Origin: Octopus vulgaris
Taxonomy: Eukaryota
Direction: 5' to 3'
DNA: 64,000 bases
Assembly: GCA_951406725.2 (NCBI GenBank)
Contig: OX597833.1
Location: 57,908,001-57,972,000 of the forward strand
The stretch's first letter is position 1. Each line of letters opens with the position of its first letter. The position numbers were made by a program, and so were the translations under genes. Positions 1 to 64,000 of the stretch are shown here, in pieces. The notes under the pieces are model-generated. The model did not search any database. It was not told the DNA's origin and saw only the letters and a list, made by a program, of their open reading frames with translations.

Positions 1-435
1 CAGCTGATAAACCGACTCGTCCCACACGTGACAGCAGTTGTTCGACATAAGCCCACAGGTCGGAAATTGTTGGACACTGCACGAGTGCGTGCAGAACGGT
101 TTCGTCGCTCTGACCGCATCTCGGGCAGGTCGGCCCCGTGTTTCTCGAGCCGTGTCTGTAGAGCTTATCCCGAACGGGTAGCGCTTCTCGGTAGCACTGC
201 CAGGCCAGGGATCTCTGGAAGTTGTCCATGGGCCCTGGCCCGAAAGTCGTCCTGAACAGGCGGGTCAGGTACTCCTCGTCGACGTCCAGGTTCGCCCCGA
301 GCTCGTCGTCGTACCTCCCCTCCACTAATCCCCTATAGAATGCTTTGGTTGTGTTGAAGTCACTCAAGGTCGACCCGGGACGGCAGAGTTGCTTGAGAGC
401 AACGCGACACTCGCGGTGCCAATCGCTCTTCCTCA

Positions 436-437
<2 letters not shown>
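1..437 (-). mobile_element. Probable LTR-retrotransposon LTR fragment
   Basis: GC-rich block that begins TGTGAGG on the minus strand and abuts a microsatellite. No coding homology seen. Confidence 0.35.
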
Positions 438-721
<284 letters not shown>

Positions 722-906
722 CGATTACAACAACAACAACAATAATACTAACAACAGCAACACACTTACAAAATTGATAGTCATAACAATGTCGGTTCCA
801 CCAGCCGTAACATCCACCTTCTTAATAAGATGGATTTCTTTGTTTGCTATTATCACGCACGCAAAAAGCCAAAACAGACTCCATTTTTGAGACGTCTTAT
901 AAATAA

Positions 907-1292
907 CTAGCAGTATCGCCCGACGTTGCTCGGGTTTGTAAGGGAAATAACTATAAAGCATTTTTAGAGAGTTATAGCCAAAAAATAGAAAAAAAATGGG
1001 AAAAAAATTATGATAAATTTTTTTTTGAGAGTTAAAAAGGTTGATTTGCGTCCCCTAGACAGTCTGTGGTTTGTGTTTCTGATTCTCGACCCCATGTCGA
1101 ATTTATCGATTTTTTTTCAGAACTGGGGGAAGTTTTCAAAATTTTAGCTGCGTTAGTTTTGAATTATGACATTGCGCTATGTGTGTGTTAAGTTTCATAA
1201 GAATCGGTTGAAAACCGTGGTCAGTGTGAGGGTACAACCTGACAGACACACAGACACACACACAGACAAACTACCGTTTATATAGAGAGAGA
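907..1292 (-). mobile_element. Non-autonomous Helitron-type element
   Basis: The minus strand starts TCTCTC-TATATAAA and ends with the hairpin CCCGAGCAACGTCGGG followed by CTAG, inserted between A and T. Confidence 0.7.
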
Positions 1293-1581
1293 TAAATAAC
1301 AAGTAATAAAAATACATGTCATTTCTCACTTGACTACCCCTGAAACATATAATCATCACTAGCCTCTCTGCTCGGACATTGTATTGTGGTCTGGCTTGGT
1401 ATAACGTGTGTGTACTTTGTGGTAGCTGTCTAGCGAAGCGTGTTCAATTCTGGAACCTTTAACTCCTCATGGCCTTATTTTCTAAATATATTTTTTGTCT
1501 TTTTCGATTTTTTTTTCTCATGTTTATCGTATTAATTTATCTTTTATTTTCTTTCCAATATTTCATCCTTTTCTTACCCAT

Positions 1582-1637
<56 letters not shown>

Positions 1638-2847
1638 TTCCTTTCTTTCTTTCTTTCTTTTCCATTCCTTTCTTTCTTTCGTTACATTCTATTCTTTCTT
1701 TTATTTTCCTTTTGTCGTCGTCTTCTTTTCTCTTTTCTCTACAGTCTCCTTCAACTTACTAGAAATAGCAGCCAAAGCGCCTTTATATTCTCACATTGTC
1801 AAACTTAAAGAATAGGAAAACATATGGAGTAATATAGATTCAGAGAAACCATTCCCGGAAAACAATGTCTGGGGGGACATTTTAAATTTTTATCTGGGAC
1901 GCCCTACGTCCCAGATATAAAGGTAAAAATAAAATATTTCCACTTTGCAAGGTTCGAGTCGAGTATTCCCTCGCACGCTCCGTTGACTCGAACCTTGCTT
2001 CTATTGTGGCGAATTTACCGCCTCTGGTTAGATACTTGATATCTTTCATAGTCGCACCAAGACACTTTTCGATGGTGCTTTCCTCCAGGTGTTCAAATCT
2101 TCTTTTTTCTCTACATTGTATACTTTATAGACAATAGTCTTTTCTTTAATTTTTAGTTTTTATTTCGTTTGGTGGTGTTATCCTAGATTCACCGTCCTTG
2201 TCGGTGATCAATCCGAAATAGGTTTGTATTTCTTCCATTTTAATTTTAATGAGTTCGCGCCCGCCGACGGCTGCAGCGAAATTCATTTTTGGACTTTCTT
2301 AATCGAAGGCATTTTAACAAAAATGCTTCCGTATAAACGGTGAAAATATTGTCGAAATTGAATTGTGTCCCCAAACAGGGACACAATTCAATTTTTAAAC
2401 AATAACCAAAGCTCCTTCTCCCAAAGGTGGAGGGTTACGGTTTACAATTATTTAACAAATGCAATACAACAATGTTTCCCTTACGAGGAACCAACACACG
2501 TGATAACAATAGTTAAACAGTAATAATAATAACAACAAACCTTACGGTGAATCAAAAAGCAGTACGCAGTTCAAGCTATAGTCCTTTATGTATAAGAAAT
2601 AAACCAACAGCAGTACTCAGTAGAAGCGGCTGTTCGAGAAAACAGACATTACATGCAGCAAAACTTCATATAGATATTTAATGCTAGCTAATTAGCAGAT
2701 AATCTAATGTAAAAGCTGTGGTAAAAGGTATGTGCACAGCTCCATCTGGACTATTCCATTTCTGCACATTAATTTTATTTTTAATTTATTCCCATTCATG
2801 TGAAACCACTTATTCAAGTTCAAGTCATTGATGCAATTTTACACCAA

Positions 2848-3050
2848 TTACTCTTTTACTCTCTTTTACTTGTTTCAGTCATTTGACTGCGGCCATGCTG
2901 GAGCACCGCCTTTAGTCGAGCAAATCGACCCCGGGACTTATTCTTTTTGTAAGCCCAGTACTTATTCTATCGGTCTCTTTTTGCCGAACCGCTAAGTGAC
3001 AGGGACGTAAACACACTAGCATCGGTTGTCAAGCAAACACAGACACACAA

Positions 3051-3081
<31 letters not shown>

Positions 3082-3253
3082 CATATATACGACAGGCTTC
3101 TTTCAGTTTCCGTCTACCAAATCCACTCACAAGGCATTGGTCGGCCCGGGGCTATAGCAGAAGACACTTGCCCAAGATGCCACGCAGTGTGACTGAACCC
3201 GGAACCATGTGGTTGGTTAGCAAGCTACTTACCACACAGCCACTCCTGCGCCT
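2848..3253 (-). mobile_element. tRNA-derived SINE (octopus-type), full length
   Basis: Head GGCGCAGGAGTGGCTGTGTGGTAAG...GGTTCAGTC with A/B-box-like motifs, an internal (TA)/(TG) microsatellite, and a (GAGTAAAA)n tail. Confidence 0.85.
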
Positions 3254-3359
3254 ATTTTTACTTTTGTTATGTTACAATTTAATTATTATATTATACTTTA
3301 GTTTGATTTTAATTATTACTTACTACATATAATTCAATTGTTATTATTATCTCTAATTT

Positions 3360-3780
3360 TTATTGTTAAAGTGAAAGTCTCTGACATAAAATACAGAAAT
3401 ATTTTTGTTTCACTTTTAACAGGTAATACTGAAACAGTGGAGAAGATATGATATTGCTATGGGCTCGACCTAGGCAAGAAGCTAAACATTTTTTTTGCCC
3501 ATGAAACTACATGGACCCTAAGTAAGGCATGTGTAAAATTTGAATGAAAATGGTTGTGTAGTTCTCAAGTTTTAGGGAATCATAGTGGAGAAGATATGAT
3601 ATTGCTGTGGGCTCGCCCTAGGCAAAAAGTTAAAAAACTTTTTGCCGATGACACTCCCCGGACCCTAAGCAAGGCATGTGTAAAATTTGAATGAAATTGG
3701 TTGTGCAGTTCTCAATTTTTAGGGAAACAGACAGACATACAGCCAGACAGACACACATTCTCAGTTTTATATATAGAGAT
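3360..3780 (-). mobile_element. Helitron-type non-autonomous repeat with internal duplication
   Basis: Terminus TATATAGAGAT preceded by CAGA repeats, as in 907-1292. The body is the reverse complement of the repeat in the promoter block at 34620-34970. Confidence 0.55.
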
Positions 3781-5223
3781 TAGAGATATCCTGCGTATTT
3801 TTTCTTCACTTGTTTCTCTCTCCAGTAATGTAACTACATATTTCTCAGGGACTGAAACATGCCGTGCTACTTTTCAAAACTCAGATTTCCACTTCGATCC
3901 TGAATGTATAGAAACACTGCCAAAATTCCAAATGAATTTTAAGGAGTTAGTATTAAAATCTTTAATAAAGTAGATTGAAAGTTTTGTGAAAATGGTCATA
4001 GAATAACATTGCTGTACGCCATTGCAAGAATCGATCGAAAACATCTTCAGATCGTCGCAGACGTTGTTGTTCTTGTATCTCGATGAAGGTTTTGCTCTTT
4101 CTTATGTCACAATCGACAGGATTTTCTATTCAAAAGAACTGAAACAAAAAGACCCCCCAGGAAATAACAGAATTGAGCCTTCCTTAAAACAAAATAGTTT
4201 AAGAGGAAACAATTTGTAACATACCCTCAAATAACTGACCATTCTAAACTCAAAAACTAAAAGAAAAGTTTTCAGAAAAATATACAGAAAGCAGGATACA
4301 GTAATAGCAATCATACTCACGACCAATGCTTCTTTAATGATGTGCAGTTTTAAGTGGCAGGTAAATGCTAAGCACGCTTCATTTTGTTTTCTACCTGGAG
4401 TTCTGTTTCGGAATGTGTGGAACAGTTGCCTTAAATATGCATTACCTTATAGTTGTGGTTCAGGCCAGCAGAAACACAGGGAGCTTTTGCTTGCAAAACA
4501 AAATCATTTCTAAACTTTTGTAATGTAATATCAATGGTTATTCAAAGTTCCTTGTGGGCACAATAAATCTCAGGAAACAGTCAAACTGCTAAAAGCTCTG
4601 AGACATAATATTTTGCCAATGGCCAGCAACTTATATCCAGTATAGAAGAACGGTGTTCGGATGATTTAAACTCTGTTGATGATTCTTCCTGCTCAGTTGT
4701 CAATGTTCTTCAGGCTGCACATTTCTAAAACAATGCTCTCTCATCTGCATATTAAACCCGCCAAGGACTTTTATTTTTACTTGAAACTAATTATTCAAAC
4801 TCTTCAATACCTTTACGGCTGCTTCCTTGTCCACTGAATACCTTTCATCATACACTACACGAAACATTAAGTTACGTCGACCTTTGAAATTCTGCAGCCA
4901 ACCACCACTATAATGACACTTATATTTTAGTTTAAGTATTTTGTGAGTCTAGAAGGTTTGTTTCTTCAATATTAGATCTGCATACAACTCATCACCTTCC
5001 CTTATACGTATCCTATGAGATCAAATTCATCAGAAATTCATCTAATTTCGATTGTTTTTCATCTTTCATTGTTTTCTTCTTATACATCTGTTTCTTTGAA
5101 TAATTTTTAGGAAAACAACAATCAAACACAACTGTATACTTTTATTTTTATTTTAATTCAATTTTTATTGTCAATTTTGGAAAATCCAGTGCTGTTACAG
5201 GCATCTTGTAGACACAATGCTAT

Positions 5224-6675
5224 TGTTACGAACCTGCCGTCGCTCAACTCGAACCCGGGACTCTACTAAGTCGAGCGACGACGATTGACCAGGCTCAGTC
5301 GAACGGAATCCGCCACAGAGAAAACGGTGGTGGGGATGGCAGCGAACTCGAACCGGCGACCGGAGATAACAACAACAACAACAGCAGGAAGAAAGAGAGA
5401 GACGGCGGAAGGTAATTGCTTAACGTTTAACAACAGTTTATACAATTATTACAACATCAAATAAAACGTGAAACATATCAGATACATTTAAGAAAATAAC
5501 CTGCAACAGAATTAAAAAAAGAAAACAACAAAAGGCATGCACAATACAGAACGTCCGGAAACAATCAAAACATTAATGTTTTGATGCAATATAGAGTTCG
5601 AAACAGTTCAACATTAAAGTCTTTCTCTTTCTTTCTTTTTCTTTTTAACACAATGTTCTTTTTTCTTTCTTTTCTTCCTCTTTTCCTCAATTCACAGTTC
5701 TCTTTTTTGACACAATTCTTTTTCTTTTAAACAATTCTTTTTTTCAACACAGTTCACAGTTTAAACATAAACAAAACACACCGTTACAAACTCCTACTAC
5801 AATAGCCATGCCTTTTCGCCGTAATCCCTCTCTTTCGCTCTACATGTCCCCAATGCTATTTGCCTGTCTTTTTCACCATGCCTGTCATTCCTGTCGTAGC
5901 CTCTCCCGACTGCACCTGTTGCCAACTCACTGTCTCAGGCAGAACTGACCAACAAACTCACAGCTCGCCACATTTTAAAGGGTGGTTTCTTAAACTTTGC
6001 TTGACCGGAAAAGGGTCAGAGGTATTTTCCAAACTCATTAATTTCTCTAGAAATTGACAGGACAAAGGCTTTATCCGTCTGCCTGGCGCCAAACCACGAA
6101 ACCAGGCCACAAGCACTCTTTCTCCGAATGATCCCGTATCACTACTCCCTCCCTAAGCTTTGTCGACCCGACAGAAGCACACTATAACCGTAACTCTGAG
6201 GGCGAGCTCCAGCAGATGTTCCAGGAACTGAAGGTTTCCCTCAGTAGCTTCTCTTCCGGAGGTCTCGCTTCCTACTGCCACCAATTTACCACGGGCCACA
6301 AGTTGGCATCTTCCCTCTGCGGCTTGGGTAACGGGTCCGCCAACGCCGCGATGCTTCATATGAGCCGCCTACAATAGGCACACCGTCCGAGGAAGTTCCT
6401 CAACTCCCTCACACTAGCAGGGTCCGGCCAATCCTTCACAGTGGCCACCTCCCTCAGCGCTATGTATCCCACGTAGCACCTTGCTGTGCCGTCTCCATTC
6501 TGCACAACCAAGGCCGACGACCAGGGACCGCTCTGCCTCTTCACTGCTCCCTGTCGTCGACATCTCCTCACTTAGCCGAACTGGGACCATCTTCCGACCT
6601 TGCTGCCTCCTCGAGCGACGACCGCCCGGGTCGATGAAGCGCTCAACCAGGCCCGTGCGACCAACATCCTGCATA
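5224..6675 (-). mobile_element. Degenerate Gypsy/Ty3 LTR retrotransposon remnant
   Basis: TGTTAC terminus at 5224. Minus-strand pol-like fragments: GPWSSALVVQNGDGTARCYV (RT start) and VKDWPDPASVRELRNFLGRCAYCRRLI (RT thumb/connection). Confidence 0.7.
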
Positions 6676-7241
6676 CCTGATAGTAAAATGTCGTCCTAAC
6701 TTAGGTTATCGATCTTCAATGATTTACTTGGTGTCTTTTGTTTAAATTAGTAATTTTTGATTGTTACTTATAGAATTCCAATATTCCAACGATGTTTCAG
6801 TATAATGCAAAAGTTTCCAGTTTTACATCATCCCAATATGTAGTCACGATTATCAAATGGAACTTTCAAGCAAAAGTATATCTCTAGATTCATTCCAATA
6901 TTTTCTGCCACTTCTTCACTGTTTGGGGATGTTAAAATATGTCAAAATGAAAGTTAGTTATGACGTCATCCTTTGAATGCTCTGACGTCATTTCAACGTT
7001 GGTTTCAGGGCCACATCCATTACAAAGGCAGTAATATTTCCTGTAGAATTCTTTGCTACATTCAGCTTGTGTTTCAAAGAAAGGAGTAGTCTAAATTTAT
7101 ATGATTTTTAAAATTTAGCTTTAGATAAACGTGTTTGGTATTACTTCAGAAAACGTGAGATATATAACAATGAATTTCAAAATATTGTTGAGTATTATCA
7201 ATAAAGAAAGTAATAAGGAAAGTATGAACACAATTTATCTT

Positions 7242-8734
7242 TTATAATTCACTCTCGTGAAGTATATTTTGGAACGCTTTGTCATTGGCAAGGTCTTCTA
7301 CTGAGTGAATGAATTCCAAAACAAATTTTTTGTATTCAGTATTTCCATTTCCATACTCATATAAATCAAGTATTATTTCCTTTATCTCCCAAATTTCTAT
7401 CAGGTCTTTGTTGAAAGGAAGACATTCTACAGCAGATTTAAGAGCCAGAACAAACCTATCCATTCCTGTTCGTCTTAATTGATCTTTTTCTTCTTCATCA
7501 TTTTTTCCATCTGCTTCTTTAATACATAATCTTCCAAACAAAATGTTAAAATTAACATCTTGCATTTTGATATCTTTCACTATACTTTTAAATCTTTCAC
7601 AATACTTCCTGGCATTGTCATATTCTTTCAAAGACATATATAATAAAATGATATCATAGAGAGCAGCGGAACTTTCATGACAAAGTTCAAGAGATTGTTC
7701 AAAGTGATATCCAGCTTTGTTGATTAACTCATTCCTTTCTCTGGGAGGAATACTTTGAGCATGTTTTAAAACTTTCGCAAATACATTCGTTTCTGTTGAG
7801 AATTGTTTGTTCACTGGGACATATGTATATGTTGGTGTATCCATTCTTAGATAAAGTGATCCAAGCCGATGATGAGAATATGATGTTGCTTTTATTTCAA
7901 TTGCTTTTTCAAACAATTCTCTTCCTTGTTCAAGCTGATTTGAACGTATATAATGATAGGCACTTTTCTCCAAAACATAGCGGTCATCAGGGGAAATATG
8001 AAGAGCTCTCTGAAAATACTCTTCAGCTGGTTGACTACGAAAATTATGAGGACTAATTTTAAACAAACCTATGAATGCTAATGTTCTTCCCATTAGGGCC
8101 TTGTCAATATGGTGTGGAAAAGCACATTGTATTTTCTCTAAGTACTGTATTGATTCCTTAATATTTTCACGCATTTTCTCTTTATCCAAGGTCTTTCTTA
8201 AACAACGATATTGCAACAAAGCAATAGAAAACATACACAGATAATCGTCTGGACAAACGTTGAGAGACTCTTTGTAAAGTTCGACAGCTCTTTCATGATC
8301 TTTAAAAGATATAGTAGCTAAACAATAAGCAACATTTCTTTTGCCTTCTGCTTCTATCAGCGAGAAATTTTCTCTTTCTTCAAGCTTGCTTAGATTATCC
8401 AAAAGGTTTCTTACCTCAGGGATATTTCCATTGTACAAATGTGAATGAATGCCAGGTTGGTTAATGCCACCAGGTTATCTGGCTTCTTTTCTCGAACTTC
8501 ATTGGCTAATTTTTCAGCTGAAAATTTATCGTTCATCTGCCACAGAATATATACTAGGACGTTCTTTTGACGAATCTCATCTTCTAAACCAAATAAGATA
8601 TCATCATTCAACGAATTTTCTACTTTTTTGTAGAGAGACGACCAAACTTATTTGGTTTTCTCAAAATTTTCTTCCATTACATTTGGAAATCTTTTAATTC
8701 TCTCCCTATACGATTCTCTTCTACTTCCTTCATC
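7242..8734 (-). pseudogene. IFIT-like TPR gene copy 1, exon 2, pseudogene
   Basis: TAA replaces the Asp codon at 8650-8648 (K*VW versus KDVW). There is a 2-nt insertion at ~8441-8443 and a 9-nt in-frame insertion (KSIVKDIK versus KVDNK). No exon 1 is present in unit 1. Confidence 0.9.
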
Positions 8735-8979
8735 CTGAAATAAAAACAAAATGATTGCGTATGAAATATGATATCACACATTGTCATTGACAAAAAGATA
8801 TTCTCCAATTTTCGATTTTTAGTTAATGAAACAATGTTAAACCATCCTAGTGTGATACGGTTGATGTAGTGGCTGAGCATTTTGGATTCGAATGTTCGAT
8901 GTTTTGAATATACGCACAGAAAACTGAGCGTAAATAAGTGAGAGATCAATGTAAGAGGTGTGATTAACAGAGTGATAAA

Positions 8980-9013
<34 letters not shown>

Positions 9014-9123
9014 ACAACAACAACAACAAGAACAATAACATGATGGACAGGCTGTTGCAGATCACTTATATTATGTAATATAATATGATATAACACTCTC
9101 TCACACACACATACACACACGCG

Positions 9124-10352
9124 CAAAAATAATGGAAACACCTAGCATCATAACATCATAATTTTGAGATATTTATAAAACCGTCAAAACGTTTTTTGAT
9201 TTATTATTAGTGTTGCTTAATATGTTTTGCTAAAATTGCTTTTTCTTTTCAGATATCATCAAAATAAGGTAATTAAAATTCATTAAGATGACAGATCTAT
9301 CGGACTTTCAAAACGGTCAAATTGTTGGTGCTCGTATAGCAGGCGCTAGCGTAACGAAAACAGCTGAAATGCTTGGTGTATCAAGAAGTCTCGAAAGTAA
9401 TGACAGCCTTTGAGAAAGAGGGAAAAAACCTCCTCGTTGAAACAAAACTCCAGAAGGAAACCAAAACTTCCAGATAGGGACCGTTGGATTCTTATGCGAA
9501 TTATTAGAAAGAATCACAAAAGTACAGCTCCCTAAATTACTGTAGACCTTAATGACCATTTCGAGAACCCAGTTTCCTCAAGAATAGTTCACCGGGAGCT
9601 ACAAAAGGCAGGATTCCAAGGGAGGGCTACAGTCAAGAAAACCACTACTTTCAAAAACAAACGTTGCAAAGCGTTTAGAGTGGAGTAAAAATCTACAGAA
9701 TTGGTCCCCAGAGCAGTGGATGAATGTTATTTTCTCGGACGAGTCATCCTTTACCTTTTTTCCGACCACCGAGTGTACTTGTGGAGTCAGCCAAAAGAAG
9801 CATTTGACCCAGACTGCTTTCTTCTATTAAACATGGAAGAGGATCTGTAATGATGAGCTTTCGGGGATATATCTTGGAAATCCGCTGGCCCAATGATTTT
9901 CCTTCATGGCAGAATTAATAGTCAAGATATTGAAGCTTTTTATCTGATCAAATTCATCCAATGGTTGCAGAACTGTTTCCGGAGCGAAATGCAATCTTTC
10001 AGAATGATAATGCACCAATTCACACAGCTAAAGTTGTTACTGAATGGTACGAGGAACATTTTAGTAAGGTTGAACATCTTATATGGCCACCACAGTGCCA
10101 GGTCTCAATATTATTGAACACTTATTGTGCATTTTAGAAAAATAAGGAAGCAGCCGATATCCTCCACTATCATCAGTACAAGAACTGGAGACTGATTGAA
10201 CAAAAATTCCTTTGGAAAGAATTCGAACTTTGTACAAGTCCATATCTTGTAGAATTCAACTTGTAATTACTGCCAAATATCAAAATTACTGCCATATTAA
10301 AATAAATTTGTTTGAAATGTTAAGGTGTTTCCATTATTTTGTCCAACCCCTG
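9124..10352 (+). mobile_element. Tc1/mariner transposon, decayed, in the intron of copy 1
   Basis: TIR CAAAAATAATGGAAACACC ... GGTGTTTCCATTATTTTGTCCAACCCCTG-TA. Transposase fragments: GQIVGARIAGASVTKTAEMLGVSR, VIFSDESSF, FQNDNA and WPPQ.P.LNIIE. Confidence 0.9.
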
Positions 10353-10586
10353 TATAGGCAGAAACTGAATTTGCCGCACATTGAAACCGAACCCAGTAGC
10401 ACAGGGTTGAGAAACAACTTTTATACCTCACAACTACGCTTATAAGTATATAACACACACATATACACGCACACATACACTCGCACCAACACATTTATAC
10501 ATATTCATATATACATACATGTGTGTGTGTGTGTGTGTGCGCGCGTCTCCGAAAAGCAGCGAAATTATATATTTCTGTACAATTAA

Positions 10587-10964
10587 TCTCTCTCTATATA
10601 AAGCTGAAGTTGTCTGTGTATGGAAGGTTTGGTAGCCTTCAACTAACACTATCTCCTCCGAGACCCTGCGGCACAAGTTGACCAAAATTGAGAGTATGAT
10701 AGAAGAAGGCTTGCTCTTCCTTCCGTAGAAGAAAAAATTCAAATCGGAGCATGTTAACACCAAAAATTATTTACATGAAAAAGGTGCTTTTTTTCTATGA
10801 AAATCCCTAATTTTGACGATTTTTTTGTCTGCTCTGTCGCCATTTCTCGAAAAATGTTCACTTAAAGAGAATAACAAGCTACATAATGCAAATTTTTTAC
10901 TTTTCAAAAATTCCAATTCTAAAGGGTCGAAAGAAACCCGAGCAACGCCGGGATATACTGCTAG
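10587..10964 (+). mobile_element. Non-autonomous Helitron-type element (paralogs 31038-31343, 47275-47580, 63530-63922)
   Basis: Starts A|TCTCTCTCTATATAAA and ends with the hairpin CCCGAGCAACGCCGGG followed by CTAG|T. Confidence 0.75.
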
Positions 10965-11252
10965 TCTTCTATAAAATTGCATCACTATACTAAAAACTTA
11001 GAGATATAAACGCTGCCCTCGATTTTAATAGGAATTACACAATTTTATTTCAAGGGAAATTACTCTGTGGAACACAGGTTTATATTGTCTCCCGTGTTTT
11101 ATTAATCATGGCAACCTTTCCTTAACTATCATACACAAACCATAAAAGATTTATTCCCCTTCGATGTTCATTTTTTTTTCTCACGAAAACATGACAGAAA
11201 ATGAATCTTTTTGATTGCTGTTGTAGCGGTCATAAGACTTTAGCAGCAGCTT

Positions 11253-11541
11253 GGGATCTTTTCGGTTTGAACGGCAGTTTTTTCTAGCGGTATCATATGA
11301 AATTGTCACCAAAATTCTGACCCTAGTATCGATCTATTGCATTTCAATCTCGTCACTGATTGGTTGAAATTGCAGAAATTGAAGAAAAAATCAACAAATA
11401 TCTTACAAACAATAGAATTTTCTAAATAAAGCCAAGAGAAAAAGATGTTTTATAAACACATTCTACCAGTATACGAAGTTTAAAAGTGTTTAGTTACCTA
11501 GAAATTATGTTAAAAACTGCCGTTCAAACCGAAAAGATCCC
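11253..11541. mobile_element. MITE, internally deleted copy
   Basis: Perfect ~30-bp TIRs: GGGATCTTTTCGGTTTGAACGGCAGTTTTT and AAAAACTGCCGTTCAAACCGAAAAGATCCC. Confidence 0.88.
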
Positions 11542-11720
11542 AGGGAGCTTTTGACCTCTAATTGCTTGGGTAATTGCTTGGATAATATCAGGTTATCAAA
11601 TTTATCATAGGTTCGAAAAGAAATTGGATCGGTTATTTAGAAAATTTGAAACTTTTCTATTGTGGAAACATTCTACGTAAGAAGTATTTCTCAAGTTGAC
11701 AATGGATAAGATTGAAGACA

Positions 11721-11723
<3 letters not shown>

Positions 11724-11777
<54 letters not shown>

Positions 11778-11998
11778 TGTGTGAGTGTTTTTGTGTGCGC
11801 ACACCCGATCGAGTGTGTGTGTGACTGTGACTATGTGTGTGACTGTATGTGTGTGCGTTTGTGTGTGTGTGTGTGTGTTTGGGTATGTGTTTGTGTGTGT
11901 ATGAGTGTGTATGTGTGCCTGTGACTGTATGGGTGTGCGTCTCTGACTCTGTGTGTGTGTGTGTGAGTGTTTGGGTACGTGTTTGTTTGTGTGTATAT

Positions 11999-12048
<50 letters not shown>

Positions 12049-12076
12049 ATGAATGTATGTATGTATATATATATAT
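11724..12076. repeat. Degenerate (GT)n-rich tract (paralogs ~32254-32580, ~48494-48822)
   Basis: Direct reading of the sequence. Confidence 0.95.
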
Positions 12077-12162
12077 AACACAGTGATTGTTTCTTATCAG
12101 GAACAAAATGTTTAATAGAACTGCTATAGAAGTGCTCAATTGAATGAGACAAACATATCAAT

Positions 12163-12353
12163 CTAAGGTTACAGAACAAACAAAGGCAAAGTCATCCACA
12201 TAACATTTCATATCTCGAACATTTAATCATAGAATATACATTTATGACATCACGGAAGATGAAACATGACTCATATGTATATTCTATGATTAAATGTTCG
12301 AGATATGAAATGTTATGTGGATGACCTTGCCTTTGTTTGTTCTGTAACCTTAG
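12163..12353. repeat. Long foldback palindrome (79-bp arms, 33-nt spacer)
   Basis: 12163-12241 is the reverse complement of 12275-12353 with one mismatch. Confidence 0.92.
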
Positions 12354-12429
12354 TTTGTATATGTGACCACGTGAGTACCGCTGGCGATTTTTTTCCTCCG
12401 TCGTCCCTTCTCGGGATCTTTCCTTCTAT

Positions 12430-12464
12430 GTTTCCGACGAAGAGCTCCGCTCGAAAGGTTAAAC
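12430..12464 (+). ncRNA. Degenerate minimal hammerhead-like motif
   Basis: GTTT-CCGACGA-A-GAGC TCC GCTC-GAAAG-GTT-AAAC. The core is non-canonical. Confidence 0.4.
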
Positions 12465-12576
12465 CCTCCTTCTTCCCTTCTTTCCTGAGCGTCCAATAAT
12501 ACTTTATTTGTTCCATGTCCTCGCGTTGTTGTGTGTTTTTACATTTTTGTTTTTTTGTGTGTTTTCTTGTTTGGAT

Positions 12577-12627
<51 letters not shown>

Positions 12628-12675
12628 GTTTAAATATTTATTGGCTAAACTGGCAATATGACCATTCCGAAATAT

Positions 12676-12710
<35 letters not shown>

Positions 12711-12817
12711 ATATAGTATAACGGGAAGCTTTATGAAAATAAACAAAAGACGAAGGCAGGTGGAATACAAACAAACAATTGTATTAGTATGGCGCTCAGG
12801 AATATCAATAAAACAAG

Positions 12818-12855
12818 TCTTTTACGTTTCGAGCCTACGCTCTTCAACAGAAAGA
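12818..12855 (-). ncRNA. Degenerate minimal hammerhead-like motif
   Basis: TCTTT-CTGTTGA-A-GAGC GTAG GCTC-GAAAC-GTA-AAAGA. Core A6 is replaced by T. Confidence 0.5.
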
Positions 12856-12919
12856 TGCACAGAAAAGAAGCACGGAGAGAAACAAGGAGAGAAAAAAATG
12901 CGTGCAGAATCTAGCGAAT

Positions 12920-12956
<37 letters not shown>

Positions 12957-13043
12957 GGCGAGTTGGCAGAAACGTTTGCACGCCGAGCGTTTGTCTGTCC
13001 TTTTTTATCCCCTCTGTGTTTAGCCCCTTGTGGGTAGTAAAGA

Positions 13044-13104
<61 letters not shown>

Positions 13105-13105
<1 letters not shown>

Positions 13106-15897
13106 AGTAGTTGAATGAATTATCTTATTAAGGATAATTCGAAAGATAACCGATACCTGGATACAAATTCACATCAGAAAGAACACGGTTGAAGCTACGT
13201 CCCTAGGGCATAGACTACGTGCCTTCGTGCGGAAATTTGTATGTTTATTTTAAAATTATAAGTATATGAAAGAATGGAGTTGAACGACTAGTTAACAAAT
13301 ATCCTTTATTCTCGACATATGTTTCGAAGGCTGCATATTCCTAATTCCGAAGAAATAGGGAGTACATTATGCAGATTTCTCATCAGGAAAATCAAGGAAC
13401 TTATGTCGACATCAAAATGCAAAAAAAACTTTTAGCTGACCGCTCTCAAGGAGCCCATGGCGATAATGGGTGTCTCTTTATAAGGAGTGACGTCAGAGTG
13501 GCTGAATGTAGAAGAATCTAGAAGTTTCTAAAGGTTCAAGGGTTCAAACGAAGTAGGAGGAGGGAGGCATAAGAATAGTAAGGTGAGAGAGTGCAGGTCA
13601 TAAGAATGGTGGGTTTAAATGATTTCTCTTATGAATGAGTGTCTGTGTGTGTGACTGTATATAACTGTCTTAATGTATGTATGTGTGTGTCTGAATACGT
13701 GATTGTGTTTGTGGATGGGTAATTTAGTGTTTCTACTTTTGGAATTTTTGGATAAGAACTTTAATCTGTTGGGGTTGGTTTCCGATACTAAGACAGAGTT
13801 TTTATTGTTGTGATAAGTGTAAAAATTGTTGCTGGCTTTGGCCACGATACTATTCATCTTATTATCATTACTATTAGTTGTAATATCGTTGGCAAATTCC
13901 CTGGCTATAGGAATGCTGCGATTGTTATCATCAATAATATAACTGTTATTAAGAATGCTGGTACTATTACCACTAACACCACCACTGTTAATAATCTGGC
14001 TAATGTTATTATCATTATTACTATTGCTAACTATTCGTAGTTCTGTAATTCTTCTGTATTTCCTTCTTGAGCAATTCTAAATACTTGTTTTTTGCTAGAA
14101 GAAATTTGAGGACGACTTGTGGGACATTGTAAGGCCATTAGATTTCGTAAATCGCCCGTTAGGAATAAACACCTTAGATACCTCAACAATATCACCAAAG
14201 ATATAAACAGCTCAGACGCTATCCTGGTCCAATCAGATAAAACCAGGAATACATACAAGCTAGCAAAAAAAACAGTATTTAGAATTGCTCAAGAAGGAAA
14301 TACAGAAGAATTACAGAACTACGAATAAGGATACACTTAGAAAAGCCAACTTGGAAATTAAAAAAATCATGGTTACTCATGGTTTGCAAATGAAAACACA
14401 ACCACTCAACCCAAGGCAACCAAGATTCATCGTCAAGGACCATAAACCAAACTTCCAAACCAACCCAGCATTAAGGCTCATTTGCCCTTCTAGTTCCGAC
14501 ATCGGTTCCATCAGTAAGTACATTTTAGATAAATACATACCTAGATTAGTTAATAAGCTTAAACTCAACATATGGTCTAACTCCACTCAAGTCGTAGAAT
14601 GGTTCTCTTGCGTTTCTAATAAAAATAGCACTAAATTCATTCAATTCGATATTTCCACTTTCTACCCTTCGATAAACCCCAGCGTGCTCAATAAGGCCCT
14701 ATGGCACGCACATAACAAGGCAGGGCTGACAAGGGAGGAAATTAATATAATTCTAGCCGCTAGGAAATCCTTCATTCAATTCGATGATAAGTTATGGGTC
14801 CGTAAGGATACTCCCGACGCGTTCGATGTGCCAATGGGAAGCTCAGATAGCGCCCAGGTAGCCGATTTGGTCGGAATCTATATTCTATATGAATTAGCCG
14901 ACCAATTCCCGGACATCTGCGGCAGTCTGTATTGAGACGATTGTCTTTTTTACCTACAGAATGCCCCTAACAGTAGGATACAGAAGACTAAAAATAGATT
15001 AGTTAGATTTTTCAGCAGGATGGGCATTAGCATAATTTTTGACAACGAACTAACTAAGGCCAATTTTTTAGGTGTTACCTTAAATTTGCATAATAATTCT
15101 TACTTCCCTTACCATAAGCCGTCTACGAATCTAAAATATGTCAGTATTTTCAGTAACCATGCAAAAACTATCACCGATAATTTGGTTAAAAATATATCCT
15201 TAAGACTATCAACGTTATCAGCAAATGTCGACATTTTTAAACAGAAAGCGGAATTATATAATGCCGCCTTGTCAAAGGCCGGTTATAGAGATAAGGTATC
15301 ATATATCGATCCGGCCCATCCTAAACTAATATCTGCCCATCAAGATAAGATAACTTCTAATAATAATATAAATAACATAAATAGTGATTTCAGCTCTAGC
15401 AACGTCGACACAAATATATTTTACAATAATAATTTACGGACCAGGGGAGGCCAGCGTAAACCAAAACCCATTCTACAACACAGAAATATACCCTTTAATG
15501 TAAATGTCAACACTCAGCCATTCCAAGAACAAAAAAACTATATCTGGTTTGTGATTCCTTTCGGGAGACAAATCAGGTCTAATCTCCCTTTACAATTCCG
15601 TGAAGCCGTTGCTAAGAATTTTCCTAGGAATCCTAGATACTACTCCACTATAAATTCGCATAAAGTAAGAATAGCATTCTCAAATACTAAAAATCTTTCG
15701 CAGATAATAGCTTCCCACAATAATAAGCTGCTAAATAGGGTCTCATCACCCATGAGTAGCGACACCGCCCTTACCCATTCCAACGTAAAATACAATAATT
15801 ATAATAATAGAAGTAGTATGGATATTAGCAACATTCATAGCAGCATTAGCGTTAGCAATAGTAATAATGATAATAACATTAGTCAGATTATTAACAG
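13105..15897 (+). mobile_element. Penelope-like retroelement A: RT on + (14098-15897) with an inverted 3' segment/pLTR upstream (13105-14033)
   Basis: RT motifs LRLICPS, FIQFDISTFYPSI, FDVPMGSSDSAQVADLVG, LY*DD and FLGVTLNL...YHKP. 13985-14030 is the reverse complement of 15851-15897. Confidence 0.88.
13304..13396 (-). ncRNA. Type I hammerhead ribozyme motif with extended stem II
   Basis: Minus strand: CTTGATTTTC-CTGATGA-[GAA.CTGCATA..CCTA.TTC TTCG GAA.TAGG..TATGCAG..TTC]-GAAAC-ATAT-GTC-GAGAATAAAG. Stem III is the palindrome ACATATGT and the cleavage triplet is GUC. Confidence 0.8.
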
Positions 15898-16645
15898 AAA
15901 TTATGCTTTCTGTTGTATTCGTGAAATGAAGAAAGGTCAATTTGTAGAAATGATATAATGAATAATAACAGTCAATATCTATATCCAATCTCTATCCAAG
16001 CTTCTCAGAATGGTAAATATATGGCAACGAATAGTATATACAGAGAGAGTGTCACTTTTTGTGCAAGTGTTCCTTTCTGGAAACTAGGTCCTATTGGAAT
16101 GCTGGAAGTTGTAAAGGGATTAGTAAAGTAAATTAGTCGAGATTGAAGAAGTAAAATAATTCAGAAATAATAAAAACTGTTTTGGGAATCTCAGAAAATA
16201 ATATCAACGCCCGTTAATGTCACCAACTGAGTAAAAGTGAAAGAATTCTCTGAAAACACGTCACATCTGATTGACCAAATCGAATGCTGGTGAATCGGTA
16301 TTATGTGTCAAAAGGGCAAAGTAACACATCGCTCTATTGTTATGTCAGATACTTTCACTTTAATATTGAAACTATTAAAATGAAACTATTATGTAACAGG
16401 GATGAACTGTAACTGGACATACATTCTGCTAGACATGCTTAGGGTCCATGTAGTGTCATGAGCAAAAAAACAAATTGACTTCTTGCCTAGGGCGAGCCAA
16501 CAGCAATATCGTATCTTCTCTACTATTTCAGTATTACGTGTCAAAAGTGAAAGAAAAACATTTCTCTGTTGTAATGTCAGATACTTAAATACTGAAACTA
16601 TTATATAACAGGGAGGGCAGTAACTGGACATCCATTTTGCTAGAA
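15897..16645 (-). promoter_or_regulatory. Orphaned promoter block of copy 1
   Basis: Homologous to 34217-34975. It retains TTCTCAGAA 16002-16010, AAAAGTGAAAG 16233-16243 and TTCTCTGAA 16246-16254, but abuts Penelope sequence where exon 1 should be. Confidence 0.5.
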
Positions 16646-16745
16646 GAAGATCCGCTATGGTCTTATATGCTACACCACTGGTTTTAAATTCTTACTCATC
16701 AAATTAATATTCAATTTTTCACTCTTATTATTTTAAATTTCAATT

Positions 16746-16819
<74 letters not shown>

Positions 16820-16850
16820 CATGTATACATATAGATGTATATATATATAT

Positions 16851-16914
<64 letters not shown>

Positions 16915-16940
16915 TTTATTTTAAGCAGCAGAAAATTCAA

Positions 16941-16990
16941 CAAAATCTGTTACTCTGAGTTTCTCGTTGCCGTTCATCAGACAGTTTTTG
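16941..16990 (-). ncRNA. Minimal type I hammerhead motif at the 3' end of Penelope B
   Basis: Minus strand: CAAAAACTGT-CTGATGA-ACGGCAACGA-GAAAC-TCAGA-GTA-ACAGATTTTG. Stem I is CTGT/ACAG and CAAAA/TTTTG. Confidence 0.7.
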
Positions 16991-17129
16991 CTAGAATGGA
17001 ACTTATATATTAATTCAATCTATACTCTTACAAACGCTACACCTTTAAAAAGAAATGGACTTGTTTGATTGGCCCTTTAGAAAAAACGGTCAATCTTCGA
17101 GCGATAAACAAAATGGTCAAAAATATATG

Positions 17130-19764
17130 ATTGATTGATTGATTGATTGATTCTAGTTTCAGCTTATGAGCTGTGGCCATGCTGGGGCACCGCCATTTGG
17201 TGTTGCTACTTGGTTTCACTTCATGGAGGCTTTCTAGCAACTGCTATTTGGTGCATGAGAGAGTTCGATGCAGCTGCCCTCATCTGCCCCTCCTGCCGTG
17301 AAGTTGGTTCATCTGGGACACCTGACAGGAAGAGATCCAGCTTCATTTTAAAGACATCTGTATCCACCCCATGCAGGTCTCTCAGGTTCTTCGGGAGGAT
17401 ATTGAAGAGCTGTGGGCCTCGGAAGCCCAGGCTATCACAGAATCTTGTCCTACATCTTGATGGCAGGTTTGGAGTCCTAGGCACCACGCAGTGGCGCCCA
17501 GTTCTGGCATTTGCGTAACTCTCGATGCCAAAGTTCAGGACACTTCCCTCCAGGATCTTCCAGATGTATATTATGGCATATCTTTCCCGCCTACGCTCCA
17601 GGGAATATAATTTTAATCTCTTGAGTCTTTCCCAGTAGCTTACATTCTGCATAGAGGCTATCTTCTTCGTGTAGCTTCGTTGGATCGCCTCAAGTTCTGT
17701 GATCAACTTGACACTGGATGGTGACCATAGCTGAGAGCAATAGTCAAAGTGGCTTAGGACAAGTGTCTTCCAGAGGACCATCATGGTTTCTTGTTCTCTT
17801 GTTCTAAAGGTTCTAAGAATCCATCCAGCCAGCCGTCTACATTTCATTGTCAGTTTAGCAACATGTACATGAAAGGTCGCGTCATCACTCATGTGAATAC
17901 CCAGGTCACGCACTGATTGTGCCTCTGGGATTGCAATCCCTCCGGGTCCAGTGTATTCATTGGGTATTGCATTCAGTTTTGCATGCTGATAGTATAAAGC
18001 TTGAAACTTTCCAGCATTGAACTGCATGCTATTCTTTTCAGCCCACTTGTATATTTCGTCCAGCTCACATTGCAGGTGTTTAGTGTCCTCAGGGCTCTGT
18101 ATTGCCTGTGAAACTTTTGTATCATCTGCATAACTTGTGATCGTGGCTCTCTGCGTGGCTGAGGGCATGTCTGAGAGGGCCATAATGAACAGTAGTGGTC
18201 CCAGAACAGTGCCCTGCGGAACACCGCTCACTATTTGTGTGTTAATGGAGGTGGCCCCATTGGCTACTACCACCTGACTTCTATCCTTCAGAAACTCATG
18301 AAGCCATTCTCCCAGTTTTCCAACTATGTTGAGATCACGCAGTTTGTGACATATCATTCCATGATCGACTTTATCAAAGGCCTTTGCAAAGTCGAGATAT
18401 ATCACTTCCACATTTGAGTGGTTGAGCAGCCGTTTCAGCACCCAGTCATAGTGTTGTAGGAGCTGAGTTAAACAGCTTCTCCCTGGTCGGAAACCATGTT
18501 GGGTGTCGGGCAGCAAGTCATTCTCTTCAAGGAAGGTGATCAGCTTCCTTCTGACTATTCGTTCCATGACCTTGCTGATGTGTGAGGTCAGAGAGATAGG
18601 TCTATAGTTCTTGGCTTCCGCTCTGCTACCTCCTTTATGAATGGGGCATATTTTACCTTCCTTCAGTTTTCCTGGAAGTTTGCCAGCTGCAAGGAAGCTC
18701 TGAAAGAGGAACTGCAGTGGTCTTGCTAGGACTCTCTTACATGCTTTTAGGAGGATTGCCGGGAATCCATCGGGGCCAGTAGCTGAGTCTGTTTTCATTT
18801 CATCTATAGCCTTGGTTACATCGCCTTCCTTTATATCGATGTAATCTATCGTCGCCGCCTCTGATTTTATATCTGCAGTGGTAAAAAAGTCAGTTGGATT
18901 GGTGATTTGGAGATGCCCAAGGGGTGGAGTGAAAACACTCTTGAATTGCTCATTCAGTATTTCACTTACCCTCATTGGTTTTCCTGTAAGTGTGCCATCC
19001 TTTTCGAGGAGTGGCCCTATTCTACAGTGCACTGTAGCTGTTTCTTTGGCATACCTGTAGAAAGCTCTGGGGTTAGATTTTATGTTTTCTATAGCCCAGG
19101 CTTCTTTGTCTGCTCTTTCTTTTTCATGGGAGAGTTGCAGACATTTTTCGATTTCCAACAGTTTTATTTTTAGGCGGGACTTTTCACTGCTTTCAATCTG
19201 TTTGTTTAGGCGATTTGAAAATTTCGTACGCCGTCTCATTAAAATTTTCCTCTCTCTGGGGATTTTGTTCTTGTGTACAGTGGCCTTTCTCTCTGGGACA
19301 CATTTGTAGCATATGGCTTGCATTACAGACATGAATTGTTGAAGTTTCACGTCGATGTCTGGCGAGGAGAGACATTTAGGCCAGTTTTGTTTGAGGATCT
19401 CTTTCTCAATTTGTTTCCAGTTTGCCTTATGGTAGTTCAAGCTGGAAAGATTTTGAGGGTTTCTTGTAGGCTGCATGTCCGTGCTCTCTTTTGGCCCGTA
19501 CATGGTCAGCTCTATCATGTTGTGATCCGAGAGTAGTGTCGGTGTCACTTTCACATTATGGATGAGATCCATGTCATTTGTGAAGCAGAGATCCAGTGTG
19601 TTACCTGCCCTGGTTGGTTGGAGTATTACCTGCTCCATGTACAGGGTGTTGATGAGGTTCAGGAGGGACCTCGCCTGTCCTCGTTCACATCTTGTCATTC
19701 CTGGGAGAGAAAGGCCCTCGGGCCATCTGACATTGGGCAGATTGAAGTCTCCCATAAGAAGCAC
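17130..19764 (-). mobile_element. CR1-group non-LTR retrotransposon, 5'-truncated, uninterrupted 847-aa ORF2 remnant
   Basis: C-terminal APE motifs GDFNLP and PTRAGNTLDL. RT motifs NYRPISL, QHGFRPGRSC, YLDFAKAFDKVDH, GVPQGTVLGPLLF and YADD. (AATC)n tail. Candidate TSD ATATATG at 17123-17129 and 19765-19771. Confidence 0.93.
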
Positions 19765-21968
19765 ATATATGTATATATATATAAAAAAACTTTATAATTA
19801 TAAAATCCGAGAAAAAAACCGAGGAAAAAACCTATTGCCGTTAATGAAGACAGTGCAAATTGATGCATAGAAATTAAACCTGTTATAAATACTGCAATAC
19901 ATATTTATATTAAAATCTACATATATATATCAACATACACAAAAGGATGCGCGTAAACGCCATACATACATATACAGACGTATGAATATGAATCTAAATA
20001 TACACATAAAAGCATGTGTACATATATTCACGCAAACCGTCTCGCACGCAAGCTAAAATTCATCTATGTAGCAATTCTCATATACTGAGCAAGGAGGGGG
20101 AACGAAAGAAAGGGAAAGAGAGAAAAAGGAACGAAGGAGGGGTGGGGAAAAAACTTGTAACGATGTTATTGGCATCTATAGAGACCAGTATACATACACA
20201 AGTTTGAATGGATACATATACATACCGTCGTGTATATGTGTGCTTAAGCACAAACATACTTTCACTTACACATACACAGATACGCATGCTTACAAATACA
20301 TATGCTTTGCTATACACATACTTATATAAACATTCTAATTTTGACAACATTGCTTTTTTTTTAAAAAAAACATTGCTTTTAAAAAATGGGTGCATTAATA
20401 AAAATATATACGAAAGACATATAAAATAAAATATAACATCCTATTTTGGGTCATTTATAAATAATCAAGGTAATATAAATAATCAAGGTAATCCTATGCA
20501 ATACAATAACATGAAAACAAAGTTTGTAGGTTTTTCCTAATATATATGTAGAAACATAAGACTTTGCTATACGGATTAATATCCGCGTAGCTTGGAAACA
20601 GAATCAAAATCCGTCGTAGCGCTCAAGAGTCAAAATCAAAATCAAAAATCAAAAATACAAAATATATACTCTATCCATATGGTATATTTATATTCGACAT
20701 TTTAAATTTAGCCGCGTGCCTACATAAGTTCATTAACTCACTTCTTTGATTCAAAGAATTATTGTCTTTGAATAAGATGTGCATTTTTTCTAATAGGCAA
20801 AGTCTGCACTTGAAATTATATTTGTAAGCCCCATGCCTGTATGGTGCCGCCTTGTCCAGAATGCTCCATGTCACGTTGAAAGGTGGGGCTTCCTTTTCTT
20901 TTAGTTCCCAGACATATTTTGCTAGGCTGGTTTTCTTCCTATTCTCTGGGTATTTAAAAGAATTTTTATGAGAATAAAATCTTGTTTTAAATGAATTTTC
21001 TGAAGCCCCTGTGTATGTCTTGTATTCCGATGAGCCTTCCACTTGCACCTTGGCTCTATAAACTACTCCTTTCACTAGACATTTCCCTTCTAACGGACAG
21101 GAGCTTTCGTTTTTGAAATTACATTTCTTAATGGGCTCGGCACCATGTCTAATCTCAATTAGCTTCCTATTATGTTGGCTAATGTAAGAGGCGAAATTTC
21201 TGCAACAAGAATAGCTAACCTTCAGGGTTCTTCTATTAAATATTCTGTAGAATTTATGACCCTGCTTAAAATGCTTAAAATTCCTTACCTATATTAGTCT
21301 TTACGGCCAAATTGAAAGCCGGGTTGAACCACAAAACTTTCCTGGTCCTAGTTCTTCGTGCAGCATTATTATTAGCATTAAGCTGGTTGAACTGGATCTT
21401 CTCCGAGAATCCACTATTCTTTAATGCGCTATCGTAATAAGGTGCAGCATTATGGAATGCTGCCTCGTCCGAAGAAATTGAAGATATTCTTCTACCTACA
21501 TTGCTGACTAAGTTGCTAAGGATAACTGGTGGATGGTTCGAATCTTTGCTAATATACGATAGCTTTTCATTGGGTTTACGGAAAGGTTTAAATCTATCCG
21601 ATCTTACATTAAAATTTACGTCTAAAAAATCTACACTATTCAGGTTAGCATCTATCGTAATCCGTAAGCCCATCCTTTGAAAGAAAGCTATAAGGTCCTT
21701 CCTAAGTCTATCTGATTCATGGCCGTTTAGATTATGCGTGGCTATAAGGCCGTCATCCCTCTATAAACCTGCATCTATAAATGGGAATTCTATTTTTAGA
21801 TTATGGAGAATAAAGGCTCCTATGAGCATACATAATTCAGCCCCGTCGTATGCCCCCATCGGTACATCGAAAAGAGAATCCTCAGTCTTCTTAATCCAGG
21901 TGGAATCCTCGAAAAAAAGAAGCGATTTCCTCGCATGCATAATAATTTCAATATATATATATATATAT

Positions 21969-22008
<40 letters not shown>

Positions 22009-22181
22009 CAAGTTGTGTGTGTGAGACTCTGTCTCCTCCGATTTAGATTCCCAACTACTCCTACATTTTGCGGTGCAGTTTAACCAAAAGCGGGTATGTT
22101 ATAGTCGTTTTAAAGATGTTTTATAAACACATTCTACCAGTATACGAAGTTTAAAAGTGTTTAGTTACTCTCTCTCTCTCT

Positions 22182-22396
22182 CTTACTCTTTTACTTGTTA
22201 CAGTCATTTCACAGCGGCCATGCTGGAGCACCGCCTTTAATCAAGAGACTCGACCCCGGGACTTATTCTTTTGTAAGCCCAGTACTAATTCTATCGCTCT
22301 CTTTTGCCGAACCGCTAAGTGACGGGGACATAAACACGCCAGCATCGGTTGTCAAGCAATGCTAGGGTGACAAACACAGACACACAAACACGCACA

Positions 22397-22440
<44 letters not shown>

Positions 22441-22630
22441 CATACGACAGGGTTCTTTCAGTTTCTGTCTACCAAATCTACTCACAAGGCTTTGGTTTGC
22501 CCGAGGCTATAGTAGAAGACACTTGCCCAAGGTGCCACACAGTGGGACTGGACCCAAAACCATGTGGTTGGTAAACAAGCTACTTAACATGTGGTTGGTA
22601 AGCAAGCTACGTACCATACAGCCACTCCTA
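22182..22630 (-). mobile_element. SINE inserted in a MITE (paralogs ~36165-36593, ~52415-52841)
   Basis: Same family as 2848-3253, with an internal duplication of CATGTGGTTGGTAA.CAAGCTAC. Confidence 0.85.
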
Positions 22631-22721
22631 CGTGTAAATTATTTTTAAAAAACTGCCATTCAAACCAAAAAGATCCAATGTCATTTATAAACGAGTAACC
22701 TGCATACGTTTATTAAATACC

Positions 22722-22985
22722 TAGGAGTGGCTTTGTGTTAAGTAGCTTGGTTACGAACTACATGGTTCTGAGTTCAGTCCCACTGCGTGGAACTTTGGGA
22801 GGTGTCTTCTACTATAGCTTCGGGCCAACCAAAGCCTTGTGACTGGATTTGGTAGACGGAAAGTGAAAGAAGCCCGTCGTATATATGTATATATATATGT
22901 ATGTCTGTGTATGTGATTGTCCTCCCAACATCGCCTGACAACCGATGCTGGTGTGTTTACATCCCCGTAACTTAGGGGTTTGTAA
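22722..22985 (+). mobile_element. SINE, 3'-truncated (paralogs ~36784-37104, ~53032-53341)
   Basis: Head AGGAGTGGCT...GTTCAGTCCCACTGCGTGG. Confidence 0.8.
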
Positions 22986-23045
22986 CTAATTGGTAAAATC
23001 ATTAATTATTAATTAATTAATTAATTTTACCCTTTATTGTTATTG

Positions 23046-23132
<87 letters not shown>

Positions 23133-23134
23133 AA

Positions 23135-23965
23135 AATAATAATATTAGGGAGTATAACTCCAAACTTACAGGGAAAAATTCAGCTTAGTATTAACTTAAA
23201 TTTCACAGTATAGGGATATAAAATATGAATTAGAGATAAAACCACTATTATGCAAATCAAGCAGTGATAGACATAAACCAATACATAAATATTTTATTTT
23301 TTAAATGTATTTCATAAGTATATTATATTGATATTTATAATATTTATGTAAGTAATAATAGACTAATTAATTAATTTATTTTTCATTATATGTCTTTATA
23401 TTTATTGATAAAGTAAATTTTAGATTTTAATTACTATATTTGTTGATTATAATTTAGATAATTATTTTTAAATATTTTATAATTATTAGATATGAACTTA
23501 AATTTTAAAATATGAATAGTGATTATTTTGTTAAATAATTTGGTAATTAGATATTGGACTATAACTGAGTTAAGGATATTCGAGAGTTTATTATGTTTTT
23601 TTAAAACTATATTATATCTTCATAGATAAATACATATTTCTATCTATTTTTTTTACCTTAAAAATAAATATTTAACTTAATAAATGTGTTGTAGGAAATA
23701 ATCCTAATGATTTAAGTTTCTAATTTAGATAATAGAGATTTTTTTTTAAGAAAAATTATTATTTTATTTATTTCTTAAATAAATATTGATAAACTCTATT
23801 TGCTTATTTATTTAACTATTATCATTAACCTGAAGATTGACTGTAATTTTAATTTGAATTTATTTCAATTGAATTTAAACTTAATTGTACTTCAAATTTA
23901 ATTGTAGCCATGAAACGTACCTTAGTGTTCTTACTTATATTATATTTATAATTCATTTTATCCGT
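23135..23965 (+). mobile_element. Extremely AT-rich interspersed element flanked by (TA)n, probably a Penelope-derived pLTR (paralogs ~39330-40145, ~55568-56383)
   Basis: Bounded by TA microsatellites and ends in a hammerhead-like motif. Confidence 0.45.
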
Positions 23966-24428
23966 TTTGAAATATATATATATATAGATAGATATATATA
24001 TACATATATATATATATATAAATACTCTTCAATACCTTTACAACTGCTTCCTTGTCCACTGAATACCTTTCATCATACACTACACGAAGCATTAAGTTAC
24101 GTCGAACTTTGAAATTCTGCAGCCAACCACCACTATAATGACACTTATATTTTAGTTTAAGTATTTTGTGAGTCTAGAAGGTTTGTTTCTTCAATATTAG
24201 ATCTGCATACAACTCATCACTTTCCCTTATACGTATCCTATGGGATCAAATTCATCAGAAATTCATCTAATTTCGATTGTTTTTCATCTTTCATTGTTTT
24301 CTTCTTATACATCTGTTTCTTTGAATAATTTTTAGGAAAAAAACAATCAAACACAACTGTATACTTTTACTTTTATTTTATTTCAATTTTTATTGTCAAT
24401 TGTGGAAAATCCAGTGCTGTTACAGGCA

Positions 24429-25352
24429 TCTTGTAGACACAATGCTATTGTTACTAACCTGCCGTCACTCAATCCGAACCCGGGACCCTACTAAGTCGAG
24501 CGACGACGATTGACAAGGCTCAGTCGAACGGAATCCGCCATAGAGAAAATGGTGGTGGGGGATGGCAGCGAACTCGAACCGGCGACGAAGAAGAGAGAGA
24601 GAGAGAGACGGCGGAAGGCATTTGCTTTACGTTTAACAACAGTTTATACAATTATTACAACATCAAATAAAACGTGAAACATATCAGATACATTTAAGAA
24701 AATAACATGCAACAGAATTAAAATAAAGAAAGCAACAAAAGGCATGCACAATACAGAACGTCCGGAAACAATCAAAACATTAATGTTTTGATGCAATATA
24801 GAGTTCGAAACAGTTCAACATTAAAGTCTTTCACTTTCTTTCTTTTTCTCTTTAACACAATGTTCTTTTTTCTTTCTTTTCTTCCTCTTTTCCTCAATTC
24901 ACAGTTCTCTTTTTTTGACACAATTCTTTTTCTTTTCAACAATTCTTTTTTTCGACACAGTTCACAATTTAAACATAAACAAAAGATACCGTTACAAACT
25001 CCTACTACAATAGCCATGCCTTTTCGCCGTAATCCCTCTCTTTCGCTCTACATGTCCCCAATGCTATCTGCCTGTCTTTCTCACCACGCCTGTCCACACT
25101 GTCGTAGCCTCTCCAGACTGCACCTGTTGCCAACTCACTGTCTCAGGCAGAACTTACCAACAATCTCACAGCTCGCCGCATTTTAATGGGTCGTTTCTTA
25201 AACTTTGCTTGACCGGAAAAGGGTCAGAGGTATTTTCCAAACTCATTAATTTCTCTAAAAATTGACAGAACAAAGTGTTTTTCCGTCTGCTTGGAGCCAA
25301 ACCACGAAACCAGGCCACAAGCACTCTTTCTCCGAATGACCCCCGTATCACT
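24429..25352 (-). mobile_element. Gypsy LTR remnant (paralogous copies at ~40650-41580 and ~56938-57868)
   Basis: Same sequence as 5224-6143 but without the pol fragment. Confidence 0.6.
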
Positions 25353-25761
25353 ATTAAATTTCTTTTCAAATCTTCGAATTTATTTTTAATGAAAAATTTC
25401 CGATATTTTCAGTATATGAAATGAAATAAATTTCCTTTATTTATTGGGAAAATGGCAGGGGTTAGACATGAACGAGATATTATAAGAAAGAGGAGAACAA
25501 ATTGGAATAGCTTGTTTGTGTTTGTAAGTAATGTTAACCAAGTGATGCTGCATTGAGCTTATGCTAAATGTTGGAACAATGGTATCAGGTTTCATGTCTG
25601 TTTGGCAACCTAGTTTACACACATCGATGCAATTGAAAATACATTTGTCAATCTGTAGTGAAATATGTTGACCATTGATATTAGAAGTCATTGAGAGGAG
25701 TCTGTTGGTGTGTGTGTGTTTATGTGAAATTGCTAAGGTTAATAAAATGTATGTATGTATG

Positions 25762-25838
<77 letters not shown>

Positions 25839-26087
25839 GGAAAAAAGTCAAGGTAGAAAATGCTAAAATAATTATATAAAAAAAACATTTCATTACTGGT
25901 TTCTGTCATTGAGACTTTTTCAACTGTAAGTATGGAAAACAATTAAATTTTGAAAAAATTATATGAAAAGTACTTTAAAAGAATATTTGCATAGTATTCA
26001 AATACAAGGGACATTTTCCGTGTTTCTGCCTGTCTCTGTCTCTCTTGTTTACTCTTGGGGGTTCGCGGTCATTGTGAGTTCTTGGCA

Positions 26088-26141
26088 AAGAAGAAGAAGA
26101 AGAAGAAGAAGAAGAAGAAGAAAGAGGAGGAGGAGGAGGAA
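26088..26141. repeat. (GAA)n(GGA)n microsatellite (longer at 42305-42393 and 58569-58660)
   Basis: Direct reading of the sequence. Confidence 0.95.
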
Positions 26142-26371
26142 ATAATGTGGGAGTGCTATGATCGTAGTAGGATGTTAAATGGCGTTTTGCCCAGTAAGTG
26201 GATTGTTGTGGATGGTAGTAGTGATTGAATCCTTGTGATATCTCTTTTGAATGTATTGTTTATAATATTTTCGTAGGTGTTATTCTAAACAGCAGTAGTA
26301 GTAAAGTAAGGAAGGAGGTGGCGGAGAGGAAGAGGAAGGCGAAGAAGAAGAAAGAGACAGAATTATAAGAG

Positions 26372-26476
26372 AATGCAGGATGTTAGGATAGTAGTAGGAT
26401 GTTAAAATTGTCAAGTGATCAATTTTAGGTCACTTGACCATTCAACATCCTACTACTATCATAGCACACCCGCATT
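26372..26476. repeat. Imperfect palindrome or small foldback element (paralogs ~42625-42729, ~58883-58987)
   Basis: GATAGTAGTAGGATGTT..TGTCAAGTGA pairs with TCACTTGACCA..AACATCCTACTACTATC. Confidence 0.7.
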
Positions 26477-26962
26477 AATTTCCTCTTTAAGTTAAAACGT
26501 TTTGATAAATAACTAATGAGGTTTGGTTAGTGGAATGTTTACATGTTTTTATGGGAAGTGCAGGGAAGTAACGAGGGTCTGATGATAAGTTTATATGTAT
26601 TTTCTCTGTGATGTTTATTACATCGATTTCTTTTATGCCCCTTTAACTGAAAGTTACAACACTTCCACGTATGGCTACCCTGTTGAAAGACTTTGCTGCC
26701 TCAGTTGTTTGCTTGTGTCCCAGAAAAGAGGCAAACAATTTACAAGGGCCAAATATGCCATTCAGTTCTTTAGTGCTTTCATAATAAAATAGTATTAAAG
26801 TTTATCATCAAGACCTGTCACCGATGTTAAGTTACATCTGATGTAGAACCACCACAACAGCAGTAACTCTTAGATAGGACATTGCCAAAATACAGACACA
26901 TGAAATGTTCTGCACACTAATGAACACGAACTAATATAGTCTGCAAAGGAAACTAAAACTAT

Positions 26963-27067
<105 letters not shown>

Positions 27068-27699
27068 CATTGCCATTTAAATTGAGGAAAACTTTTTAAA
27101 TGTTTTGGAATTTCTGGCTTCATGTTTCCTGATAGTAAAATGTCGTCCTAACTTAGGTTATCGATCTTCAATGATTTACTTGGTGTCTTTTGTTTAAATT
27201 AGTAATTTTTGATTGTTACTTATAGAATTCCAATATTCCAACGATGTTTCAGTATAATGCAAAGGTTTCCAGTTTTACATCATCCCAATATGTAGTCACG
27301 ATTATCAAATGGAACTTTCAAGCAAAAGTATATCTCTAGATTCATTCTAATATTTTCTGCCACTTCTTCACTGTTTGGGGATGTTAAAATATGTCAAAAT
27401 GAAAGTTAGTTATGACGTCATCCTTTGAATGCTCTGACGTCATTTCAACGTTGGTTTCAGGGCCACATCCATAACAAAGGCAGTAATATTTCCTGTAGAA
27501 TTCTTTGCTACATTCAGCTTGTGTTTCAAAGAAAGGAGTAGTCTAAATTTATATGATTTTAAAAATTTAACAGTAGATAAACGTGTTTGGTATTACTTCA
27601 GAAAACGTGAGATATATAACAATGAATTTCAAAATATTGTTGAATATTATCAATAAAGAAAGGAATAAGGAAAGTATATTTATGAACACAATCTATCTT

Positions 27700-29181
27700 T
27701 TATAATTCACTCTTGTGAAGTATATTTTTGAACGCTTTGTCATTGGCAAGGTCTTCTACTGAGTGAATGAATTCCAAAACAAATTTTTTGTATTCAGTAT
27801 TTCCATTTCCATACTCATATAAATCAAGTATTATTTCCTTTATCTCCCAAATTTTTATCAGGTCTTTGTTGAAAGGAAGAAATTCTACAGCAGATTTAAG
27901 AGCCAGAACAAACCTATCCATTCCAGAACGTCTTAATTGATCTTTTTCTTCTTCATCATTTTTTTCATCTGCTTCTTTAAAATATAATCTTCCAAACAAA
28001 ATGTTAAAATTAACATCTTGCATTTTGTTATCTACTTTAAATCTTTCACAATACTTCCTGGCATTGTCATATTCTTTCAAAGAGATATATAATAAAATGA
28101 TATCAAAGAGTGTAACTGAACATTCATGAGAAAGTTCAAGAGCTTGTTGAAAGTGATATTCAGCTTTGTTGATTAACTCATTCCTTTCTCTAGGAGGAAT
28201 ACTTCGAACATGTTTTAAAACTTTCGCAAATACATTCGTTTCTTTTGAGAATTGTTTGTTCATTGGGACATATGTATATGTTGGTGTATCCATTCTTAGA
28301 TAAAGTGATCCAAGCCAATGATGAGAATATGATGTTGCTTTTATTTCAATTGCTTTTTCAAACAATTCTCTTCCTTGTTCAAGCTGATTTGAACGTAAAT
28401 AATGATAGGCACTTTTCTCCAAAACATAGCGGTCATCAGGGGAAATATGAAGAGCTCTCTGAAAATACACTTCACATGGTTGACTGAGAAGAAGACAAGG
28501 ACTATGTTTAAACAAACCAATCAATGCTAATGTTCTTCCCATTAGGGCCTTGTCAATATTGTGTGGAAAAGCACATTGTATTTTCTCTAAGTACTGTATT
28601 GATTCCTTAATATTTTCACGCATTTTCTCTTGATCCATGGTCTTTCTTAAACAACGATATTGCAACAAAGCAATAGAAAACATACACAGATAATCGTCTG
28701 GACAAACGTTGAGAGACTCTTTGTAAAGTTCGACAGCTCTTTCATGATCTTTAAAAGATATAGTAGCTAAACAATAAGCAACATTTCTTTTGCCTTCTGC
28801 TTCTATCAGCGAGAAATTTTCTCTTTCTTCAAGCTTGCTTAGATTATCCAAAAGGTTTCTTACCTCAGGGATATTTCCATTGTACAAATGAATGAATGCA
28901 AGGTTGGTTAATGCCACCAGGTTATCTGGCTTCTTTTCTCGAACTTCATTGGCTAATTTTTCAGCTGAAAATTTATCGTTCATCTGCCACAGAATATATA
29001 CTAGGACGTTCTTTTGACGAATCTCATCTTCTAAACCAAATGAGATATCATTACTTAACGAATTTTCTACTTTTTTAGAGAGAGATGACCAAACGTCTTT
29101 GGTTTTCTCAAAACTTTCTTCCATTACATTTGGAAATCTTTTAATTCTCTCCCTATACGATTCTCTTCTACTTCCTTCATC
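27700..29181 (-). CDS. IFIT-like tetratricopeptide-repeat protein, copy 2, exon 2 (493 aa, intact)
   Basis: Open 1482-nt frame preceded by a polypyrimidine acceptor TTTTTGTTTTTATTTCAG|GAT GAA. TPR helices and IFIT-like blocks include LVALTNLAFIHLYNG..E....LD, KDHERA..YKESLNVCP..A...YR, YFQRAL..YV....A..Y.R and TS.SHH.LG.LY. Confidence 0.9.
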   Translation of the reverse strand, partial: DEGSRRESYRERIKRFPNVMEESFEKTKDVWSSLSKKVENSLSNDISFGLEDEIRQKNVLVYILWQMNDKFSAEKLANEVREKKPDNLVALTNLAFIHLYNGNIPEVRNLLDNLSKLEERENFSLIEAEGKRNVAYCLATISFKDHERAVELYKESLNVCPDDYLCMFSIALLQYRCLRKTMDQEKMRENIKESIQYLEKIQCAFPHNIDKALMGRTLALIGLFKHSPCLLLSQPCEVYFQRALHISPDDRYVLEKSAYHYLRSNQLEQGRELFEKAIEIKATSYSHHWLGSLYLRMDTPTYTYVPMNKQFSKETNVFAKVLKHVRSIPPRERNELINKAEYHFQQALELSHECSVTLFDIILLYISLKEYDNARKYCERFKVDNKMQDVNFNILFGRLYFKEADEKNDEEEKDQLRRSGMDRFVLALKSAVEFLPFNKDLIKIWEIKEIILDLYEYGNGNTEYKKFVLEFIHSVEDLANDKAFKNILHKSEL

Positions 29182-29428
29182 CTGAAATAAAAACAAAAAG
29201 ATTGCGTATGAAATATGATATCACACATTATCATTGACAAAAAAATATTCTCCAATTTTCGATTTTTAGTTAATGAAACAATGTCAAACCTTCCTAGACT
29301 GATACGGTTGATGTAGTGGCTGAGCATTTTGGATTCGAAGGTTCGATGTTTTGAATATACGCACAGAAAACTGAGCGTAAATACGTGAGAGAACAATGTA
29401 AGGGGTGTGTTTAACAGAGTGATAAATG

Positions 29429-29469
<41 letters not shown>

Positions 29470-29573
29470 ACAACAACAACAACAATAACATGATGGTCAG
29501 GCTGTTGCAGATCACTTATAATATGTAATATAATATGATATAACACTCTCTCACACACACATACACACACGCG

Positions 29574-30803
29574 CAAAAATAATGGAAACACCTAGCATCA
29601 TAACATCATAATTTTGAGATATTTATAAAACCGTCAAAACGTTTTTTGATTTATTATTAGTGTTGCTTAATATGTTTTGCTAAAATTGCTTTTTCTTTTC
29701 AGATTTCATCAAAATAAGGTAATTAAAATTCATTAAGATGACAGATCAATCAGACTTTCAAAGCGGTCAAATTGTTGGTGCTCGTATAGCAGGCGCTAGC
29801 GTAACGAAAACAGCTGAAATGTTTGGTGTATCAAGAAGTCTTGAAAGTAATGACAGCCTTTGAGAAAGAGGAAAAAACCTCCTCGTTGAAACAAAACTCC
29901 AGAAGGAAACCAAAACTTCCAGATAGGGATCGTTGGATTCTTATGCGAATTATTAGAAAGAATCACAAAAGTACAGCTCCCTAAATTACTGTAGAGCTTA
30001 ATGACCACTTCGAGAACCCAGTTTCCACAAGAACAGTTCGCCGGGAGCTACAAAAGGCAGGATTTCAAGGGAGGGCTACAGTCAAGAAAACCACTACTTT
30101 CAAAAACAAACATTGCAAAGCGTTTAGAGTGGAGTAAAAATCTACAGAATTGGTCCCCAGAGCAGTGGATGAATGTTATTTTCTCGGACGAGTCATCCTT
30201 TACCTTTTTTCCGACCACCGAGTGTACTTGTGGAGTCACCCAAAAGAAGCATTTGACCCAGATTGCTTTCTTCTATTAAACATGGAAGAGGATCTGCAAT
30301 GATGAGCTTTGGGGGCTATATCTTGAAAATCCGCTGGCCCAATGATTTTCCTTCATGGCAGAATTAATAGTCATGACTATTTAAGCATTTTATCTGATCA
30401 AATTCATCCAGTGGTTGCAGAACTGTTTCCGGAGCGAAATGCAATTTTTCAGAATGATAATGCACAAATTCACACAGCTAAAGTTGTTACTGAATGGTAC
30501 GAGGAACATTTTAGTGAGGTTGAACATCTTATATGGCCACCACAGTCCCCAAGTCTCAATATTATTGAACACTTATTGGTGCATTTTAGAAAAATAAGGA
30601 AGGAGCCGATATCCTCCACTACCATCACTACAAGAACTGGAGACTGTTTGAACAAAAATTCCTTTGGAAGAATTCAAACTTTGTACAAGTCCATATCTTG
30701 TAGAATTCAACTTGTAATTACTGCCAAATATCAAAATTACTGCCATATTAAAATAAATTTGTTTGAAATGTTAAGGTGTTTCCATTATTTTGTCTAAACA
30801 CTG
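29574..30803 (+). mobile_element. Tc1/mariner transposon, decayed (copy 2 intron)
   Basis: VIFSDESSF, FQNDNAQIH and WPPQSPSLNIIE in broken frames, with TIRs. Confidence 0.9.
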
Positions 30804-30966
30804 TGTAGGCTGAAACTGAAATCGCCGCACATTGAAACCGAACCCAGTAGCAATGGGTTGAGAAACAACTTTTTTACCTCACAACTACGCCTATAAGTAT
30901 ATAACACACACATATACACGCACACATACACTCGCACCTACACACTTATACATATTCATATATACA

Positions 30967-30997
<31 letters not shown>

Positions 30998-31640
30998 CTC
31001 CGAAAAGCAGCGAAATTATATAATTCTGTACAATTAATCTCTCTCTATATAAAGCTAAAGTTGTCTGTGTATGGCAGGTTTGGTAGCCTTCAACTAACAC
31101 TATCTCCTCCGAGACCCTGCGGCACAAGTTGACCAAAATTGAGAGTATGTGCTTTTTTTCTATGAAAATCCTTATTTTTGACGATTTTTTGACTGCTCTG
31201 TCGCCATTTTTCGGTGTATTTCAACCAGAAAAATGTTCACTTAAAGAGAATAACAAGCTACATAATGCAAAATTTTTACTTTTCAAAAGTGCCAATTCTA
31301 AAGGGTCGAAAGAAACCCGAGCAACGCCGGGTTATACTGCCAGTCTTCTATAAAATTGCATCACTATACTAAAAACTTAGAGATATAAACGCTGCCCTCG
31401 ATTTTAATACAGAGAAAAGGAATTTTACAATTTCATTTCAAGGGAAATAACTCAGTTAAACACACGTTTATATTGTCTCCCGTGTTTTATTAATCATGGC
31501 AACCTTTCCTTAACTATCATACACAAACCATAAAAGATTTATTTCCCTTCGATGTTCATTTTTTTTTCTCACGAAAACACGACAGAAAATGAATCTTTTT
31601 GATTGCTGTTGTAGCGGTCATAAGACTTTATCAGCAGCTT

Positions 31641-32070
31641 GGGATCTTTTCGGTTTGAACGGCAGTTTTTTTCTAGCGGTATCATATGAAATTGTCACCC
31701 ATAATTATGACCCTAGTATCGATCTATTGCATTTCAATCTCTTTTAGGGTTAGGGTTAGGGTCAGGGTTAAGGGTGGGGGAAGGGTATCTTTTTTTTCTT
31801 CACAAGTAAATTAACCCAATCTGTTTCTTAAACGAGGGACATATTCATACGGCACACAATGCTTTTTAACTCAATAGACGTCACTGATTGGTTGAAATTG
31901 CAGAAATTGAAGGCTAAAAACAACAAATATCTTACAAACAATAGAATTTTCTAAATAAAGTCAAGAGAAAACGATGTTTTATAAACACATTCTACCAGTA
32001 TACGAAGTTTAAAATTTTTTAGTTACCTAGAAATTATTTTAAAAACTGCCGTTCAAACCGAAAAGATCCC
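31641..32070. mobile_element. MITE with an internal TTAGGG-like tract (paralog 47878-48310)
   Basis: Same TIRs as 11253-11541, with internal TTAGGGTTAGGGTTAGGGTCAGGG. Confidence 0.88.
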
Positions 32071-32249
32071 AGGGAGTTTTTGACCTCTAATTGCTTGGGT
32101 AATTGCTTGGATAATATCAGGTTATCAAATTTATCATAGGTTCGAAAAGAAATTGGATCAGTTATTTAGAAAATTTGAAACTTTTCTATTGTGGAAACAT
32201 TCTACGTAAGAAGTATTTCTCAAGTTGACAATGGATAAGATTGAAGACA

Positions 32250-32310
<61 letters not shown>

Positions 32311-32424
32311 GGTATGTGTTTGTTTGTGTGTGTATAAGTGTGTTTTTGTGAGCGTTCGCCTGATCGAGTGTGTGTGTGTCTGTGACTATAGGTGTGACTG
32401 TATGCAAGTGCGTCTCTGATTCTG

Positions 32425-32468
<44 letters not shown>

Positions 32469-33497
32469 TGTATGAGTGTGTATGGTGTGTGAGTGTGCGC
32501 ACTCCCGATCGAGTGTGTGTATGTCTGTGACTGTATGCGTGTGCGTCTCTGACTGTGTGTGTGTGTGTGTGTGTGTGTGCACGCGCGCACCCTTTACCAT
32601 TACTCGACTGTGTGCGTGCGTGAGTATGTATACCCCACTGTAGATTCTGGAGAACGTGTGAGAGTGTATATACACTTGTCTGTGTGTGACTAGTGTATGT
32701 GTGTTTAATGAAACTGAAAAACCATTTAAATAAACAATGGAATTCATTTTCCCCACAACAATTTCGAAAGCTAATAACTAGATGATGCTACGCTACCAAA
32801 TCAATGATCGGTTATTCTTCTCTTATTATGGTTGCGTTATGATAAAATTCTAAAATTTGGTTTCAAATGTGGCTACTTACCATTGGCAAGCTATTTATTT
32901 CATTAGAATTTGCCACGAGGGCAGTACATAGATGAGTAGCTGCGGGCTGGTCAAAAGCATCAATGAGATGAGGATGATAAGGATGAACAAAAATAGGAAG
33001 GCCACTGGCACCCGCCGACCAATAACCCCTCGAATACAAAGTTTCTTTGCTAAAATTTATTACAACACAAATTTTTACAACAAAAAATTTTACACCAAAA
33101 AATTTTTACAACAAAATTTTTACAACAAAAATTTTCTTACAATTTTCTTTGTCAGGTCCCCCGAACTAATTGAACTGCCACCTGCAGACAACTCTGCATC
33201 GACAGGTCGGGGCCTGAAAAGAGAAAAGCGAATTCTTTCTTGTCAAAGGTCGCTGTGACCTTTGACAAAGTTTTTTCCGTGACCGCTTCCGCAGCCACTT
33301 ACCACACAGTCAGTCCTATTGTGCATTTGGGGAGTGTATTTTGCCTTGTGTACATACATGTGTGTGTGAGTGTGTGCATGAATGTATGTATGTATGTATG
33401 TATATATTTATAGATTGAAGGCTTCGAATGATTTGTCTGTGTTCCGTGTTTGTCCCTTCCTGTATTTCACGTTCTTTATATATAAAACATTTATTCT

Positions 33498-33532
<35 letters not shown>

Positions 33533-33625
33533 TATATAATTAGGGCTTAGTAAAATAAATTACTTTATATGTACATAAATATATACATACATACATTCAT
33601 GCACACACTCACACACACATGTATT

Positions 33626-33674
<49 letters not shown>

Positions 33675-33677
<3 letters not shown>

Positions 33678-34047
33678 CGCAGGAGTGGCTGTGTGGTAAG
33701 TAGCTTGCTTAACAACCACATGATTCCGGGTTCAGTCCCACTGCATGGCATCTTGGGCGCAAGTGTCTTCTACTATAGCCTTGTGATTTGGTAGACGGAA
33801 ACTGAAAGAAGCCCGTCGTATATATGTATATATATATATCTGTGTGTATTTGTGTGTCTGTGCTTGACAACCGATGCTGGTGTGTTTATGTCCCCGTTAC
33901 TTAGTGGTTCGGCAAAAGAGACCTATAGAATAAGTACTGGGCTTACAAAAGAATAAGTCCCGGTGTGGAGTTGCTCGATTAAAGGCGGTGCTCTAGCATG
34001 GCTGCGGTCAAATGACTGAAACAAGTAAAAGAGTAAAAGAGAGAGTA
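33675..34047 (+). mobile_element. SINE, near full length, intronic next to the exon-1 donor (paralog 49917-50289)
   Basis: AGGCGCAGGAGTGGCTGTGTGG head and GAGTAAAA tail. Confidence 0.87.
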
Positions 34048-34093
34048 TAGGGTGTACATTTGTTCATGTGAGTGTATATATTGATATACTCAC

Positions 34094-34144
34094 CAGTAGA
34101 ATTTCCTGCATTTTCCCAGTTATTTTCTGCATTTCTTCAGCCAT
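34094..34144 (-). CDS. IFIT-like gene copy 2, first coding exon (MAEEMQKITGKMQEILL)
   Basis: ATG at 34144-34142 (context GGAATGG), 17 codons, then a consensus donor CTG|GTGAGT. Phase 0 matches the phase-0 acceptor at 29181. The predicted intron is 29182-34093. Confidence 0.8.
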
Positions 34145-34321
34145 TCCTTTATAGCTGTGTGTGTATAAAAAGGCAAATTTTCTTTGGACAACAAAATCTG
34201 TACGTTTTCTTTTTGTGAAATTATGCTTTCTGTTGTATTCGTGAAGTGAAGAAAGGTCAATTTGTAGATATGATATAATGAATAATAACAGTCAATATCT
34301 ATATCCAATCTCTATCCAAGC

Positions 34322-34930
34322 TTCTCAGAAGGGTAAATATATGGCAACGAATATTATATACAGAGACTGTGTCACTTTTTGTGCAAGTGTTCCTTTCTGG
34401 AAACCAGGTCCTATAGGAATGCTGGAAGTTGTGAAGGGATTAATAAAGTAAAATAGTCGAGATTGAAGAAGTAAAATAATTCAGAAATAATAAACTGTTT
34501 TGGGAGTCTCAGAAAATAATAACAACGCCCGTTAATGTCACCAACTAAATGAGTAAAAGTGAAAGACTTCTCTGAAAACACGTCACATCCGGATTGACCT
34601 TCCCGAATTCTGGTGAATCGGAATTACGTGTCAAAAGTGGATGTAAAACATCTCTCTATTGTTATGTCAGATACTTTCACTTTAATATTGAAACAATTAA
34701 AATGAAACTATTATGTAACAGGGATGAACTGTAACTGGACATACATTCTGCTAGACTTGCTTAGGGTCCATGTAGTGTCATGAGAAAAAAAAATTTAACT
34801 TCTTGCCTAGGGCGAGCCAACAGCAATATCGTATCCTCTCTACTATTTCAGTATTACGTGTCAAAATCGAAAGAAAAACATTTCTCTGTTGTAATGTCAG
34901 ATACTTTCACTTAAATACTGAAACTATTAT
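34322..34930 (-). promoter_or_regulatory. Putative promoter of copy 2 with IRF-E/ISRE-like and GAS-like motifs
   Basis: GAS-like TTCN3GAA motifs: TTCTCAGAA 34322-34330 and TTCTCTGAA 34568-34576. IRF-type motifs: AAAAGTGAAAG 34555-34565, ACTTTCACTTT 34673-34683, AAAATCGAAAG 34863-34873 and ACTTTCACTT 34903-34912. A TATA-like TATATAA lies on the minus strand at ~34354-34360. These are motif matches only. Confidence 0.5.
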
Positions 34931-35164
34931 ATAACAGGGATGAACTGTAACTGGACATCCATTCTGCTAGAAGAAGATCCGCCATGGTCTTATATGCTAC
35001 ACCACTGGTTTTAAATTTTTACTAATCAAATTAATATTCAATTTTTTACTCTTATTATTTTAAATATAAATTTACATGTATATATATATATATATATATA
35101 CATGTATACATATAGATGTATATATATAGAGAGATGTATATATTTATCTGTATGTATATGTATA

Positions 35165-35468
35165 TCTTTCTATATAAAATTCAAGTTGTGTGTGTGAGAC
35201 TCTGTCTCCTGCAATTTTGATTCCCAAATACTCCCACATTTTGCGGTGCAATTTAGCCAAAAGCGGGTATGTTATAGTCGTCATTCATATTGAACCCTTC
35301 TGCGTATTAGCGCCAATCTACGATGAGTTTACGATTTTAAAAAAATTTACCATCATTTCTTCGAATTTTTAATGATTTTTGCTCGGGTTATATAAGGAAG
35401 TAACTCTCTAAAATGCTTATATAGTTATTTCCTTTACAATGCCGAGCAAAGCCGGGCGATACTGCTAG
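35165..35468 (+). mobile_element. Non-autonomous Helitron-type element (paralog 51412-51716; fragment at ~22000-22088)
   Basis: Starts A|TCTTTCTATATAAA and ends GCCGAGCAAAGCCGGGC...CTAG|T. Confidence 0.7.
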
Positions 35469-35491
35469 TATATATATATATATATATATAT

Positions 35492-36638
35492 CTGTTTTAG
35501 GGTTAGAGTTAGGGTTGGGGGTTGGGTTAGGGTTAGTGTTAAGGTTAGGGTTAGGGTTTAGGTTAGGGTTAGGAGTGGGGGGAAGGGTAGCTTTTTTATT
35601 TCAGAAATGTAAATAAAACCAATCTGTTTCTTAAACGAGGGACATTTTCGTATTTCAACGCCAGAAAATTTTACGGCAGATAATGTTTTCACCTCAATAG
35701 ACGTCATTGATTGGTTGAAATTGCCAAAATTGAAGAAAACATCTTACCAATATCTTACAAGCTACAGAATTTTTTCCAGAAAGCCAAGAGAAAGAGATGG
35801 GATGTTTTCGGTTTGAACGGCAGTTTTTTTCTAGCATGTCATATGAAATTGTCACCGTAATTATGACCCTAGTATCGATCTATTGCATTTCAATCTCTTT
35901 TAGGGTTAGGGTTAGGGGTGGAAGAAGGGTATCTATTTTTCTTCACAAATGTAAATAAACCCAATCTGGGACATATTCATACCGCACAGAATGTTTTCAG
36001 CTCAATAGACATCATTGATTGGTTGAAATTGCAGAAATTGAAGGAAAAAAACAACAAATATCTTACAAACTATAGAATTTTCTCAAGAAAGCCAAGAGAA
36101 AAAGATGTTTTATAAACACATTCTACCAGAATACGAAGTTGAAAAGTGTTTAGTTACTCTCTCTCTCTTTTACTCTTTTACTTTTTCAGTCATTTGACTG
36201 CGGCCATGCTGGAGCACCGCCTTTAATCGAGCAACTCCCCGGGACTTATTCTTTTGTAAGCCCAGTACTTATTCTATAGGTCTCTTTTGCCGAACCGCTA
36301 AGTGACGGGGACTTAGACACACCAGCATCGGTTGTCAAGCAATGCTAGGGTGGAAAACACGGACACACAAACATACACACACACATATACACATATATAC
36401 ATATATACGTCAAGCATCTTTCAGTTTCCGTCTACCAAATCCACTCACAAGGCTTTGGTCGGCCCGAGGCTATAGTAGAAGACACTTGCCCAAGGTGCCA
36501 CACAGTGGGACTGAACCTGGAAGCATGTGGTTGGTAAACAAGCTACTTACCATGTGGTTGGTAAACAAGCTACTTACCACACAGCAACTCCTACGTGGGA
36601 ATTATTTTTGAAAACTGCCGTTCAAACCGAAAAGATGC
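35492..36638. mobile_element. Nested TTAGGG-type MITE copies with a SINE inside (paralog ~51740-52886)
   Basis: Partial MITE body 35492-35797 with a degenerate (TTAGGG)n, then a second copy with TIRs at 35799 and ~36610-36638. Confidence 0.75.
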
Positions 36639-36949
36639 AATGTCATTTATAAACGAGTAACCTGGATACGTTTATTAAATACCTAGAAACCAGAAACAAC
36701 TAAAAACGAAACGGAAAGCAAATAGTGATTCATATAAATTCCTCGAATATTATCAAATTAGAAAAAAAAAGACATATTTAAATAGGCGTAGGAGTGGCTT
36801 TGAGTTAAGTAGCTTGGTTACGAACTACATGGTTCCGAGTTCAGTCCCACTGCGTGGCACCTTGGGCAACTGTCTTCTACTATAGCTTCGGGCCAACCAA
36901 ATACTTGTGAATGGATTTGGTAGACGGAAACTGAAAGAAGCCCGTCGTA

Positions 36950-37032
<83 letters not shown>

Positions 37033-37169
37033 ATGCGTTTGTCGTCCCAACATCGCTTCACAACCGATGCTGGTGTGTTTACATCCCCGTAACTTAGCGG
37101 TTCGTAACTAATTGGTAAAATCATTGATTTATAATTAATTGATTAATTTTACCCTTTTTTATTATTGAT

Positions 37170-37247
<78 letters not shown>

Positions 37248-39305
37248 GACAGAGATTGAATCTCTGTCTACTTCTGAAATAGATGCTGAGAACATTGAAG
37301 AAGTATACAGCAGCCTCATCAAATCAACAGAGGAAGTTGCACTAGCAACTCTTCCCAAAAAGAAGAGTAGGGGCCAGAGCAAACCTTCTAATTCCCCAAA
37401 TGTCATCGAAGCCAGAAACCATCTAAAGTCTATATCACTAGCTTACCACCGTTCTCCATCCCAGTCACTGAAGATCCAACTCATAGCTGCCAAGAAGAAT
37501 CTAGATGAGGCTTACTTGAACGCCGAGGTCGACTTTATTAATGGCAAAATTAGTAAACTATGCAAAGAGCACATTAGTAAAAAACACCATCTTGCCTAGA
37601 AATCCATCAAAGACCTATCAGGCAAAAATTCTGGGTCATCAATTAGAATTAAAGGGGGATCAGCTAAGAAGCGTTTAGAAAATTGGTCAACCCATTTTAA
37701 AAACCTCCTTGGGAAGAATGCCAAAATCCCTGATAACCCCACTCTTCCAAGTGTGCCTATATCAGACACGCTGGACATCAACACCTCCCCTTTTGCCATA
37801 TTTGAACTAACAGCAGCCACCAAGCAACTAAAAGCCTCGAAAGCATTTGGTCCCGACAACATCCCAGCTGTAATTTGGAAGGATGATAGATTTCACACAC
37901 TTTTGCTCAACCTCTGCAACCACACACTTTCCACCTTTGTCGCTCCAAAGAATTGGCACCAATCTCAAATCATTCCAATACCCAAAAAAGGCGATTTATC
38001 CCTCGTCACCAACTACAGAGGTATATCTCTAATGTCAATTGCTGCAAAACTGTACAACAAACTGATCCTAAATCGTCTTGTCCTTTTTGTTGAACCTTTG
38101 CTCCGAAGGAACCAAAATGGATTCAGACATGGGCGCTCAACGCTGAGCCAGATACTATGCCTACGCAGACTTATTGAAGAATCAAAAGCATTTAATCGCG
38201 ATCTTGCAATGGTATTTGTAGACTTCTCTAAAGCGTTCGATTCTGTAGATAGGTACAAGATGTTTGAAATCCTTAAGCTCTATGGGATACCAGACAAAAT
38301 CATTTCTACCATCAAGGCCCTCTACACAGATACGTCTTCAACCATCTTAACCCCTGACGGAGAAACATCATCTTTCTCAATCAAAGCCGGAATACTGCAG
38401 GGAGACACACTCGCCCCATTTCTTTTCATCATTGTTGTTGATTATGTGCTACGTATGTCAGTTGATACCATCTCTGGCAAGGGCTTTGAAATAAAACCAA
38501 GAAGAAGTTCCAGACACCCAGCTGAGTACTTGACAGACACTGACTTTGCTGACGACATCGCTCTTATCAGTGATTCTCTCTCCAATGCCCAGTCTCTTTT
38601 ACAATCTCTTGAACAAGCCTCAAATTGTGTAGGTCTTTACCTCAATGAGGCCAAAACTGAATACATAAACAAGTGCCTGTCCAACAGTGATTGCATCATC
38701 CATACTCTCAACAACGCGCCCTTAAATATGATTTCTGATTATAAATATCTTGGGTCATACATATCATCATCTGGAAAAGAGTTTCTAACTAGAAAGGGTA
38801 TGGCCTGGTCAGCCTGTAATGATATGCATAAGATCTGGTCATCAAATCTAAGTAGAGACTTCAAACTTGAAATATTCAAAGCCACAGTCGAACCAATTCT
38901 ACTATATGGCTCAGAAACCTGGACGTTATCAAAGAGGCTTGAGAGGCGGTTGGATGGAACCTACACTCGCCTCCTTATGAGAGCTCAAAATCTCTCGTGG
39001 AAGCGCCATCCAACCAAAATGCAAATATATGGGAAACTACTACCTGTGTCATCTCTTGTGAAAGGTAGGAGAGTCCAGTTTGCTGGACATTGTTGTAGAG
39101 CTGAAAAAGAAGTAATTTCTACTCTTCTCCTCTGGAAGCCATCTACTCGCAATACCAGAGGGCGCACACTCTCCTACCCTGATGTAATCTCCAGGGATAC
39201 AGGCATCCAGCAACAGGACCTCCGTAATGCCATGATGGACCGTGAAGTCTGGCGTAGCATGGTAAATTCCATTGTCTCGATCACGGTCGAACAATGATGA
39301 TGATG

Positions 39306-39306
<1 letters not shown>
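37248..39306 (+). mobile_element. RTE-clade non-LTR retrotransposon, 5'-truncated
   Basis: RT motifs NYRGISL, QNGFRHGRS, FVDFSKAFDSV, GILQGDTLAPFLF, FADD and LLYGSETW. (TGA)n tail. In-frame TAG at ~37597. Confidence 0.93.
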
Positions 39307-39336
<30 letters not shown>

Positions 39337-39995
39337 GAGAGTATAACTCCAAACTTACAGGGAAAAATTCAGCTGAGTATTAAATCATATTTCACAGTAT
39401 AGAGATATAAAATATGAATTAGAGATAAAACCACTATTATGCAACTCAAACAGTGATAGACATAAACCAATACATAAATAATTTAATTTTTAAATGTATT
39501 TCATGAATATATTATATTGATATTTATAATATTTATGTAAGTAATAATGGACTAATTAATTTATTTTTCTTTATGTCCTTATATTTATTGATAGAGTAAA
39601 TTATATATTTTAATTACTATATGTGTTGATTATAATATAGATACTTATTTTTAAATATTTTATAATTATTAGATGTGAACTTAAATTTAAAAATATGAAT
39701 AGTGATTATTTTCTTAAATAATTTGGTAATTAGATATTGGACTATAACTGAGTTAAGGATATTCGAGAGTTTATTATGTTTTTTTAAAACTATATTATAT
39801 CTTCATAGATAAATACATATTTCTATCTATTTTAAAAATAAATATTTAACATAATAAATGTGTTGTAGGAAATAATCCTAATGATTTAAGCTTCTAATTT
39901 AGATAATGGAGTTTTTTTATAAGAAAAATTGTTATTTTATTTATTTCTTAAATAAATATTGCTTAACTCTATTTGCTTATTTATTTAACTATTAT

Positions 39996-40100
39996 CATTA
40001 ACCTGAAGATTGACTATAATTTTAATTTGAATTTATTTCAATTGAATTTAAACTTAATTGTAATTCAAATTTAATTGTAGCCATGAAACGTACCTTAGTG
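39996..40100 (+). ncRNA. Hammerhead-like motif with a long AU-rich stem II (paralogs 23823-23927, 56234-56338)
   Basis: CATTAAC-CTGAAGA-[TGACTATAATT..AATTTGAATT..CAATT..AATTG..AATTCAAATT..AATTGTAGCCA]-GAAAC-GTA-CC-TTAGTG. Confidence 0.55.
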
Positions 40101-40143
40101 TTCTTACTTATATTATATTTATAATTCATTTTATGCTTTTTGA

Positions 40144-40233
<90 letters not shown>

Positions 40234-41996
40234 CTCTTTACAACTGCTTCCTTGTCCACTGAATACCTTTCATCATACACTACACGAAGCATTAAGTTAC
40301 GTCGAACTTTGAAATTTTGCAGCCAACCACCACTATAATGACACTTATATTTTAGTTTAAGTATTTTGTGAGTCTAGAAGGTTTGTTTCTTCAATATTAG
40401 ATCTGCATACAACTCATCACTTTCCCTTATACGTATCCTATGGGATCAAATTCATCAGAAATTCATCTAATTTCGATTTTTTTTCATCTTTCATTGTTTT
40501 CTTCTTATACATCTGTTTCTTTGAATAATTTTTTAGGAAAACAACAATCAAACACAACTGTATACTTTTATTTTTATTTTATTTCAATTTTTATTGTCAA
40601 TTGTGGAAAATCCAGTGCTGTTACAGGCATCTTGTAGACACAATGCTATTGTTACTAACCTGCCGTCGCTCAATCCGAACCCGGGACCCTACTAAGTCGA
40701 GCGACGACGATTGACAAGGCTCAGTCGAACGGAATCCGCCATAGAGAAAATGGTGGTGGGGGATGGCAGCGAACTCGAACCGGCGACCGGAGATAACAAC
40801 AACAACAACAGCAGGAAGAAGAGAGAGAGAGAGACGGCGGAAGGCATTTGCTTTACGTTTAACAACAGTTTATACAATTATTACAACATGAAATAAAACG
40901 TGAAACATATCAGATACATTTAAGAAAATAACATGCAACAGAATTAAAAAAAAGAAAGCAACAAAAGGCATGCACAATACAGAACGTCCGGAAACAATCA
41001 AAACATTAATGTTTTGATGCAATATAGAGTTCGAAACAGGTCAACATTAAAGTCTTTCACTTTCTTTTCTTTTTCTCTTTAACACAATGTTCTTTTTTCT
41101 TTCTTTTCTTCCTCTTTTCCTCAATTCACAGTTCTCTTTTTTTGACACAATTCTTTTTCTTTTCAACAATTCTTTTTTTCGACACAGTTCACAATTTAAA
41201 CATAAACAAAAGATACCGTTACAAACTCCTACTACAATAGCCATGCCTTTTCGCCGTAATCCCTCTCTTTCGCTCTACATGTCCCCAATGCTATTTGCCT
41301 GTCTTTCTCACCACGCCTGTCCACACTGTCGTAGCCTCTCCAGACTGCACCTGTTGCCAACTCACTGTCTCAGGCAGAACTGACCAACAATCTCACAGCT
41401 CGCCGCATTTTAATGGGTCGTTTCTTAAACTTTGCTTGATCGGAAAAGGGTCAGAGGTATTTTCCAAACTCATTAATTTCTCTAAAAATTGACAGGACAA
41501 AGTGTTTTTCCGTCTGCTTGGAGCCAAACCACGAAACCAGGCCACAAGCACTCTTTCTCCGAATGACCCCCGTATCACTATTAAATTTCTTTTCAAATCT
41601 TCGAATTTATTTTTAATGAAAAATTTCCGATATTTTCAGTATATGAAATGAAATAAATTTCCTTTATTTATTGGGAAAATGGCAGGGGTTAGACATGAAC
41701 GAGATATTATAAGAAAGAGGAGAACAAATTAGAATAGCTTGTTTGTGTTTGTAAGTAATGTTAACCAAGTGATGCTGCATTGAGCTTATGCTAAATGTTG
41801 GAACAATGGTATCAGGTTTCATGTCTGTTTGGCAACCTAGTTTACACACATCGATGCACTTGAAAATACATTTGTCAATCTGTAGTGAAATATGTTGACC
41901 AGTGAATTGATGATATTAGAAGTCATTGAGAGGAATCTGTGGGTGTGTGTGTGTTTATGTGAAATTGCTAAGGTTAATAAAATGTATGTATGTATG

Positions 41997-42055
<59 letters not shown>

Positions 42056-43218
42056 GGAAAAAAGTCAAGGTAGAAAATGCTAAAATAATTATATAAAAAA
42101 AACATTTCATTACTGGTTTCAGTCATTGAGACTTTTTCAACTGTAAGTATGGAAAACAATTAAATTTTGAAAAAATTATATGAAAAGTACTTTAAAAGAA
42201 TATTTGCATAGTATTCAAATACAAGGGACATTTTCCGTGTTTCTGCCTGTCTCTGTCTCTCTTGTTTACTCTTGGGGGTTCGCGGTCATTGTGAGTTCTT
42301 GGCAAAGAAGAAGAAGAAGAAGAAGAAGAAGAAGAAGAAGAAGAAGAAGAAGAAGAAGAAGAAGAAGAAAGAGGAGGAGGAGGAGGAGGAGGAAATAATG
42401 TGGGAGTGCTATGATCGTAGTAGGATGTTAAATGGCGTTTTGCCCAGTAAGTGGATTGTTGTGGATGGTAGTAGTGATTGAATCCTTGTGATATCTCTTT
42501 TGAATGTATTGTTTATAATATTTTCGTAGGTGTTATTCTGAACAGCAGTAGTAGTAAAGTAAGGAAGGAGGTGGCGGAGAGGAAGAGGAAGGCGAAGAAG
42601 AAGAAAGAGACAGAATAATAAGAGAATGCAGGATGTTAGGATAGTAGTAGGATGTTAAAATTGTCAAGTGATCACTTTTAGGTCACTTGACCATTCAACA
42701 TCCTACTACTATCATAGCACACCCGCATTAATTTCCTCTTTAAGTTAAAACGTTTTGATAAATAACTAATGAGGTTTGGTTAGTGGAATGTTTACATGTT
42801 TTTATGGGAAGTGCAGGGAAGTAACGAGGGTCTGATGATAAGTTTATATGTATTTTCTCTGTGATGTTTATTACATCGATTTCTTTTATGCCCCTTTAAC
42901 TGAAAGTTACAACACTTCCACGTATGGCTACCCTGTTGAAAGACTTTGCTGCCTCAGTTGTTTGCTTGTGTCCCAGAAAAGAGGCAAACAATTTACAAGG
43001 GCCAAATATGCCATTCAGTTCTTTAGTGCTTTCATAATAAAATAGTATTAAAGTTTATCATCAAGACCTGTCACCGATGTTAAGTTACATCTGATGTAGA
43101 ACCACCACAACAGCAGTAACTCTTAGATAGGACATTGCCAAAATACAGACACATGAAATGTTCTGCACACTAATGAACACGAACTAATATAGTCTGCAAA
43201 GGAAACTAAAACTATTCA

Positions 43219-43317
<99 letters not shown>

Positions 43318-43949
43318 CATTGCCATTTAAATTGAGGAAAACTTTTTAAATGTTTTGGAATTTCTGGCTTCATGTTTCCTGATAGTAAAATGTCGTCCTA
43401 ACTTAGGTTATCGATCTTCAATGATTTACTTGGTGTCTTTTGTTTAAATTAGTAATTTTTGATTGTTACTTATAGAATTCCAATATTCCAACGATGTTTC
43501 AGTATAATGCAAAGGTTTCCAGTTTTACATCATCCCAATATGTAGTCACGATTATCAAATGGAACTTTCAAGCAAAAGTATATCTCAAGATTCATTCTAA
43601 TATTTTCTGCCACTTCTTCACTGTTTGGGGATGTTAAAATATGTCAAAATGAAAGTTAGTTATGACGTCATCCTTTGAATGCTCTGACGTCATTTCAACG
43701 TTGGTTTCAGGGCCACATCCATAACAAAGGCAGTAATATTTCCTGTAGAATTCTTTGCTACATTCAGCTTGTGTTTCAAAGAAAGGAGTAGTCTAAATTT
43801 ATATGATTTTAAAAATTTAACAGTAGATAAACGTGTTTGGTATTACTTCAGAAAACGTGAGATATATAACAATGAATTTCAAAATATTGTTGAATATTAT
43901 CAATAAAGAAAGGAATAAGGAAAGTATATTTATGAACACAATCTATCTT

Positions 43950-45432
43950 TTATAATTCACTCTTGTGAAGTATATTTTGGAACGCTTTGTCATTGGCAAG
44001 GTCTTCTACTGAGTGAATGAATTCCAAAACAAATTTTTTGTATTCAGTATTTCCATTTCCATACTCATATAAATCAAGTATTATTTCCTTTATCTCCCAA
44101 ATTTCTATCAGGTCTTTGTTGAAAGGAAGAAATTCTACAGCAGATTTAAGAGCCAGAACAAACCTATCCATTCCAGAACGTCTTAATTGATCTTTTTCTT
44201 CTTCATCATTTTTTCCATCTGCTTCTTTAAAACATAATCTTCCAAACAAAATGTTAAAATTAACATCTTGCATTTTGTTATCTGCTTTAAATCTTTCACA
44301 ATACTTCCTGGCATTGTCATATTCTTTCAAAGAGATATATAATAAAATGATATCAAAGAGAGTAACTGAACATTCATGAGAAAGTTCAAGAGCTTGTTGA
44401 AAGTGATATTCAGCTTTGTTGATTAACTCATTCCTTTCTCTATGAGGAATACTTCGAACATGTTTTAAAACTTTCGCAAATACATTCGTTTCTTTTGAGA
44501 ATTGTTTGTTCATTGGGACATATGTATATTCTGGTGTATCCATTCTTAGATAAAGTGATCCAAGCCAATGATGAGAATATGATGTTGCTTTTATTTCAAT
44601 TGCTTTTTCAAACAATTCTCTTCCTTGTTCAAGCTGATTTGAACGTATATAATGATAGGCACTTTTCTCCAAAACATAGCGGTCATCAGGGGAAATATGA
44701 AGAGCTCTCTGAAAATAACACTTCACATGGTTGACTGAGAGGAAGACAAGGACTATGTTTAAACAAACCAATCAATGCTAATGTTCTTCCCATTAGGGCC
44801 TTGTCAATATTGTGTGGAAAAGCACATTGTATTTTCTCTAAGTATTGTATTGATTCCTTAATATTTTCACGCATTTTCTCTTGATCCATGGTCTTTCTTA
44901 AACAACGATATTGCAACAAAGCAATAGAAAACATACACAGATAATCGTCTGGACAAACGTTGAGAGACTCTTTGTAAAGTTCGACAGCTCTTTCATGATC
45001 TTTAAAAGATATAGTAGCTAAACAATAAGCAACATTTCTTTTGCCTTCTGCTTCTATCAGCGAGAAATTTTCTCTTTCTTCAAGCTTGCTTACATTATCC
45101 AAAAGGTTTCTTACCTCAGGGATATTTCCATTGTACAAATGAATAAATGCAAGGTTGGTTAATGCCACCAGGTTATCTGGCTTCTTTTCTCGAACTTCAT
45201 TGGCTAATTTTTCAGCTGAAAATTTATCGTTCATCTGCCACAGAATATATACTAGGACGTTCTTTTGACGAATCTCATCTTCTAAACCAAATGAGATATC
45301 ATTACTTAACGAATTTTCTACTTTTTTAGAGAGAGATGACCAAACGTCTTTGGTTTTCTCAAAACTTTCTTCCATTACATTTGGAAATCTTTTAATTCTC
45401 TCCCTATACGATTCTCTTCTACTTCCTTCATC
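43950..45432 (-). pseudogene. IFIT-like TPR gene copy 3, exon 2, with a 1-nt frameshift (possibly a sequencing error)
   Basis: 1483 nt versus 1482 in copies 2 and 4. There is an extra A at ~44717 (gaaaataacac versus gaaaatacac), which splits the frame into the 253-aa and 273-aa ORFs. No other lesion seen. Confidence 0.8.
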
Positions 45433-45679
45433 CTGAAATAAAAACAAAAAGATTGCGTATGAAATATGATATTACACATTATCATTGACAAAAAAATATT
45501 CTCCAATTTTCGATTTTTAGTTAATGAAACAATGTCAAACCTTCCTAGTCTGATACGGTTGATGTAGTGGCTGAGCATTTTGGATTCAAAGGTTCGATGT
45601 TTTGAATATACGCACAGAAAACTGAGCGTAAATACGTGAGAGAACAATGTAAGGGGTGTGTTTAGGAGAGTGATGAATG

Positions 45680-45714
<35 letters not shown>

Positions 45715-45812
45715 ACAACAACAATAACATGATGGTCAGGCTGTTGCAGATCACTTATATTATGTAATATAATATGATATAACACTCTCTCACACACACA
45801 TACACACACGCG

Positions 45813-47044
45813 CAAAAATAATGGAAACACCTAGCATCATAACATCATAATTTTGAGATATTTATAAAACCGTCAAAACGTTTTTTGATTTATTATTAGT
45901 GTTGCTTAATATGTTTTGCTAAAATTGCTTTTTCTTTTCAGATTTCATCAAAATAAGGTAATTAAAATTCATTAAGATGACAGATCGATCAGACTTTCAA
46001 AGCGGTCAAATTGTTGGTGCTCGTATAGCAGGCGCTAGCGTAACGAAAACAGCTGAAATGTTTGGTGTATCAAGAAGTCTTGAAAGTAATGACAGCCTTT
46101 GAGAAAGAGGAAAAAAACCTCCTCGTTGAAACAAAACTCCAGAAGGAAACCAAAACTTCCAGATAGGGATCGTTGGATTCTTATGCGAATTATTAGAAAG
46201 AATCACAAAAGTACAGCTCCCTAAATTACTGTAGAGCTTAATGACCACTTCGAGAACCCAGTTTCCACAAGAACAGTTCGCCGGGAGCTACAAAAGGCAG
46301 GATTTCAAGGGAGGGCTACAGTCAAGAAAACCACTACTTTCAAAAACAAACATTGCAAAGCGTTTAGAGTGGAGTAAAAATCTACAGAATTGGTCCCCAG
46401 AGCAGTGGATGAATGTTATTTTCTCGGACGAGTCATCCTTCACCTTTTTTCCGACCACCGAGTGTACTTGTGGAGTCAGCCAAAAGAAGCATTTGACCCA
46501 GACTGCTTTCTTCTATTAAACATGGAAGAGGATCTGCAATGATGAGCTTTGGGGGCTATATCTTGAAAATCCGCTGGCCCAATGATTTTCCTTCATGGCA
46601 GAATTAATAGTCATGACTATTTAAGCATTTTATCTGATCAAATTCATCCAGTGGTTGCAGAACTGTTTCCGGAGCGAAATGCAATTTTTCAGAATGATAA
46701 TGCACAAATTCACACAGCTAAAGTTGTTACTGAATGGTACGAGGAACATTTTAGTGAGGTTGAACATCTTATATGGCCACCACAGTCCCCAGGTCTCAAT
46801 ATTATTGAACACTTATTGGTGCATTTTAGAAAAATAAGGAAGGAGCCGATATCCTCCACTACCATCACTACAAGAACTGGAGACTGTTTGAACAAAAATT
46901 CCTTTGGAAAGAATTCAAACTTTGTACAAGTCCATATCTTGTAGAATTCAAATTGTAATTACTGCCAAATATCAAAATTACTGCCATATTAAAATAAATT
47001 TGTTTGAAATGTTAAGGTGTTTCCATTATTTTGTCTAAACACTG
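45813..47044 (+). mobile_element. Tc1/mariner transposon, decayed (copy 3 intron)
   Basis: Paralog of 29574-30803. Confidence 0.9.
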
Positions 47045-48510
47045 TGTAGGCTGAAACTGAAATCGCCGCACATTGAAACCGAACCCAGTAGCAATGGGTT
47101 GAGAAACAACTTTTTTACCTCACAACTACGCCTATAAGTATATAACACACACATATACACGCACAAATACACTCGCACCTACACACTTATACATATTCAT
47201 ATATACATACATGTGTGTGTGTGTGTGTGTGTGTCTCCGAAAAGCAGCGAAATTATATAATTCTGTACAATTAATCTCTCTCTATATAAAGCTAAAGTTG
47301 TCTGTGTATGGCAGGTTTGGTAGCCTTCAACTAACACTATCTCCTCCGAGACCCTGCGGCACAAGTTGACCAAAATTGAGAGTATGTGCTTTTTTTCTAT
47401 GAAAATCCTTATTTTTGACGATTTTTTGACTGCTCTGTCGCCATTTTTCGGTGTATTTCAACCAGAAAAATGTTCACTTAAAGAGAATAACAAGCTACAT
47501 AATGCAAAATTTTTACTTTTCAAAAGTGCCAATTCTAAAGGGTCGAAAGAAACCCGAGCAACGCCGGGTTATACTGCTAGTCTTCTATAAAATTGCATCA
47601 CTATACTAAAAACTTAGAGATATAAACGCTGCCCTCGATTTTAATACAGAGAAAAGGAATTTTACAATTTCATTTCAAGGGAAATAACTCAGTTAAACAC
47701 ACGTTTATATTGTCTCCCGTGTTTTATTAATCATGGCAACCTTTCCTTAACTATCATACACAAACCATAAAAGATTTATTTCCCTTCGATGTTCATTTTT
47801 TTTTCTCACGAAAACACGACAGAAAATGAATCTTTTTGATTGCTGTTGTAGCGGTCATAAGACTTTATCAGCAGCTTGGGATCTTTTCGGTTTGAACGGC
47901 AGTTTTTTTCTAGCGGTATCATATGAAATTGTCACCCATAATTATGACCCTAGTATCGATCTATTGCATTTCAATCTCTTTTAGGGTTAGGGTTAGTTAG
48001 GGTCAGGGTTAAGGGTGGGGGAAGGGTATCTTTTTTTCTTCACAAGTAAATTAACCCAATCTGTTTCTTAAACGAGGGACATATTCATACGGCACACAAT
48101 GCTTTTTAACTCAATAGACGTCACTGATTGGTTGAAATTGCAGAAATTGAAGGCTAAAAACAACAAATATCTTACAAACAATAGAATTTTCTAAATAAAG
48201 TCAAGAGAAAACGATGTTTTATAAACACATTCTACCAGTATACGAAGTTTAAAATTTTTTAGTTACCTAGAAATTATTTTAAAAACTGCCGTTCAAACCG
48301 AAAAGATCCCAGGGAGTTTTTGACCTCTAATTGCTTGGGTAATTGCTTGGATAATATCAGGTTATCAAATTTATCATAGGTTCGAAAAGAAATTGGATCA
48401 GTTATTTAGAAAATTTGAAACTTTTCTATTGTGGAAACATTCTACGTAAGAAGTATTTCTCAAGTTGACAATGGATAAGATTGAAGACATTCTGTGTGTG
48501 TGTGTGTGTG

Positions 48511-48550
<40 letters not shown>

Positions 48551-48664
48551 GGTATGTGTTTGTTTGTGTGTGTATGAGTGTGTTTTTGTGAGCGTTCGCC
48601 CGATCGAGTGTGTGTGTGTCTGTGACTATAGGTGTGACTGTATGCAAGTGCGTCTCTGATTCTG

Positions 48665-48712
<48 letters not shown>

Positions 48713-49737
48713 TGTATGAGTGTGTATGGTGTGTGAGTGTGCGCACTCCCGATCGAGTGTGTGTATGTCTGTGACTGTATGCGTGTGCGTCTCTGACTGT
48801 GTGTGTGTGTGTGTGCGTGTGCACGCGCGCACCCTTTACCATTACTCGACTGTGTGCGTGCGTGAGTATGTATACCCCACTGTAGATTCTGGAGAACGTG
48901 TGAGAGTGTATATACACTTGTCTATGTGTGACTAGTGTATGTGTGTTTAATGAAACTGAAAAACCATTTAAATAAACAATGGAATTCATTTTCCCCACAA
49001 CAATTTCGAAAGCTAATAAGTAGATGATGCTACGCTACCAAATCAATGATCGGTTATTCTTCTCTTATTATGGTTGCGTTACGATAAAATTCTAAAATTT
49101 GGTTTCAAATGTGGCTACTTACCATTGGCAAGCTATTTATTTCATTAGAATTTGCCACGAGGGCAGTACATAGATGAGTAGCTGCGGGCTGGTCAAAAGC
49201 ATCAATGAGATGAGGATGATAAGGATGAACAAAAATAGGAAGGCCACTGGCACCCGCCGACCAATAACCCCTCGAATACAAAGTTTCTTTACTAAAATTT
49301 ATTACAACACAAATTTTTACAACAAAAATTTTACACCAAAAATTTTTACAACAAAATTTTTACAACAAAAATTTTCTTACAATTTTCTTTGTCAGGTCCC
49401 CCGAACTAATTGAACTGCCACATGCAGACAACTCTGCATCGACAGGTCGCGGCCTGAAAAGAGAAAAGCGAATTCTTTCTTGTCAAAGGTCGCTGTGACC
49501 TTTGACAAAGTTTTTTCCGTGACCGCTTCCGCAGCCACTTACCACACAGCCAGTCCTATTGTGCATTTGGGGAGTGTATTTTGCCTTGTGTACATACATG
49601 TGTGTGTGAGTGTGTGCATGAATGTATGTATGTATGTATGTATATATTTATAGATTGAAGGCTTCGAATGATTTGTCTGTGTTCCGTGTTTGTCCCTTCC
49701 TGTATTTCACGTTCTTTATATATAAAACATTTATTCT

Positions 49738-49770
<33 letters not shown>

Positions 49771-49863
49771 TATATAATTAGGGCTTAGTAAAATAAATTA
49801 CTTTATATGTACATAAATATATACATACATACATTCATGCACACACTCACACACACATGTATT

Positions 49864-49919
<56 letters not shown>

Positions 49920-50335
49920 CGCAGGAGTGGCTGTGTGGTAAGTAGCTTGCTTAACAACCACATGATTCCGGGTTCAGTCCCACTGCATGGCATCTTGGGC
50001 GCAAGTGTCTTCTACTATAGCCTTGTGATTTGGTAGACGGAAACTGAAAGAAGCCCGTCGTATATATGTATATATATATATCTGTGTGTATTTGTGTGTC
50101 TGTGCTTGACAACCGATGCTGGTGTGTTTATGTCCCCGTTACTTAGTGGTTCGGCAAAAGAGACCTATAGAATAAGTACTGGGCTTACAAAAGAATAAGT
50201 CCCGGTGTGGAGTTGCTCGATTAAAGGCGGTGCTCTAGCATGGCTGCGGTCAAATGACTGAAACAAGTAAAAGAGTAAAAGAGAGAGTATAGGGTGTACA
50301 TTTGTTCATGTGAGTGTATATATTGATATACTCAC

Positions 50336-50386
50336 CAGTAGAATTTCCTGCATTTTCCCAGTTATTTTCTGCATTTCTTCAGCCAT
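50336..50386 (-). CDS. IFIT-like gene copy 3, first coding exon (MAEEMQKITGKMQEILL)
   Basis: Identical to 34094-34144, with ATG and a GTGAGT donor. Confidence 0.78.
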
Positions 50387-50563
50387 TCCTTTATAGCTGT
50401 GTGTGTATAAAAAGGCAAATTTTCTTTGGACAACAAAATCTGTACGTTTTCTTTTTGTGAAATTATGCTTTCTGTTGTATTCGTGAAGTGAAGAAAGGTC
50501 AATTTGTAGATATGATATAATGAATAATAACAGTCAATATCTATATCCAATCTCTATCCAAGC

Positions 50564-51172
50564 TTCTCAGAAGGGTAAATATATGGCAACGAATATTATA
50601 TACAGAGACTGTGTCACTTTTTGTGCAAGTGTTCCTTTCTGGAAACCAGGTCCTATAGGAATGCTGGAAGTTGTGAAGGGATTAATAAAGTAAAATAGTC
50701 GAGATTGAAGAAGTAAAATAATTCAGAAATAATAAACTGTTTTGGGAGTCTCAGAAAATAATAACAACGCCCGTTAATGTCACCAACTAAATGAGTAAAA
50801 GTGAAAGACTTCTCTGAAAACACGTCACATCCGGATTGACCTTCCCGAATTCTGGTGAATCGGAATTACGTGTCAAAAGTGGAAGTAAAACATCTCTCTA
50901 TTGTTATGTCAGATACTTTCACTTTAATATTGAAACAATTAAAATGAAACTATTATGTAACAGGGATGAACTGTAACTGGACATACATTCTGCTAGACTT
51001 GCTTAGGGTCCATGTAGTGTCATGAGGAAAAAAAAATTTAACTTCTTGCCTAGGGCGAGCCAACAGCAATATCGTATCCTCTCTACTATTTCAGTATTAC
51101 GTGTCAAAATCGAAAGAAAAACATTTCTCTGTTGTAATGTCAGATACTTTCACTTAAATACTGAAACTATTA
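50564..51172 (-). promoter_or_regulatory. Putative promoter of copy 3 (same IRF/GAS-like motifs)
   Basis: Near-identical to 34322-34930, with AAAAGTGAAAG at 50797-50807 and TTCTCTGAA at 50810-50818. Confidence 0.48.
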
Positions 51173-51315
51173 TATAACAGGGATGAACTGTAACTGGACA
51201 TCCATTCTGCTAGAAGAAGATCCGCCATGGTCTTATATGCTACACCACTGGTTTTAAATTTTTACTAATCAAATTAATATTCAATTTTTTACTCTTATTA
51301 TTTTAAATATAAATT

Positions 51316-51354
<39 letters not shown>

Positions 51355-53193
51355 ACATATAGATGTATATATATAGAGAGATGTATATATTTATCTGTAT
51401 GTATATGTATATCTTTCTATATAAAATTCAAGTTGTGTGTGTGAGACTCTGTCTCCTGCAATTTTGATTCCCAAATACTCCCACATTTTGCGGTGCAATT
51501 TAGCCAAAAGCGGGTATGTTATAGTCGTCATTCATATTGAACCCTTCTGCGTATTAGCGCCAATCTACGATGAGTTTACGATTTTAAAAAAATTTACCAT
51601 CATTTCTTCGAATTTTTAATGATTTTTGCTCGGGTTATATAAGGGAAGTAACTCTCTAAAATGCTTATATAGTTATTTCCTTTACAATGCCGAGCAAAGC
51701 CGGGCGATACTGCTAGTATATATATATATATATATATATCTGTTTTAGGGTTAGAGTTAGGGTTGGGGGTTGGGTTAGGGTTAGTGTTAAGGTTAGGGTT
51801 AGGGTTTAGGTTAGGGTTAGGAGTGGGGGGAAGGGTAGCTTTTTTATTTCAGAAATGTAAATAAACCCAATCTGTTTCTTAAACGAGGGACATTTTCGTA
51901 TTTCAACGCCAGAAAATTTTACGGCAGATAATGTTTTCACCTCAATAGACGTCATTGATTGGTTGAAATTGCCAAAATTGAAGAAAACATCTTACCAATA
52001 TCTTACAAGCTACAGAATTTTTTCCAGAAAGCCAAGAGAAAGAGATGGGATGTTTTCGGTTTGAACGGCAGTTTTTTTCTAGCATGTCATATGAAATTGT
52101 CACCGTAATTATGACCCTAGTATCGATCTATTGCATTTCAATCTCTTTTAGGGTTAGGGTTAGGGGTGGAAGAAGGGTATCTATTTTTCTTCACAAATGT
52201 AAATAAACCCAATCTGGGACATATTCATACCGCACAGAATGTTTTCAGCTCAATAGACATCATTGATTGGTTGAAATTGCAGAAATTGAAGGAAAAAAAA
52301 CAACAAATATCTTACAAACTATAGAATTTTCTCAAGAAAGCCAAGAGAAAAAGATGTTTTATAAACACATTCTACCAGAATACGAAGTTGAAAAGTGTTT
52401 AGTTACTCTCTCTCTCTTTTACTCTTTTACTTTTTCAGTCATTTGACTGCGGCCATGCTGGAGCACCGCCTTTAATCGAGCAACTCCCCGGGACTTATTC
52501 TTTTGTAAGCCCAGTACTTATTCTATAGGTCTCTTTGCCGAACCGCTAAGTGACGGGGACTTAGACACACCAGCATCGGTTGTCAAGCAATGCTAGGGTG
52601 GAAAACACGGACACACAAACATACACACACACATATACACATATATACATATATACGTCAAGCATCTTTCAGTTTCCGTCTACCAAATCCACTCACAAGG
52701 CTTTGGTCGGCCCGAGGCTATAGTAGAAGACACTTGCCCAAGGTGCCACACAGTGGGACTGAACCTGGAAGCATGTGGTTGGTAAACAAGCTACTTACCA
52801 TGTGGTTGGTAAACAAGCTACTTACCACACAGCAACTCCTACGTGGGAATTATTTTTGAAAACTGCCGTTCAAACCGAAAAGATGCAATGTCATTTATAA
52901 ACGAGTAACCTGGATACGTTTATTAAATACCTAGAAACCAGAAACAACTAAAAACGAAACGGAAAGCAAATAGTGATTCATATAAATTCCTCGAATATTA
53001 TCAAATTAGAAAAAAAAAGACATATTTAAATAGGCGTAGGAGTGGCTTTGAGTTAAGTAGCTTGGTTACGAACTACATGGTTCCGAGTTCAGTCCACTGC
53101 GTGGCACCTTGGGCAACTGTCTTCTACTATAGCTTCGGGCCAACCAAATACTTGTGAATGGATTTGGTAGACGGAAACTGAAAGAAGCCCGTC

Positions 53194-53269
<76 letters not shown>

Positions 53270-53406
53270 ATGCGTTTGTCGTCCCAACATCGCTTCACAA
53301 CCGATGCTGGTGTGTTTACATCCCCGTAACTTAGCGGTTCGTAACTAATTGGTAAAATCATTGATTTATAATTAATTGATTAATTTTACCCTTTTTTATT
53401 ATTGAT

Positions 53407-53480
<74 letters not shown>

Positions 53481-55535
53481 GACAGAGATTGAATCTCTGT
53501 CTACTTCTGAAATAGATGCTGAGAACATTGAAGAAGTATACAGCAGCCTCATCAAATCAACAGAGGAAGTTGCACTAGCAACTCTTCCCAAAAAGAAGAG
53601 TAGGGGCCAGAGCAAACCTTCTAATTCCCCAAATGTCATCGAAGCCAGAAACCATCTAAAGTCTATATCACTAGCTTACCACCGTTCTCCATCCCAGTCA
53701 CTGAAGATCCAACTCATAGCTGCCAAGAAGAATCTAGATGAGGCTTACTTGAACGCCGAGGTCGACTTTATTAATGGCAAAATTAGTAAACTATGCAAAG
53801 AGCACATTAGTAAAAAACACCATCTTGCCTAGAAATCCATCAAAGACCTATCAGGCAAAAATTCTGGGTCATCAATTAGAATTAAAGGGGGATCAGCTAA
53901 GAAGCGTTTAGAAAATTGGTCAACCCATTTTAAAAACCTCCTTGGGAAGAATGCCAAAATCCCTGATAACCCCACTCTTCCAAGTGTGCCTATATCAGAC
54001 ACGCTGGACATCAACACCTCCCCTTTTGCCATATTTGAACTAACAGCAGCCACCAAGCAACTAAAAGCCTCGAAAGCATTTGGTCCCGACAACATCCCAG
54101 CTGTAATTTGGAAGGATGATAGATTTCACACACTTTTGCTCAACCTCTGCAACCACACACTTTCCACCTTTGTCGCTCCAAAGAATTGGCACCAATCTCA
54201 AATCATTCCAATACCCAAAAAGGCGATTTATCCCTCGTCACCAACTACAGAGGTATATCTCTAATGTCAATTGCTGCAAAACTGTACAACAAACTGATCC
54301 TAAATCGTCTTGTCCTTTTTGTTGAACCTTTGCTCCGAAGGAACCAAAATGGATTCAGACATGGGCGCTCAACGCTGAGCCAGATACTATGCCTACGCAG
54401 ACTTATTGAAGAATCAAAAGCATTTAATCGCGATCTTGCAATGGTATTTGTAGACTTCTCTAAAGCGTTCGATTCTGTAGATAGGTACAAGATGTTTGAA
54501 ATCCTTAAGCTCTATGGGATACCAGACAAAATCATTTCTACCATCAAGGCCCTCTACACAGATACGTCTTCAACCATCTTAACCCCTGACGGAGAAACAT
54601 CATCTTTCTCAATCAAAGCCGGAATACTGCAGGGAGACACACTCGCCCCATTTCTTTTCATCATTGTTGTTGATTATGTGCTACGTATGTCAGTTGATAC
54701 CATCTCTGGCAAGGGCTTTGAAATAAAACCAAGAAGAAGTTCCAGACACCCAGCTGAGTACTTGACAGACACTGACTTTGCTGACGACATCGCTCTTATC
54801 AGTGATTCTCTCTCCAATGCCCAGTCTCTTTTACAATCTCTTGAACAAGCCTCAAATTGTGTAGGTCTTTACCTCAATGAGGCCAAAACTGAATACATAA
54901 ACAAGTGCCTGTCCAACAGTGATTGCATCATCCATACTCTCAACAACGCGCCCTTAAATATGATTTCTGATTATAAATATCTTGGGTCATACATATCATC
55001 ATCTGGAAAAGAGTTTCTAACTAGAAAGGGTATGGCCTGGTCAGCCTGTAATGATATGCATAAGATCTGGTCATCAAATCTAAGTAGAGACTTCAAACTT
55101 GAAATATTCAAAGCCACAGTCGAACCAATTCTACTATATGGCTCAGAAACCTGGACGTTATCAAAGAGGCTTGAGAGGCGGTTGGATGGAACCTACACTC
55201 GCCTCCTTATGAGAGCTCAAAATCTCTCGTGGAAGCGCCATCCAACCAAAATGCAAATATATGGGAAACTACTACCTGTGTCATCTCTTGTGAAAGGTAG
55301 GAGAGTCCAGTTTGCTGGACATTGTTGTAGAGCTGAAAAAGAAGTAATTTCTACTCTTCTCCTCTGGAAGCCATCTACTCGCAATACCAGAGGGCGCACA
55401 CTCTCCTACCCTGATGTAATCTCCAGGGATACAGGCATCCAGCAACAGGACCTCCGTAATGCCATGATGGACCGTGAAGTCTGGCGTAGCATGGTAAATT
55501 CCATTGTCTCGATCACGGTCGAACAATGATGATGA

Positions 55536-55538
<3 letters not shown>
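53481..55538 (+). mobile_element. RTE-clade retrotransposon, duplicated copy
   Basis: Translation is identical to 37248-39306 apart from a 1-nt deletion in an A run at ~54217-54221. Confidence 0.93.
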
Positions 55539-55574
<36 letters not shown>

Positions 55575-56381
55575 GAGAGTATAACTCCAAACTTACAGGG
55601 AAAAATTCAGCTGAGTATTAAATCATATTTCACAGTATAGAGATATAAAATATGAATTAGAGATAAAACCACTATTATGCAACTCAAACAGTGATAGACA
55701 TAAACCAATACATAAATAATTTAATTTTTAAATGTATTTCATGAATATATTATATTGATATTTATAATATTTATGTAAGTAATAATGGACTAATTAATTT
55801 ATTTTTCTTTATGTCCTTATATTTATTGATAGAGTAAATTATATATTTTAATTACTATATGTGTTGATTATAATATAGATACTTATTTTTAAATATTTTA
55901 TAATTATTAGATGTGAACTTAAATTTAAAAATATGAATAGTGATTATTTTCTTAAATAATTTGGTAATTAGATATTGGACTATAACTGAGTTAAGGATAT
56001 TCGAGAGTTTATTATGTTTTTTTAAAACTATATTATATCTTCATAGATAAATACATATTTCTATCTATTTTAAAAATAAATATTTAACATAATAAATGTG
56101 TTGTAGGAAATAATCCTAATGATTTAAGCTTCTAATTTAGATAATGGAGTTTTTTTATAAGAAAAATTGTTATTTTATTTATTTCTTAAATAAATATTGC
56201 TTAACTCTATTTGCTTATTTATTTAACTATTATCATTAACCTGAAGATTGACTATAATTTTAATTTGAATTTATTTCAATTGAATTTAAACTTAATTGTA
56301 ATTCAAATTTAATTGTAGCCATGAAACGTACCTTAGTGTTCTTACTTATATTATATTTATAATTCATTTTATGCTTTTTGA

Positions 56382-56489
<108 letters not shown>

Positions 56490-58262
56490 TAAATGTTTTT
56501 ATCTTCTCTTTACAACTGCTTCCTTGTCCACTGAATACCGATTATAATTATTTTATTTTCATCATACACTACACGAAGCATTAAGTTACGTCGAACTTTG
56601 AAATTTTGCAGCCAACCACCACTATAATGACACTTATATTTTAGTTTAAGTATTTTGTGAGTCTAGAAGGTTTGTTTCTTCAATATTAGATCTGCATACA
56701 ACTCATCACTTTCCCTTATACGTATCCTATGGGATCAAATTCATCAGAAATTCATCTAATTTCGATTTTTTTTCATCTTTCATTGTTTTCTTCTTATACA
56801 TCTGTTTCTTTGAATAATTTTTAGGAAAACAACAATCAAACACAACTGTATACTTTTATTTTTATTTTATTTCAATTTTTATTGTCAATTGTGGAAAATC
56901 CAGTGCTGTTACAGGCATCTTGTAGACACAATGCTATTGTTACTAACCTGCCGTCGCTCAATCCGAACCCGGGACCCTACTAAGTCGAGCGACGACGATT
57001 GACAAGGCTCAGTCGAACGGAATCCGCCATAGAGAAAATGGTGGTGGGGGATGGCAGCGAACTCGAACCGGCGACCGGAGATAACAACAACAACAACAGC
57101 AGGAAGAAGAGAGAGAGAGAGAGACGGCGGAAGGCATTTGCTTTACGTTTAACAACAGTTTATACAATTATTACAACATCAAATAAAACGTGAAACATAT
57201 CAGATACATTTAAGAAAATAACATGCAACAGAATTTAAAAAAAGAAAGCAACAAAAGGCATGCACAATACAGAACGTCCGGAAACAATCAAAACATTAAT
57301 GTTTTGATGCAATATAGAGTTCGAAACAGGTCAACATTAAAGTCTTTCACTTTCTTTCTTTTTCTCTTTAACACAATGTTCTTTTTTCTTTCTTTTCTTC
57401 CTCGTTTCCTCAATTCACAGTTCTCCTTTTTTGACACAATTCTTTTTCTTTTCAACAATTCTTTTTTTCGACACAGTTCACAATTTAAACATAAACAAAA
57501 GATACCGTTACAAACTCCTACTACAATAGCCATGCCTTTTCGCCGTAATCCCTCTCTTTCGCTCTACATGTCCCCAATGCTATCTGCCTGTCTTTCTCAC
57601 CACGCCTGTCCACACTGTCGTAGCCTCTCCAGACTGCACCTGTTGCCAACTCACTGTCTCAGGCAGAACTGACCAACAATCTCACAGCTCGCCGCATTTT
57701 AAAGGGTGGTTTCTTAAACTTTGCTTGACCGGAAAAGGGTCAGAGGTATTTTCCAAACTCATTAATTTCTCTAAAAATTGACAGGACAAAGTGTTTTTCC
57801 GTCTGCTTGGAGCCAAACCACGAAACCAGGCCACAAGCACTCTTTCTCCGAATGACCCCCGTATCACTATTAAATTTCTTTTCAAATCTTCGAATTTATT
57901 TTTAATGAAAATTTTCCGATATTTTCAGTATATGAAATTAAATAAATTTCCTTTATTTATTGGGAAAATGGCAGGGGTTAGACATGAACGAGATATTATA
58001 AGAAAGAGGAGAACAAAGAATAGTTGTTTGTGTTTGTAAGTAATGTTAACAAGGATGCTGCATTGAGCTTATGCTAAATGTTGGAACAATGGTATCAGGT
58101 TTCATGTCTGTTTGGTAACCTAGTTTACACACATCGATGCACTTGAAAATACATTTGTCAATCTGTAGTGAAATATGTTGTGATATTAGAAGTCATTGAG
58201 AGGAATCTGTGGGTGTGTGTGTGTTTATGTGAAATTGCTAAGGTTAATAAAATGTATGTATG

Positions 58263-58321
<59 letters not shown>

Positions 58322-59473
58322 AAAAAAGTCAAGGTAGAAAATGCTAAAATAATTATATAAAAAAAACATTTCATTACTGGTTTCAGTCATTGAGACTTTT
58401 TCAACTGTAAGTATAGAAAACAATTAAATTTTGAAAAAATTAAATGAAAAGTACTTTAAAAGAATGTTTGCATAGTATTCAAATACAAGGGACATTTTCC
58501 GTGTTTCTGCCTGTCTCTGTCTCTCTTGTTTACTCTTGGGGGTTCGCGGTCATTGTGAATTCTTGGCAAAGAAGAAGAAGAAGAAGAAGAAGAAGAAGAA
58601 GAAGAAGAAGAAGAAGAAGAAGAAGAAGAAGAAGAAGAAGAAGGAGGAGGAGGAGGAGGAAATAATGTGGGAGTGCTATGATAGTAGTAGGATGTTAAAT
58701 GGCGTTGTGCCCAGTAAGTGGATTGTTGTGGATGGTAGTTGTGATTGAATCCTTGTGATATCTCTTTTGAATGTATTGTTTATAATATTTTCGTAGGTGT
58801 TATTCTAAACAGCAGTAGTAGTAAAGTAAGGAAGGAGGTGGCGGAGAGGAACAAGAAGAAGAAAGAGACAGAATAATAAGAGAATGCAGGTTGTTAGGAT
58901 AGTAGTAGGATGTTAAAATTGTCAAGTGATCACTTTTAGGTCACTTGACCATTCAACATCCTACTACTATCATAGCACTCCCGCATTATTTTCCTCTTTA
59001 AGTTAAAACGTTTTAATAAATAACTAATGTGGTTTGGTTAGTGGAATGTTTACATGTTTTTATGGGAAGTGCAGGGAAGTAACGAGGGTCTGATGATAAG
59101 TTTATATGTATTTTCTCTGTGATGTTTATTACATCGATTTCTTTTATGCCCCTTTAACTGAAAGTTACAACACTTCCACGTATGGCTACCCTGTTGAAAG
59201 ACTTTGCTGCCTCAGTTGTTTGCTTGTGTCCCAGAAAAGAGGCAAACAATTTACAAGGGCCAAATATGCCATTCAGTTCTTTAGTGCTTTCATAATAAAA
59301 TAGTATTAAAGTTTATCATCAAGACCTGTCACCGATGTTAAGTTACATCTGATGTAGAACCACCACAACAGCAGTAACTCTTAGATAGGACATTGCCAAA
59401 ATACAGACACATGAAATGATCTGCACACTAATGAACACGAACTAATATAGTCTGCAAAGGAAACTAAAACTAT

Positions 59474-59562
<89 letters not shown>

Positions 59563-60194
59563 CATTGCCATTTAAATTGAGGAAAACTTTTTAAATATTT
59601 TGGAATTTCTGGCTTCATGTTTCCTGATAGTAAAATGTCGTCCTAACTTAGGTTATCGATCTTCAATGATTTACTTGGTGTCTTTTGTTTAAATTAGTAA
59701 TTTTTGATTGTTACTTATAGAATTCCAATATTCCAACGATGTTTCAGTATAATGCAAAAGTTTCCAGTTTTACATCATCCCAATATGTAGTCACGATTAT
59801 CAAATGGAACTTTCAAGCAAAAGTATATCTCTAGATTCATTCTAATATTTTCTGCCACTTCTTCACTGTTTGGGGATGTTAAAATATGTCAAAATGAAAG
59901 TTAGTTATGACGTCATCCTTTGAATGCTCTGACGTCATTTCAACGTTGGTTTCAGGGCCACATCCATAACAAAGGCAGTAATATTTCCTGTAGAATTCTT
60001 TGCTACATTCAGCTTGTGTTTCAAAGAAAGGAGTAGTCTAAATTTATATGATTTTAAAAATTTAACAGTAGATAAACGTGTTTGGTATTACTTCAGAAAA
60101 CGTGAGATATATAACAATGAATTTCAAAATATTGTTGAATATTATCAATAAAGAAAGGAATAAGGAAAGTATATTTATGAACACAATCTATCTT

Positions 60195-61676
60195 TTATAA
60201 TTCACTCTTGTGAAGTATATTTTGGAACGCTTTGTCATTGGCAAGGTCTTCTACTGAGTGAATGAATTCCAAAACAAATTTTTTGTATTCAGTATTTCCA
60301 TTTCCATACTCATATAAATCAAGTATTATTTCCTTTATCTCCCAAATTTCTATCAGGTCTTTGTTGAAAGGAAGAAATTCTACAGCAGATTTAAGAGCCA
60401 GAACAAACCTATCCATTCCAGAACGTCTTAATTGATCTTTTTCTTCTTCATCATTTTTTCCATCTGCTTCTTTAAAACATAATCTTCCAAACAAAATGTT
60501 AAAATTAACATCTTGCATTTTGTTATCTGCTTTAAATCTTTCACAATACTTCCTGGCATTGTCATATTCTTTCAAAGAGATATATAATAAAATGATATCA
60601 AAGAGAGTAACTGAACATTCATGAGAAAGTTCAAGAGCTTGTTGAAAGTGATATTCAGCTTTGTTGATTAACTCATTCCTTTCTCTATGAGGAATACTTC
60701 GAACATGTTTTAAAACTTTCGCAAATACATTCGTTTCTTTTGAGAATTGTTTGTTCACTGGGACATATGTATATGTTGGTGTATCCATTCTCAGATAAAG
60801 TAGTCCAAGCCGATGATGAGAATATGATGTTGCTTTTATTTCAATTGCTTTTTCAAGCAATTTTCTTCCTTGTTCAAGCTGATTTGAACATATATAATGA
60901 TAGGCACTTTTCTCCAAAACATAGCGGTCATCAGGGGAAATATGAAGAGCTCTCTGAAAATACACTTCACATGGTTGACTGCGAAGAAGACAAGGACTAT
61001 GATTAAACAAACCTATCAATGCTAATGTTCTACCCATTAGGGCCTTATCAATATGGTGTGGAAAAGCACATCGTATTTTCTCTAAGTACTGTATTGATTC
61101 CTTAATATTTTCACGCATTTTCTCTTTATCCAAGGTCTTTCTTAAACAACGATATTGCAACAAAGCAATAGAAAACATACACAGATAATCGTCTGGACAA
61201 ACGTTGAGAGACTCTTTGTAAAGTTCGACAGCTCTTTCATGATCTTCAAAAGATATAGTAGCCAAACAATAAGCAACATTTCTTTTGCCTTCTGCTTCTA
61301 TCAGCGAGAAATTTTCTCTTTCTTCAAGATTACTTATTTTATCCAAAAGGTTTCTTACCTCAGAGATATTTCCATCATACAAATGAATGAATGCAAGGTT
61401 GGTTAATGCCACCAGGTTATCTGGCTTCTTTTCTCGAACTTCATTGGCTAATTTTTCAGCTGAAAATTTATCGTTCATCTGCCACAGAATATATACTAGG
61501 ACGTTCTTTTGACGAATCTCATCTTCTAAACCAAATGAGATATCATTACTTAACGAATTTTCTACTTTTTTAGAGAGAGATGACCAAACGTCTTTGGTTT
61601 TCTCAAAACTTTCTTCCATTACATTTGGAAATCTTTTAATTCTCTCCCTATACGATTCTCTTCTACTTCCTTCATC
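60195..61676 (-). CDS. IFIT-like TPR protein, copy 4, exon 2 (493 aa, intact; exon 1 expected beyond the window)
   Basis: Open 1482-nt frame after a TTTATTTCAG acceptor. Paralog of copy 2. Confidence 0.9.
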   Translation of the reverse strand, partial: DEGSRRESYRERIKRFPNVMEESFEKTKDVWSSLSKKVENSLSNDISFGLEDEIRQKNVLVYILWQMNDKFSAEKLANEVREKKPDNLVALTNLAFIHLYDGNISEVRNLLDKISNLEERENFSLIEAEGKRNVAYCLATISFEDHERAVELYKESLNVCPDDYLCMFSIALLQYRCLRKTLDKEKMRENIKESIQYLEKIRCAFPHHIDKALMGRTLALIGLFNHSPCLLRSQPCEVYFQRALHISPDDRYVLEKSAYHYICSNQLEQGRKLLEKAIEIKATSYSHHRLGLLYLRMDTPTYTYVPVNKQFSKETNVFAKVLKHVRSIPHRERNELINKAEYHFQQALELSHECSVTLFDIILLYISLKEYDNARKYCERFKADNKMQDVNFNILFGRLCFKEADGKNDEEEKDQLRRSGMDRFVLALKSAVEFLPFNKDLIEIWEIKEIILDLYEYGNGNTEYKKFVLEFIHSVEDLANDKAFQNILHKSEL

Positions 61677-61923
61677 CTGAAATAAAAACAAAATGATTGC
61701 GTATGAAATATGATATCACACATTATCATTGACAAAAAAATATTCTCCAATTTTCGATTTTTAGTTAATGAAACAATGTCAAACCTTCCTAGTCTGATAC
61801 GGTTGATGTAGTGGCTGAGCATTTTGGATCCGAATGTTCGATGTTTTGAATATACGCACAGAAAACTGAGCGTAAATACGTGAGAGAACAATGTAAGGGG
61901 TGTGTTTAACAGAGTGATAAATG

Positions 61924-61960
<37 letters not shown>

Positions 61961-62065
61961 GTCAACATCAACAACAACAATATGAAGGACAGGCTGTTGC
62001 AGATCACTTATAATATGTAATATAATATGATATAACACTCTCTCACACACACATACACACACGCG

Positions 62066-63297
62066 CAAAAATAATGGAAACACCTAGCATCATAACATCA
62101 TAATTTTGAGATATTTATAAAACCGTCAAAACGTTTTTTGATTTATTATTAGTGTTGCTTAATATGTTTTGCTAAAATTGCTTTTTCTTTTCAGATATCA
62201 TCAAAATAAGGTAATTAAAATTCATTAAGATGACAGATCTATCGGAGTTTCAAAGCGGTCAAATTGTTGGTGCTCGTATAGCAGGCGCTAGCGTAACGAA
62301 AACAGCTGAAATGCTTGGTGTATCAAGAAGTCTCGAAAGTAATGACAGCCTTTGAGAAAGAGGAAAAAAACCTCCTCGTTGAAACAAAACTCCAGAAGAA
62401 AACCAAAACTTCCAGATAGGGACCGTTGGATTCTTATGCGAATTATTAGAAAGAATCACAAAAGTACAGCTCCCTAGATTACTGTAGAGCTTAATGACCA
62501 CTTCGAGAACCCAGTTTCCACAAGAACAGTTCGCCGGGAGCTACAAAAGGCAGGATTTCAAGGGAGGGCTACAGTCAAGAAAACCACTACTTTCAAAAAC
62601 AAACGTTGCAAAGCGTTTAGAGTGGAGTAAAAATCTACAGAATTGGTCCCCAGAGCAGTGGATGAATGTTATTTTCTCGGACGAGTCATCCTTTACCTTT
62701 TTTCCGACCACCGAGTGTACTTGTGGAGTCAGCCAAAAGAAGCATTTGACCCAGACTGCTTTCTTCTATTAAACATGGAAGAGGATCTGCAATGATGAGC
62801 TTTGGGGGCTATATCTTGAAAATCCGCTGGCCCAATGATTTTCCTTCATGGCAGAATTAATAGACATGACTATTTAAGCATTTTATCTAATCAAATTCAT
62901 CCAGTGGTTGCAGAACTGTTTCCGGAGCGAAATGCAATTTTTCAGAATGATAATGCACAAATTCACACAGCTAAAGTTGTTGCTGAATGGTACGAGGAAC
63001 ATTTTAGTGAGGTTGAACATCTTATATGGCCACCACAGTCCCCAGGTCTCAATATTATTGAACACTTATTGGTGCATTTTAGAAAAATAAGGAAGGAGCC
63101 GATATCCTCCACTATCATCACTACAAGAACTGGAGACTGTTTGAACAAAAATTCCTTTGGAAAGAATTCAAACTTTGTACAAGTCCATATCTTGTAGAAT
63201 TCAACTTGTAATTACTGCCAAATATCAAAATTACTGCCATATTAAAATAAATTTGTTTGAAATGTTAAGGTGTTTCCATTATTTTGTCTAAACCCTG
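62066..63297 (+). mobile_element. Tc1/mariner transposon, decayed (copy 4 intron)
   Basis: Paralog of 29574-30803. Confidence 0.9.
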
Positions 63298-64000
63298 TGT
63301 AGGCTGAAACTGAAATCGCCGCACATTGAAACCGAACCCAGTAGCACAGGGTTGAGAAACAACTTTTATACCTCACAACTACGTTTATAAGTATATAACA
63401 CACACATATACACGCACACATACACTCGCACCTACACATTTATTTATATTCATATATACATACATGTGTGTGTGTGTGTGTGCGCGCGTCTCCGAAAAGC
63501 AGCGAAATTATATATTTCTGTACAATTAATCTCTCTCTATATAAAGCTGAAGTTGTCTGTGTATGGAAGGTTTGGTAGCCTTCAACTAACACTATCTCCT
63601 CCGAGACCCTGCGGCAAAAGTTGACCAAAATTGAGAGTATGATAGAAGAAGGCTTGCTCTTCCTTCCGTAGAAGAAAAAATTCAAATCGGAGCATGTTAA
63701 CAACAACAATTATTTACATGAAAAAGGTGTTTTTTTTCTATGAAAATCCATATTTTTGACGATTTTTTTGACTGCTCTGTCGCCATTTTTCGGTGTATTT
63801 CAAACGGAAAAATGTTCACTTAAAGAGAATAACAAGCTACATAATGCAAAATTTTTACTTTTCAAAAATTCCAATTCTAAAGGGTCGAAAGAAACCCGAG
63901 CAACGCCGGGTTATACTGCTAGTCTTCTATAAAATTGCATCACTATACTAGAGATATAAACGCTGCACTCGATTTTAATACAGAGAAAAGGAATTTTACA

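What the first reader, a model, noticed from the sequence alone, without database searches (positions are those of the whole stretch)
34322..34930. Composite IRF + GAS motif cluster upstream of the IFIT-like gene
Seen: within ~800 bp upstream of the ATG there are four IRF-type motifs and two TTCN3GAA motifs. AAAAGTGAAAG (34555-34565) lies 2 bp from TTCTCTGAA (34568-34576) and is followed by the CRE-like ACACGTCA. This composite is also preserved in the diverged copy 1 block (16233-16254). Established: ISRE/GAS elements drive vertebrate ISGs including IFITs, and molluscs encode IRF and STAT factors. Inference: an interferon-like IRF/STAT circuit could control this cluster. Short A-rich motifs do occur by chance in AT-rich DNA.
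Basis: partly seen in the sequence, partly recalled or inferred. Interest (0 to 1): 0.7.

Follow-up and report, generated by a model that had tools for sequence, protein, structure and literature searches.

The report
IRF site at octopus IFIT-like promoter
This stretch is the front end of an expressed octopus gene resembling vertebrate antiviral IFIT genes: three of its four 'interferon-type' motifs are just pieces of a common transposon, but the fourth sits next to the likely transcription start and recurs in all four old branches of the gene family, so it likely lets an IRF factor switch these genes on, as in vertebrates.

Summary
All listed motifs are present at the stated coordinates, but the 'cluster' falls apart. 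Three of the four IRF-type motifs lie in fragments of a Helitron with about 4,300 candidate copies. One TTCN3GAA lies inside the 5' UTR. 'Copy 1' is a 91%-identical pseudogene, so its match shows little. What survives is one native element, AAAAGTGAAAG (34555-34565), 30-96 bp upstream of the 5' ends of spliced contigs from 4 of 4 runs. It is kept in 12 of 12 promoter copies that retain their start exon. Its core recurs 250-420 bp before the ATG in all four paralogue clades, down to 37% protein identity, twice as a full ISRE. The adjacent GAS (9 of 12) and CRE (8 of 12) are not kept at that position; an ETS-like site at fixed spacing is kept in two clades. The genome encodes IRF1/2-like, STAT, ETS and RLR factors, and one IRF gene has a strong GAS cluster at its own 5' end. 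Best reading: an IRF-driven promoter, with STAT probably acting one step upstream. No binding or induction data exist here.

The parts
34555..34565 (+). Native IRF-type element (IRF-E1), AAAAGTGAAAG; candidate functional site
   Evidence: not in Helitron; kept in 19 of 21 related blocks and 12 of 12 with start exon; colinear 10/10 match in 56%-identity paralogue
34585..34592 (-).
   Evidence: Same 19-bp spacing in clade C; pattern has 15 genome matches, 14 at IFIT-like loci; intact in 13 of 21 blocks; motif label recalled
34568..34576 (.). GAS-like TTCTCTGAA, lying in the spacer between ETS-like site and IRF-E1; not positionally conserved
   Evidence: Intact in 13 of 21 blocks, 9 of 12 with start exon; absent at this position in clade C
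34578..34585 (.). CRE-like ACACGTCA; not conserved
   Evidence: 10 of 21 blocks; 1 observed vs 0.23 in shuffles, P 0.20
34322..34330 (.). GAS-like TTCTCAGAA inside the transcribed 5' UTR
   Evidence: Covered by spliced contigs of 4 of 4 runs; not kept at this position in clade C
34094..34525 (-). Exon 1 of IFIT-like copy 2 (5' UTR plus 17 codons; ATG 34144-34142; donor GT at 34093); 5' limit approximate (34459-34525)
   Evidence: Contigs leave the genome at 34093 into exon-2 sequence in 4 of 4 runs; peptide matches P0002 N-terminus
27700..29181 (-). Exon 2 of IFIT-like copy 2, intact TPR coding exon
   Evidence: best PDB hit human IFIT5, E 5.7e-6, profile E 1e-9
34618..34755 (+). Helitron fragment (model positions 192-332) carrying IRF-type motifs at 34674-34683 and 34699-34708
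   Evidence: nhmmer E 4e-34; 94% to unlinked copy L019
34756..35069 (+). Second Helitron fragment (model positions 99-430) carrying the IRF-type motif at 34864-34873
   Evidence: nhmmer E 7e-94; dispersed over many contigs
15897..16849 (-). Copy 1 promoter relic (91% identical), cut off before the ATG; its gene is broken
   Evidence: no exon-1 coding match, and a stop plus frameshift in exon 2
50797..50834 (+). Same composite in copy 3 (99% identical unit; exon 2 frameshifted)

Best explanation
The region is the 5' UTR and likely proximal promoter of an expressed two-exon IFIT-like gene in a tandem array, in which one native element at 34555-34565 likely binds an IRF1/2-like factor to drive the gene, while the other three IRF-type motifs are Helitron sequence. 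Shown: gene structure, splicing, motif positions, transposon origin, and retention of the element across paralogues. Inferred: transcription starts near 34460-34530; an IRF1/2-like protein binds the element, helped in two clades by an ETS factor 19 bp away; STAT acts mainly one step upstream, on the GAS cluster at the 5' end of an IRF1/2-like gene, giving STAT to IRF to IFIT-like. Untested: binding and inducibility by dsRNA or virus.
For: Spliced contigs of 4 of 4 runs (3 studies) end at 34459, 34470, 34483 and 34525, with none covering 34536-34745; the element lies 30-96 bp upstream. It is kept in 12 of 12 blocks with a start exon; the 2 losses among 21 are in exon-less relics. It is an exact colinear 10-bp match in clade C, where non-coding identity is 59-62% (chance for a preset site 0.005-0.008), and the A/C split predates the O. 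bimaculoides divergence. The core AAAGTGAAA lies 254-422 bp before the ATG in clades A, B, C (3 of 3 copies) and D (4 of 5), as GAAAGTGAAA in B and C, against 12 of 837 background 300-bp windows; P about 5e-4 for the unalignable clades B and D alone. Three IRF genes are present, two closest to IRF1/IRF2 with the recognition-helix stretch conserved; one is expressed in hemocytes (PMC4199593 Table S1). STAT, ETS and RLR domains are present. The C25 IRF gene has TTCCTGGAA twice plus TTCTGAGAA 50-130 bp before its transcript's 5' end, in single-copy DNA, against 0 of 1,504 background windows with two TTCCNGGAA. Bivalve IRF1 binds ISRE (PMC13524488, passages).
Against: No binding, chromatin or induction data. 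In the window's clade the site is a single GAAA with an AAAA flank, not a canonical GAAANNGAAA (definition in PMC6954429). Other exact runs of 8-12 bp exist in the same alignments, so the site is not uniquely conserved. The 21 clade-A blocks are recent duplicates and not independent. IRF-like strings are cheap in this genome: the strict pattern hits 56 of 837 background windows, and a SINE carries an ISRE-form string 138,611 times. The 5' ends come from contigs of runs only guessed to be RNA; two have loose ends, and no DNA run was laid on this stretch. Clade D's site is in the opposite orientation, unalignable, and resembles the Helitron motif over up to 16 bp in 2 of 4 copies. The ETS-like site is absent in clade B and in 4 of 12 start-exon copies, and was noticed after the fact. 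The background set was intergenic or intronic, not promoters.
Confidence: 0.6

Rival explanations
1. A true IRF+STAT composite, as first proposed: STAT binds TTCN3GAA sites directly on the IFIT-like promoters, with sites turning over in position between clades.
For: Two TTCN3GAA in the native 296 bp (P 0.009). Clade C has two in 3 of 3 copies, one abutting an ISRE-like string and kept through a spacer change. Clade D has TTCCCGGAA in 3 of 5 copies. A STAT gene is present.
Against: The named GAS is broken in 8 of 21 blocks, including 3 of 12 with a start exon, and absent at that position in clade C. None in clade B. A DNA run shows a variant that breaks clade C's upstream GAS while leaving the ETS-like and IRF sites intact. 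Enrichment outside clade A is only P 0.02-0.10. A 2-bp gap would crowd an IRF and a STAT dimer (inference).
Confidence: 0.2
2. The conserved element is an ordinary constitutive core-promoter feature (ETS site plus a pyrimidine-rich tract) or is inherited by chance, and IRFs play no part.
For: Several similar-length conserved runs in the same 5' region; transcripts are seen in runs with no known immune challenge; high motif background.
Against: The same 9-mer appears in two unalignable clades (P about 5e-4) and extends to a full tandem ISRE in clades B and C.
Confidence: 0.15
3. Helitron exaptation: the Helitron fragment that abuts the promoter was kept because it adds IRF sites and strengthens induction.
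For: The proximal fragment covers just the motif-bearing part (model 192-332), and in the 61.6-Mb copies a fragment of about 47 bp holding one motif remains.
Against: That motif is intact in only 13 of 21 blocks (6 of 12 with start exon) and is broken in copy 2 itself, against 28 of 30 unlinked copies (best-match biased). Two of the motifs are the arms of an internal hairpin of the element (z -3.5). Clades B, C and D lack the fragment yet keep the native site.
Confidence: 0.05

Closest known systems
ISRE-containing promoters of jawed-vertebrate IFIT genes (PMC3688568, passages read)
   Same: Tandem, lineage-specifically expanded TPR genes; two exons with a tiny first coding exon; an IRF-type element close to the transcription start.
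   Different: One IRF-type site instead of two or three ISREs; not a canonical tandem GAAA in this clade; 17 codons in exon 1; orthology to vertebrate IFIT not established (that paper found no IFIT in the invertebrate deuterostomes it searched); interferon and ISGF3 components not looked for here.
Bivalve interferon-like axis: CgIRF1/CgIRF8, CfIRF1/2 binding ISRE (PMC13524488 passages; PMC5869526 passages; PMC8218723 listing only)
   Same: Molluscan IRF1-like factors that bind ISRE and act downstream of RLR/MAVS.
   Different: Cephalopod; the target is an IFIT-like effector gene; the evidence here is comparative, not biochemical.
Vertebrate STAT-to-IRF1-to-ISG relay (IRF1 induced via JAK/STAT; PMC13524488 introduction)
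   Same: GAS cluster at the 5' end of an IRF1/2-like gene and an IRF element on the effector gene.
   Different: Inferred from motifs only; upstream cytokine unknown.
Transposon-borne factor sites (MER41 STAT1/IRF1 sites in mammals; Helitron HSE and MSL sites in worms and flies; all recalled, no call)
   Same: A high-copy element carrying factor-like motifs beside an immune gene.
   Different: No sign of selective retention here; the conserved site is native and older than the insertion.

Membership tests
IFIT-type ISRE promoter | Canonical tandem ISRE, GAAANNGAAA | tested here: not met
   0 matches in 34150-35080; met in paralogue clades B and C
IFIT-type ISRE promoter | IRF-type element within about 200 bp upstream of the transcription start | tested here: met
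   30-96 bp from contig 5' ends in 4 of 4 runs; start site approximate
IFIT-type ISRE promoter | Two or more ISRE-type sites in the same orientation | tested here: not met
   One native site; the others are Helitron-derived
IFIT-type ISRE promoter | Element under evolutionary constraint | tested here: met
   12 of 12 start-exon copies; core in four clades; paralogues only, no second species' promoter
IFIT-type ISRE promoter | IRF binding and induction by dsRNA, virus or cytokine | not testable with these tools
   Needs EMSA, ChIP, reporter or challenge RNA-seq
GAS (STAT) element | TTCN3GAA palindrome | tested here: met
   34568-34576 and 34322-34330; only the 5' UTR one fits the stricter TTCYNRGAA (recalled consensus)
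GAS (STAT) element | Positional conservation | tested here: not met
   13 of 21 blocks; absent at that position in clade C
IFIT protein family | TPR array with best similarity to IFITs | tested here: met
   PDB IFIT5 is the top hit; IFIT1/2/3/5 by profile; Atlas neighbours are IFIT and TTC22 clusters
IFIT protein family | Two-exon gene with short first exon | tested here: met
IFIT protein family | Groups with vertebrate IFITs in a tree, apart from TTC22 and other TPR proteins | not tested
   No vertebrate IFIT sequence was fetched; nearest named relatives are molluscan
IFIT protein family | RNA 5'-end binding pocket | tested here: inconclusive
   Single-sequence model of a paralogue had pLDDT 37.6; not used further
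Helitron (non-autonomous) | 5' TC after A; 3' short GC stem then CTAG before T; dispersed copies | tested here: met
   A|TC in 20 of 30 copies; CTAG|T in 6 of 8 ends printed, out of 10 copies fetched; 4,307 candidates

The most novel reading that the evidence does not exclude
Octopus runs a vertebrate-like two-step antiviral circuit: STAT induces an IRF1/2-like gene through a GAS cluster, and that IRF induces an expanded family of IFIT-like effectors through an IRF element conserved in all clades. The IFIT-ISRE link, described as a jawed-vertebrate innovation that co-evolved with interferon, would then be either ancestral to bilaterians or convergently wired in molluscs.
Probability: 0.35. Interest if true: 0.78.

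Novelty: new member of a known kind. Interest (0 to 1): 0.5.

Why it matters
PMC3688568 (passages read) ties IFIT genes and their ISRE promoters to jawed vertebrates and interferon. A conserved IRF element on a mollusc-wide IFIT-like family, plus a GAS cluster on the octopus IRF1/2-like gene, gives a short, mutable test of whether that wiring exists in a protostome. It also gives a candidate antiviral-response reporter for cephalopods. The case is also a warning: octopus repeats carry IRF-like strings in large numbers, so motif counts alone mean little in this genome.

Tried and rejected
Motif density as evidence: rejected after the Helitron was found. Copy 1 as conservation evidence: rejected, a 91%-identical pseudogene. 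Helitron origin of IRF-E1: the profile gave only E 8.1 there, not supported. Helitron capture of the IFIT promoter: no significant match in clade C or D promoters. ETS-N19-IRF as a genome-wide regulon signature: 14 of 15 matches are IFIT-like loci, so it is family-specific. Treating the 35165-35480 repeat as the same element's 3' end: 0 of 30 copies carried it within 1.5 kb. Start site of the clade C gene: splicing seen in 2 runs, but the contigs were too short to place the start; 1 of 4 runs gave nothing. No listed run is on record as RNA. Viperin and STAT_bind family searches found nothing, which is inconclusive in an exon-wise search. The RLR gene's first exon was not identified in 50 kb upstream, so its promoter is untested. 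Upstream regions of the other two IRF genes had no transcript anchor and were uninformative. The structure prediction was too poor to use. The C-terminal domain of clade C had no Pfam or PDB hit. No second species' promoter was available. Earlier scan findings: none. Paper searches listed no study of cephalopod IFIT-like promoters; the library lacks most subscription journals, where much mollusc IRF work is published.

Full report
Setting. The window lies on contig C20 of a 2.8-Gb genome. Close protein relatives are named Octopus vulgaris, O. sinensis and O. bimaculoides IFIT-like or uncharacterised proteins. It holds four minus-strand copies of a TPR gene in a tandem array of about 16-kb units. 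The best solved-structure match is human IFIT5 (E 5.7e-6); an 8-sequence profile finds IFIT5, 1, 2 and 3 (E 1e-9 to 5e-3) among generic TPR proteins. Atlas neighbours are vertebrate IFIT and TTC22 clusters. Of the ten top profile hits looked up by name, one is octopus and nine are gastropod or bivalve proteins, so this is a mollusc-wide IFIT-like family. Orthology to vertebrate IFIT was not tested. Coding exon 2 is intact in copies 2 and 4 and frameshifted in copy 3; copy 1 has a stop, a frameshift and no exon-1 coding part.

The observation. In 2,000 shuffles of 34322-34930, four strict IRF-type motifs compare with a mean of 0.08 and two TTCN3GAA with 0.29 (P 0.034); there is no GAAANNGAAA.

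Gene structure. Contigs from 4 of 4 runs (3 studies; the tool only guesses they are RNA) leave the genome at 34093 and continue into exon-2 sequence. They extend to 34459, 34470, 34483 and 34525 (two with short loose ends), and none covers 34536-34745. Two runs match copy 2 with no difference. So 34322-34459 at least is 5' UTR, the first GAS-like motif is transcribed, and the composite lies 30-130 bp upstream of the 5' ends. No DNA run was laid on this stretch, so the start site is a hint.

Three of four IRF motifs are transposon. 34756-35060 matches many unlinked places (3,389 candidates; 4,307 for the element's 5' part, 40 scored). The element starts A|TC in 20 of 30 copies and ends in a short GC stem plus CTAG|T in 6 of the 8 ends printed from 10 copies fetched: a non-autonomous Helitron of 3-5 kb. 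A profile of 30 copies maps to 34618-34755 and 34756-35069. All 30 copies carry at least one strict IRF-type motif and 26 carry two or more; none has TTCN3GAA. Two of these motifs are the arms of an internal hairpin. With the Helitron removed, the native 296 bp hold one IRF motif (P 0.05) and two TTCN3GAA (P 0.009). PMC13282606 (passages) reports a Helitron expansion about 25 million years ago and a vulgaris-bimaculoides split at 13-33 million years.

Recent copies. The composite has 21 related blocks, 20 on C20 and one on C8. The IRF site is intact in 19, GAS in 13, CRE in 10, and an ETS-like CGGAWGT in 13. Among the 12 blocks that keep the start exon the counts are 12, 9, 8 and 8. These are recent duplicates and not independent.

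Old paralogues. The family has further clades: B (60.2 Mb; 86% in exon 2, divergent exon 1), C (73.3-73.6 Mb; 56%) and D (8.8 Mb; 37%). Clade C groups with an O. bimaculoides protein, and A/B with another (support 99-100), so the A/C split predates that species split. Clade C's upstream region aligns with copy 2 (score 131 vs shuffle maximum 50) at 59% identity. The IRF site is an exact colinear 10-bp match, extended to GAAAGTGAAAG, with the ETS-like site at the same 19-bp spacing, while the GAS and CRE positions are not kept. Chance for a preset 10-mer is 0.005-0.008, but other exact runs of 8-12 bp occur. The ETS-N19-IRF pattern has 15 genome matches (control 8), 14 at IFIT-like loci. The core AAAGTGAAA lies 254-422 bp before the ATG in A, B, C (3 of 3) and D (4 of 5; the fifth has a TA microsatellite there), against 12 of 837 background windows. 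For the unalignable clades B and D alone P is about 5e-4. The background is not promoter sequence, and D's site is inverted and partly Helitron-like.

STAT. TTCN3GAA motifs occur at other positions in C (two, in 3 of 3 copies) and D (TTCCCGGAA in 3 of 5), and not in B: P 0.02-0.10. A DNA run carries a variant that breaks C's upstream GAS but not its ETS-like or IRF sites. Direct STAT input is therefore possible but unproven. A clearer STAT signature lies elsewhere. A hemocyte transcript of the C25 IRF1/2-like gene (PMC4199593 Table S1, rows seen) locates an upstream non-coding exon. Within 50-130 bp of that contig's 5' end lie TTCCTGGAA twice (a local duplication, so one event) and TTCTGAGAA, in single-copy DNA. 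Background: 6 of 1,504 windows have one TTCCNGGAA and none has two. That contig's 5' end need not be the start site.

Factors. Three IRF genes, two closest to IRF1/IRF2 structures with the helix stretch FRCALNSL conserved (its role in reading GAAA is recalled); one STAT N-domain, matching a STAT5-like hemocyte transcript; 15 ETS-domain matches; one RLR C-terminal domain. Bivalve IRF1 proteins are reported to bind ISRE (PMC13524488, passages; PMC5869526, passages).

Mechanism. Most likely an IRF1/2-like factor binds 34555-34565 just upstream of the start and drives the gene, with an ETS factor as partner in clades A and C, and STAT acts through the IRF gene (0.6). Rivals: direct IRF+STAT composite (0.2), constitutive or chance element (0.15), Helitron exaptation (0.05). 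Gene structure, transposon origin and retention are shown; binding, start site and inducibility are inferred or untested.

Novelty. ISRE-driven IFIT genes are established in jawed vertebrates and were argued to have arisen with interferon (PMC3688568, passages). Ten searches of the open library listed no study of cephalopod IFIT-like promoters; subscription journals are largely missing from it. PMC9334734 and PMC12737575 (passages) added nothing on this. Table S1 of PMC4199593 was cut when stored, so IFIT-like rows may be unseen. This is a likely new member of a known kind of promoter. Its interest lies in the lineage and in the short experimental path.

Noticed in passing
L150:4905-4983 (G000:C25, about 8,919,950-8,920,030): Single-copy GAS cluster (TTCCTGGAA twice, TTCTGAGAA) just upstream of the first known exon of an IRF1/2-like gene; a stronger STAT-site candidate than the one in the finding.
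   Followed up: yes
window 27064-27611 and equivalents; P0013 residues 595-741; L144-L146: Older paralogues (about 740 aa) carry a C-terminal domain whose Atlas neighbours are TIR domains (score about 0.90, a lead only; no Pfam or PDB hit). The window's copies stop before it and keep a decayed remnant downstream.
   Followed up: partly
window 33794-33808 and other SINE copies: The common SINE-like repeat carries GGAAACTGAAAG, an ISRE-form string; 138,611 exact 15-mer matches genome-wide vs 8 for the control. SINE label recalled.
   Followed up: partly
G000:C20:61,636,000-61,662,000 (L053, L054): The promoter block of about 200 bp with its IRF site is tandemly repeated at about 356-bp spacing, up to four times, also inside introns.
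   Followed up: no
window 12027-15897: Copy 1's exon-1 coding part is replaced by unrelated DNA that includes a reverse-transcriptase-like frame (14264-15958; Penelope-like by eye, no Pfam hit).
   Followed up: no
G000:C8:113,854,039-113,854,652 (L055): An orphan promoter plus exon 1 on another contig, with no exon 2 found in about 18 kb downstream.
   Followed up: partly
L138:5827 and L143: The 60.205-Mb gene has an exon 1 like the O. bimaculoides protein but an exon 2 grouping with its neighbour, suggesting gene conversion.
   Followed up: no
L043:2719-2941: A low-depth (2.5) unspliced contig in one run ends just upstream of the ETS-like site; possibly divergent transcription or DNA carry-over.
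   Followed up: no
window 35165-35480: A second repeat ending in a GC stem plus CTAGT, Helitron-like but not linked to the element described.
   Followed up: partly
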